A stretch of DNA of 64,000 nucleotides from Macrostomum lignano. Taxonomy: Eukaryota. The notes below the pieces were generated by a model. It had not been told where the DNA came from. It made no database searches and saw only the letters and a program-made list of their open reading frames with translations. The DNA lies in contig NIVC01001860.1 of assembly GCA_002269645.1 (NCBI GenBank), positions 124,001-188,000 of the forward strand, given 5' to 3'. A program made the translations under genes and the position numbers. Below are positions 1 to 64,000 of the stretch, piece by piece (position 1 is the first letter of the stretch; each line of letters opens with the position of its first letter).

Positions 1-490
1 GGGCTAGCACAGACACACATGGGCTAGCACAGTCACACATAAAGGGTAGCACAGACACACATGGGCTAGCACAGACACACATAAAGGGTACACAGACACA
101 CATAAAGGGTAACACAGACACACAAAGGGTAGCACAGACACACATAAAGGGTAACACAGACACACATAAAAGCTAGCACAGACACACATAAAGGCTAGCA
201 CAGACACACGTAAAGGGTAACACAGACACACATAAAGGGTAGCACAAACACACACAGGCTAGCACAGACACACACAGGCTAGCACAGACACACACAGGCT
301 AGCACAGACACACACAGGCTAGCACAGACACACATAGGCTAGCACAGGCTAGCACAGACACACACAGGCTAACACAGACACACACAGGCTAGCACAGACA
401 CACACAGGCTAGCACAGACACACATAGGCTAGCACAGGCTAGCACAGACACACACAGGCTAACACAGACACACACAGGCTAGCACAGCAT
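1..490. repeat. Minisatellite, unit ~GGCTAGCACAGACACACA(T/A), 18-21 bp, truncated by the window start
   Basis: Direct tandem copies visible; the reverse complement of the same unit forms the array at 4503-4930. Confidence 0.95.
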
Positions 491-1559
491 TAGCCAAAGC
501 AGTGCTTCTACCAGCTATCAGGCGACCCGGCACGAGGACTAAGCAAGACTGGAAGCCCTAAAACCTGTAGCAAAAGTCCAGCATCATCTGCAGGAATTTT
601 AGCCAGCTTTTTCGGCGCCGTAACGCACAATTTCGGACAAGTGAATGTCGCCCCCCACCCTGAAATTGAAGCAATAAAAACCATTTCGCTGGCCAGACGG
701 TCAGGAAAAATGAAAGCACAACACAAAAGAAGAAAAGGAAAGCGCAGCGGTGACAGGGGAAGCCAGTCGGTCTCCTTGTAAAACAGGAGAAAAAGCAAGA
801 AGCAGAGTGAGACGCACAAGAAAAATACTACCTCTGCCGCCGAATTTCTGCTATGCATTTGCGGATGCCTCTCTCTATCTTCTACATGTAGCTTCTTGTC
901 ACCGCTTAGCGGTGGAAAATATCCCTCACTGGTCGATTCCCCTCTCTGCCCCCCCGCAGGCAATCCAATTAAGCCCGTGGTCCCCTCGGTTCTATTTTCA
1001 AAGGATCTTGGACTTTGGTCTGTCTGTCTCCTTCCCAGTTGGGAGAGCAGTCAGTGATCAGCTGACTGACTTTTGAAAAAAAATGACTGTTGAATTCGGG
1101 GTCCCATGCTAATTTATTATATTCTAGCGGTCGTGTCCCCTTGGGACACTTATTTTACTTTAGTTGTTTTAATAAATTCTTGTTGAAGTCACCGAGTCCT
1201 ATGTGAGTGCAATGAGTAATTAACAATCAGGGTGGCACCAAAGGCGATCTTGAGCTGTACTCACTGAGCGCTGTGTCCTATGTAGCTGTTTCTCTGGTTA
1301 CGGTTTGTCTCTCGCCCTCTCCATCTCCCTTCATTTCTCTCCTTCATTTTTTTCTCTCGTCTAACCACTAATCTCTCTGCATGGAACCCTCTCTTCTCTG
1401 CCTCTCCCTTCATCCTCCCGCAGTTCTTTCCCACTCCCTTTCCTATACTCTCCTTCCCTACATCTCCCTCTCTCCCTTTGCCTCTTTCAATCTCCTCTCT
1501 CCCTCGCCTCTTACTCTCCCTCTCCCACTCTCCCTCTCTCTCTCCCTGATCTCTCCCCC

Positions 1560-2650
1560 TCCTCCACTCTCACTCTTCCATTCTCACTCTCCCTCTCCCT
1601 CACCCCCTCTCTCCCTCATTCACTCTCCATCTCTCCCCCTCCCACTCAGTCACTCTCCCTCTCCCTCTCCCACTCACTCACTCTCCCTCTCCCACTCAGT
1701 CACTCTCCCTCTCTCTCCCTCCCACTCACTCACTCTCCCTCTCTCCCACTCACTCACTCTCCCTCTCTCCCTCTTCCACTCATTCACTCTCCATCTCTCC
1801 CCCTCCCACTCAGTCACTCTCCCTCTCTCCCTCTCCCACTCACTCACTCTCCCTCTCTCCCTCTCCCACTCAGTCACTCTCCCTCTCTCCCCCTCCCACT
1901 CACTCACTCTCCCTCTCTCCCACTCACTCACTCTCCCTCTCTCCCTCTCCCACTCACTCACTCTCCCTCTCTCCCTCTCCCACTCACTCACTCTCCCTCT
2001 CTCTCCCTCCCACTCACTCACTCACTCTCCCTCTCTCCCTCTCCCACTCACTCACTCTCCCTCTCTCCCCCTCCCACTCAGTCACTCTCCCTCTCTCCCT
2101 CTCCCACTCACTCACTCTCCCTCTCTCCCTCTCCCACTCAGTCACTCTCCCTCTCTCCCTCTCCCACTCACTCACTCTCCCTCTCTCCCTCTCCCACTCA
2201 ATCACTCTCCCTCTCTCCCCCTCCCACTCAGTCACTCTCCCTCTCTCCCTCTCCCACTCACTCACTCTCCCTCTCTCCCTCTCCCACTCACTCACTCTCC
2301 CTCTCTCCCTCTCCCACTCACTCACTCTCCCTCTCTCCCTCTCCCACTCACTCACTCTCCCTCTCTCCCTCTCCCACTCACTCACTCTCCCTCTCTCCCT
2401 CTCCCACTCACTCACTCTCCCTCTCTCCCTCTCCCACTCACTCACTCTCCCTCTCTCCCTCTCCCACTCACTCACTCTCCCTCTCTCCCTCTCCCACTCA
2501 CTCACTCTCCCTCTCTCCCTCTCCCACTCACTCACTCTCCCTCTCTCCCTCTCCCACTCACTCACTCTCCCTCTCTCCCTCTCCCACTCACTCACTCTCC
2601 CTCTCTCCCTCTCCCACTCACTCACTCTCCCTCTCTCACTCTCACTCTCC
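1560..2650. repeat. Polypyrimidine minisatellite, unit CCCACTCACTCACTCTCCCTCTCTCCCT-like (~30 bp)
   Basis: Near-perfect tandem copies 2040-2640 with degenerate CT-rich flanks (about 1310-2750). Confidence 0.95.
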
Positions 2651-3419
2651 CTCGTGCTTCAGGTAATCGCTCCATATCGCCATCTTCCCTCACCCTGCCT
2701 CAGCCTCCTTTCCACTCCATTTCAATATCTGCCTCTCCCCTCTCGCCTTTATATCCCACACGCCTCGGATCGAACCGCCCTGGCACCCCGTTGTCCTTCT
2801 TCGCTTCCCTCTCGCCCCCCAAATAATCGATTTGTAAAAGACAGCGCGCGGACTGTTACTGGCAGCTCGGGGCCTGCCTCCAGCGCTCCCGATGGGATCA
2901 AGGGAAAGTATTTAGAGCCACAGAGCTGTCACTGCAGTCCCCAGCTAGAAGGAGCAAGCAGGCAAGGCATATCGACTGTGGCTGCCCAGTTGAAATCGGC
3001 AGTTGCCAAAGAGGGCAGGGAATATCTAGAGTTAGTTGGGAATGCCGCGACCTCAAAGCCACACACTCAAGTGCACAAAAATATCCCCATTAGATCCCTC
3101 ATCCCAGCGGGCACTGAGATCCCCACAAAAGCCTGTCTCGGTAGCATCGATGCGAAATGCAAAAAAATTTCTTTCAAGTGTGAATAAGCGCAAATGAGCT
3201 CAAAGCGTTTTTGAGCTGTCAGTCAGGGCTCGGATCAATCCCTATATCCTAGGTTTTTTCATTAATCCCCTCTGCATAAGATAATCCCCTTCCACTAGAT
3301 TTGGCTGCAGTTGATGGCCAAGTCTTCTTTGCTCAGATCTCTGCTCGTATCCTCTCGATATTCTCCGCTCCTTAATCCCCCTCCTCTCAACTCAGCCTTA
3401 CTAAAATGCATTTCTTAAT

Positions 3420-3735
3420 GTCACCCCTCATCTTTTAATCTCACTCCCTCATTTTTTAATCTCACCCCCTCATCTGTTAATCTCACCCCCTCATCTGTTA
3501 ATCTCACCCCCTCATCTGTTATTCTCACCCTCATCTGTTAATCTCACCCCTCATCTGTTAATCTCACCCACTCATATGTTAATCTCACCCCCTCATCTTT
3601 TAATCTCACCCCCTCATCTGTTAATCTCACCCCTCATCTTTTAATCTCACCCATCATATGTTAATCTCACCCCCTCATCTTTTAATCTCACCCCCTCATC
3701 TGTTAGTCTCACCCCTCATCTTTTAATCTCACCCC
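3420..3735. repeat. Minisatellite, unit ATCTCACCCC(C)TCATCTGTTA (~21-22 bp)
   Basis: Tandem copies visible. Confidence 0.9.
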
Positions 3736-4502
3736 ACTTTTCCCCTCCGCTCTCTTGCATGTACATTTCTAGCCCTCCTGTACTTACGCCATGTACTTCA
3801 CTCTCCCATCAAGTCGGTTATTTTACAAGCCCCAAATTCAACAGCTGAGACTTTTCGAGCTTCTCTGTCTCGAAACCAAACAACTGCAGCCGAGCTCACT
3901 CTATCCAGCATCCAGAAAGCTACATCTTCCTCTCGCCTGCCCGCACACGCTGATGAGTGTGATGTCCAGCCACATCAGGCCGCGAATTCGAAACCGCGGA
4001 TCCCCCGTTGCACTGCTAATGTGCACTGCCGGGTCTTTCTCTGGCCCCGCCCAGCCCCGCCAGTCAGATCTCAATAATGAGAATCTGCATCAGGATTAAT
4101 CAGCTCGCCTTCTACCCTTAGCCTGCAGCTACCCTAACCATACTCACCCCCTTATAGTCCGCGTCCTCGTGTCCGTAAGCCCAATAAAAGCTCGCCTTTT
4201 TTAGCGGTTTGATGCGCCCGTCCACAGACGAAGACAGATCGGTTCTGTAATATATTAACTGCAGCAGCTGCGGAGGCTGGGCCCGCGAGCACTGAAGGAT
4301 GAGACAGGCTTGGCAGCATGCGGAGACGAAATCTGAAATGTTGAACTTGCCTCTCCCCCCATTTCAATAAAACGCATGAAACCAAAAGGGGCGAAGCAGT
4401 TTGCTCTCTACCCGATTTCCGCTCGATAGGCCATCCACCTTGACTGTCCTTCCCTCTCTTGTGTGTGCACTTTTGTATCGGCACTTTGAACTGCCCGTCA
4501 TC

Positions 4503-4930
4503 ATGTGTGTCTGTGCTAGCCCATGTGTGTCTGTGCTAGCCCATGTGTCTGTGCTCGCCCATGTGTGTCTGCTAGCCCATGTGTGTCTGTGCTATCCCAT
4601 GTGTGTCTGTGCTAGCCTATGTGTGTCTGTGCTAGCCCATGTGTGTCTGTGCTCGCCCATGTGTGTCTGTGCTAGCCCATGTGTGTCTGTGCTATCTCAT
4701 GTGTGTCTGTGCTCGCCCATGTGTGTCTGTGCTAGCCTGTGTGTGTCTGTGCTAGCCCATGTGTCTGTGCTAGCCCATGTGTGTCTGTGCTAGCTCATGT
4801 GTGTCTGTGCTAGCTCATGTGTGTCTGTGCTAGCCCATGTGTGTCTGTGCTAGCCCATGTGTCTGTGCTAGCCCATGTGTGTCTGTGCTACCCTTTATGT
4901 GTGTCTGTGCTAGCCCATGTGTGTCTGTGG
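4503..4930. repeat. Minisatellite, unit ATGTGTGTCTGTGCTAGCCC (inverse orientation of the 1-490 array)
   Basis: Tandem copies; reverse complement matches the 1-490 unit. Confidence 0.95.
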
Positions 4931-5087
4931 CTTCTGTAGCAGTGGCCATCGAGGCACCCATTAGTACTGCGGATGGAATGGCAACATGCGATAACGGCTC
5001 AAAGAGCTGGAGTCGTGTTCTAGTAGCTAAATTACGAATCTGACTTGAAAGGAAGGGTGGCGAGCCACAGGCCTGCGCACCCTGCAG

Positions 5088-5153
5088 CCAATCCCAGCCA
5101 AGCAGAAAAATGCGAGGAGAATGGCAGACAGCACTGACCGTGTCCTATAAAAG
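5088..5153 (+). promoter_or_regulatory. Candidate CCAAT box (5088-5092) and TATA box TATAAAAG (5146-5153) upstream of WDSUB1
   Basis: Canonical motifs with plausible spacing, about 130-190 bp upstream of ATG 5279. A strong pyrimidine-tract acceptor (AG at 5246-5247) lies between them and the ATG. Confidence 0.4.
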
Positions 5154-5278
5154 CTGGTTTAAGCTGAAAGAGTTGGTCGGACATTTTGCTTTATTAGTTG
5201 CTGCTTACTTTGTTTTTTGTCTTCTTCTTCTCGTCTTCATCTTCTAGTGGAAGAGCGGCTCTGAGCGGCTGTCCCGGC

Positions 5279-8200
5279 ATGCACAGCGGCCGGCCGCAGC
5301 CGCGGGTCTCCGCCCGCCTCGCCGTCACCATCGGGGCGCACGCGCGCGATGTCACCGGGGTGGCTTTCAATGGCGGCCTGCTGGCCACCTGCTCCGGGGA
5401 CAAGACTGTCCGGTGAGGAGAGCGGGAGTTGAAGCATTGGGAGACACTGGGGGACACTGAGGGATATGGGGAGACATTGGGAGACATTGTGAGACACTGG
5501 GAGTCATTGGGAGACACTGGGAGACATTGGGAGTCATTGGGAGACACTGGAAGACATTCGAAGACATTGAAAGACACTGGAAGACATTGTGAGACATTGG
5601 GAGATACTGGGAGACATTCGAAGACATTGAGAGACACTGGGAGACATTGTGAGACATTGGGAGATACTGGGAGACATTGGGAGACACTGGAAGATATTCG
5701 AAGACACTGGGAGACGCTGGCAGACATTGGGAGACATTTGGAGACACCGGAAGACGCTGGTAGATATTAGAAGACACTGGGAGATATTGGGAGACACTGG
5801 GAGACACTGGGAGACATTGGGAGACACTGGAAGATATTCGAAGACACTGGGAGACGCTGGCAGACATTGGGAGACATTTGGAGACACCGGAAGACGCTGG
5901 TAGATATTTGAAGACACTGGGAGATATTGGGAGACACTGGGAGACACTGGTAGATATTAGAAGACACTGGTAGATATTTGGAGACACTGGGAGTCACTGG
6001 GAGATATTGGGAGACACTGGGAGACATTCCAAGACATTTAAGGATGTACTTAAAAGGCATAAAGATTCACTCAGAGACACTGAGGGGCATTGCAAGTGAC
6101 AGGGTTACAATGCTTGTAAGTGGGCACAATAACTGCCCGCATCCTGCCCGCAGGCTGTGGCTCGTGTCCACCTGGCAGGAGGCCGACTGTTCACCGCTCC
6201 GAGGCCACGCCTACTGCGTTAATTTCGTGGCCTTCTCGCCGTTCGGCACCATGTTGGTCAGCTGCTCCACTGACGGCAAGGCCGTCTTCTGGGACCCGAA
6301 AACCGGTATCTGATGGCTTAGTGGGGTGAATTGTTGGGTGAACACGCTGTCAGTGTGGGGTGAACAAGCTGTCAGTGTGGGGTGAACAAGCTGTCAGTGT
6401 GGGGTGAACAAGCTGTCAGTGTGGGTGAACAAGCTGTCAGTGTGGGGTGAACAAGCTGTCAGTGTGGGTGAACAAGCTGTCAGTGTGGGGTGAACAAGCT
6501 GTCCGTGTGGGTGAACAAGCTGTCAGTGTGGGTGAACAAGCTGTCCGTGTGGGTGAACAAGCTGTCAGTGTGGGGTGAACAAGCTGTCAGTGTGGGTGAA
6601 CAAGCTGTCCGTGTGGGTGAACAAGCTGTCAGTGTGGGTGAACAAGCTGTCCGTGTGGGTGAACAAGCTGTCAGTGTGGGTGAACAAGCTGTCTGTGTGG
6701 GTGAACAAGCTGTCAGTGTGGGTGAACAAGCTGTCCGTGTGGGTGAACAAGCTGTCAGTGTGGGTGAACAAGCTGTCCGTGTGGGTGAACAAGCTGTCAG
6801 TGTGGGTGAACAAGCTGTCAGTGTGGGGTGAACAAGCTGTCCGTGTGGGTGAACAAGCTGTCAGTGTGGGGTGAACAAGCGATTTGGCGGAGGCCAGAGC
6901 AGTTCCCCAGTTGCTCATGCGCTGCTCCCCAAATCCCAACAGATCCCAGGTATGCGCAGCACTAGAAAAATATTTAGGCTCAAGGGGCTTAACAGCCCAG
7001 GTTTAGGTTGCTGTCGAATCTCCCATGTGTGCCGCGAAAGATCCTCGCCAGACCGGGGTTCGATCCTCTGACCCATCCTCTGTGCAGGAATCTCTCGCAT
7101 TGACACCGCTCTGCTACCCGGGTCACTGGCGGGACCGGCCCTTACCCCTCCTGTCTGCCGCCCCCTCTCTTGAACTGCTTGGGGATAAAATCCTCAGAAA
7201 TTCGTGACAGAGTGGGAAACAGCTTGACCAGTTTAGATTGCAATGTTGCTGTGCAAACACTATCGTTGAATGCCAATTCTTTAATTACGCTGATTCCCTG
7301 CAAACCCTGGACCGTGATTGGAACACACTTTCGCTTCAACTCTATAAATTGTACTTTTATAGAAACTTCAAATTTTCAATGTCTCAGAATCGAAGTTTAA
7401 ATAGACTAGTGAACCAATCCTCCCCAAACCTGTGATCCCACTCACACCTGTGATCCCATCCCACCCCTGTAATTCTATCCCACACCTGTGATCCCATCCC
7501 ACACCTGTGATCCCATCCCACCCCTATGATCCTATCCCACCCCTATGATCCTATCCCACTCCTGTGATACCATCCCACCCCTATGATCCTATCCCACCCC
7601 TATGATCCTATCCCACTCCTGTGATCCCATCCCACCCCTATGATCCTATCCCACTCCTGTGATCTCATCCCACACCTGTGGTCCCATCCCACACCTGTGA
7701 TCCCATCCCACCCCTATGATCCTATTCCACTTCTGTGATCTCATCACACTCCTGTGGTTCCATCCCACCCCTATGATCCTATCCCACCCCTATGATCCTA
7801 TCCCACTTCTGTGATCTCATCACACTCCTGTGATTCCATCCCACCCCTATGATCCTATCCCACCCCTATGATCCTATCCCACACCTGTGATCCCATCCCA
7901 CACCTGTGATCCCATCCCACCCCTATGATCCTATCCCACTCCTGTGATCTCATCCCACTCCTGTGATCCCATCCCACACCTGTGATCCCATTCCACACCT
8001 GTGATCCCATCCCACACCTGTGATCCCATCCCACACCTGTGATCCCATCCCAGACCTGTGATCCCATCCCACACCTGTGATCCCATCCCACACCTGTGAT
8101 CCCATCCCAGACCTGTGATCCCATCCCAGACCTGTGATCCCATCCCACACCTGTGATCCCATCCCACACCTGTGATCCCATCCGCCCGCAGGCCAGCAGC

Positions 8201-11200
8201 TCAGCCTGTTCAGCCATCCCAGCAAGTGCAGCATCAGGGCCGGTGCCTTCTCCTTGAACTCGCGTCTCTTTGCAAGCGGCGGCGAGGACGGCAGCCTCTG
8301 CCTCTGGGATGTGCCCTCCCAGTCTCTGCTCCGCTGCCTCTCCGGTCACTGCGGCTCCGTGCTGGGCCTGGCCTTCAGCCCGGACGGCCGGTTTCTCGTG
8401 TCCGGCGCCGCCAGCGGCGACTTGCGCGTCTGGGACGGACAGTTCGGACGGGCAAAGGCGCTGCAGCTGGTGCTGGACGGGCATGACCTGGGCGTGGCCG
8501 GAGTTGACTTCTCACCCTGCCCTGCCAGTGAGTCTGGTAGAGATTCTGTACAGTCTGGTAGAGATTCTGTACAGTCTGGTAGAGATTCTGTATAGTCTGA
8601 TAGAGATTCTGTACAGCCGGATAGAGATTCGGTACAGTGTCATAGATCTGTACACTGTCATAGATCTGTACACTGTCATAGATCTGTACACTGTCATAGA
8701 TCTGTACACTGTTATAGATCTGTACACTGTCATAGATCTGTACACTGTCATAGATGCCCTGGCTGTCCGTACACTCAATCCAGCAGTCAATTATCTTTCC
8801 GGATCCTGAGGCCGCTAGCCAGAGTTTCATAATTGAGGCATGGGGGATCGGCGAGCCAAATTAAAAAGAGGATTAGAGAGTCCCAGCTCAAAGCTGCCAA
8901 AGAAGCGAAGGGATTAGGCTGACCCTTCTGACCTCTGGAACCTAAAAGAACAATTAAATTAGGCTGATCTTCTTCTTCTAGAAGAGAGGCAAGAGGGACG
9001 GCAAGAATTAGCAGGGCGGGCGTCATGAATCCCAGAGATGTTGCAGCAACGGCAGCCCCTAATCTCCGTTTGCATGCCCGGCAAAGTGCAGAGCGGGGGC
9101 TGCGGCACTGAAGGTTGCAGATTAATTGATGGCGGGCAGGGGAGGCTGCGATGCTGAATGGCGGAGAGATGAAGATGAGGAGATACAGAGTGCCTCAGCG
9201 ATCCTATTTTGCGTCCCATTTCCCAATTATGCGTGTTTCCTCTGCTTTGAAATTCTCTGCTTTTATTAGCTGGCCCTGCTGCTGTTTACCACTGGGGCTC
9301 GTCTTGTCTGGGAACTTTATCTGGGCTGTTTTGGGGCGGTTATAATGCAATGCTTGTCAATAGTAATATATACATTTCCCCCGCTTCCCCACATTCCCAT
9401 CATCCCGATTCCCATCACCCCTTTCCTCACCACCCCATTCCCCATCACCCCATTCCCCATCACCTCATTCTCGATCAACGCATTCTCCATCACCCCATTC
9501 CCCATCACCTCATTCTCCATCACCCCCTTCCTCATCACCCCATTCCCTACCACCCCTTTCCCCATCACCCCATTCCCCACCACCCCCTTCCCCAATCACC
9601 GCATTCCCCATCATCCCATTCCCATTCCCCATCACCTCATTCTCCACCACCCCATTCCCCACCACCCATTCCCCACCACCCCATTCCCCATCACCCCATT
9701 CCCCACCACCCCATTCCCCACCACCCCATTCCCCATCACCCCATTCCCCATCACCCCATTCCCATCACCCCATTCCCCACCACCCCATTCCCCACCACCC
9801 CATTCCCACCACCCCATTCCCCACCACCCCATTCCCCATCACCCCATTCCCCATCACCCCATTCCCCATCACCCCATTCCCCATCACCCCATTCCCATCA
9901 CCCCATTCCCCATCACCCCATTCCCCATCACCCCATTCCCCACCACCTCATTCCCCACCACCCCATTCCCCACCACCCCATTCCCCATCACCCCATTCCC
10001 ATCACCCCATTCCCCATCACCCCATTCCCATCACCCCATTCCCACCACCTCATTCCCCACCACCCATTCCCCACCACCTCATTCCCCACCACCCATTCCC
10101 CACCAACCCATTCCCCATCACCCCATTCCCCATCACCCCATTCCCCACCACCCCATTCCCACCACCCCATCCCCACCACCCCATTCCCCACCACCCCATT
10201 CCCCATCACCCCATTCCCCATCACCCCATTCCCATCACCCCATTCCCATCACCCCATTCCCCATCACCCCATTCCCATCACCCCATTCCCCATCACCCCA
10301 TTCCCCATCACCCCATTCCCCATCACCCCATTCCCCATCACCCCATTCCCATCACCCATTCCCCATCACCCTATTCCCCATCACCCTATTCCCCATCACC
10401 CTATTCCCCATCACCCCATTCCCCATCACCCCATTCCCCACCACCCCATTCCCCATCACCCCATTCCCCATCACCCCATTCCCCACCACCTCATTCCCCA
10501 CCACCCCATTCCCCATCACCCCATTCCCCATCACCCCATTCCCACCACCTCATTCCCCACCACCCCATTCCCCATCACCCATTCCCCACCACCCCATTCC
10601 CCATCACCCCATTCCCCATCACCCCATTCCCCATCACCCATTCCCCATCACCCCATTCCCCATCACCCCATTCCCCATCACCCCATTCCCCATCACCCCA
10701 TTCCCCACCACCTCATTCCCCACCACCCATTCCCCACCACCCCATTCCCCATCACCCCATTCCCCACCACCTCATTACCCACCACCCCATTCCCCACCAC
10801 CCCATTCCCCACCACCCCATTCCCCACCACCCCATTCCCCATCATCTCATCAAGTTTCCTACTGCCCACCTGCTTTCGCTCTTCCGATTTGCATTCCGTC
10901 TCTCAGACAAAATCGCCTCTCAAACCAGCGCCATCCAATAAATTCCTCAATTCCTGTCCACGCCACTCACGCCTCAGATCCGCCTCCCGTTGCCAGGCTC
11001 GCATCCGGAGCCCGGGTCCAGACGCGCCACCGCGCCCTGCTACACTGTGGCCACTGGGGGCAGCGATAATCTAGTGAAAATCTGGCAGCTCATCTGCTTT
11101 GAGGCAGCGTCTGCAACATCTGCTGCTTCTGGCCCCAACGGCGGGGTCAGCAAAGGTCACAGCAGTGAGTTGTAGCCTGTGACTACGGGGAACTTCTGTC

Positions 11201-14200
11201 TCTTTCCAACTGACTGCTCCGGATGCGGAAGAGGAGGGGAAAGTGGAAATGAGTTGGGATGCCTGATTGCGGTTAGACTGCGAGCCGCAGCTTCATCAAG
11301 TCTGCCTTATTTCTCTGTTGGATTGAAATTTTAGCTCCGGGCCAAGCTAAAGGGGAGGCGATTCAGAACTGCTCACCTCCTCACCCGCTTTTCTCAGCCT
11401 GACAGTTGCTGGGAGTGAAGAACTGCTCACAAATTCCTTCTCTGGCTAAGTCTGCGAGAATGCGCTGGGCTGCGGCTTAGAGGACAGGGAGATGCTGAGT
11501 GACTGCTGAACTGTTAATGACGGCGGTGCTAAGTTGATGAGGCTTCCTTGCAGCTGGATTTGTCTGCCTAGCGGAACCATTATTTATAGTAAAATAGTAA
11601 TTATTGCTTTTCAAGGTCATGGGCAATTAAAGAATTGAAGATTGCACTGACAGTCATTTCAGAAACGGTCATTACAAACAAAGTAATTGCAGAATCGGTC
11701 TCTACAGAATCGGTCATTACAGAATCGGTCATTTCAGAATCGGTCATTACAGAATCGGTCATTTCAGAATCGGTCATTACAGAATCGGTCATTTCAGAAT
11801 CGGTCATTTCAGAATCGGTCATTACAGAATCGGTCATTTCAGAATCGGTCATTTCAGAATCGGTCATTACAGAATCGGTCATTTCAGAATCGGTCATTTT
11901 AGAATCGGTCATTACAGAATCGGTCATTTCAGAATAGGTCATTACAGAATCGGTCATTTCAGAATCGGTCATTATAGAATCGGTCATTACAGAATCGGTC
12001 ATTACAGAATCGGTCATTTCAGAATCGGTCATTACAGAATCGGTCATTTCAGAATCGGTCATTTCAGAATAGGTCATTACAGAATCGGTCATTTCAGAAT
12101 CGGTCATTACAGAATCGGTCATTACAAACTCAGTAATTGCAGAATCGGTCATTACAGAATCGGTCATTTCAGAATCGGTCATTACAGAATCGGTCATTTC
12201 AGAATAGGTCATTACAGAATCGGTCATTACAGAATCGGTCATTACAAACTCGGTAATTGCAGAATCGGTCATTACAGAATCGGTCATTTCAGAATCGGTC
12301 ATTACAGAATCGGTCATTTCAGAATCGGTCATTACAGAATCGGTCATTTCAGAATCGGTCATTACAAAATCGGTCATTTCAGAATCGGTCATTACAGAAT
12401 CGGTCATTTCAGAATCGGTAATTGCAGAATCGGTCATTACAGAATCGGTCATTTCAGAATCGGTCATTAAAAAATCGGTCATTTCAGAATCGGTCATTAC
12501 AGAATCGGTCATTTCAGAATAGGTCATTACAGAATCGGTCATTACAGAATCGGTCATTTCAGAATCGGTCATTCAGAATCGGTCATTACAGAATCGGTCA
12601 TTTCAGAATAGGTCATTACAGAATCGGTCATTACAGAATCGGTCATTACAAACTCAGTAATTGCAGAATCGGTCATTACAGAATCGGTCATTTCAGAATC
12701 GGTCATTACAGAATCGGTCATTACAAACTCAGTAATTGCAGAATCGGTCATTACAGAATCGGTCATTACAAACTCAGTAATTGCAGAATCGGTCATTACA
12801 GAATCGGTCATTTCAGAATGCCAGGCATTCTAAAATGGAAGGCAGAATCGGTCATTTCAGAATCGGTCATTTCAGAATCGGTCATTTTAGAATCGGTCAT
12901 TACAGAATCGGTCATTTCAGAATAGGTCATTACAGAATCGGTAATTACAGAATCGGTCATTACAGAATCGGTCATTTCAGAATCGGTCATTTCAGAATCG
13001 GTCATTACAGAATCGGTAATTACAGAATCGGTCATTACAGAATCGGTCATTACAGAATCGGTCATTACAGAAGCGGTCATTACAGAATCGGTCCTGACAA
13101 GCAACCGCACAGCCACCTGTCTCTCCCAATGATTCAGTCTCGCCTCCGGAATTGCAGGAAGGCAGCAAGGCAGTCTGAAGCTGCTCTTCTCCCTGAAAGG
13201 CCACAGCAGGGCGGTCATGGCGGTTCAGTTCTCCCAAATGGGAAGCTGCTCATTTCCTGGTGAGCCAGTGGTCCAGAAAACTGCAGCACTGGGCTGGCTG
13301 CCACTGCCTGAATCTCGCAACCAAAGCCCTTCCAACTTTTTCCCCTTCCCAGTTCCGGGGATCACACTGTGAGGATCTGGAAGCCGGTGAGTGAAGCCCG
13401 TTTGTTGTCGCCTTGAAGCAGAAAAGTGCAAAATTTTGAGAAAAACACTACTGGCACGGCTAACTGAGGCCCGTCTGCTTTCCAGGAAACCGCGTCCTCG
13501 CTGCACGTTGTGGAGGCTCACGCGCGGTGGGTGGCTTTGGCTGCCAGGGAATCTAGTGGGGAATCTAGTGGGGAATCTAGTGGGGAATCTAGTGGGAAAT
13601 CTAGTTGGGGAATCTAGTGGGGAATCTAGTGGGGAATCTAGTTGGGGAATCTAGTAGGGAATCTAATGGGGATTCTATAGTGGGGAATCTAGTAGGGAAT
13701 CTAGTAGGGAAATCTAGTGGGGAATCTAATGGGGATTCTATAGTGGGGAATCTAGTAGGGAATCTAGTAGGGAAATCTGGTGGGGAATCTAATGGGGATT
13801 CTATAGTGGGGAATCTAGTGGGGAATCTAGTTGGGGAATCTAGTAGGGAATCTAATGGGGATTCTATAGTGGGGAATCTAGTAGGGAATCTAGTAGGGAA
13901 ATCTAGTGGGGAATCTAATGGGGATTCTATAGTGGGGAATCTAGTGGGATCCTAGTGGGGGAATCTACATGTAGTTGAGAATCTGGTGGGGAAATCTAGT
14001 AGGGAACCTAGTAGGGGAATCTAGTGAGGGATCTAGTTGGGAATTAAACAGTGGGAGTAGTAGAAGACAGTGCAGGCGGGAGCATACGGCATCAAGCTCT
14101 CCAGTAGTCCATGACGCAAATGAACCGGATAAATGTGCAAGCTGACCCCCTACCGTCGCAGCTACGTCACCAGCTGCTGCTTCTCCAGTGACGGTCGCCG

Positions 14201-16889
14201 ACTTGCCAGCGGCTCCAACGACCGCCTCGTCCGAGTCTGGGACCTGGCCATCGAGGAGCTGCCGGACAGCGCAGACACGGGACAGCAGGGTGAGGGACCT
14301 GGGAGGCTGAGTGAGTGTGCCACCATGAAAACTCCAGCCTTGAGTATCCTTGGCATCCCTCTCCTTGCCAAGTTGCAGTCGGCGAGGACGCGGCTTCCGA
14401 TTGTTGCAGTTTCTGCTCCTGCAGCTGCAGTTGCTGCTGCTGCTGCGACAGCTGCTGCGGCGTCGGTGGCTGCAGCGGCGGCGGCGCTGCCGAGGTTAGC
14501 GAGTCCGCGGGCCCGCAGCCACCGCCGCCGCCGCCGCCGCCGCCGCTGCTGCCAGCTCCGGGCGCGAAAGCTCGTCGCGCTGCCCGCCCGGCTGCGACCA
14601 TCCAGAAGCTGCCGACTTCCCCGATATCCACCTGGACCGTCGACGAGGTGGCCCGCCTGCTGGACGGTCTCGGGCTGCGGGAGCTGCTGCCTGCCTTCCG
14701 ACGGGACCGCGTGGATGGCAGCGCCTTGCTGAGCCTCACGGACCGGCGGCTGCGCGACCAGCTGGGCGTCGGTGAGACTGCCTCACCCTCTGCCTCACCC
14801 TCTGTCTCACCCTCTATCTCACCGTCTGTCTCACCCTCTGCCTCACCCTCTTCCTCACCGTCTGTCTCACCCTCTGCCTCACCCTCTGCCTCACCCTTTG
14901 TATCACCCTCTATCTCACCCTCTGTCTCACCGTCTGTCTCACTCTCTGCCTCACCCTCTGTTTCCCCTCTGTCTCACCCCTGTCTCACCCTCTGCCTCAC
15001 CCTCTATATCACCCTCTGCCTCACCCTCTGCCTCACCGTCTGTCTCACCCTCTGCCTCACCCTCTACCTCACCCTTTGTATCACCCTCTGCCTCACCCTC
15101 TGCCTCACCCTCTGCGTCACCCTTTGTATCACCCTCTGCCTCACCCTCTGCCTCACCCTCTGCCGCACCCTCTGCAGCACCCTCCACCTAAACATTCGTT
15201 CCACATTTTTTCTCACCGTGCATCTCAGCACTGTCTACTGTGAAGTCTCAATCTACCTGGCTCAAAGCTTCTCCTGGGGTGTGAAATTATGAAATCCCAT
15301 GCGGATTACTGGCTCCTCATCAGCCTGACAACAGCATCCCAATGCCCCAGTTGCAAATCTCCACCTCAGGATCGATATCGTCTGTTTTTCAAAAAAACGA
15401 AACACAATCCTAATCTCGAGTCAGACATTCTTGTTATCAGTTTTTTCCCTCAGCGGCACTCAGCACTGTGAGCCGGTGGTGTCCGGTTTCAGCCCTGATT
15501 TTCAGCTTCCCTATCTGCAGATTGGAGCTGAATTATTTAGCATGGAGTTGCACTGCTTGGCTAGTTTTACAGTTTCCCTCCGTGAGTTCTTCATTCACTT
15601 GCCTATGCGGGCAAGACCTCCCGCTGTGGGATGTCGCTCTGGCCCCACCATCTGTGACAAGTTTACCACCGACTGACGGATCCCAGCGGGACACGAACTG
15701 CTGCTGCGGGTGAGGGGCGGCTGGCGGCGCACCTTTGAAAGATAGGACAAGATGCTTCTTACTCTGAAACCTGCTTTGGAGTTCATCATGTGCCTTTCCG
15801 CTTTTGGGGGCCTTCAAGTTTATCACTTCAAACCGTCAGCTCTGCCCCTCACTTCCGTCAGCTCTGCCCCTCACTTCCGTCAGCTCTGCCCCTCACTTCC
15901 GTCAGCTCTGCCCCTCACTTCCGTCAGCTCTGCCCCTCACTTCCGTCAGCTCTGCCCCTCACTTCCGTCAGCTCTGCCCCTCACTTCCGTCAGCTTTGCC
16001 CCTCACTTCCGTCAGCTCTGCCCCTCACTTCCGTCAGCTCTGCCCCTCACTTCCGTCAGCTCTGCCCCTCACTTCCGTCAGCTCTGCCCCTCACAATGAA
16101 CTTGCAGAAGTCGCTGCAGACCGCAGGAAACTCCTGAAAGCCGTGGCCTCACTGCGCGGCCCCGCCCATCGGGCTGCGGAGCCGCCCCAGCACCCAGGTG
16201 AGAGAGAATCCCAAACTGCCTTTTGTCGCTCACCCACGCCACCCACCTTTTACTCATGGCATTCAATGCACAGCCCTAACGACATGCAGCTTGAGAAGCA
16301 GTTCTACAGAATTCATTATTTATAAGCTACAAGTTGCAGAAGAACATTTTTACGGGAAAACTTAGTTCTCAGCCTTTTAAAAAAACTGTTTAGTACTTTT
16401 CATATACGTACGCTCGTATATACATAGAGAGAAGTTGCCTGTTTACTTCAGTATAAGTGAAAAACTCGAAACTTCCCAAGCTCGAAACTTCACAAACTCG
16501 AAACTTCACAAACTCGAAACTTCACACACTAAAAACTTCACAAACTCGAAACTTCACAAACTGAAACTTCACAAACTCGAAACTTCCCAAGCTCAGAACC
16601 TCATCATAATTTTACAAAAATATGGATTGTCTGTACCAAACTACCTTCTGAAGTCGCCAACATTACAGCGGAGTTCGTCTGTCCAGTCACGCGGGAGGTG
16701 ATGCTCGACCCCGTGATCGCGGCTGACGGGCACACCTACGAGAGGTCGGCTATAGAGACCTGGTTCGCGTCCGGTCGCTGCGTGAGTCCCATGACCGGAC
16801 AGCCACTCGGACAGCAGCTCATACCGAATAGGAGCCTGCGGAAACTCATATTGAAACATCTGAGAGTTGATCAGCCATCGTCAGCGTAG
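5279..16889 (+). CDS. WDSUB1: WD repeat, SAM and U-box domain-containing protein 1 (spliced)
   Basis: Exons with GT-AG ends and matching phases: 5279-5412, 6154-6305, 8192-8527, 10997-11164, 13158-13259 (1-bp deletion near 13232), 13353-13386, 13486-13526, 14162-14289, ~14379/14410-14771, 16108-16197, 16669-16889. WD40 repeats (HARDVTGVAF..CSGDKTVRLW, GHAYCVNFVAFSP, GHCGSVLGLAFSPDG, YVTSCCFSSDGRRLASGSNDRLVRVWD), SAM (WTVDEVARLLDGLGL..VDGSALLSLT) and U-box (EFVCPVTREVMLDPVIAADGHTYERSAIETW..SPMT..LIPNRSLR). This domain order is diagnostic. Confidence 0.95.
5430..6035. repeat. Intronic minisatellite, ~10-11 bp unit GGGAGACA(C/T)TG
   Basis: Tandem copies in WDSUB1 intron 1. Confidence 0.9.
6335..6878. 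repeat. Intronic minisatellite, unit GTGGGTGAACAAGCTGTCA(GT) (~21 bp)
   Basis: Tandem copies in WDSUB1 intron 2. Confidence 0.95.
7432..8181. repeat. Intronic minisatellite, unit CCTGTGATCCCATCCCACA (19 bp)
   Basis: Tandem copies ending about 10 bp before the acceptor at 8191. Confidence 0.95.
8530..8755. repeat. Two abutting intronic minisatellites: AGTCTGGTAGAGATTCTGTAC (21 bp) and TCATAGATCTGTACACTG (18 bp)
   Basis: The first unit begins inside the splice donor GTGAGTCTGG. Confidence 0.9.
9410..10845. repeat. Intronic C-rich minisatellite, unit CCCCATTCCCCA(T/C)CA (15 bp)
   Basis: About 1.4 kb of tandem copies; the 574-aa ORFs here are repeat artefacts. Confidence 0.95.
11650..13092. 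repeat. Intronic minisatellite, unit AGAATCGGTCATT(A/T)C (15 bp)
   Basis: About 1.4 kb of tandem copies. Confidence 0.95.
13550..14040. repeat. Intronic minisatellite, unit GGGGAATCTAGT (12-13 bp)
   Basis: Tandem copies with internal higher-order blocks. Confidence 0.9.
14776..15185. repeat. Intronic minisatellite, unit CTCACCCTCTG(C/T) (12 bp)
   Basis: Starts directly after the donor at 14772. Confidence 0.9.
15834..16094. repeat. Intronic minisatellite, unit CAGCTCTGCCCCTCACTTCCGT (22 bp)
   Basis: About 12 near-perfect copies ending just before the acceptor at 16107. Confidence 0.95.
16463..16600. repeat. Short intronic repeat AAACTCGAAACTTCAC
   Basis: Several tandem copies. Confidence 0.75.
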
Positions 16890-16954
16890 CAGTTTGTGTT
16901 TCTGATCGTTCATTGCGTCTCCATTAGCACGCTTTTGCTCTCTGATTTAAGTGG

Positions 16955-18310
16955 GAGGTTTGTTCTCTAGGATTGGTAGATTGTTCTCTAAATCGGTAGA
17001 TTGTTCTCTGAATCGGTAGATTGTTCTCTGAATCAGTAGATTGTTCTCCGAATCGATAGATTGTTCTCTGAATCGGTAGATTGTTCTCTGAATCAGTAGA
17101 TTGTTCTCTGAATCGGTAGATTTTTCTCTGAATCGGTAGATTGTTCTCTGAATCGGTAGATTGTTCTCTGAATCGGTAGATTGTTCTCTGAATCGGTAGA
17201 TTGTTCTCTGAATCGGTAGATTGTTCTCTGAATCGGTAGATTGTTCTCTGAATCAGTACATTGCTCTTTGAATCGGTAGATTGTTCTCTGAATCAGTAGA
17301 TTGTTCTCTGAATCGGTAGATTGTTCTCTAAATCGGTAGATTGTTCTCTGAATCAGTAGATTGTTCTCTGAATCGGCAGATTGATCTCTGAATCGATTAT
17401 AGATTGTTCTCTAAATCGGTAGATTGTTCTCTGAATCGATAGATTGTTCTCTGAATCGGTAGATTGTTCTCTCAATCGATTATAGATTGTTCTCTGAATC
17501 GATTATAGATTGTTCTCTGAATCGGTAGATTGTTCTCCGAATCGGTAGATTGTTCTCTGAATCGGTAGATTGTTCTCTGAATCAGTAGATTGTTCTCTGA
17601 ATCAGTAGATTGTTCTCCAAATCGATAGATTGTTCTCTGAATCGATAGATTGTTCTCTGAATCGGTAGATTGTTCTCTGAATCGGTAGATTGTTCTCTGA
17701 ATCGATAGATTGTTCTCTGAGTCGGTAGATTGTTCTCTGAATCGATAGATTGTTCTCTGGATTTGTAGATTGTTCCCTAGATTGGTAGATTGTTCTCTGA
17801 ATCAGTAGATTGTTCTCTGAATCGGCAGATTGATCTCTGAATCGATTATAGATTGTTCTCTAAATCGGTAGATTCTTCTCTGAATCGATAGATTGTTCTC
17901 TGAATCGGTAGATTGTTCTCTCAATCGATTATAGATTGTTCTCTGAATCGATTATAGATTGTTCTCTGAATCGGTAGATTGTTCTCCGAATCGGTAGATT
18001 GTTCTCTGAATCGGTAGATTGTTCTCTGAATCAGTAGATTGTTCTCTGAATCAGTAGATTGTTCTCCGAATCGATAGATTGTTCTCTGAATCGATAGATT
18101 GTTCTCTGAATCGGTAGATTGTTCTCTGAATCGGTAGATTGTTCTCTGAATCGATAGATTGTTCTCTGAGTCGGTAGATTGTTCTCTGAATCGGTAGATT
18201 GTTCTCTGAATCGATAGATTGTTCTCTGAGTCGGTAGATTGTTCTCTGAATCGGTAGAATGTTCTCTGAATCGGTAGATTGTTCTCTGGATTTGTAGATT
18301 GTTCCCTAGA
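16955..18310. repeat. Minisatellite, unit TAGATTGTTCTCTGAATCGG (20 bp)
   Basis: About 1.35 kb array downstream of the WDSUB1 stop, with an internal ~450-bp block duplication. Confidence 0.95.
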
Positions 18311-19771
18311 TTGGTAGATTGTTTCCTGGATTATGGCAGATTGTTTTCTAGATTATTAGATTGCTTCCCGGATCGTGCTAGACTGTCTTCTGAATTGATA
18401 GATTGTTCCAGGGATTGGTAGATTTCTCCGTAGATAATGTTTGATTGAATTCTGGTGCAAGCTGTGCCAGTGTATCATTTTTTATTTTGTGTATTTTCTT
18501 TCTTGACGTAAACTTTAAAGAGCAGGTTAACTTTTTGTGTTAGAATAAATCAATATTAAGTTTTTCGTAGTCATCTTAAAGATTAGAAAACCAACATTTA
18601 TCAGTAGTAGCATTGGTAACTAATCAGCCAATTACAGTCATGAATTTGCCGTAGCAATTTTTAATAATTCACATATCTGAAAATTTAATTATTATCATAT
18701 AGTTTATTCTAAAAATATAACGAATGATATTCTTCAATAAAGAAATTCTTCCATTTATTAACGAACTGATAAAATTTAAATATTTTTAATTCTCGCTACA
18801 GAAGTGAAGCAAAAACACATCAGAATGACAAAATGAAAATGCGAGAAAGAAGATAATGGAAAGCGGAAAGAATGTTTCTGAATCTAAATGACAGTCTTGA
18901 AAAATCAAAATATAGATGGTCAAAAGATTATGAATGACAACTTGAAAAAATTTGTTCACACTGAGGCGGATGCACTGCGAAGAATACGTGGATAAAATAA
19001 ATATATGCGATGCATTTTAACAAACACTGACAATTATGATTGGTAGTCCAAAGATCGAAAAATTCAGACTTGAAAAATATAAACTTTAAAATAAGTTTAA
19101 GAAGCCAAGGAATTTTTGTAATAAAGGGTTGTGTTTTAACAAAAATTTGATTTTACTCTGATAATTAAAAAGCAAAAAGCATAAAGATTTTAGTCCCGGT
19201 GAAGAGGACCATTTTCACTCGGTAGCCCATTTATGCGGTGTTTTGAGTTTTAATTACCGGCTTAAACCCTATGAAAAGTTCGAATCTGCAATGTGATTTC
19301 ATTACCAGACTTTTTATTACAACTAAACATTCATGGATTGGCTTTTAACGATAAGATTTTGTTGATATCCTGCCGAATGAATGAATTCTATTAAACAAAA
19401 TTTAGACGTTTATAAATTTTCTGTTTTTATCCTTATGATTTTCTAGGTTTAACCTTTTTATTGAGTTTATCTTGTAAAGTTGAGTTTAATAATTAATATA
19501 TTAATAATAATAATAATACAATAATATCTTGTATTTAGTTTAATAATGATGAATCAATCTAATAATGCAATTCCATACATAACTACATAAATTAATAGAT
19601 ATTTCAGCAATTGTTGATCACATCTTTAAGTGTTTATCTTAAAGATAAAAGTAAAAAGTAAAAATCTGAAGAAAATGATTTCGCACTAACGACAAATTTA
19701 GCCCCAAAAGATAAAATTTCCGGATTTAAGACTACTGTACGAATTACGATCGTACACTTGGCCCCGCCGAA

Positions 19772-22700
19772 TCACGCATCATGATGGTGACGATGCTGGT
19801 GCCCCTTCTGCGGCTTGTAGCTCTGTATCCAGATCTCGGACAAGCACACGGTCGAGTGAAATCTAAAAAATATAATCAACGGTAGGAAGATGTACTTTAT
19901 AATTTTCCAGGGCATGTCTCCGAAGTAGGTCAACAGGAAGTTCTCAGCGATGTTGCGTTGAGCCTCGAACACCGAGGCCACCCACATGGCCAGGTTGGCG
20001 ATGAGCAGCGCGATGGTGACGCCGCGGCCCGGCTTGTGCATGCCCTCGATGAGTTTCATTGTCACCTTCCGCTGGATGGCCTGCATGATAAACAGAGTCT
20101 GCAGCACGGACTGGGCCACCTCCAGCATGGACTTGAAACCGTTGGCTTTGGTGTTGTAAAACTCGGCCTGTTTCGATTGGGTTCGAGTTGAACTTTTACC
20201 GAGTGCTAGCGGTCAACACCCTGGAAACTCAGTTCGAGCCCAGCTCGAGTCCCTACAAATCCAGCTCGAGTCCCTACAAATCCAGCTCGAGTCCCTACAA
20301 ATCCAGCTTGAATCCTTACAAACCCAGCTCGAGTCCCTACAAATCCAGCTCGAGTCCCTACAAATCCAGCTCGAGTCCCTACAAATCCAGCTCGAGTCCC
20401 TACAAATCCAGCTCGAATCCCTACAAACCCAGCTCGAGTCCCTACAAATCCAGCTTGAATCCCTACAAACCCAGCTCGAGTCCCTACAAATCCAGCTCGA
20501 GTCCCTACAAATCCAGCTCGAATCCCTACAAACCCAGCTCGAGTCCCTACAAATCCAGCTCGAGTCCCTACAAATCCAGCTTGAGTCCCTACAAATCCAG
20601 CTCGAGTCCCTACAAATCCAGCTCGAATCCCTACAAACCCAGCTCGAGTCCCTACAAATCCAGCTTGAATCCCTACAAACCCAGCTCGAGTCCCTACAAA
20701 TCCAGCTCGAGTCCCTACAAATCCAGCTCGAATCCCTACAAACCCAGCTCGAGTCCCTACAAATCCAGCTCGGTCCCAGCGATCGAGCCTCTCCTCACCT
20801 TGTCGCCCCAGTTACAATGCTCTCCCTCTTTGGTGTCCATCAGGCAGGCTCCCACAGAGATGGCCACGAACAGGTTGTAGCAGACGATGCCCGCCAGACC
20901 CACAAACAGCAGGTTGACATCAAAGGTCTCATTGCCGCGAACTTTGTAGAGGTGCAGGTTCCGGATGGCCTTCACTATGCCGGCCAGAGCCATGCCGGTG
21001 GTGAAGCAGAGCACTGAGCACTCGGTGAGGATCACGGCTAGGATGTACACATCCCTGCGGAATGCGTTGGTAGCAAGTTGTTTTGTACTGTGGAAATGTC
21101 AAGGACGCCAACTTGGTTGTCAAGGGCGCCAATTTAAGTTGTCAAGGACGCCAATTTTGGTTTTCAAGGGAGCTAATTTTGGTTGTCAAGGGAGCCTATT
21201 TTGGTTGTCAAGGGAGCCAATTTTGGTTGTCAAGGGAGCCAATTTTTGTTGTCAAGGGAGCCACTTGGTTGTCAAGGCTGCTAATTTTGGTTGTCAAGGG
21301 AGCCAAGTTGGTTGTCAAGGGCGCCACTTTTGGTTGTCAATGGAGCTAATTTTGGTTGTCAAGGGCGCCAATTTGGTTGTCAAGGCAGCTAATTTTGGTT
21401 GTCAAGGGAGCCAATTTTGGTTGTCAAGGGAGCCAATTTTGGTTGTCAAGGGAGCCAATTTTGGTTGTCAAGGCTGCTAATTTTGGTTGTCAAGGGAGCC
21501 AATTTTGGTTGTCAAGGGAGCCAATTTTGGTTGTCAAGGCTGCTAATTTTGGTTGTCAAGGGAGCCAATTTTGGTTGTCAAGAGAGCCAATTTTGGTTGT
21601 CAAGGGAGCCAAGTTGGTTGTCAAGGGCGCCACTTTTGGTTGTCAAGGGAGCCAATTTTGGTTGTCAAGGGAGCCAATTTTGGTTGTCAAGGCAGCTAAT
21701 TTTGGTTGTCAAGGCTGCTAATTTTGGTTGTCAAGGGAGCCAATTTTGGTTGTCAAGAGAGCCAATTTTGGTTGTCAAGGCTTCTAATTTTGGTTGTCAA
21801 GGGAGCCAATTTTGGTTGTCAAGGGAGCCAATTTTGGTTGTCAAGGCTGCTAATTTTGGTTGTCAAGGGAGCCAAGTTGGTTGTCAAGGGCGCCACTTTT
21901 GGTTGTCAATGGAGCTAATTTTGGTTGTCAAGGCGCTAATTTGGTTGTCAAGGCAGCTAATTTTGGTTGTCAAGGGAGCCAATTTTGGTTGCCAGGGGTT
22001 CCACTTTGTGATGCCAGTGGAGTCGCTAAAATCGCATACAAAAGAATCCAAAAGAAGTCAACCAGTGTCGCACTTGTACTCAGTCTGCTTCTTCATCTGC
22101 AGCAGTATCAGGCTGATCATGGGCACCAGCACGCAGATCATGATCATCAGCCCCATGAACAGCCCCTTGTGCGACTTGTGACAGGTGGTCGATCTCGGGC
22201 CCTGCTGTTGCTCCTTCCTGCCGTAGGGCACGACATCCAGGTCGCCAACTCTGCTGAAAAACTTGTAGCAGATGGCAGCGCAGATGAGGCCGTACTCAAC
22301 CGCGCAGGGGTACAGGTAGGGCCCCAGCTGGTAGGACGGGCTGTCCTCCTCTAGGTAGCGACCGTGACAGCCGTCTGAGGTGGTGGTTGGGGGTTCGGTC
22401 CGATATATCGAATTATATAATTATATATGGTTTGAGTATGGCTTCAGGTCTGCAACAGTTTTCAAGTGTGACAAAACTACAGATGGGAAAAGGCTTTGAA
22501 ATTTCGGGTCTGAGAAATTTTGGATTTCGGTAATTTCGGGTCTGAAAAGTTCGGGTTTGGAAAATTTCGGGTTTGGGAAATTTCGGGTTTGGGAAATTTC
22601 GGGTTTGGAAAATTTCGGGTTTGGGAAATTTCGGGTTTGGGAAATTTCGGGTTTGGGAAATTTCGGGTTTGGGAAATTTCGGGTTTGGGAAATTTCGGGT

Positions 22701-25700
22701 TTGGGAAATTTCGGGTTTGGGAAATTTCGGGTTTCGGGAAATTTTGAGCTTGAGAAATTTCGGGTTTGAGAAATTTTGGCTTTGAGAAATTTCGGGTTTC
22801 GGGAAAGCTCGGGTATTTAAAAAAATAAAAAACATACCAGTGCCATTCTTGAGCATCTCGGCCACATAATTGGAACTGCCGTTGCTATCGCTGCTGCTGT
22901 TCTTGGGAGTCAGGCCCACCTTGATCTCGTAGACCACCGTCTTTACCCAGATGCACAGGTTCGTGACGATCAGGTGAACGAAAACGAAACGCACCAGCGC
23001 CTTCTGAGTGTTGATGGTCACCCTGTGGTGCTTGAACACGTAGTAAGTCTGGCACATGATGAACAGCAGGTGGATGCAGCGCTTTGGCAGGAACCACGGG
23101 CCCACGCACACTTCGCTGCCTGGGCGTTCCAGTACGTCAGCGATTTTGAATCCGTCGTGAACCATCACGCCGAAGCCGAATACTGGGAGGCGGGGAGGGC
23201 AGTTGAGAAATTCCACTGACAAGATTGGGAGTACAGAACAGTGGGTAGTGGGAAGGGAAATCCCAAATTGGGGAGGGGAATTCCAAATTGGGAAGGGAAA
23301 TCTCGAATTGGGAAGGGGAATCCCAAATTGGGAAGGGGAATCCCAAATTAGGATGGGAATCCCGAATTAGGAAGGGGAATCCCGAATTGGGAAGGGAAAT
23401 CCCAAATTGGGAAGGGGAATCCAATTGAAAAGGGGAATCCCAACTTGGGAAGAGGAATCCCAAATTGGGAAGGGGAATTCCGAATTGGGAAGGGGAATCC
23501 CAATGAGAAGGAGACTCTCAAATTCAATGGGGAATCCCAAAATGAAAGGGGAATCCTAAATTGGATAGGGAATTCTAAATTAGAACGGGAACCTCAAATG
23601 GAAAGGGAGTTGCAAAATGGGAAGCAGAATTTCAAATGGGAAGGGGAATCCAAAATGGGAATGGGAATACTAGCTTGTCTGCAATCAATCGGAATCTCTA
23701 GCCAAAGAAATAGGAAGGAGAATCCTGAGCTTTGTGAAAATTTGAGGATGAACGGCCCTCACTCGAAGACATGAAAAGGTAAATGTCACCTAAAAAGCTA
23801 AGGCTATTTTTTATAATAACTCACCAATGGCGCCCAGACGCAGGTAGAGATTCACTCCAACTGCTGACCAGGTGATCTTCTTCACCGGATGCTTCCAACT
23901 TTCGTCTGCGAACAAAATAGAGGTGCGAGTTTTACTTATTTATCGCCCTATTTATTCCACTCGAGTCAACCCGAGCTCCTCATGCTAGGCCTACCCATCG
24001 TTGGCGGCGACCTCCAGGTCCTCGACAGCCTCTTCTGCACGTTGCCGATCAGCTTCTTGTGCGACGCCACCCGCCGGCGTCGGCGAAGGCGGCGGCCTCT
24101 GCTTGAATCGTTCGCCTCGAACTCGACCGGCTCCGTCAACGCCGCGGGCACGTCGTCGGCGCGCTGCGGCCCGGACTCCTCGTAGACGAGCGCGTCGGCG
24201 GCCTGGCCAGCCAGCTCGATCTGCACGGCGTCGGCGTCGACTTTGGGCTGGCCAGGATCGGCAGCGATGCCGTCGCGGTCTCCGACGCAGCCGCTCCTCG
24301 CGCAGAGAGTTGTCGCCGTGAAGTGACCGTCGGGAAGCTGCTCATCGACGCTGTCGCGGTCTTCGGGCATGAAAAACTTGCTGCCGCTGGATGTCGATGC
24401 GGCGGTCCCGGCGATGGCCTCCGGGCTGAAGCTGACCGTCGGCTGCTGGAATTCCGCCTTGCTTCTGGCGGCCTCCTCGGGGGTGAAGTCGGCGGCTCGG
24501 TGATGCTGATGGCAAGAGATCAACGTGTTGAGGTAGACGATGCAGACTATGCCCAGGCCGTGCATGAAGATGTAGAATATCTGCGGGCGCAGGTTCCGGG
24601 GTCAGTTGACGCTTCTTGGAAAGAAGGTCAATCGACGTTTCTTAGAAAGAAGGTCAATCGAAGTTTCTTGGAAAGAAGGTCAATCGACGTTTCTTAGAAA
24701 GAAGGTCAATCGAAGTTTCTTGGAAAGAAGGTCAATGGACGTTTCTTGGAAAGAAGGTCAATGGACGTTTCTTGGAAAAAGGTCAATCGACGTTTCTTGG
24801 GGTGGGGGGGGGGCAATCGACGTTCCGAAGAAAGGGGGATCAATCGACGTTTCTTGGGGTGGGGGTCAATAGACGTTTCTTGGGGTGGGGGTCAATAGAC
24901 GTTTCTTGGGGTGGGGGTCAATAGACGTTTCTTGGGGTGGGGGTCAATCGACGTTTTTGGGGTTGGGGTCAATCGACGTTTCTTGGGGTGGGGGTCAATC
25001 GACGTTTCTTGGGGTGGGGGTCAATCGACGTTTCTTGGGGCGGGGGCAATCGACGTTCCGAAGAAAGGGGGTCAACCGACGTTTTTTGATGAGAGGTCAA
25101 TCAAAATGTTTTATAGGGGGTCAATCGACGTTTCTAGGAACGTGTGGTCAGTGGAAGCTTCTTGTGGTGTTGGTCAATCGACGTTTCATTGGGGAGGTCA
25201 ATCAACGCATCTGGGCGTCAACCGACGTTTGTAGGAAGGGGGTCAATCGACATTTCTTTGGGAGTCAAACAATGCTATTCAAAGAAGTGAAGCAATGTTT
25301 CTGTGGAGTCAGCCAGTTTCAACTACTTGCTTTAGGCATATAGAACGCAAATTATTGTCGGACTTTGCAATGGCACGTTAAGTCTGCCGATTTTGGCCAT
25401 AGACACAATATTGCATAAAAGCACAGATTTCGCTGGACCAAACAGCCGCTGTCTCAGACCTGTCGATAATCCGCGTGCTCCACCGGTTTGGTCAAGGCGT
25501 CGCTGATGGGGATCACCACCCCCAGCATCAGCGCCATCAGCCCGTAGAGAGTCAGCAGTGACTGCAGGATCGACTTCGTCGGGGAAGCCGAGTGGTCCAC
25601 TTTGAATGCCAGGTTGCTGGGGCGCCTGGCAACGGGTGCGTGGGTGCGGAGTGAACTTCTTGCATGATTCTGTCAGTTGTGTAAGAAATTCTCTATTGTG

Positions 25701-26676
25701 TCACTCATCGAGTCACTGTATTAGAGTGTCACTGAGTCACTGTATCACAGAGTCACTGAGTCACTGAGTCACTGTATCACAGAGTCACTGAGTCACTGTA
25801 TCACAGAGTCACTGAGTCACTGTATCACAGAGTCACTGAGTCACTGTATCACAGAGTCACTGAGTCACTGTATCACAGAGTCACTGAGTCACTGTATCAC
25901 AGAGTCACTGAGTCACTGTATCACAGAGTCACTGAGTCACTGAGTCACTGTATCGCAGAGTCACTGAGTCACTGTATCACTGAGTCACTGAGTCACTGAG
26001 TCACTGTATCACAGAGTCACTGAGTCACTGAGTCACTGAGTCACTGAGTCACTGTATCACAGAGTCACTGAGTCACTGAGTCACTGTGTTACTTTGTCTT
26101 TGTGTCACTGAGTCGCTGTGTCACTTTGTCCCACTGTCACTATGTCTCTTTGTCACACTGTCAATGTGCCACTTAGTTACATTGTCTCTATGTCACTTTT
26201 TCACACTGTCACTGTGTCACTGTGTCACTGAGTCGCTGTGTCACTTTCTCACACTCTCACTATGTTTCTTTGTCACACTGTCACTGTGTCACTTTGTCAC
26301 ACTGTCACTGTGTCACTTTGTCACACTGTCACTATGTCTCTTGTCACACTGTCACTATGTCACTTTGTCTCACTGTCACTATGTCTCTTGTCACACTGTC
26401 ACTATGTCACTTCGTCACAGTGTCACTGTGTCACTGAGTCACTGTGTCACTGAGTCACTGTGTCACAGGGCCACTCTATTCGGTGGCTAATTGCCTCTTT
26501 GACTCAGGTCTGTCACTTACCACGCTCACACGTGTTTTCCTGATGTCTGATTAAGAGTTCCCCTGTGAGCAGCCAGACCTGCCGTGCTGCTTCTGTTTCA
26601 CTTACCTAATCCTTCTCCTGATTCCAGGCGGCTCGCTCGGCGACTCCCCCTTCAAAAACGAGCCGATCCGCTTCAT
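19772..26676 (-). CDS. OTOP: Otopetrin-family proton channel (spliced)
   Basis: Minus-strand exons with matching phases: 26606-26676 (ATG), 25460-25625, 23995-24580, 23825-23905, 22838-23182, 22074-22374, 20799-21054, 19772-20167 (TGA). Otopetrin motifs: NLYLRLGAIVFG, HLLFIMCQTYYVF, HLIVTNLCIW, YLYPCAVEY..ICAAI, CHKSHKGLF, FIMQA, LLIANLAMW, PLIIFFRFHSTVCLSEIW. The paralog cannot be assigned. Confidence 0.95.
20232..20772. repeat. Intronic minisatellite, unit CCAGCTCGAGTCCCTACAAAT (21 bp)
   Basis: Tandem copies in an OTOP intron. Confidence 0.95.
21095..21990. repeat. Intronic minisatellite, unit TTTTGGTTGTCAAGGGAGCCAA (~22 bp)
   Basis: Tandem copies in an OTOP intron. Confidence 0.95.
22495..22805. 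repeat. Intronic minisatellite, unit GGGTTTGGGAAATTTC (~16-17 bp)
   Basis: Tandem copies. Confidence 0.9.
23260..23665. repeat. Intronic minisatellite, unit AATTGGGAAGGGGAATCCC(A) (~19-20 bp)
   Basis: Degenerating tandem copies. Confidence 0.85.
24615..25255. repeat. Intronic minisatellite, core GGTCAATCGACGTTTCTT(G/A)G
   Basis: Tandem copies with variable spacers. Confidence 0.85.
25700..26470. repeat. Intronic GTCAC-rich repeats (GAGTCACTGTATCACA / TGTCAC)
   Basis: Tandem copies in OTOP intron 1. Confidence 0.9.
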
Positions 26677-27885
26677 CTGATTTCGCATCATTTCGATTTC
26701 GCAGCCGCGGGTCGTGTTGCAGAAAATTAAAAGAAGCAACAAGCAATTAAGCGCAACAGTTCGGGGCACCCGCTGCGACTACAGACTCTTTACACCAAAT
26801 AATCAAAGTGCTTCCTGTCAAGCATTTTAAGCTGCATGGGATTGAGCTGATGGCTACAGTGGTACAGAGACCGGCGGGGGTTGCCCCATCAAATTGGCTT
26901 GAATAAGGCAGCCTCTTGCTGCGGAGAAGAGAGTTAGCGAGGGGGGTTAGAGCAGGAGCTGTGCGAGATCTGAATAAGTTGACTGGCTGAAGCAGTAGTG
27001 TCTCAAAAGCTATGTAGATGTACAGCTAACCGCCTGCAAGCGGGCCTTTATCAAAAAGGTGAATATCTACTCATTGTACTGAGCCAGGGACTTCTGAAAA
27101 TAGCACCGGTAGACTGGAAGCTGTATTATAGTGTGTCACGCGATAGTAGAGGACAAATAGAGAAAAAAGACAACCTGTAAAACTTAATAAATTTCTTCAT
27201 CTTTTAGGCAAAAGGTGATTTTCTGTCCATAAATTTTCCACGCTGGCATCATAGGGGAGTGAAGTTAATTCTGGCTTCCAGTCCACCGCTGAAATCTCTA
27301 GACGTCCTCGGCCGAGTCCGCTTGGCTGGCCTCAAAAACAAGGGAAGCAGTTGGCAGTTTGCGCTGGTGCGAACTGTGAAGACTGTGTAGGTTTTCGCCT
27401 GATGAAGGCGCCGGGGCTGTTGCCCCCAGGACCCCGGGTCCTGCACGTAATGGCGTGGTGAACTATCTGTGCAGTATGAGACTGGTATGGCCTTTATCCC
27501 AGCCAGCGATGCTCACACCTGCCTCCCCTGGCGGGCTGATAGCTCAAGAGACTCTGTCTCCTGATTTTCACCTTGCAAGGCGCACTTCGAAGGGTACTCG
27601 TCCCGTGGGTGTTAAGGCAGGCCCCCTTGGGCCCTGCCGAGCTGATTCGTTGGCGCCGGGTCCTGGTGTGACCATAAACGCACCCTCTAATGTCCCAGTG
27701 TAACTCCGTGCTGATGGACGCTTGGCCAGGGAGTAGTCTGGTCGCTAACGGTTCCCCTTGCGCTTTTGGGTCCCCCCGCAGGGTGGTATTTTGCTTTTTG
27801 GGGGCCTGCCGCTTGGTTTGGGGTTGCGGCCTTGCGGCTCTTTGCCTGTGTTCTGCAGGAAGTCCCACCTTTTTACTTCCAGCCA

Positions 27886-29406
27886 ATGGCTTCTAACCGA
27901 AGTAACAAACCGGCTGTGGATGACACAGTGCCTCCGGCCTCGGCTGGGGCCGTGGACTCCTCGGCCATACCACCTGCTACCATCGGGGACGCCTCGGCGA
28001 GACCCGTGGAGCCAACTCTGAGCGGTGCCTCCGAGAAGACACCTGCTACTCCAGCTGCTAAGAAACGCAGCACCACCTCTGGAGCTGCCCGCCGTCGACT
28101 TAACAAGGCGAGGCGGGCCAAGGAGGGCGGAAGCCAAACCGGTGCCAGGGGCCAACGGCCCGCGGCAGCGGAAGCTTCCCAGTCTGGGGCGGTGGCGGAA
28201 GAGGGCCTCGAGCCCACGGAAGCCCCTGCCCAGGATAGGGAGGCCGATGCAGCCGGGAGGGTGGACAGCCCACCTGAAGAAAGCTCCACTGACCCCCGGG
28301 CCTCCTACGCTGATGCGGCAAAGAGGCAACCGGCGGTTGTCATCCTGGGAAAGGACGCGCGCCTGTCTCCCGATCAGCTGAAGCAGGTGAGAAGTGCCGT
28401 TGATGGCCTCCTGTGGAAGCAAACTCTGAAGGGCACGCCTCTGAACATTCATTCGAATGCGACGAGGGACTCGTGCCTTCTCATTTGGCCCAGTGATGCT
28501 GACTCGGGTCGGCGGCTCCTTGAGCTGCTGCCCGAGCAGAGCTGGGACCTCAACCTAGCCTTCTGCAGAGAGGACGAGCGCCCCCGGACCAAGAGGCATC
28601 GAATCTGGGTCCCGGCCAGGAGCGTTGTTACCTCTGCTGACGAGCTCCGGAAAGGACTGCTAGCAGTCAACCGGGAGCTTCCCGCCGCGGGCCTAGTGGT
28701 GCATGACACCCTTAAGCGCACCGACGGCACTGGCTTCACAGCCATCCTGGGGCTGTCGGACGCCTGGATGAGGCGTTATCCACACGGCAGCTTCATCAAC
28801 GTCGGCCTTTGGAAGCTGCGCATCCGCTCCTACGAGGCCGACCCTCCCCGTGGCAGTGAGCAGGGCGGGCGGGATGCGGAGGCGGCCGGGGCCGAGGCGC
28901 AAGCCTCTGCTCAGACTGCCAAAGCAAACCGCCCTGCCCGGCAGCACGGCCGCGCGGGCAAAGCTCAGCGCGCTGCTGAGGGCGGAGGCGACCGACGCCC
29001 GGCGCGCAGCACCAAGCGGCGCGGCCTGTACCAGCGTGCAGCTGAGGCAGTCCGTACCGCCAAAATCTCCCAGCTGAGGCGAGAGGTCGCCGGGACGCCT
29101 AGGCGCACCAGTTCGTCCAGGGAGGGTGGGGACGTCCCAGCTGGGCCCAACCCCTCGGGGCAGGGCCGACTGGAGACGGACCCGCCTGCCCAGGCGGCTG
29201 GCTGCTCCAGGGCATTGGGCCAATCTGAGGCGGAGGACCCCATGGATGGTGGGCAAAGGGCGGCGAACGCTGCCTACTGCCTTCCGGCCAATCGGGGGCC
29301 TTTTGCTGAAGAAGAGCCCATGGACACCGGCGACCCCGACCCGAAGCCGGTGAGCGCCGAGGAGGAGGAGGAACTCCTGGCGGCTGCAACATCCGATCTG
29401 CAATGA
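27886..29406 (+). CDS. Retrotransposon ORF1 (gag-like; resembles the LOA-type DUF4780 ORF1)
   Basis: Open frame MASNRS... containing SYADAAKR, a basic KKR..RRRLNKARR patch and RIWVP..LLAVNRELP..LGLSD; no CCHC knuckle seen. Confidence 0.8.
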   Translation: MASNRSNKPAVDDTVPPASAGAVDSSAIPPATIGDASARPVEPTLSGASEKTPATPAAKKRSTTSGAARRRLNKARRAKEGGSQTGARGQRPAAAEASQSGAVAEEGLEPTEAPAQDREADAAGRVDSPPEESSTDPRASYADAAKRQPAVVILGKDARLSPDQLKQVRSAVDGLLWKQTLKGTPLNIHSNATRDSCLLIWPSDADSGRRLLELLPEQSWDLNLAFCREDERPRTKRHRIWVPARSVVTSADELRKGLLAVNRELPAAGLVVHDTLKRTDGTGFTAILGLSDAWMRRYPHGSFINVGLWKLRIRSYEADPPRGSEQGGRDAEAAGAEAQASAQTAKANRPARQHGRAGKAQRAAEGGGDRRPARSTKRRGLYQRAAEAVRTAKISQLRREVAGTPRRTSSSREGGDVPAGPNPSGQGRLETDPPAQAAGCSRALGQSEAEDPMDGGQRAANAAYCLPANRGPFAEEEPMDTGDPDPKPVSAEEEEELLAAATSDLQ

Positions 29407-32400
29407 TGCCAGCGACTACCTGGTGTCTGCAGATCAACACCCAGCACTGCGTGGCGGCGTCGGTCAACCTGATGCGCACGGCAGAGCAACAGCTTCCGGG
29501 CCTGGTCTTCGTACAGGAGCCCTGGATGACTAAAGGTAAGCCAAATAATGTGCCATCTGGCTACCACTGTTTTTGCATGGTGGGCTCTCAGCCTCGCCCA
29601 AGATCTTGGTCTTTGCTGCAAAAGCTTTTGAGGCATGGATGAGACCTGATCTCTCGACTGGGGACATCTGTGTTGTTCAAATCAATAACCTCATTCCCAA
29701 TAAACCTGTGCTGGTAGCTTCTGCCTATTTCCCGGGCGATGCCCCAGTTGCCTGCGACGCGTTAGTCAACCTTACTGACTATGCTGCGTCCCATCGGTTC
29801 GAGCTGCTCATTGCAGGGGATGTGAACGCACACCACCTGCATTGGGGCAGCAAGAACATCAATAGCAGAGGCGAGGAGCTGCTGGCCTATGTCAGCAGCA
29901 CTAACCTCAACTTCTGTAACGTGGGCAATGCACCAACGTTCAATAATGGGCGGTGGGCCGAAGTCATCGACACCACCATCGCCTCACCCGGACTGCTTTC
30001 CGCAGTTACGGGCTGGCGAGTGTGGGACGAGGACTCGCTCTCGGACCACCGCTTTATCCGCTTTTGCATTGGGCCGACCAAGCAAAAGCCTAAGGTCACT
30101 TGGAGTCGGAACGTCAGGAACACCGATTGGGCCGCCTTTGGCTCGAAGCTGAGCCGCGGCCTTCGGGATCTTGACCCCCCCAGTGACCTCTCTGACTGCC
30201 AGGTGGTGGACGATCTCGCCTCCTCCCTGGGCGGGGCGATCACCACTGCCTTTGAAGCAGCCTGCCCCCTAAAGGCCTATAAAGGCAAGAAATCTGCTCC
30301 CTGGTGGAACCCAGAGCTCGGGGCCCTTCGGCGCCGAGCCAGGACCCTCCAAAGGCGAGCGCTCAAAACCAAAGACCCATCTGACAGAGAGGCCTATACC
30401 CGTGCGATCCACGAGTTTAAGGGCCAAGTCAGAAGGGCCAAGACGGCCAAGTGGCGCCAATATTGCGAAGGGCTTGAGGGCTCTCGCCCCGTAGCCCGCG
30501 TGGTTAAGGCACTCACTAATGACCGTTTTTCTAAACTCTCTGTTGTGAAGAGACCTGACGGCTCGGTCACAGAGAGTTCGGAAGAGACTCTAGAGCTCAT
30601 GCTCAACAGTTTTTTCCCTAAATCTCCGACTCAGCAGGGCCCGCCCGACCACACAGTGGGAGGGCAAGGCCTAGCAAAGTCTATGATCACCAAAGACCGC
30701 ATTATTAGAGCGGCAAGGTCCTTTAACCCGTTCAAGGCGCCTGGGCCCGACGGCATCTACCCAGCGTTCTTGCACGAGGCGGTGAAAAACCACCGCTTCC
30801 TGGACCTGCTCTGTCGTCTCCTTCGAGCTTGTGTGGAGCTGGGCTATGTACCAGTTGCATGGAGAGAGGCCCGGGTGGTCTTTATCCCCAAGCCTGGAAA
30901 GAGCGACTACCAATCGGTGAAGGCCTTCAGGCCTATCAGCCTCACTTCTTTCTGCCTCAAGCTCCTCGAGAGACTGGTGCTTTGGCGCCTACTTTCGGTC
31001 GAGCTGAAGCGCTTCCCACTCTCGCAGAACCAGCACGCCTTCCGCGCGGGCAGGTCAACCGAGAGTGCTCTCCATGTCATTGTTGACTTCCTGGAGAGGC
31101 CGTTCTTGGCAGCGGCTTTGCCCTCTCGCTTTTCCTGGACATTGAGGGGGCCTTCGACAACGTCATCTTCGAGGCCTTTTGCAGAGCCCTGGAATCCAGG
31201 GCCACGCACCCTCACCTTGTCCGGTGGATCATGTTCATGATCCGAAACCGCACTGTTGTGGCCCACCTGAGCGGCAGCTCTCTTTCGGTGCCTGTCCTGA
31301 AAGGGGGCCCCCAGGGCGGCGTTCTCACCCCCGTTCTCTGGAACATGGTCATGGATGAGTTGCTTTGCAGTGATCTCCACGACCCCATTCTCAAGGTGGG
31401 CTATGCCGATGATGTGACCGCGATATGCGCGGGCCCCTCGGTTGATACCATCAGAGACCTTCTGCAGGGCTTTCTGGGACGAGCGGAGCGTTGGGCAGAC
31501 CAATGTGGCCTTAGACTCTCAGAGTCGAAAACCACAGCAGTCATGTTTACCAACAAACTGCTCTGGACCATTAAGCCCCTCACCCTCTATGGAAAGAATA
31601 TTTCCATGGAGAAGCAGGTCCGCTGCCTGGGCCTCACTCTGGACCACAGGCTTAACTGGACTCCGCACATTCAAACTAAAGCCAAAAAAGCCCTGGCTGT
31701 ACTGGCTCAGATCAGGCGCGCCGTGGGCACCACCTGGGGGCTCACCCCCAGGAAGCTGTGGTGGATTTACACTGCCATCATCCGCCCCTCGATCAGTTAC
31801 GCCAGCCTCGTGTGGGCTAGCGGCCTGAGCGTCAAGAGCAACCTCGACGCTCTCTACAAAATCCAGGGCAGAGCCTGCCGCATGACTATGGGCGCTCCAC
31901 CCTCTACTCCTTTTGAAGGCATGAATGCCTTCCTCTGTGCCCCTCCTTTGGATATTTATATCAAAGGAGAGGCGGCGAAGAGCACCCGGCGTCTTCTGGA
32001 TGCTGGGGTGGCCTTCAAGAAAGTGCGGGCCTTTAAGAAGCGGTCGCTTATCCCGCACTCTGACCTCTGCCTCAAGGCTCTCGAGGAGTGTGGCGGGCTC
32101 AACATCCTCACGGACTCGATCCCAGCCACCCTTCTCCTGAGCCAAAGGTATAAGGTCACCATTCAGCCTCGACACGAGGCGAGTGACAGCTGGAGCGACT
32201 CTGAAGTCCACTGTTACACTGACGGCTCTATGAGGCATGGTCTTTCAGGCTTCGGAGCTTGCGTCTTCTTCAAGGGAGAAGTGGTGTGGAGCTACTCCCA
32301 GCACACTGGGCTCAACTCCAGTGTTTTTCAGAGCGAGGTGCTTGCCATCAGCTCCTGCGCGGCAGAGCTGCGCCGAAGGCAGCTTAGCGGCCGGAAATTT

Positions 32401-33105
32401 ATTTTTCACTCTGACAGCCAAGCAGCCCTTCGGGCCCTCTGCCGCAGCACCGCCAGCTCCAGGTCCGTCCTGGACTGCAACACCCAGCTCAACGGGCTTG
32501 CGCTAGGCAACCAGGTGGAGCTCAGATGGATCCCGGGCCACGCCGGCTTCCTCGGCAACGAGCGCGCTGACCTGCTGGCCAAGGCTGGCTCCGCCGGCGC
32601 GCTATTGGGGCCGGGCCCGGGTGCCCCCATCCCCGCCTCGGTGATCAATTCCCGCGTTAAGCGCTGGGCTGACTCCGAGCATCTCCGCAGGTGGCACGAC
32701 ACCCGGAATTGTAGGCAATCCCGTGCTGCCGTCCCCTGTCCCTCTCCTCTCCTGCGTAGAGCCCTCCTCAGGCTCAACCGCAGAGACCTCAGAGCAGTTA
32801 GCATGGCCCTCTCCGGGCATGGCTGCTTCTCTCGCCACCGCTTCCTTCAGGGCCAAGTACCCGAGGAGCGGTGCCCCTTCTGCCGCTCAGGCAGTGAAAA
32901 CGCCGAGCATTTTATCTGCCACTGCCCGGTTTTCACCAGGGCCAGGCTTACTCACCTCGGGCCAAACCCGGTTCTCTCCGACGTTTGCAGGCCCGAGAGC
33001 ATCCCGCTGCTCGCCCGGTACCTCAGGGACACCGGACGAGCTGATTTCTTCCCCACCGTCGGTGAGGAGGACCGCGCTGCAGGCGAGACCGACGGGTCCC
33101 CCTGA
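29403..33105 (+). CDS. Retrotransposon ORF2 (APE endonuclease, reverse transcriptase, RNase H, C-terminal CxxC..H..C), split by two 1-bp deletions (~29597, ~31098)
   Basis: APE: LQIN..H, QEPW, SAY, GDVNAHH..WGS, SDH. RT: PGPDGI, KPGK..YRPISL-type, FLDIEGAFDNV (after frame repair), PQGGVL, GYADD. RNase H: YTDGS, SDSQAAL, WIPGHAG..GNERAD. Zinc finger: CPFCRSGSENAEHFICHC. Confidence 0.95.
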
Positions 33106-33309
33106 GCGACACCACTTCAACGGAAGTCGTTGGTCGCCAGGGGCTAGCGGAATGGGCGGTCTCCTCCGCCTCCTCGCTGCATCCGCCGGACGCCCCCTGC
33201 AGCTAAGTCAAGTAAGTCAAGCCTGATGAAGGCCCGGTAGCCATCTATTTGGTCTGCGACTGTGGAGGTAATGCATGGTGGCTTAATTAATCCCAGCTGG
33301 ATTACTTTT

Positions 33310-33680
33310 CTATCTTTTAAATTCTCCCTGCTTGTCCCAATTGCCGTGTTCTATTAGCTTTTCTAGTTGTCCCTGGTTGGAGGACGCAGAGTAGCGCTCA
33401 CCATCTTTGTTCCAGGCCTCCATAACAAAAAATTTCAGCAGGTAATTCAGGTCACATTTGCTAGCATCCTCCAGCTCAGCGAGAACCATAAGTGACGGGC
33501 CTTCACCCATCGCTCAGGCACGCTTCTTCTCGTCATGCCACTCGCGGAGGACGGAAAATGCCCACTGAGCCTTTTTCTTGGTGGTCTTCGGCACGGTCTC
33601 TTCAATGTGTCTGGCAATTTCATTCTCCGAAAGTTGCTCGAACCGGCCAGTGAGAGCGGCTTCAATAGGTCCAGCGTTAT
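33310..33680 (-). pseudogene. Crypton-type tyrosine-recombinase N-terminal (DUF3504-associated, KCTD1/ZMYM-like) remnant
   Basis: One minus frame reads GRFEQLSENEIARHIEETVPKTTKKKAQWAFSVLREWHDEKKRA*AMGEGP..LNYLLKFFVMEAWNKDGERYSASS. This matches the recalled pattern RF..SEEEI..VP..T.K...WA..F..W / L..L..F..E.RK.DG..Y...S; one in-frame stop. Confidence 0.7.
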
Positions 33681-33879
33681 CCCCGGGCTTCAGGATGAAA
33701 TCCAGTATAGGTCCGGCGAAATCTCCATATCCGGGGCTTCAACAACGACAGCAGCAGAGATGTCACCCATATTCGGTACACACAACTGAAGCTTTTCTGA
33801 TCTTACACAGAATGCTTCGCCTCGGCCTAGAAACACAGTCCTCAGCCGTTCCTAGGCCAAAGAAACGAAATCAAGTGGG

Positions 33880-34290
33880 GATTATCTTATACATAACGTT
33901 AGATATTCCTGTGTTGAAGCAAAATTCGCTTCCTCTGCAACCCTCTGTAGGACAAGGATTCGCCACTCTCGTAGCGAATGACCATCAGGCGGGAGTGTCC
34001 AGCTCTCTTGCAATTGTGGTTGAGCCAGCTGGCGTTTGATGGCTGCCTTCAGGTAGGCGTGCGCGTTCTCCACAGGATTGAGGAACGACGAGTAAGGATC
34101 GGCAATGTCACCAGTCGCCAAGCGGGCTGAAATTGATCTGGGATTGTCCCTCCATGATGAAAACGGGCTCCATCCATGATCACACAGAACTCCTCGCCAT
34201 CAGGTACATCACGACTCTTCACGCTTTGCACCAGATCATTGATGAACTTCTGGAACCTGGATGCCATCATAGTCTCTCCGAGGATCATAT
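33880..34290 (-). mobile_element. IS630-Tc1-mariner DDE transposase fragment (frameshifted)
   Basis: FQKFINDL..FCVIMDGARFHH..RLVTLP / PYSSFLNPVENAHAYLKAAIKR across a 1-bp shift near 34100, giving the second D and the E of the DDE_3 core. No TIRs found. Confidence 0.8.
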
Positions 34291-34896
34291 AATGTAAAAA
34301 ACAAGTTAAAAAAAGTTACGATCCCAGTAAAAATGTGCTTTGAAAACATAGAATGATCAAATTGATGCCGCCAAGATTAAATTGAACTCCGCTATGCCAG
34401 CGAGTGTCGACCATAGACCGAGAATTTTTAGTCTCGCAAGCCTGATTTCCGTATCTATGATTAAATTGAAAGCTTGCAGTACCAACTAGGCCGCAAAAAG
34501 GAAAATCAAGCAAAATGCATATATGAATACAAGTATCTAGATAGGAAGATACATATACATGTAATGAAGATTAAAATCGGTTTAATAATGGAAAGAGAAG
34601 TTAACGTTTACAAGTACAGTTTTCTTTTCGTGTTTTTTCTTGATCACAGTCTCTTTTACAATTGAGTTGTAAACTTGGGTTGCTGCATTGTTAAAATTAG
34701 AGCATATCGAGATCTGAATTGCCGAGTTCATTTTGTTTTTCGTGAATTAGTGACATTCTTACTTCGAGGTAGATAAAAATTATTGGAAACAAAAAGTCTC
34801 ATTGAAAAGTAGGAATTTGAAGTATTATATTATTAGTATCCAGGCCTTAGTGTCACTTCGTTTTAACCGTTCTCGTTAATAACGAGTGTGAACAGC

Positions 34897-34906
34897 CCAT
34901 AGCAAC
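34897..34906 (+). promoter_or_regulatory. RFX X-box half-site CCATAGCAAC upstream of SPEF2
   Basis: About 100 bp upstream of the SPEF2 ATG; RFX controls ciliary genes. The adjacent palindrome CTCGTTA-A-TAACGAG lies at 34872-34886. Confidence 0.5.
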
Positions 34907-35005
34907 GGGAGCTACGCTTATGGTGCAATTTCAAATGCGTTTCTGATACAGCATTTTTTAACTTCGCTACTGCGTCAGATCGTTGAATACGGTGCAGTGC
35001 TAAAG

Positions 35006-38000
35006 ATGACAGAAATTTTATGTGACTGGCTCAACAAGAGCCTAGAAGTCTCTATTCCTATCAGTAAGTGACAAGCTGCTCTTACGAGCGTATTTTAGAA
35101 ATCTTAAAATTTTTGTACAAGCAACGGAAAAAATAATAAAAAGGTCTCAATGTTTTAATGTTTCACATTTTTAATTCATTGCAGCAATTTTTAGGCTCAT
35201 CAGACATAGCCACTTTAAACATAACTTCCTGAATAGATTTGTCTTATTTTGTCATGGGTGTTGCCTTTCTTTCATCCTTGTAATTTATACAAACAGTCTA
35301 AAGAATTTCACAATAAAATATGGTTACAAATATTTTAGCATTGATTATTCGATTTAACAGTTAAATGTGAAAGAATCCTTTAGGATTTGGTACAATTACG
35401 AACTAAAATATTATGCGAATAGTCGTATACTTAAAAAAATTCGAAAAAGAGAAGGCATACCAAGTAGAACTTCTCTCTCAGATTAGCATTAAGACTTTAT
35501 TTAATAGATATTCTTTGCTTTAACAGTTTTATAAAATAAAAATAATTATAAAATATGTATTATCATTTTTTATAATTAAATAAATGTAAGAGCCTATAAA
35601 AATAACAAAATAGTAGCAATATAGCATAGTTTGTAGATATATGGTTTAACTCATTGTATAAATTTACTAAAAAGACAAATATTATTTAACTTTTCCCATA
35701 CCATTCTACACTTGCCCAGATCCTGAGAATTTCGAAAAGGAATTCGCCAACGGCTATCTGATCGGAGAGGTGCTGCACAAATACGAGCTCCAGGATGACT
35801 TTGACCGATTCTCCAAGTCCAAGTGAGAATTTGATTTAAATCTGAATTGACATCTTCATGTACTCAGAATAGTATGAAAACAACTTAGTTTAAATCTATC
35901 AAAGCGAACATCACGATATTATTTTTTAGATTCTTCCAAAATGTACTAACTTATGTACGAGCTAGGTCTAAATAGCAGAACAGAGTCATCTATTTGCATT
36001 TAAACAGCATCAAACACGAAACAATTAAATATACTACTTCAAGTAGTTCAATATGACATTTAAAAGTCGCAAAACAGAAAACTGCAACAAAATCCGTCCC
36101 AACTTCGTAGGGTGTCCGAGTCAAAAATCAATAATTTCACCCGAATCGAGCCCGTGCTGCATCTGCTCGGAGTGCCCTTCGACACCAGCACCGCCCGAGA
36201 CATCATGACCGAGGAACCGGGCACCGCCACCCGCCTCATGTACCAGATCTTCATCGCGCTGGAGAACAAGAAGAAGGCCAACCTGACCGGCGTTGCCATG
36301 GAGACCATGCGGCCGGCTGCGCCTGCCAAGCTGCAGAGCATGGAGTCGCTGATTTACCGGCAGCGGCTCAAGCAGGTGACCCCGAGGCAGACTGACCTCA
36401 ACCTGCAGGAGCTCATCGACAGGTTCCATCAGCATCAGGTGAGGCGCCTCTCTTCTTCACTACCTTCCTATCAAGAACAACTTCAGTGGAAGGCTGGGAA
36501 AGTTCATTTCTTTGAAAATCTTTGAAAACCTTCTGAGAAGTTTCACCTGTCCGTCTCTTAACAGGTGCGGCTGGAGGAGCGCGCGCTCAAAGGTCGAATC
36601 GAAAGCGCCGAGGCGCACAGGAGGGACAACCAGGACAGGCGGCAGAAGCAGCTGGACCGCAGCAAGCAGGTGCAGCTCATGCAGGCCGAGCAGATGGCCA
36701 AAATTCAGTGAGTCAGGCCAGCCCCTCAGACTCACTAAGGTCTCGTACATGCTGTCACAAGTCGAAAGAAAGAGAAAAGAGAAACCTCCTGAAGACAAGC
36801 TCACAAGCAGAATCTCATTGATACATAAATAATACATTCACTCAAAGACACCTTACTTAGAGACCCACACAAGGACACCCCGCAAAGACACCAGGCAGAA
36901 GCTACAAGGAAGACACCCCGTAAAGACACCCCGCAGACACCCTACAAAGACACCCCGCAAAGACGCCCCGCAAGGACACCCCGCAAGGACACCAGGTAGA
37001 AGCTACAAGGAGGACACCCCGTAAAGACACCCCGCAAAGACATCCCACAGACACCCCGTAAAGACACCCCGCAAAGACACCCCGCAAAGACACCCCGCAA
37101 AGACATCCCGCAAAGATACCCCGCAAAGACACCCCGCAAAGACACCCCGCAAAGACACCCCGCAAAGAAATCCCGCAAAGATACCCCGCAAAGACACCCC
37201 GCAAAGACACCCCACAGACACCCCACAAAGACACCCCGCAAAGAAAACCCATAAACTCCCGCCCCGCCGTCCCCGCCCGCAGAGCGGCCATCGTGCACAT
37301 CCCGAAGCCGCCGCCGAACCACACCGCGGCGGCCATGGATCACCGCCGGCAGCAGCGCCGTCGACAGGAGGCCGCCGCCGCCATGCAGGCCCTGGACGGC
37401 TTCGAGGAGCGCCTGAGCCGCACCCTGCAGCCGACGGGTGACTCCGGCGCGGCCGGTCCCGACCGTCCGGACTCCTCGGCCAGCGGCACCAGCGAGGATT
37501 TCGAGCAGCCGACAGGGCAGCAGCGAGGAGCGGCGACGCTGCAGCCGCTGCAACAGGCGGCCACCAGCGACCCCACCGACTACATCAAGCCCGCCTCCAA
37601 CGACGCGTACATCGCCAAAATACGGCGCCGCCTAGCCGAGGACGCCGAGGCGCGGGCGGCGCGCGAACGGCGCCGACGAAAAGTTTTGGTGGACTGCCTT
37701 CGGGCTCACGAGCAGCAGGAGGAGCTTCAGCGGGAGGCCAGCCTTGCCGGCAAGCTGATGCGCCAGTCGCAGCTCGAGCGCCGTATCGCCGTCCAGCTGC
37801 TGCAGGCGCGCCGCGAGAAAGACGTCCTAAAGCGGAACCGGCGCGAGCGGGAGCGCCAGTATCAGGAGCGGCGCGAGGCCGAATTTCAGGAAGCGCTCGA
37901 CAGAGAGAAAGCCCTGGCTGAGAGGGCGCGGGCCGAGTACGAGGTGAGGGTTCGGTCTCACCCGCCTCTCGTGTGTCTCACCCGCCTCTCGTGTGTCTCA

Positions 38001-41000
38001 CCCGCCTCTCGTGTGTCTCACCCGCCTCTCGTGTGTCTCACCCGCCTCTCGTGTGTCTCACCCGCCTCTCGTGTGTCTCACCCGCCTCTCGTGTGTCTCA
38101 CCCGCCTCTCGTGTGTCTCACCCGCCTCTCGTGTGTCTCACCCGCCTCTCGTGTGTCTCACCCGCCTCTCGTGTGTCTCACCCGCCTCTCGTGTGTCTCA
38201 CCCGCCTCTCGTGTGTCTCACCCGCCTCTCGTGTGTCTCACCCGCCTCTCGTGTGTCTCACCCGCCTCTCGTGTGTCTCACCCGCCTCTCGTGTGTCTCA
38301 CCCGCCTCTCGTGTGTCTCACCCGCCTCTCGTGTGTCTCACCCGCCTCTCGTGTGTCTCACCCGCCTCTCGTGTGTCTCACCCGCCTCTCGTGTGTCTCA
38401 CCCGCCTCTCGTGTGTCTCACCCGCCTCTCGTGTGTCTCACCCGCCTCTCGTGTGTCTCACCCGCCTCTCGTGTGTCTCACCCGCCTCTCGTGTGTCTCA
38501 CCCGCCTCCCCTGTGTCTCCCTGCCTCCCCTGTGTCTCCCTGCCTCCCCTGTGTCTCCCCGCCTCCCCTTTGTCTCCCTGCCTCCCCTTTGTCTCCCTGC
38601 CTCCCCTGTGTCTCCCTGCCTCCCCTGTGTCTCCCTGCCTCCCCTGTATCTCCCTGCCTCCCCTGTATCTCCCTGCCTCCCCTGTGTCTCCCCGCCTCCC
38701 CTGTATCTCCCTACCTCCCCTGTGTCTCCCTGCCTCCCCTGTGTCTCCCTGACTCCCCTGTATCTCCCTGCCTCCCCTGTGTCTCCCTGCCTCCCCTGTG
38801 TCTCCCCGCCTCCCGTTTGTCTCCCTGCCTCCCCTGTGTCTCCCTGCCTCCCCTGTGTCTCCCTGCCTCCCCTGTATCTCCCTGCCTCCCCTGTATCTCC
38901 CTGCCTCCCCTGTGTCTCCCTGCCTCCCCTGCATCCCCTGTATCTCCCTGCCTCCCCTGTGTCTCCCTGCCTCCCCTGTGTCTCCCTGCCTCCCCTGTGT
39001 CTCCCTGCCTCCCCTGCATCCCCTGTATCTCCCCGCCTCCCCAGCTGCAGCTGGAATCTCCATCATTCCCGCCCGCAGGAGGAGTTCCAACAGGAGCGGC
39101 TACTTCGCGAGGAGGCGGCCAAACAGCGCCGCCAGCGGCAGTGGGAGCGCCGCTACGGCCACTGCTGGCTGGCTGTGTCCGACCTGGTGGACGTGGCCTG
39201 CCGGGTGGCCGAGCTGCGCGAACTTGAAGGCCCCGGCGGCCGGGTGCCGCACCGGAAGTACCGTGACCTCAAGGCCCTGTTCACCAGCGGCCAGCCGGTC
39301 TACCCGGTAGCCGGCGGGCCGGCGGCGCCGCAGGCGGCTTTGGCCATAGACGATCTGGAAGCGCCAGACGGAGCCGAGCCGATGGAAACTGATGCCGATC
39401 CCAACCTGGTCCTTGAGGAGAAGGAAGCTGTGCAGGATGAAGCCGAGCTGTTGGAGTACAAGGAAATGCAGGGCGAGTGGCAGCCGCCCGAGGACTGCGA
39501 GATGCAGTCGGCGCCGGTGTCAAACCCGGTGGTCGGCTGGATCGTCGACCGGGTGCACGCCATCGCCAACCCGCCAACGGTGAGTTGCGTTGCTGAATAA
39601 AATGAATTGGGATGCTCCTAACTGGCTACTTTTAGTAATATCAATCTGCAGAATTTTCTGATCTTTCTCGCCCTGGATTTCAGCCGCCGCCGGAAGCGCC
39701 GCAGTTTCCGCCGTTCCCAGTGCGAGCGGCCATCTGCGGCAAGCTGTTCTCGGGCAAGTCCAGCGTCATCCGGCGCCTCATCGAGAGTGAGTGAAGCTGC
39801 GCTTTGCAGCCTGGCTGCTGGGTTGCTGTAGTGCGAGATTCCGGGTGGAATGAGACCCCAGATAGGGTGAGATTCCGTATAGGGTGAGATTCCGGATAGG
39901 GTGAGATTCCGTATAGGGTGAGATTCCGGATAGGGTGAGATTCCGTATAGGGTGAGATTCCGGATAGGGTGAGATTCCGTATAGGGTGAGATTCCAGATA
40001 GGGTGAGATTCCGGATAGGAAGAGATTCCGAGTGGAATGAGGCCCCAGATAAGGTGAGATTCCAGATAGGGTGAGATTTCGGATAGGGTGAGAACCTGGA
40101 TAGGGTGAGGTTTTGGATGGGGTGAGAACCTGGATAGGGTGAGATTTCGGATAGGGTGAGATTTCGGATAGGGTGAGATTTCGGATAGGGTGAGTACCTG
40201 GATAGGGTGAGATTTCTGATAGGGTGAGATTTCGGATAGGGTGAGATTTCGGATAGGGTGAGATTTCGGATAGGGTGAGATTTCGGATAGGGTGAGATTT
40301 CGGATAGGGTGAGATTTCGGATAGGGTGAGAACCTGGATAGGGTGAGATTTCGGATAGGGTGAGATTTCGGATAGGGTGAGATTTCGGATAGGGTGAGAT
40401 TTCGGATAGGGTGAGATTTCGGATAGGGTGAGATTTCGGATAGGGTGAGATTTCGGATAGGGTGAGATTTCGGATAGGGTGAGATTTCGGATAGGGTGAG
40501 ATTTCGGATAGGGTGAGAACCTGGATAGGGTGAGATTTCGGATAGGGTGAGAACCTGGATAGGGTGAGATTTCGGATAGGGTGAGAACCTGGATAGGGTG
40601 AGATTTCGGATAGGGTGAGATTTCGGATAGGGTGAGATTTCGGATAGGGTGAGATTTCGGATTGGGTGAGATTTCGGATTGGGTGAGATTTCGGATAGGG
40701 TGAGATTTCGGATAGGGTGAGATTTCGGATAGGGTGAGATTTCGGATAGGGTGAGAACCTGGATAGGGTGAGATTTCGGATAGGGTAAGATTTCGGATAG
40801 GACGAGATTTTGAATAGGAAGAGGTTCCGGGTAAGGTGGATAGGTTGAGATTTCGGACAAGATAAGATTTATAAACCTGTTGCTAAGATAGAGCTGAGAT
40901 AGAGTTGAGATAGGGCTGAGATAGAGCTGAGATAGATCTGAGATAGAGCTGAGATAGAGCTGAGATAGAGCTGAGATAGAGCTGAGGTAAAGTTGAGCTA

Positions 41001-44000
41001 CATGAGCAAATCCAGAAACCGGTGCACCCCGCAGACAATCGCTGCGTGTCGTTCGACGTGAACACCCTGGTCGAGGAGGCCATGGACGCCTTCAAGCTGA
41101 ACGAGCTCGAGCCGCTGCCGACGCCGCCGCCGACACCGCCGCCTGAGCCTGAGCCCGAGGAGAAGCCGGCTGAGGCTTCGGCCACCACAGTGGGGGAGTC
41201 AGGCTCGGCTGTTCAGCTTGCGTCGACCTCCGGGGCGGCGATGGCGACCGGCGCTGCCGCTGCGACGTCGCAAACAACTCTTACAGCCGAGTCGTCGGCC
41301 ACGGCGGGCGCTGAGGACGGCGCCACCACACCGCAGTCGCAGCAGCCACCGCCACCACCGCCAGAGCCACCGAAGCCGCAGCTGACACGGAGGGCGAAAA
41401 TTGGCGAGAAGCTGACGGCGCTGCTACGCCGAGGAAAGTCAGTCACCGACGAGCTGCTGGTTGAACTGCTGGTGAGGGAAATTGGTATAAAATTTTAAGC
41501 ATACGCTTTCTATATAGCTGCAAAAATCGACGCAATACAGTTAGCAGACTCTTTTAATGTACATCAGTATTAGCTTAAAATCGGTAGGAGGGGTGTGTCT
41601 ATAATTAAGGCAAATGTTCATTCCAAACATGGATATATTTGTGAAAAAGAGAGAGGGGACAGTACATATGCCGATCTATAAATAGCTCGTAGAATCAATG
41701 TACACGCAAATAAGATGAGTGCGTGTATCGATCTATAAATAGAATCAATGTACACGCAAATAAGATGAGTGCGTGTGTCGATCTATAAATAGAATCAATG
41801 CACACGCAAATAAGATGAGTGCGTGTGTCGATCTATAAATAGAATCAATGTACACGCAAATAAGATGAGTGCGTGTGTCGATCTATAAATAGAATCAATG
41901 TACACGCAAATAAGATGAGTGCGCGTGTCGATCTATAAATAGAATCAGCGTACACGTGGGTAGGTTCTGTGCACGTGACACCTTAACCCATCAGATCGAG
42001 GCCATCCACCGCGTCCCAGCCGGCACCGGGTGGATTCTGGACGGATTCCCCGGCAACTATGCCCAGGCGAAGCTGTTTGAGAAGGCTCTGACGGGCTTCG
42101 AGGAGCCTACCAAGGCTGGGTCGCGAAAGAAGAAGGCCGGAAGTCTGGCGACAAATCCGAAGCCGGCCCCGGCGGCGCCAGAACCAGCCAGCGGATTGGA
42201 TCTTGTTATCGATTTCTCCGTCGACGACGCCTGGTGCCTGAAGCGAGCGCTGGGTCGAGTCGAGCAGCCGGGAACGGGCAAGGAGTTCCACCTGGAGACA
42301 AAGCAGCCGCCCGAAGGCAGTGCCACGGGTGTGCAGGGCGAGGAGAAGGTGCAGCCAGTCAAGGACCCGGCCTACGATCTTGATCAGGTATTTTTGGGTT
42401 CTTTGCGTGTAGTTTAGATTGATGGTAATTTTTTGCCTCTTTTTCTTGATGGTCTCTCAGTCCCAACCTCTGAAGCGTCCACGACTGTCTTTAACACCGA
42501 TCCTCCGCCAGGTGCAAAAGCGGCTCAGCGCGTACGCTGAGTCGTGGCCGAAGCTGGAGAAGTTCTACCAACGCTTCGGCAACGTCGTCCGAGTCGACGC
42601 CTCGCTGGAGCCCGAGGCGCTCTACCTGGAGACCGAGCGCCTGCTGGATGAATTCGTCGCTCGCCGACTGGAAGCGGAGCGCCTCGAGGAAGAGCGCAAA
42701 GAGACAGAGGCACGCGCTGCGGCCGAGGCGCTGCTGGCGGAGCAGCATCGCCTGGAGGAGGAGGCGGCGGCTGCCGCGGCTGCTGAAGCAGCCGAAGAAG
42801 CCGCCCGGGCGTCCAAAGCGGCGTCGGAGGCGGAGGCGGCCGCAGTAGCGGCGGCGGCGGCTGGTTCGCGACCGGCCTCGGGCAAGCGCAAAGGCAAGGC
42901 GAGCCCCGGCCGGTCCAAGTCGAAGGACAAAGCCGGCGGCAGCCGGCGCAGCAGCCGGGCGAGCAGCGCGGACAAGAAGGGTGGCGCGCAGGGGAAGGCC
43001 AAGAAAGGCTCGCGTGGCGGCTCGCCGAAGGCGTCGAAGGCGACGGCAGCCTCAGACGAGAAAGCGACGTTGAAACCGGCCGACAGTGTTGCTCCTGAGG
43101 CTTCTGGCGATAGCGCGGGTGAAGCCGCCCCGGAGCAGCCGCCGCCACCGCCGCCGAAGCCGTGCGACCCCGAGTGGGAGTTCGTCGACCTGGCTATCCC
43201 AGAGGAGCTGGCGAAGGCGCTGTCGCCTCTGTGGGACGCTATCGAGGACGGCTACGTGTCCACCGCCAAGTCCGTGTTCCGACGACTCCGCCTGGTCAAG
43301 GACTCTGCCGTAGTGTACTTTTATCAAGTTCGGCGAGACTTTCTTGAGTATCTGCAGCGGCCGGACAATCACCAGGTGCTGCTGACCGCCTTCCAGAAGG
43401 ATTTCAACGAGATACCGCAGGACCTGCGTTACGACGAGGAAGTGGTCGCCGACCTGCACCAGCGGCTGGAGGAGCTGCGTGAGCGCCTGGTTGACATCAC
43501 GGATAAGCGCAAGGAGCAGGCCGAGGCCAAGAAGGAGGCCATCGAGCAGTGCGGATGGGTGGAGGACCGACTTGGCCTGCTGACCAACCTGTACATCGAG
43601 CTGTTGCAGGGCGAGATGGACCGCTTCCAGGACACGGTAAAGTTTATGAAGGACTACTACAAAGGCATGGACACGCCAATCCCGGAGCCGTACAAGCCGG
43701 ACTTCCTGCGGCTGCCCATCGTCGAACTGCCGTACGAGCGCGACCCGGCCAGGTCCGGCGACGGCTCGTCCCGAGGCTCGTCGCGCCACCAGTCGCCGGC
43801 CAAAGCGGCCAGTCCGGTGGCGAAGAAAGCAGGCGGTGGCGGCAAGAACAAAGAGCCGGTGGACGAGGCCAGGGAGCTCACGGATGAGGAGATCGAGGCC
43901 ATGTTTAGGACCAAGTAAGAGTTTACTTGTTCGGGTATGACAGAGACCAGTTTGTAGCAGTTTAAGACGTCGCTGCACCCTCCAATAGTGTGAAGGAGTC

Positions 44001-47000
44001 TCAAGAAACTTGGTGTGCCTCATCACTTCCAATCCGGTCCCTGGTGTGAGCTGCCACCACTCCTCCCTCTCAGTCCCTGGTGTGAGCTGCCACCACTCCT
44101 CCCTCTCAGTCCCTGGTGTGAGCTGCCACCACTCCCCCAGTCCCTGGTGTGAGCTGCCACCACTCATCCCTCTCAGTACCTGGTGTGAGCTGCCACCACT
44201 CCCCCAGTCCCTGGTGTGAGCTGCCACCACTCATCCCTCTCAGTCCCTGGTGTGAGCTGCCACCACTCCCCCAGTCCCTGGTGTGAGCTGCCATCACTCC
44301 CCCAGTCCCTGGTGTGAGCTGCCATCACTCCCCCAGTCCCTGGTGTGAGCTGCCATCACTCCCCCAGTCCCTGGTGTGAGCTGACGCTACTTCTTTCCTC
44401 CCAGTCCCCGGAGTGAGCTGCACTAATACAAACTAACGTGTTGAAATTCGCGCTCGCTACTAACAGAAATCAGCATCAATAAAACCTGATAGTCAAACGT
44501 GTGTAAAAGACAGTCAAAAAGCCCAACCACAAACTAATAATTCTCGGCGGGATGCTCCTGCAGAATCACATTTTTCGTAGCGCCAATGGAGCCCGAAGAC
44601 TCCGATCTCGAGCACGAAATTAATGTCGAATGCGTTGTCCCCAACGGCGACGAGATCGCCAAAGCAACACCATCGGCTGAGGCGCAGCGCCAGCGGCCTC
44701 AGCAGCTTGGCGGCAGTCTTATTACTAACCGCAGCAGCAGCAGCCTGAGTGGCACCTCCTCGGACCTCGCCAGCTGGCGGGAGGCCACGCTGCGCACCGC
44801 CGCCTCCGTCACTGCCGAGCTGCTCCGGCGTCGGCCGTCGGCCAAGTCGCTGGCCGATGCATTGAAGTCGGCGGCCGCCGCTGCTGGCGGATGGCGCGCA
44901 CCACCCAGGGGGCCGGCGGGCCGACGGCGGCAGAAGCGGCAGCAACAGCAGCAGCAGCAGACGGCCTCTGTAGCATCTGGGACAGGCGGCAGTCTCAGCC
45001 TGAGCTTGGAGGCTTCCAAATCTTCCAGCAGGTTGTCAAGCAGATCTCGGATGCATCTGCATTTCCTTCTACCAGCTGGCTCTGCGACAGGCACCTGTCA
45101 TTCAACATGGGCACCAACCTTTATACTCCGCTAAGTCAGTTCGTTAACTCCCTCCACCTCCCTTATGTAGCTTCCTGATTTTCCTGAAAATGTTTTGTTA
45201 ACGTGATTATTAGCTCTTTGATTTCTATTTTTCGTTGAAATACTTAGCCGAAACCAACGACGAGCATGCCTAGATTAGTCATTCCGTAAATTGCATTGCA
45301 TATTCCCTGTCAGTAGTGAGTTGCAAACATTGAGCAATTCACGCAACAGGAATTTTTATTGCTTTTTATTTTTCATTTTTTGCTCGCATTGAAGTTTTTC
45401 ATGACTAAAAGCTTAAACATCTTCAATCCCGTTTCGCACCGCACCAGGATCCCAGTGCTTGGCCAGGCGCCCACCCTAGCCGAGTTCAAGGAGGCCCTGC
45501 AGGCGCAGTTCAAAGTCGGCAAAGAGAAAGGCGCCGGCGGCGGCGGAGGCGGCGGCGGCAAGAAGGACAAAAAGGCCGAGCGGCTGGAGACGCCGGCGGC
45601 GCCCTCGGACCCAGACGCGCGAATCGTCTTCGATGCTTTTTGGGCGGGCGTCAGCCAGATTGCGTTCTTTGTCAGCCAGGAGCTCGCGGCTAAGGAGGCC
45701 GAGGAGGAGGCCGAGCGGCAGCGGCTTCTCGAGAAGGAGCGCGAACGCGAGAAGGCGGTGAAAGAGGCCGCCAAAGGCGGCGGCAAGAAGGGCGGCGGCG
45801 GCAAGAAGGGCGGCAAGAGCCGATCGCCCAGTCCGAAGAAGGGCGCCAAAAAGGACGGCGGCAAGGCGGCGCCGGCGCCGGCCGGAGAGGCGGAGGCGGC
45901 GACGCCGGACCCAGCCGCGGAGCCGCTAGAAACTGAGGAAGAGCGGGCCCGCAGACTGACGAAGGAGCGGATGCGAGAAGAGTACTTTTACTCGCTGGAG
46001 CACGAGGCCAGGGCGGCGCGAGCCCGCATGGAGTTGTGCGTCGCTGTGGCTGCCCGTGTCCTTCAGGACCTGAAGCAGAAACAAGAGCTAGCCAGCAAGG
46101 ATCTGGCTGACTGGATCGGGGCCCGGCTGCTGCGCGAGAGCGAGCTTATTGATCAGGCTTGCGAGCTGATCAGGCACGCCATCGAGTCGCGGGGACCCAT
46201 TGTGGAACGCCTGGAGCTGTCAGCCAGCGACTTCCTGCTCAATTCGGTGAGGGGGGTGAATTCTCTACTTGCTTCATAACTCATAATTCATAATCTAATG
46301 GGAGCAGATGTAATTGTAAATAACTGTAAAAAAGCAGGATAAATTCTATCCAAAACTTCACTGCAGCTCGTAAAAGGTTTAGATCAACTGGCGACTGGCG
46401 TGACTTCAAAGTCGTGTCTTCGCTTTTTAGCAAGCAATCCGCGGAGCACTGGTAGTTTCTCTATCAGATTGACTGGATCAGGTCAGGATCCGACTGCCCA
46501 GACAGTGCCCAGTTTGACTGTCACAATTCACAAATGGCTGCCGAGGGCCGACCGACCCAAACCCAAATCCTAAACCGATATGGTCGGCACTCGGCATCGG
46601 CAGTCGAATTGGGGCGGGTAGTAAAATAAAATGTTGGGCTTTATTATCGGTTTGCTAAGTTTAAGTGAATAAATTAGGTCAATTAAGCTATAAACTTATC
46701 CGGTCTGTCTATTTATAGCTAGCTAGGAGCGTATTGTCTAATTTCAAGTGTAAACTACTGGGGTTTTGGGCCTTGGGGGGGATTGTCGCGACTCCCCCCC
46801 TCCATCGATTTTTCACTCTCCTCGCAGGCCAGCTATGTACATTTTATTTCTTAACCAACGTACACTTGAAAGGCATGAATACCCACCCCACAAATTAAAT
46901 CCTTTCTTGAGTGCATGTACTGCTATGTACGATCCTTCTTAGGCTTCCTTACACTGCCTGATAAAGAAACTTAAAAACTATATAGCTTTTCTTAATCTGC

Positions 47001-49614
47001 ATGAAAGCATCAACGTAGAAACAATGCGAATTTGCATTTTGCAGGAGGAAGTGACGGTTTTAGAAGAGGTACAGTTTTAAAGTATATGCTATTGTTTGAC
47101 ATACATGAAGTTGCCTGCTTTTGTACCACCAAGTGCAGAAATATTTTAAGAATTAATCCACCTCATCCAGAGTCTGGATTTACCTTTTTTCAAAAAACTT
47201 TCATGAACCCGATTGAAAATGGCTTCACTCATTGCACACTACAATCTAACTATAACGGCCTAACAACAGCACTTTCTTGTTCGAAATGCCTTTCCAAATG
47301 TTGTACCCTTAGCATCTAAGTGACGAAAAACAACACCTCTGAGGATACATTAAGTTGAACTCAATTAAGTTAAACAAAGCTACGAACTGTAATGCAAGCA
47401 CATGATTTATTGTCTTTTTTTATTCTGTTTTCTATCATTTACTTTTCATTTTCTTCTGCAATAGATTTTAGTTTTAAACAGTCAAAATGCGTTTTAAATG
47501 AAATTTCAAATTCGCGCCAATTTTCCAGGAATTCAAAGTCGTTCCAGACCCACCAAAGCCGGTGCGACCGCCGCCAGTCGAACAGTTGGAGCCTGATTGG
47601 TTCTCCATCAAAGCTATCCGCGACCTGCTGGGCCGATTCAAGGGCGTCGCGCCAGATGGCCTGCTGGCCATTAATGAGTTTGTCAGCGTGCTGATGGTGA
47701 GTGACCGATGCTTTGATTGGCTGTTTTGGGGCTCCTTCGAACTGTCCACCAACTGTATCCCAATTGTCCACCAACTGCCATTCCAATTGTTCACCGAACA
47801 TTATTCATGGTTAATTTTGAATGCACCCATCCGCAGGAGGAGGTGAACTCTCACCAGGACCCGGACCTCCTGCCAGAGCAGTGGCAGCACTGCACCGCCG
47901 CCCAGCTGCAGGAGCTGGCCCAGAGCATGTCATCGGATCAGGAGTACGTGTCCTGGCGCGCCTTCCTGCTGGCCATCTCGCAGCCGTGGCCGTGGCCAAG
48001 CCAGCAAGACCTGCTGGACACCCTGCTGAAGTTCAAAGATCTTGACCAAACTGACTGCGGCTATGTGACCAGGGAGCAGTACGACTTTATTGAGCTCTGG
48101 TTCAGCCCTGGGCCGCCGCCGTCGACGCCTGAGGAGCCGACGAAGCCGAAGCAGATCAGCCGGCTTGAAGGCTTCAAGCACCTGCTGTTCGAGTTCTTCG
48201 CTAACGAGGAGGGCCGAATGGCGTACCTGGACCTGCTGCTGCACTGCGCCGCTTCGCCCAGCCCCTACGTGGGCTTCCTGAGGGCGCTTAGCGTGGCTAA
48301 CGACTCGCACATCCCCCACTGCCCGATCGCCGGCTACGAGGAGCTCACCGCGGTGGAGCCGCTAGCCGATGAGGTCAGCCCCGAAGTGGGCCGTTTTCCA
48401 AATACTTGGGTGCCGCTTTTAGCTCTTCTTCTGGCGCCTAATTTAGCGCCCCTGACACCCAAAGTGGTGGCCTCTGACACCCGAATTAGCGGTCTCTGAC
48501 ACCCAAAATGCATGGCGCCCCTGACACCCAACGGGCGCGCACTGTTCACCACGCCCACGTTACTCGGGAAGGCGCTGCTTGAAGGCGGGAAGGCGCTGTG
48601 GCAGTCGCTCACAACAAGAGGGAATTGGATTGAGCCGGGGATGAACGAGAATTCCTAGAATCCTCGATCTCAATTGCCGCCCCCTGCCTGTTGAATAGCG
48701 GAAGCAAATTCGAATTCGATATTCGAAATGAGATGCTCTCAACAACCGGGAGCCGTTGTCATTTCAAGAGTGGAAATGTTTTCGCCTTGGGGGCAGGTCA
48801 TGCGGATTATGGATGAACACCTCCCGTTTTTCATCCGCTTTGAACAGAGTAAAATCACTTGTGTTCTAAAATTCCAAAGCCGAGCTGCAGAGACGTTCGA
48901 GTGCATTTTTTTTATTTTCTAAATGGGGGACTGGGTAAGCGAAAGTGCGTGCTTGAATGTGCCACCCCCGGAACTTGAAAGTCTGTTTACAATAAGGCTT
49001 GTTGAAAGCATGTTTACTGCGTTTAAAAGAAATTGAGTGGAGGAGGGGTGGCGGTCCAGCTGAGCTGAGGGGAGGAGGGGTGGCGGTCCAACTGAGCTGA
49101 GGGCAGGAGGGGTGGCGGTCCAACTGAGCTGAGGGGAGGAGGGGTGGCGGTCCAACTGAGTGGAGGATTAAGAAGGTTGGCGGTCCAACTGAGCTGAGGG
49201 GAGGAGGGGTGGCGGTCCAACTGAGTGGGGGATTAAGAAGGTTGGCGGTCCAGCTGAGTGGTTCCCCACCCTGACCCGCAGGTGCCCGCTGACTGCGAGG
49301 ACAGCCTGGTGAAGATAGACGCAGTTTACTACGTGCTGGGCTACGGGCGCAACATCACTGAGGACACGACCGACTTCTCGGATCTGGTGGACACGGAGGT
49401 CACCCAGGAGTGCCTCACCCGGCCAATGCTGGGCGCCATCTACCAGCAGCTGGGCAGCGAGGATCTGGACCCGCTGCCGTACACGAAGCTCATCAAGCAC
49501 GTGAGCTTTGTGGAGCTGCTGCTCCAGGCGCGGCAGTACAAGAGGGTCAGCGTGAGGGACTTCCTTGCAGCCGATGGGCGCAGCAGCCGGGCGCCATCGC
49601 AGATGCAGGCTTAG
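35006..49614 (+). CDS. SPEF2: Sperm flagellar protein 2 (central-pair CH/ADK-like/EF-hand protein; spliced)
   Basis: Phase-consistent exons: 35006-35063, 35720-35822, 36111-36438, 36565-36707, 37283-37943, 39079-39579, 39684-39786, 41035-41471, 41995-42387, 42512-43914, 45448-46246, 47529-47696, 47837-48373, 49282-49614. Motifs: MTEILCDWLN, FANGYLIGEVLHKYELQDDF, NNFTRIEPVLHLLGV, PRQTDLNL, P-loop GKLFSGKSS, GWILDGFP, DPPKPVRPPPVE. Confidence 0.95.
36845..37250. repeat. Intronic minisatellite, unit AAAGACACCCCGC (13 bp)
   Basis: Tandem copies. Confidence 0.9.
37955..39045. repeat. Compound intronic minisatellite: TCTCACCCGCCTCTCGTGTG (20 bp, to ~38510), then CTGCCTCCCCTGTGTCTCC(C) (~20 bp)
   Basis: The first block is essentially perfect; there is an abrupt switch of unit at ~38510. 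Confidence 0.95.
39830..40860. repeat. Intronic minisatellite, unit GGGTGAGATTTCGGATA (17 bp)
   Basis: Tandem copies, followed by a (GAGATAGAGCT)-like short repeat at 40885-40990. Confidence 0.95.
41670..41950. repeat. Intronic tandem repeat, ~50 bp unit TCGATCTATAAATAGAATCAATGTACACGCAAATAAGATGAGTGCGTGTG
   Basis: About 5 copies. Confidence 0.9.
44036..44415. repeat. Intronic minisatellite, ~30-33 bp unit CAGTCCCTGGTGTGAGCTGCCACCACTCCCC
   Basis: Tandem copies. Confidence 0.9.
49035..49262. repeat. Intronic tandem repeat GGAGGAGGGGTGGCGGTCCAACTGAGCTGAG (~33 bp)
   Basis: Several copies ending before the last SPEF2 acceptor. Confidence 0.85.
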
Positions 49615-50269
49615 AGACTGGGGGAACTGATACACTGGGGGATCTGCGTTCTCATCCGTCTTCTCACCTTCCCCAAATTATTCTCCCTAATCCCCCCGTT
49701 TATTCCCCTTAATTCCCCTTCCTTCCCCACCCTGAGTTTCACCCAGCTGCCGCTCCCCCAGGCTGACAGGCAGGGAAATGTATCCAAGGTGGCGTCAAAG
49801 GAGGGGCGCCTGTTTTCTTTAGCAGAAAATCGGCCCAGTTCCCTGACACAGCGGGATTAGCAAGAGATCTCGAACCCCGACACGCCCAATTTAGTGGGCG
49901 GTGACAATTTTCCTCATTATTGCGTGAGACAGATTTTTCTTTCAGAGCTAATGCTTTCTTTTGCTGGCGAAATTCTGCTCTGTGTTGCCCCGTAGCCATG
50001 AATATTTTTGTCTCACTGTGAACTGACTGACTGGCAGTGATTCTCTCGATAATATTTTTATGTAACTTCTATTTAATTCAATTGCAGTGACCTTGCGAAA
50101 TTTTGTAAGAAATATTACAAATTTAGAAACAAATTACACTGGTACGACTGTTTAGATAACTTATTTTGTGTCCTGGTAACTTTTAATAGCGAATGGGTGC
50201 TTCGATAAATCTTATGTTAATATTATCTTGTCAAATGATTACACGCATGCACTTAACTGATAACTGGCT

Positions 50270-50344
50270 ACTTAGCTAGTTAGTTAGTTAGTTAGATAGT
50301 TAGTTAGTTAGTTAGTCAGTCAGTTAGTTATTTAGTTAGTTAGC

Positions 50345-50376
<32 letters not shown>

Positions 50377-50391
50377 CAGTCAGTTAGTTAT

Positions 50392-50422
<31 letters not shown>

Positions 50423-50488
50423 TTTAGTTAGTTATTTAGTTAGTTAGCTAGTTAGTTCGTTACTTAGTTAGTCAGTCAGTCAGTTAGC

Positions 50489-50581
<93 letters not shown>

Positions 50582-50720
50582 CGTTAGTTAGTTAGTTAGT
50601 TAGTTAGTTAGTCAGTCAGTTAGTTATTTAGTTAGTTAGTTAGTTAGTTAGTTATTTAGTTAGTTATTTAGTTAGTTAGCTAGTTAGTTCGTTACTTAGT
50701 TAGTCAGTCAGTCAGTTAGC

Positions 50721-50762
<42 letters not shown>

Positions 50763-50792
50763 CTTAGTTAGTCAGTCAGTCAGTTAGCTAGC

Positions 50793-50876
<84 letters not shown>

Positions 50877-50984
50877 CAGTCAGTTAGTTATTTAGTTAGT
50901 TAGTTAGTTAGTTAGTTATTTAGTTAGTTATTTAGTTAGTTAGCTAGTTAGTTCGTTACTTAGTTAGTCAGTCAGTCAGTTAGC

Positions 50985-51031
<47 letters not shown>

Positions 51032-51071
51032 ATAGTTAGTTAGTTAGTTAGTTAGTCAGTCAGTTAGTTGT

Positions 51072-51128
<57 letters not shown>

Positions 51129-51208
51129 CAGTCAGTCAGTTAGTTATTTAGTTAGCTAGTTAGTTAGTTAGTTAGTTAGTTAGTCAGTCAGTTAGTTATT
51201 TAGTTAGC

Positions 51209-51240
<32 letters not shown>

Positions 51241-51241
51241 C

Positions 51242-51336
<95 letters not shown>

Positions 51337-51352
51337 CAGTCAGTCAGTTAGC

Positions 51353-51420
<68 letters not shown>

Positions 51421-51440
51421 CAGTCAGTCAGTTAGCTAGC

Positions 51441-51530
<90 letters not shown>

Positions 51531-51576
51531 CTTAGTTAGTTAGTTAGTTAGTTAGTCAGTCAGTCAGTCAGTTAGC

Positions 51577-51630
<54 letters not shown>

Positions 51631-51656
51631 CTTAGTTAGTCAGTCAGTCAGTTAGC

Positions 51657-51736
<80 letters not shown>

Positions 51737-51751
51737 CAGTCAGTTAGTTAT

Positions 51752-51782
<31 letters not shown>

Positions 51783-51848
51783 TTTAGTTAGTTATTTAGT
51801 TAGTTAGCTAGTTAGTTCGTTACTTAGTTAGTCAGTCAGTCAGTTAGC

Positions 51849-51890
<42 letters not shown>

Positions 51891-51920
51891 CTTAGTTAGT
51901 CAGTCAGTCAGTTAGCTAGC

Positions 51921-52004
<84 letters not shown>

Positions 52005-52112
52005 CAGTCAGTTAGTTATTTAGTTAGTTAGTTAGTTAGTTAGTTATTTAGTTAGTTATTTAGTTAGTTAGCTAGTTAGTTCGTTACTTAGTTAGTCAGT
52101 CAGTCAGTTAGC

Positions 52113-52159
<47 letters not shown>

Positions 52160-52175
52160 CTAGTCAGTCAGTCAG
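50270..52175. repeat. (TTAG)n microsatellite, ~1.9 kb, with TCAG/CTAG/TATT variants
   Basis: Directly visible. Confidence 0.98.
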
Positions 52176-52671
52176 CTCTCAGAGCCGCAGCCCAGCTCTC
52201 CTCTTCTTTCCTCGGCCAGAGCTGCAGCAAAGCGCCGACTGAAAATAGCTGTGAAAGCAAAATGCGTGAGAGGGCTGTCTTCTTTTGCAATTTTTTTCTC
52301 CTGCGCCTTGCCCGCCCGTTCCGTCTCCGCGTCTGCTCTCCTCGGAGCGGGGCGGGGCTCCGGTCGGACTCGCTATTCCCGATCCCGAGCTCTTAATCCC
52401 CTGCAGTTGCTGGGCAGCAGGGGTGTCTTGAGCCTTGAGCGTCAGGCGGGGATCGGCGCTGAGAGGGCCGGGATGGGAGTGCCTCAGAGACGGCAGAGGG
52501 GATCAAGGAAGATCCTGGATATTTCATTTTTTGCTTTTCAACTTTTCTCGGGCAGTCCGCCCCGGCCCCGATAATTACAGAGGCCTCAATGGTTAAATGG
52601 GGGGGGATTCTGCAGTCTACTTTTCATCTGAGTAATCGCAAAATTGCTGCCAAATAATATAGCGTTCCGAC

Positions 52672-52685
52672 GTCTCCATAGCAAC
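52672..52685 (+). promoter_or_regulatory. Full 14-bp RFX X-box-like motif GTCTCCATAGCAAC
   Basis: Matches the consensus GTHNYY-AT-RRNAAC; no target gene identified nearby. Confidence 0.35.
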
Positions 52686-52789
52686 CTATTCACTGGCTGT
52701 GCTTTCGATCAGAAGCCATTAGGCAGCTGGTTAGTCATTATCAGGCGGCTGCTTCCCCTGCCTAAGACTGGAGTAGCCTGTCGCACTGC

Positions 52790-53086
52790 ACGCAGCTGAA
52801 CTGTGAGTAAAGCGCAGCTGAACTGTGAGTAAAGCGCAGCTGAACTGTGAGTAAAGCGCAGCTGAACTGTGAGTAAAGCGCAGCTGAACTGTGAGTAAAG
52901 CGCAGCTGAACTGTGAGTAAAGCGCAGCTGAACTGTGAGTAAAGCGCAGCTGAACTGTGAGTAAAGCGCAGCTGAACTGTGAGTAAAGCGCAGCTGAACT
53001 GTGAGTAAAGCGCAGCTGAACTGTGAGTAAAGCGCAGCTGGACTGTGAGTAAAGCGCAGCTGAACTGTGAGTAAAGCGCAGCTGCA
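52790..53086. repeat. Minisatellite, unit GCAGCTGAACTGTGAGTAAAGC (22 bp)
   Basis: About 13 near-perfect copies. Confidence 0.95.
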
Positions 53087-54179
53087 GTAGGAAGCCGCTA
53101 GGGGGCTGTCGCTGCCTCCAAGTCAAAAAAAAGATTCTGGACTAGATGAAGCAAAATGAGCCACGGCGAGAGGGGAAGAGATTCCTAGAGGAAGAGCGGA
53201 GCGAGCGAGTCTTGGATAGACGGGGTAAGGGAGGGATTTCACTCCGGCTGGAGGCTGGGGATCTCCAACTCTGGCTGAGGCGGCGGGGCGAATAGAGGGA
53301 GGAGAGGACAGCGGTGTAGGGATCAGGATCCCATTCCTGTCTCTTCCCAGATCCCACTGATCTGCATTGGCTATTTCACTTCTCAAGGCCGGGACGCAAT
53401 CGCGGCTTCTAAAAGTCCGGTACGGCGGCAGGAGATGCTGGAGGGTGGTGTCAGCCTCGAATGATTAATGAGTGACTGACAAGACTCAGGCGGACTGCCC
53501 CCCCCCCGGTGATAAAGCGGTTGAATTCTCCAGCTCGGCAGAGGCCCCCGAGCGGCGGTCGAGTCTGTTTTATACGCCAAAAAAACGAGACAAAACAGAA
53601 TTAGTGAAGCTGGGCTGCTGGCTAGAGCTGACACACCCGTAGGTGTACAGGAGGAAGCTCCGGGAAGGGGAGGACTGGTTAATGAGCTCGAGGATTCTGG
53701 GCTCGGGGCCTTTAATTGGCATGACGAGAGAGAGAGCTCGAACTGCTTCTGGCTGGGCGCCGCTCAAACACATACAGAGAGAGTGATAAAGTACAGCGAG
53801 TCGATGAAGACCACGGGAGGCTGGGAGAGGAGGGTCACCGAAGACGAGTCGGTGAAATTGGATTATGTCTGACTTGCCGACCGGAGCGATGAAGGATTGG
53901 GGGGGGGGAGGCCGAGAGGCTGGGGGGCGTCAATTGCAGTCTCCCGGATGAAGCCTTGGAGGAAATCGAGGAAGACCTGTGCGGATTGCTCAAGCTGCAT
54001 GCGATGAAGAAATTCTTCTGGCGATTTTTTCAAACGCAAAGTCAGTACTGGCAAAATTATTTTATGATTAGCATTAGCTTTAATATTGAAATTTATTTTA
54101 AGTCTCAGTTTATTACCGACTTATATATATTTAAGTCGAGACAAAAACAGTCTGGCAGCGTATTGATAGTGCGCCATAG

Positions 54180-55135
54180 CTGTGACACTCCTGTCTAACA
54201 TCTGACACTCCTGTCTGACATCTGACACTCCTGTCTGACATCTGACACTCCTGTCTAACATCTGACACTCCTGTCTGACATCTGACACTCCTGTCTAACA
54301 TCTGACACTCCTGTCTGACATCTGACACTCCTGTCTAACAGCTGACACTCCTGTCTGACATCTGACACTCCTGTCTAACATCTGACACTCCTGTCTAACA
54401 TCTGACACTCCTGTCTGACATCTGACACTCCTGTCTAACATCTGACACTCCTGCCTGACATCTGACACTCCTGTCTGACATCTGACACTCCTGTCTGACA
54501 TCTGACACTCCTGTCTGACATCTGACACTCTTGTCTAACAGCTGACACTTCTGTCTAACAGCTGACACTCCTGTCTGACATCTGACACTCCTGTCTGACA
54601 TCTGACACTCCTGTCTGACATCTGACACTCTTGTCTAACAGCTGACACTCCTGTCTAACAGCTGACACTCCTGTCTGACATCTGACACTCCTGTCTAACA
54701 GCTGACACTCCTGTCTGACATCTGACACTCCTGTCTAACAGCTGACACTCCTGTCTGACATCTGACACTCCTGCCTGACATCTGACACTCCTGTCTGACA
54801 TCTGACACTCCTGTCTGACATCTGACACTCCTGTCTGACATCTGACACTCTTGTCTAACAGCTGACACTCCTGTCTAACAGCTGACACTCCTGTCTGACA
54901 TCTGACACTCCTGTCTGACATCTGACACTCCTGTCTGACATCTGACACTCTTGTCTAACAGCTGACACTCCTGTCTAACAGCTGACACTCCTGTCTGACA
55001 TCTGACACTCCTGTCTGACATCTGACACTCCTGTCTGACATCTGACACTCTTGTCTAACAGCTGACACTCCTGTCTAACAGCTGACACTCCTGTCTGACA
55101 TCTGACACTCCTGTCTAACAGCTGACACTCCTGAC
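54180..55135. repeat. Minisatellite, unit TCTGACACTCCTGTCT(G/A)ACA (20 bp)
   Basis: Tandem copies. Confidence 0.95.
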
Positions 55136-55481
55136 ATCTCCGTACATCATAGAACGCCAATTTCCTTAGTTTAACAGTCCAGAATCTGCAGCAGACAGAA
55201 GTACTTTTAGCCCAATGCGCCCGCCCAGACCTATTTACGAGAGCGATGTTAAAAGTGCAAAAAATGTCCATTAGTAAAAAATTGTTGGGCAAATAGACGA
55301 CAAATAACGGAGACGGAGAAAAACACAGACGTCTCACAGGAAACGCACATACAGCATAATAGGTAGCTGTGTACTCAGAAATTTATTACAGCGCACAGTG
55401 ACTTAGCCTTATGTGCTTTGTAGCAGTTTACTGTTCAAAAGAATGACGGAACAGCTTCCTAAGTCGCATGAATTCTCAAAG

Positions 55482-57309
55482 TCAGTCAATTCGAGTTTCC
55501 ATGACCTGCCCGGATGTCACCGAAGATGCGGATACTTCAGCGGCGGCGGCGGCGGCGCTGGAGGTTCCGGCGAGGATACCGACACTCGCGGCTCCGGAGG
55601 AGGAGGACAGCGGCTCCTCGGAGCGGTTGAAGGTCGTCAGGCCGACAGTGGGCGAGCCCGTGTCACCGTCAGGACCACCGAGCAGCGGCTGCAGAGGTGT
55701 GGGCAGCTGGTGAATACTTTGCTCCTACCACTCCTTTCAATCCGGAATCTGCCCCCTTCAATCCGAAATACGCCCCTTCAATCCGAAATCCGCCCCCTTC
55801 AATCCGAAATCCGCCCTCTTCAATCTGAAATCTGCCCCCTTCAATCCGAAATCCGCCCCCTTCAATCCGAAATCCGCTCCCTTCAATCCGAAATCCGCTC
55901 CCTTCAATCCGAAATCCGCTCCCTTCAATCCGAAATCCGCTCCTTTGAATCCGAAATCCGCTCCTTTGAATCCGAAATCCACTCCCTTCAATCCGAAATC
56001 CGCTCCCTTCAATCCGAAATCCGCCTCCTTCAATCCGAAATCCGCTCCCTTCAATCCGAAATCCGCTCCCTTCAATCCGAAATCCGCCCCCTTCAATCCG
56101 AAATCCGCTTCCTTCAATCCGAAATCCGCTTCCTTCAATCCGAAATCCGCCCCATCCATGCCTCACCTGTCTGTGGTGATTGTTATTGTCGGCATGGCGC
56201 CGGCGCCCGCCGCCCCCCACGTCGTCGGCGTTTCGCGCCGCCCCGGCGCCGACATTTGCCCCGTCGGCGTCTTCAGCGTCGGCAACGGGAGCCCTGAGCT
56301 GCCCGATGTCCATGAGGTCGCGCATGGCGGAGCGAAACGGGCCGCTGAGGAAGGCGTAGAGAATTGGATTGCCGGCGCTGCTGGCGTAGGTCAGCAGGGA
56401 GGTCACGTGCGAGCTGACGATGGTCAAGTAGGTGATCGGTGCCTCGGTGGCCAGGCTGACATTCACGTGCACCCAGTACGGCAGCGAGCAGCCCAGATAG
56501 AAAATCACCACGGCAACCACCAGCAGGGTGGCCTTGCCCAGCCGGTCCTGCGATTGCGTGCTGGCCGCCGCGCTTGAGCTCTGAACCGCTTCGCCGCCGC
56601 CGTTCCGTTGAGCCCTCTTGGCCAGGTACAGGCGGTAGGCGATAAGCGAGTAGAACAGGCACAGCAGGAGGCCGGGCAGAACGCAGCCGGTCACGAACAT
56701 GTAGCGCATGAAGTAGGCCGGGTGTGAGAAGAATTTGTACACAGGACTGGCCGGCCGTGAGGCCTCGTCCGAGTCAGCGTCGGATCTGGTGTCATTGAGC
56801 CGATCGTCCGAGAAGGCATCCGGCGATGTGTGCGTGCAGTGCGGCACGGTGTCGTTGAAGTACTCCACCCTGGCGCACAGGTAGGTCGGGCTGATGACCA
56901 GGGCGCCCATCAGCCAGATGGCGGCGAGGACAACGCTGGCGAAGGCTCGGGTCCTCAGTCTGGCCGACGGCGAGACCATCGCCTTGTAGCGATCGAAGCT
57001 CATGGCGGTGATGATGTAGATTGACACTGTCCAGTTGGTGTAGTTCAGCATGTAGTACACCTTGCACAGCAGCCAGCCCCAGTTCCATTGGCCCACGATG
57101 CTGGTGTACATCAGCGGAGGAATTGACAGCAGGTGAAGGCTGTCAGCCAGCGCCAGGTGCATCAGGTACAGGCTGGTCACGGAACGGCTGCTGTGCTGCT
57201 GTCGGCAGATGACGCCCATCACCAGGCAGTTCCCGACGATGCCAACAGCGAAGATCGCAGCCAGGACCGAGTTGTAGAGGATCACCGCGATGAGAGACAG
57301 GCTCTGCAT
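55482..57309 (-). CDS. Class A peptide GPCR, somatostatin/allatostatin-C/opioid-receptor-like
   Basis: Exons 56167-57309 and 55482-55706 (phase-0 intron). Seven TM segments with GIVGN, LALAD, WNWGWLLCK, SFDRY, CSLPYW and NPILY. The N-terminus may continue in an upstream exon (acceptor just before the ATG). Confidence 0.9.
55738..56155. repeat. Intronic minisatellite, unit TTCAATCCGAAATCCGCTCCC (21 bp)
   Basis: Fills the GPCR intron. Confidence 0.95.
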
Positions 57310-58929
57310 GGCTGCTGGGTGCTGAGAGAGAGAGAGGAGGGCGCGAATCTCGGCTGCAGTTGCCGGGGGAGCCGATTTTAAACAGGGAGAGAAACTGCCC
57401 GGATGGCCAATCAGATCTGACCAGCCTGGACTGATCGGCTCGCCCAGGATGGCATCTGTAAATTTAGAATTCAGCTATTTTTTGCTGCTCCAATGCGGAA
57501 ACGTTATCTGCGACGTCGTTCTGTGACACCAGCGACTTTTGATCACACATACGAGCGCCCATACTGTACGCTCGTACGCAGACACGAACTCAAGCACACG
57601 CTCACACAGGGTGTACCGCGGCCCTGACTGTCCAATCGTCAGGCATGTGCACTCTGTGCCATCATGGATGTGAATCTCATGGCATGAATGCGGCCGCGCA
57701 CGAAATTGAAGCTGAGTTTACTACCGAGCTGCTGTGCTGATTGGATCAATATTCATGGCAACAATCAAGTATAGATGCTGCAATTTTCACTGCAGGTCGA
57801 TTTTTAGCAATTAAATTGTCAATGCTTCATCGTCTGGACTCCCCAAATTGCAAATGAAGCTGTGCTAAAATTTATAGCCAAGTTTGACAAAAATTATTGA
57901 AGACGCAGTCTTGACCTCGCGCCTAGCTGCAGGGGGCCCCGGACATCCGGACGCAAGCAGGGAGGCGTCGCTGGCCCATTCCTAAAAAAATGTGGCGACC
58001 ACGGGCTGCCATTGTGCTCCGCGAGTCGTTAAAAGTCAGATGGGGTGCTGGTTGAGAGAGACTGCATGCTAGGCCGTAAAATGCAAACACAACAGCCAGC
58101 AAAACTTTATAGCGGCTTGGATGTGGCTGGCTTATCCCTTATCCGGCCTGACCCCTTAGCAACCATGAGAAACTGCATGGTTATAAGAGCCCAGGTCCCC
58201 TGTTAAAGGTCAGAAGATAATACGGGTCCCTCAGAGCCTCAGATTATGCGCAGGTACACTTCTGGATTATCCAGTGCACCCAAAACATCACAAGTCAAAA
58301 ATCAAGGATGGGTTGCCGCCGCCGGAGCCGTCAGTCCAGTAACCTTAGGGTTGCCTTGACCACATGCAGGACTCTAACCCCTGGGCTAGGCTAGCGAGTC
58401 AGAGAGAAATCTCTCCAGCCATTCCTGCACCGGAATACTGGGGGTGCAGGTGTGTATAGCATCTCAGTTATCATGAGAACCATGAGAATTCACAGTTGGG
58501 AGTTAGCGCATCAAAGGCATCTGAATGTACGGGTGAGATATTCGATAGCAAGCATCGCTTATCTGTTGCCACTCGAACGTGACTTGTGGCAGCTTCAGGT
58601 GGGTTTTAAGGGCTGCCCTATATCTCAGTGAGTACCCGTACTGTCATGTAGATTACACGATACACGTAACAAAAAATACGAAGACTAAAGCTGGAACACT
58701 ATACTTCTCAGCCTGAGCATGTGTCTCAAATTTTTTGGATAATTTTGATCCATTAAATTTTCTTTGAAAATAACTTCCTCAAACCGCCTCACCTGGTCCC
58801 TAAGACTCCGACAGGAAATGGAAGGGCATGTGAAACCCCGATTGCTATTGTCGTCTCTGAAAACTCGAAAGCAACTCAACAGTGAGAACAGCTTCATCAT
58901 TGAAGCTGGCTAATTGTTTGAAATGAACT

Positions 58930-60660
58930 GTTTAAGTAAAGCTCGAACTGATTTAAGTAAAGCTCGAACTGACTAAAGTCAACTAAACTAAACTCGATCC
59001 GACTCAACTCAAACTCGAACTGAATCAAGTGAAACTCGAACTGAATCAAGTGAAACTCGAACTGACTCAATTCAAACTCGAACTGACTCAACTCAAACTC
59101 GAACTGAATCAAGTGAAACTCGAACTGACTCAAGTGAAACTCGAACTGACTCAAGTGAAACTCGAACTGACTCAAGTGAAACTCGAACTGAATCAAGTGA
59201 AACTCGAACTGAATCAAGTGAAACTCGAACTGACTCAATTCAAACTCGAACTGACTCAACTCAAACTCGAACTGAATCAAGTGAAACTCGAACTGACTCA
59301 AGTGAAACTCGAACTGACTCAAGTGAAACTCGAACTGACTCAAGTGAAACTCGAACTGACTCAATTCAAACTCGAACTGACTCAATTCAAACTCGAACTG
59401 ACTCAACTCAAACTCGAACTGAATCAAGTGAAACTCGAACTGACTCAAGTGAAACTCGAACTGACTCAAGTGAAACTCGAACTGACTCAAGTGAAACTCG
59501 AACTGACTCAAGTGAAACTCGAACTGACTCAACTCAAACTCGAACTGACTCAATTCAAACTCGAACTGACTCAACTCAAACTCGAACTGAATCAAGTGAA
59601 ACTCGAACTGACTCAAGTGAAACTCGAACTGACTCAAGTGAAACTCGAACTGACTCAAGTGAAACTCGAACTGACTCAATTCAAACTCGAACTGAATCAA
59701 GTGAAACTCGAACTGAATCAAGTGAAACTCGAACTGACTCAATTCAAACTCGAACTGACTCAACTCAAACTCGAACTGAATCAAGTGAAACTCGAACTGA
59801 CTCAAGTGAAACTCGAACTGACTCAAGTGAAACTCGAACTGACTCAAGTGAAACTCGAACTGACTCAATTCAAACTCGAACTGAATCAAGTGAAACTCGA
59901 ACTGAATCAAGTGAAACTCGAACTGACTCAATTCAAACTCGAACTGACTCAACTCAAACTCGAACTGAATCAAGTGAAACTCGAACTGACTCAAGTGAAA
60001 CTCGAACTGACTCAAGTGAAACTCGAACTGACTCAATTCAAACTCGAACTGAATCAAGTGAAACTCGAACTGAATCAAGTGAAACTCGAACTGACTCAAT
60101 TCAAACTCGAACTGACTCAACTCAAACTCGAACTGAATCAAGTGAAACTCGAACTGACTCAAGTGAAACTCGAACTGAATCAAGTGAAACTCGAACTGAA
60201 TCAAGTGAAACTCGAACTGAATCAAGTGAAACTCGAACTGACTCAAGTGAAACTCGAACTGACTCAAGTGAAACTCGAACTGAATCAAGTGAAACTCGAA
60301 CTGAATCAAGTGAAACTCGAACTGACTCAAGTGAAACTCGAACTGACTCAAGTGAAACTCGAACTGAATCAAGTGAAACTCGAACTGAATCAAGTGAAAC
60401 TCGAACTGAATCAAGTGAAACTCGAACTGAATCAAGTGAAACTCGAACTGAATCAAGTGAAACTCGAACTGAATCAAGTAAAACTCGAACTGACTCAAGT
60501 GAAACTCGAACTGAATCAAGTGAAACTCGAACTGACTCAAGTGAAACTCGAACTGAATCAAGTGAAACTCGAACTGACTCAAGTGAAACTCGAACTGAAT
60601 CAAGTGAAACTCGAACTGAATCAAATGAAACTCGAACTGAATCAAGTGAAACTCGAACAG
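58930..60660. repeat. Minisatellite, unit AAACTCGAACTGA(C/A)TCAA(GTG/TTC/CTC) (21 bp)
   Basis: About 1.7 kb with ordered variant blocks. Confidence 0.95.
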
Positions 60661-61054
60661 ACCCAAAACCTCGAAGTACTTCATGCCATTTCGGAATGAA
60701 AAAGTCACTTTAAAACAATTCAAAAAGATGATTATAACGAACAAGTATCGCTGTTCAAGCTCGGTCTAAATAGAAATGGTTATTTCTGCTTTGCTAAAAT
60801 TTACTTCAACATGTTACAGGTCTCAAGGAAGCAAAGCATGCATCATTTTTACTATACTACTTATAACTCGTAGAGGCAGTAATATGCAGAGTTAGCAGCC
60901 AAAGAAGACGGTGAGAAAGCATTGACAGCATCAGCACCTCTTGCAGTCGAACAAATTCAAATAAAACCATGAAGACTGAACAGGAAAACTAAGAAAATGT
61001 AAAATGCAAACTCAAAAAACGCATTTCAAGTCACCCAGCACACCAGGGCAAACC

Positions 61055-63723
61055 CTAGGATGAGCCGGCCCCGGCCGACAGCTGCTGGTTGACAGACTCC
61101 AGGCGTTTCAACACGGAACCGTAGCTGAACTTGGCCTGGCCTGGGTTGAACGGGTCTCGCATCGGCTTGCCGTCTCGGTTGATGTGGCGCCTGCACAGGT
61201 CTGTGTAGTACTGGTAGTGCTGCCCGAAAGCGTTGCGCATCTCCTGGAGGGACAGGGCAGTTCGGTGTGAGTCAAGATCCCAATCCCTGATCCCATTCTG
61301 AAATCCCAATCCCTGATCCCATGCTAAAATCCCAATCCCTGACCCCATGCTGAAATCCCAATCCCTGACCCCATGCTGAAATCCCAATCCCTGACCCCAT
61401 GCTGAAATCCCAATCCCTGACCCCATGCTGAAATCCCAATCCCTGACCCCATGCTGAAATCCCAATCCATGATACCATTCTGAAATCCCAATCCCTGACC
61501 CCATGCTGAAATCCCAATCCCTGACCCCATGCTGAAATCCCAATCCATGATACCATTCTGAAATTCCAATCCCTGATCCAATGCTGAAACCCCAATCCCT
61601 GGTCCCATTCTGAAATCCCAATCCCTGACCCCACACTGAAATCCCAATCCCTGACCCCATGCTGAAATCCCAATCCCTGATCCCATTCTGAAATCCCAAT
61701 CCCTGACCCCATGCTGAAATCCCAATCCCTGACCCCATGCTGAAATCCCAATCCCTGACCCCATGCTGAAATCCCAATCCCTGACCCCATGCTGAAATCC
61801 CAATCTCTGACCCCATGCTGAAATCCCAATCCCTGACCCCATGCTGAAATCCCAATCTCTGATCCCATGCTGAAATCCCAATCCCTGACCCCATGCTGAA
61901 ATCCATGACGCCAACCGGAGAGACGGCTCAGCGTGCTTGGCTACGCCGATGACCTCGCCCTGCTGTCCTCGACCGTCGAGGGCGCCCAACGACAGCTGGA
62001 TAGGCTGGTTGCCGTTGCGGCGAGCGTCGGCCTGGTGGTCAACACGCAGAAGACCGTTGTGCTCTGCGTGCCGGACGACATCGAGACTACAATCTTCTGC
62101 CGAGGCGCTGACGGACAGGCGAGTGAGCTTCCAAGATGTCAGCAGTTCGTCTACCTTGGCGGTCTGGTTCCCAACGTCCGCGAGGATCTGCGGCTTCGCC
62201 GAGGACTTGCCTGGGCTGCCTTTCGTTCTATAAGGTCAGTCCTGCAGTCCGAGGCCCTACCGGACCGCCAGAGGGCGGCGCTGTTCCAGGCGGTGATCGA
62301 GACCGTCCTGTTATACAACGCCGAGACCTGGACGCTGACAGACTCGCTCGAGGCTCAAGTCGACGCGGCACACGCTGGCCTGCTGCGCGCCGCCTTCAAG
62401 ATCGGCAACGAGCGAGTCACCAACACGGCGCTCTATCATCGCGCCGGCCTGGCCCGTCCTAGCGATCTGCTGCGCCGTCGGCGACTCCAGCTGGCAGGCC
62501 ACGTCATCCGCGCCGAGGCCTACTGTCCGGAGCCGGTGCAGGAGGTGCTGCTACTTACGTTGCAGGCACCCTACCGGCGGGGACAGGCGAGGACTCGGCG
62601 CTACATCGACTGTCTGCTGGCTGACGCCGGCGCCCCGGACTCTGCCGGCGGTGCGGCCTTTGTTCGCGCCCAAGCTTCGAAGCGCGCCATCTGACGCTGC
62701 TTTTGCGAACTGGCAGCGTACTCTGTTGTTGTTTGAAATCCCAATCCCTGACCCCATGCTGAAATCCCAATCCATGATACCATTCTGAAATCCCAATCCC
62801 TGATCCCATGCTGAAACCCCAATCACTGACCCCACTCTGAAATCCCAATCCCTGATCCCATGCTGAAACCCTAATCACTGACCCCATGCTGAAATCCCAA
62901 TCCCTGACCCCATGATGAAATCCCAATCCCTGACCCCATGCTGAAACCCCAATCCCTGACCCCATGATGAAATCCCAATCCCTGACTCCATGATGAAATC
63001 CCAATCCCTGACCCCATGCTGAAATCCCAATCCATGATACCATTCTGAAATCCCATCCCTGACCCTATTGCAGCGCATGGCTTAAGTACGCCAGACGCCT
63101 ACACAACCTGCGCCACGCTGTGAAATGACTTACCTATGAAAGAAACTCTAAAGCAAAATTAACGCAGTTTTGGGTAAACGGCAGGAGTAACTATGACTGT
63201 CTTATCAAGCCTAAATGCCTCGGCATCTAATTAGTACCGCGCCGCGCCGTACTAATCGCCGCGCGCCGTACGCGCCGCGCCGCGCCGTATTAGATCCGCG
63301 CCGGACGCCGTCCGCCAAAATGCCCATGCGCTGCAATCAGGATCCCTGATCCCACTCTGAAATCCCAATCCCTGATTCCATGCTGAAACCCTAATCACTG
63401 ATCCCGTTCTGAAACCCCCATCCCGGAATGCCATCAGCCACCTGTCTGAGCAACTGCGGCATGGGCACCCGGCCTTCCATCATCTCGCAGACGGCCACGC
63501 GAAGAGTCTCATGCTGCACAATGTCGTTATACTCGTCGCACTTCTTGACGCTGGCGCTAGCGAAGCCGGGCTCGTTTCGGTAGGGCTTTTCGTTCATCAG
63601 CGACTGCACAGAGAGCAGGACGGAGCGGAGGCCCATAGCCGGCGTCCAGCAGGGGCCCACCCAGGTGCCCAAGATGCTCAGGCAAACTTTGCCGTTCTTG
63701 TACAGGTTCGGGTTGAAGCGCAC
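61055..63723 (-). CDS. UBE2Z: Ubiquitin-conjugating enzyme E2 Z (last two coding exons; 5' part lies beyond the window)
   Basis: Exon 63442-63723 [47 protein letters not shown] (catalytic Cys). Exon 61055-61243 [27 protein letters not shown]; phase 0. Confidence 0.93.
61905..62733 (+). mobile_element. 5'-truncated RTE-type non-LTR retrotransposon
   Basis: ORF to 62694: [43 protein letters not shown]. (GTT)3 tail; 8-bp TSD TGAAATCC at 61897-61904 and 62734-62741. Confidence 0.92.
63063..63341. mobile_element. 279-bp MITE-like element with TIRs and an 8-bp TSD, containing a degenerate 28S rRNA fragment
   Basis: Perfect inverted 14-mer ATTGCAGCGCATGG (63067-63080) / CCATGCGCTGCAAT (63324-63337), extendable to an imperfect 18-bp TIR. 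ATCCCTGA is duplicated at 63055-63062 and 63342-63349. Confidence 0.75.
63172..63241 (+). pseudogene. Degenerate 28S rRNA fragment (helix 69 region, R2/I-PpoI site)
   Basis: GGGTAAACGGCAGGAGTAACTATGACTGTCTTATCAAGCCTAAATGCCTCGGCATCTAATTAGT aligns to the conserved eukaryotic 28S GGGTAAACGGCGGGAGTAACTATGACTCTCTTAAGGTAGCCAAATGCCTCGTCATCTAATTAGT. Confidence 0.9.
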
Positions 63724-63884
63724 CTGTGCGACGGAGTACAGGTGTTTCAACAGTGTTACAAAAAAAATTCCAGAAGCTCAGGAACCTACCGGAAATTTGC
63801 ATAAACTTTCCGGGGAACTCGAAGCTTGAAGATGATTAAATTCAGAGATCATGAAACTTGAGGCTATGAACTGTGGGATCGAAT

Positions 63885-64000
63885 GAGTTTGGGGATCATT
63901 AATATCAGGGATTAATGAGTTTGGGTCATTAATGTCAGGGATTAATGAGTTTGGGTCATTAATGTCAGGGATTAATGAGTTTTGGATCATTAATGTCAGG
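63885..64000. repeat. Tandem repeat TCATTAATGTCAGGGATTAATGAGTTTGGG (~30 bp), truncated by the window end
   Basis: About 3-4 copies; probably in a UBE2Z intron. Confidence 0.8.

What the first reader, a model, noticed from the sequence alone, without database searches (positions are those of the whole stretch)
63055..63349. TIR-bounded mini-transposon carrying the 28S rDNA R2/homing-endonuclease target, scarred at the cut site
Seen: a 279-bp insert in the UBE2Z intronic minisatellite with a 14-bp perfect (18-bp imperfect) TIR, an 8-bp TSD, GC-rich subterminal repeats (TACGGCGCGGCGCGG-like, x3 on the minus strand) and about 70 bp of 28S rRNA (63172-63241). The fragment has only scattered substitutions except at TTAAGGTAGCC, which reads TTATCAAGCCT. 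Known: this site is targeted by R2 retrotransposons, the I-PpoI/I-CeuI homing endonucleases and the Daphnia DNA transposon Pokey. Inference: this could be a non-autonomous DNA transposon family that captured its rDNA target (an rDNA-specific transposon lineage or its excision footprint), or a dispersed decoy/binding site for R2-type proteins. I do not recognise a described MITE with this cargo.
Basis: partly seen in the sequence, partly recalled or inferred. Interest (0 to 1): 0.85.

Follow-up and report, generated by a model that had tools for sequence, protein, structure and literature searches.

The report
Mini-transposon carrying a 28S rDNA fragment
A 279-bp inverted-repeat-bounded insertion in an intron of a flatworm (Macrostomum lignano) UBE2Z-like gene carries about 70 bp of 28S ribosomal DNA centred on the site that R2 retrotransposons cut, with that cut site mutated; only this one copy could be examined, so whether the cargo matters is unknown.

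Summary
A 279-bp segment (63063-63341) interrupts a 26-bp minisatellite inside a GT..AG intron of a UBE2Z-like gene. It has a perfect 14-bp terminal inverted repeat (16/18 over 18 bp). It is flanked by ATCCCTGA on both sides, and removing it plus one flank copy restores the minisatellite phase. Rfam confirms a eukaryotic 28S match (E=3e-7). Only the 71-nt core 63172-63242 is independently supported. Of its 12 mismatches to the consensus, 7 lie in 8 nt at the R2/I-PpoI site (P about 2e-4). The host is Macrostomum lignano: a LINE in the window is 100% identical to an M. lignano protein model.

Best reading: a MITE-like non-autonomous DNA transposon with an 8-bp duplication, superfamily unassigned, whose interior includes a captured 28S fragment.

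One oddity stands. The fragment spans -36 to +35 around the R2 nick. It keeps 12/13 of the motif R2Bm uses to bind, but carries two changes that cripple or abolish R2Bm nicking.

The family-level claims (multi-copy, shared scar, autonomous partner, rDNA targeting, decoy) could not be tested. No other copy was found in the window or in any searchable collection, and none of those collections searches M. lignano genomic DNA. Interest is moderate, and a whole-genome BLAST would settle it.

The parts
63055..63062 (.). Left copy of the putative 8-bp target-site duplication, ATCCCTGA
   Evidence: Read. Phase analysis and empty-site reconstruction.
63063..63080 (+). Left terminal inverted repeat, CCCTATTGCAGCGCATGG (perfect 14-nt core 63067-63080)
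   Evidence: pair I1, 14 nt, 100% complementary. The extension to 16/18 is read.
63081..63171 (+). Left internal region of unknown origin. 63130-63171 is AT-rich and was included in the Rfam 28S alignment, but is not independently significant.
63172..63242 (+). 28S rRNA gene-derived core in sense orientation. It spans -36 to +35 relative to the R2 bottom-strand nick. The last 6 nt overlap the first GC-rich repeat.
   Evidence: RF02543, E=3e-7. (59/71 identical to the Rfam consensus).
63174..63186 (+). Equivalent of the R2Bm upstream recognition motif (RUM, -34 to -22): GTAAACGGCAGGA, 12/13 identical to 28S (G-25 to A)
   Evidence: Alignment. Motif definition from PMC10499050.
63202..63212 (+). 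Altered R2/I-PpoI/Pokey site. 28S TTAAGGTAGCC reads TTATCAAGCCT. 7 of the core's 12 mismatches lie in 63205-63212. The R2 nick position would fall between 63207 and 63208.
   Evidence: P about 1.7e-4. The gapped alignment replaces AGGT with TCA and adds one T.
63230..63256 (.). Near-perfect palindrome (13-nt arms, 1-nt loop). Its left arm is the 3' end of the 28S fragment and its right arm starts the GC-rich repeats.
   Evidence: pair I2, 92% complementary.
63236..63312 (-). GC-rich, CpG-rich subterminal repeats (TACGGCGCGG core on the minus strand; period about 19)
   Evidence: (D3, D4).
63324..63341 (-). Right terminal inverted repeat (reverse complement CCTGATTGCAGCGCATGG)
   Evidence: I1.
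63342..63349 (.). Right copy of the putative 8-bp target-site duplication, ATCCCTGA
61244..63441 (-). Host intron of the UBE2Z-like gene (GT..AG). It consists almost entirely of the 26-bp minisatellite plus two insertions: a LINE fragment at 61905-62733 and this element.

Best explanation
This is one insertion of a miniature, non-coding, cut-and-paste (class II, TIR) DNA transposon in Macrostomum lignano. A transposase supplied in trans recognised the 18-bp ends, and probably the GC-rich subterminal repeats. It inserted the element into the intronic minisatellite with an 8-bp staggered cut, which produced the ATCCCTGA duplication.

The interior is a mosaic. Its 64-71 nt 28S-derived segment was most likely picked up from the multicopy rDNA by template switching during gap repair of a progenitor element. 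The palindrome and tandem GC repeats at its 3' junction are the kind of rearrangement such repair leaves.

The R2/I-PpoI site inside the fragment was then destroyed by a small complex mutation. This was either a chance event or error-prone repair after an rDNA-site endonuclease cut the copy. The copy now sits inertly in an intron, antisense to the gene.

Shown: the insertion structure, the TIR, the duplication in phase, the 28S origin, and the mismatch cluster. Inferred: transposase mobilisation, the capture mechanism, the origin of the scar, and inertness.
For: - The perfect 14-nt TIR lies exactly at the edges of the segment that interrupts the minisatellite. It is the only non-trivial perfect 14-nt inverted pair in 64 kb.
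- The 8-bp duplication restores the repeat phase when removed.
- No ORF exceeds 44 codons within the element (a 60-codon ORF starts in the flanking minisatellite), and a 41-aa element ORF has no relative among 1.84 billion representative proteins.
- 28S origin: Rfam E=3e-7, 59/71 identity to the consensus.
- A palindrome and 19-nt tandem repeats abut the 3' end of the 28S piece.
- TEs carrying rDNA-derived pieces have precedent: Pokey carries IGS/ITS2 repeats, SINE28 carries 28S, and some fish R2 carry a 28S-like 3' UTR.
- The same minisatellite also took up a 5'-truncated LINE, so it tolerates insertions.
Against: - Only one copy was seen and no autonomous partner, so membership of a family is assumed, not shown.
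- The TSD 8-mer is part of every minisatellite unit, so the duplication rests on phase rather than on a unique sequence.
- The termini (CCCTA.../CCTGA...) lack the YARNG motif usual for hAT elements (own knowledge), so no superfamily can be named.
- Incidental capture does not explain two things. The fragment is roughly centred on the R2 site and starts 2 nt before the R2Bm upstream motif. Most of its changes fall at the nick site (PMC10499050). A random 71-nt piece of a roughly 4-kb 28S gene would include that site only about 2% of the time. That estimate is mine and post hoc.
Confidence: 0.6

Rival explanations
1. The scar is an endonuclease scar. An active R2 (or a homing endonuclease, or another element specific for this site) cut either the rDNA unit that donated the fragment or the dispersed MITE-borne copy itself. 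Error-prone end joining replaced AGGT with TCA at the nick. The site became uncuttable, which ended the cut-and-repair cycle. The cargo has no function; the scar records an attack.
For: - The gapped alignment places a 4-nt deletion plus 3-nt insertion exactly across the R2 nick (TTAAGG|T), with one extra T 4 nt downstream.
- The changes include A-3 to T and T+1 to A. In R2Bm the first severely reduces nicking and the second abolishes it (PMC10499050).
- R2 lineages exist in Platyhelminthes (PMC5035012).
Against: - No R2 or other element specific for this site has been shown in M. lignano. Nothing turned up in the literature searches and no rDNA unit could be fetched.
- R2 makes a nick first and usually ends in insertion rather than in a small indel.
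- A single complex mutation anywhere would look similar.
Confidence: 0.2
2. The 28S module is a selected part of a MITE family. One version: it is a nick-resistant binding site (decoy or sponge) for an R2-type protein. The other: it is a relic of an rDNA-specific DNA transposon lineage that carries a mimic of its own target.
For: - The fragment spans -36 to +35 around the nick, close to the R2Bm contact range of -38 to +21.
- The RUM equivalent is 12/13 intact at the correct ungapped distance, while the RASIN is changed at 4 of 7 positions.
- Outside the site the core is 58/63 identical to 28S, while the 42 nt upstream show no significant 28S similarity.
Against: - One copy gives no evidence of conservation.
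- The recognition rules come from a silk-moth D-clade R2 and may not apply to flatworm R2.
- The element is inserted in an intron minisatellite, not in rDNA.
- The 8-bp TSD target ATCCCTGA bears no resemblance to the 28S site.
- No transposase was found.
Confidence: 0.12
3. It is not a transposon. A piece of filler DNA containing an rDNA fragment was patched into a double-strand break in the minisatellite, and the terminal inverted repeat arose by chance or by snap-back synthesis.
For: - Single copy, and no transposase partner found.
- Internal palindrome and tandem repeats show that local template switching did occur.
Against: - A perfect 14-nt (16/18) inverted repeat exactly at both ends, plus an in-phase 8-bp duplication, is the signature of transposase-mediated insertion.
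- Only one other perfect 14-nt inverted pair exists in 64 kb, and it is low complexity.
Confidence: 0.08

Closest known systems
MITEs / non-autonomous TIR DNA transposons with 8-bp duplications (hAT, P, Merlin, MULE, Zisupton and Novosib-type; own knowledge)
   Same: Small size (279 bp), no coding capacity, terminal inverted repeats, subterminal short repeats, 8-bp flanking duplication.
   Different: The termini do not show the hAT YARNG motif. No autonomous relative or further copy has been seen. The interior carries a 28S fragment.
Pokey / mPok (piggyBac) of Daphnia (PMC3849761, PMC4912750)
   Same: A DNA transposon family with MITE derivatives that is tied to the same 28S site and carries rDNA-derived sequence inside the element.
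   Different: Pokey duplicates TTAA, inserts in the 28S TTAA itself, and carries IGS/ITS2 repeats, not the 28S target. The element here has an 8-bp duplication, unrelated termini, and sits in an intron.
SINE28 and other rRNA-derived TE modules (review PMC10946416)
   Same: A 28S-derived segment inside a mobile element.
   Different: SINE28 is a retroposed SINE without TIRs. The review's table of rDNA-derived TE sequences lists no MITE carrying the R2-site region of 28S.
R2 retrotransposons, and fish R2 with a 28S-like 3' UTR (PMC5035012; PMC10499050)
   Same: They involve the same 28S positions. Some R2 carry a copy of 28S sequence near their target.
   Different: R2 are non-LTR retrotransposons with no TIRs, they insert by TPRT into rDNA, and they encode RT and an endonuclease. 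Here there is no RT, no R2 UTR or ribozyme, and the site is not occupied.

Membership tests
MITE (non-autonomous class II TIR transposon) | Terminal inverted repeats at the exact ends of the inserted segment | tested here: met
   14/14. 16/18 with extension. Rare in the window.
MITE (non-autonomous class II TIR transposon) | Target-site duplication of fixed length flanking the TIRs | tested here: met
   ATCCCTGA on both sides. Removal restores the minisatellite phase. Caveat: the 8-mer is part of the repeat unit.
MITE (non-autonomous class II TIR transposon) | Short, with no transposase coding capacity | tested here: met
   279 bp. Longest ORFs within the element are 41-44 codons (a 60-codon ORF starts in the flank). 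No relatives of the 41-aa ORF.
MITE (non-autonomous class II TIR transposon) | Multiple dispersed copies in the genome | not testable with these tools
   Single copy in the window and none in 63 kb of M. lignano loci. No tool searches the M. lignano genome. Other collections were negative.
MITE (non-autonomous class II TIR transposon) | An autonomous element sharing the termini | not testable with these tools
   No transposase domain in ten large window ORFs scanned against Pfam, and no other TIR match.
hAT superfamily | 8-bp TSD | tested here: met
hAT superfamily | Terminal 5'-YARNG motif (own knowledge of the superfamily) | tested here: not met
   The termini read CCCTA and CCTGA.
Pokey / piggyBac | TTAA target duplication | tested here: not met
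   The flanks are ATCCCTGA, with no TTAA at either junction. Pokey features from PMC3849761.
R2 retrotransposon or R2-derived non-autonomous element | Insertion at the 28S site by TPRT, R2 UTR/ribozyme sequence, no TIRs | tested here: not met
   The element is in an intron and is bounded by TIRs. Rfam found no ribozyme or other RNA family apart from the LSU fragment.
28S rRNA gene (functional or pseudogene unit) | Reaches the Rfam LSU_rRNA_eukarya gathering score, with contiguous gene sequence | tested here: not met
   34.7 bits against a gathering score of 50. Only about 71 nt are supported.
R2 target site (RUM + RASIN as defined for R2Bm) | RUM at -34..-22, and RASIN T-6 T-5 N A-3 N N T+1 at the right distance | tested here: not met
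   RUM 12/13 at the correct ungapped distance. The RASIN reads TTATCAA, so A-3 and T+1 are both lost (PMC10499050).

The most novel reading that the evidence does not exclude
M. lignano harbours a MITE family whose conserved cargo is the R2-protein footprint of 28S rDNA (-36 to about +30), with an intact upstream recognition motif but a nick-proof insertion site. On this reading it would be either a dispersed non-cleavable binding site that titrates an R2-type protein, or the remnant of a second rDNA-specific DNA transposon lineage after Pokey.
Probability: 0.1. Interest if true: 0.8.

Novelty: new member of a known kind. Interest (0 to 1): 0.4.

Why it matters
The accessible literature gives Pokey as the only rDNA-specific DNA transposon (PMC3849761), and no element is known to carry a copy of the R2 target. 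If the 28S block proves to be a conserved feature of a multi-copy family, it would link a DNA transposon to the most studied site-specific retrotransposon target. It would also give a natural 'binds but cannot be nicked' substrate, which is relevant to current R2-based gene-insertion work.

If it is a lone chimeric MITE, it is an ordinary example of transposons picking up abundant host DNA. In that case it matters only for repeat annotation of a very repeat-rich flatworm genome.

Tried and rejected
Searches for further copies:
- blastn of the element at word size 7 against the window found only minisatellite flanks.
- The TIR 14-mer with up to 3 mismatches gave no excess over shuffles.
- The same blastn against three M. 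lignano loci found nothing.
- Metagenome scans with the scar 20-mer and with a TIR-gap-TIR pattern gave 0 hits.
- The GTDB scan gave two 19-nt chance hits with no flanking similarity.
- IMG/VR scans gave 0 hits.
- Translating element ORFs to catch spuriously called genes from other copies failed. Exact look-ups found nothing, and phmmer against 1.84 billion representatives gave 0 hits.

Attempts to reach the same or homeologous M. lignano locus for an empty site:
- Exact look-ups of 20 window ORFs, the GPCR and P0125 all failed.
- P0121 proved to be a 47%-identical paralogue whose loci share no repeats with the window.

Rejected readings:
- The 5' extension of the 28S match to 63130 is not significant alone.
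- A hAT-type or piggyBac-type excision footprint does not fit. The change is length-neutral and there is no retained duplication.
- A Tc1/mariner-style TA footprint would need an extra 6-nt deletion.
- The Rfam miRNA and snoRNA hits near 60 kb and 62.96 kb are minisatellite artefacts.

Full report
**Where the window comes from.** The sequence is eukaryotic and rich in repeats. A LINE ORF at 31231-33102 is 100% identical over 66% of its length to the Macrostomum lignano UniRef model A0A1I8IXZ7, and 90-96% identical to other M. lignano models. Residues 187-789 of that model map at 100% identity to 29433-32706 in three blocks. An intronless rhodopsin-type GPCR at 55672-57309 (minus strand) has an M. 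lignano protein as its only strong relative (47% identity). The window is therefore M. lignano genomic DNA. That genome is reported to be more than half repetitive, with 15% simple and tandem repeats (PMC5730564).

**Local context.** On the minus strand, 63442-63732 and 61057-61243 encode a continuous UBE2Z-like C-terminal region. They are joined across a GT..AG intron at 61244-63441. The intron is almost entirely a 26-bp minisatellite (TRF) that has been interrupted twice. One interruption is a 5'-truncated non-LTR reverse-transcriptase fragment at 61905-62733. The other is the element under study.

**The observation.**
- TIR. The arms 63067-63080 and 63324-63337 are 14/14 complementary. Four more bases on each side give 16/18. 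In the whole 64-kb window only two perfect 14-nt inverted pairs have a 50-1000 nt spacer, and the other lies in GCN low-complexity DNA.
- TSD. The 279-bp segment 63063-63341 is flanked by ATCCCTGA on both sides. This 8-mer is in every minisatellite unit, so identity alone proves little. The phase is informative, however. The left flank ends on ...ATCCCTGA and the right flank restarts at ATCCCTGA, instead of continuing with (C/T)CCCATGC. Joining the left flank plus one copy to the right flank gives an uninterrupted array, with one unit 1 nt short.
- Subterminal repeats. The right arm is 71% G+C with 22 CpG. It holds TACGGCGCGGCGCGG exactly twice on the minus strand, and the 10-nt core three times plus one degenerate copy.
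- Coding capacity. No ORF within the element exceeds 44 codons.

**The 28S fragment.** When given only 63130-63270, Rfam's eukaryotic LSU model matches 63130-63242 to model positions 2205-2314. The score is 34.7 bits and E=3e-7, below the gathering score of 50. The 4-kb scan had missed it. The first 42 nt of that alignment are no better than shuffled sequence (P about 0.33; 18% of random window 50-mers score as high). The supported fragment is therefore 63172-63242, and its last 6 nt overlap the first GC repeat. It is 59/71 identical to the consensus. Seven of the twelve mismatches lie in the 8 nt 63205-63212, where TTAAGGTAGCC reads TTATCAAGCCT. Under uniform placement of mismatches this clustering has P about 1.7e-4. 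A gapped alignment replaces AGGT with TCA and adds one T after AGCC, so the net length is unchanged.

**Relation to the R2 target.** The R2Bm structure paper (PMC10499050) numbers the target from the bottom-strand nick in TTAAGG|T.
- The protein contacts -38 to +21.
- Sequence-specific recognition uses an upstream motif (RUM, -34 to -22) and the insertion site (RASIN, -6 to +1, consensus TTNANNT).
- T+1 to A abolishes nicking, and A-3 changes severely reduce it.

Mapped on the element, the nick would lie between 63207 and 63208. The fragment spans -36 to +35. The RUM equivalent 63174-63186 is 12/13 intact (G-25 to A), at the correct ungapped distance. The RASIN reads TTATCAA, so it has lost both A-3 and T+1. 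By the silk-moth rules this is a site that could be bound but not nicked. Whether flatworm R2 proteins follow those rules is unknown. R2 lineages exist in Platyhelminthes, including non-site-specific ones (PMC5035012), but I found nothing about Macrostomum.

**What it most likely is.** The combination is the signature of a transposase-mediated insertion of a non-autonomous class II element: exact terminal inverted repeats, subterminal repeats, an in-phase 8-bp duplication, small size and no coding capacity.
- Superfamily. The 8-bp duplication is compatible with hAT, P, Merlin, MULE, Zisupton or Novosib-type elements (own knowledge). The termini CCCTA/CCTGA lack the usual hAT motif, so I leave the superfamily open.
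- Origin of the cargo. The 28S piece is best explained as captured host DNA. rDNA is a very abundant template. The 3' junction of the fragment is a 13-nt-arm palindrome followed by 19-nt tandem repeats, which is typical debris of template switching during gap repair. TEs carrying rDNA-derived modules have precedent (review PMC10946416; Pokey IGS/ITS2 repeats; fish R2 with a 28S-like 3' UTR).

**What that explanation leaves open.**
- A random 71-nt piece of 28S would rarely contain this site, begin 2 nt before the RUM, and have most of its changes at the nick. These are post-hoc observations on one copy, but they keep two other readings alive.
- The modest reading is that the site was cut by an rDNA-site endonuclease and mis-repaired until it was uncuttable. 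The cut could have been in the donor rDNA unit or in the dispersed copy.
- The ambitious reading is that the block is a selected module of a family, either a decoy for an R2-type protein or a relic of an rDNA-specific DNA transposon.
- The insertion site itself (ATCCCTGA in a minisatellite) bears no resemblance to the 28S site. This argues against current rDNA targeting.

**What could not be done.**
- The element is unique in the window and absent from three fetched M. lignano loci.
- It is absent from JGI metagenomes, GTDB genomes apart from two chance 19-mers, and IMG/VR.
- Its ORFs have no exact or remote match in the protein collections.
- Attempts to fetch the same or homeologous locus through exact protein look-ups failed.
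- The TIR sequence does not occur in the searchable literature.
- None of this bears on copy number in the M. lignano genome.

**Verdict.** The claims about family, targeting, footprint and decoy are untested. I file it as a new member of a known kind (a MITE with captured host rDNA) and give it moderate interest. A single genome-wide BLAST would either make it ordinary or make it a notable new link between DNA transposons and the R2 target.

Noticed in passing
window 61905-62733 (+): A 5'-truncated non-LTR retrotransposon fragment (reverse-transcriptase C-terminal part with a YADD motif, ending in (TGT)n) is inserted in the same 26-bp minisatellite. TGAAATCC occurs on both sides (61897-61904 and 62734-62741), which looks like an 8-bp duplication.
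   Followed up: partly
window 27886-33105 (+): A near full-length LINE (ORF1-like, APE endonuclease, RT, RNase H) is split over three frames. The M. lignano UniRef gene model A0A1I8IXZ7 maps at 100% identity to 29433-32706, so that 'gene' is a transposon-derived model.
   Followed up: partly
window 55672-57309 (-): An intronless 546-aa rhodopsin-family GPCR whose C-terminal tail contains an in-frame 21-bp tandem repeat (56000-56150). Its closest relative is an M. lignano paralogue (47% identity) present on three contigs of assembly Mlig_3_7.
   Followed up: partly
window 58990-60666; 63882-64000; 1381-2826; 9345-11074: Very large minisatellites: 21 bp x 80 copies at 94% identity, and a 30-bp array running off the window end. 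There are also long low-complexity stretches that create 480-570 codon pseudo-ORFs. Weak Rfam hits to MIR6440, mir-929 and sR14 in these arrays are repeat artefacts.
   Followed up: partly
window 37293-39227 (+): A long ORF with a CPC1/SPEF2 D5 domain (Pfam E=4e-20), probably a large exon of a sperm-flagellar-protein-2-like gene.
   Followed up: no
window 63243-63341: The right arm of the element has 22 CpG in 99 nt (71% G+C). This extreme CpG density shows no sign of deamination decay. It suggests either a young element or no CpG methylation in this genome.
   Followed up: no
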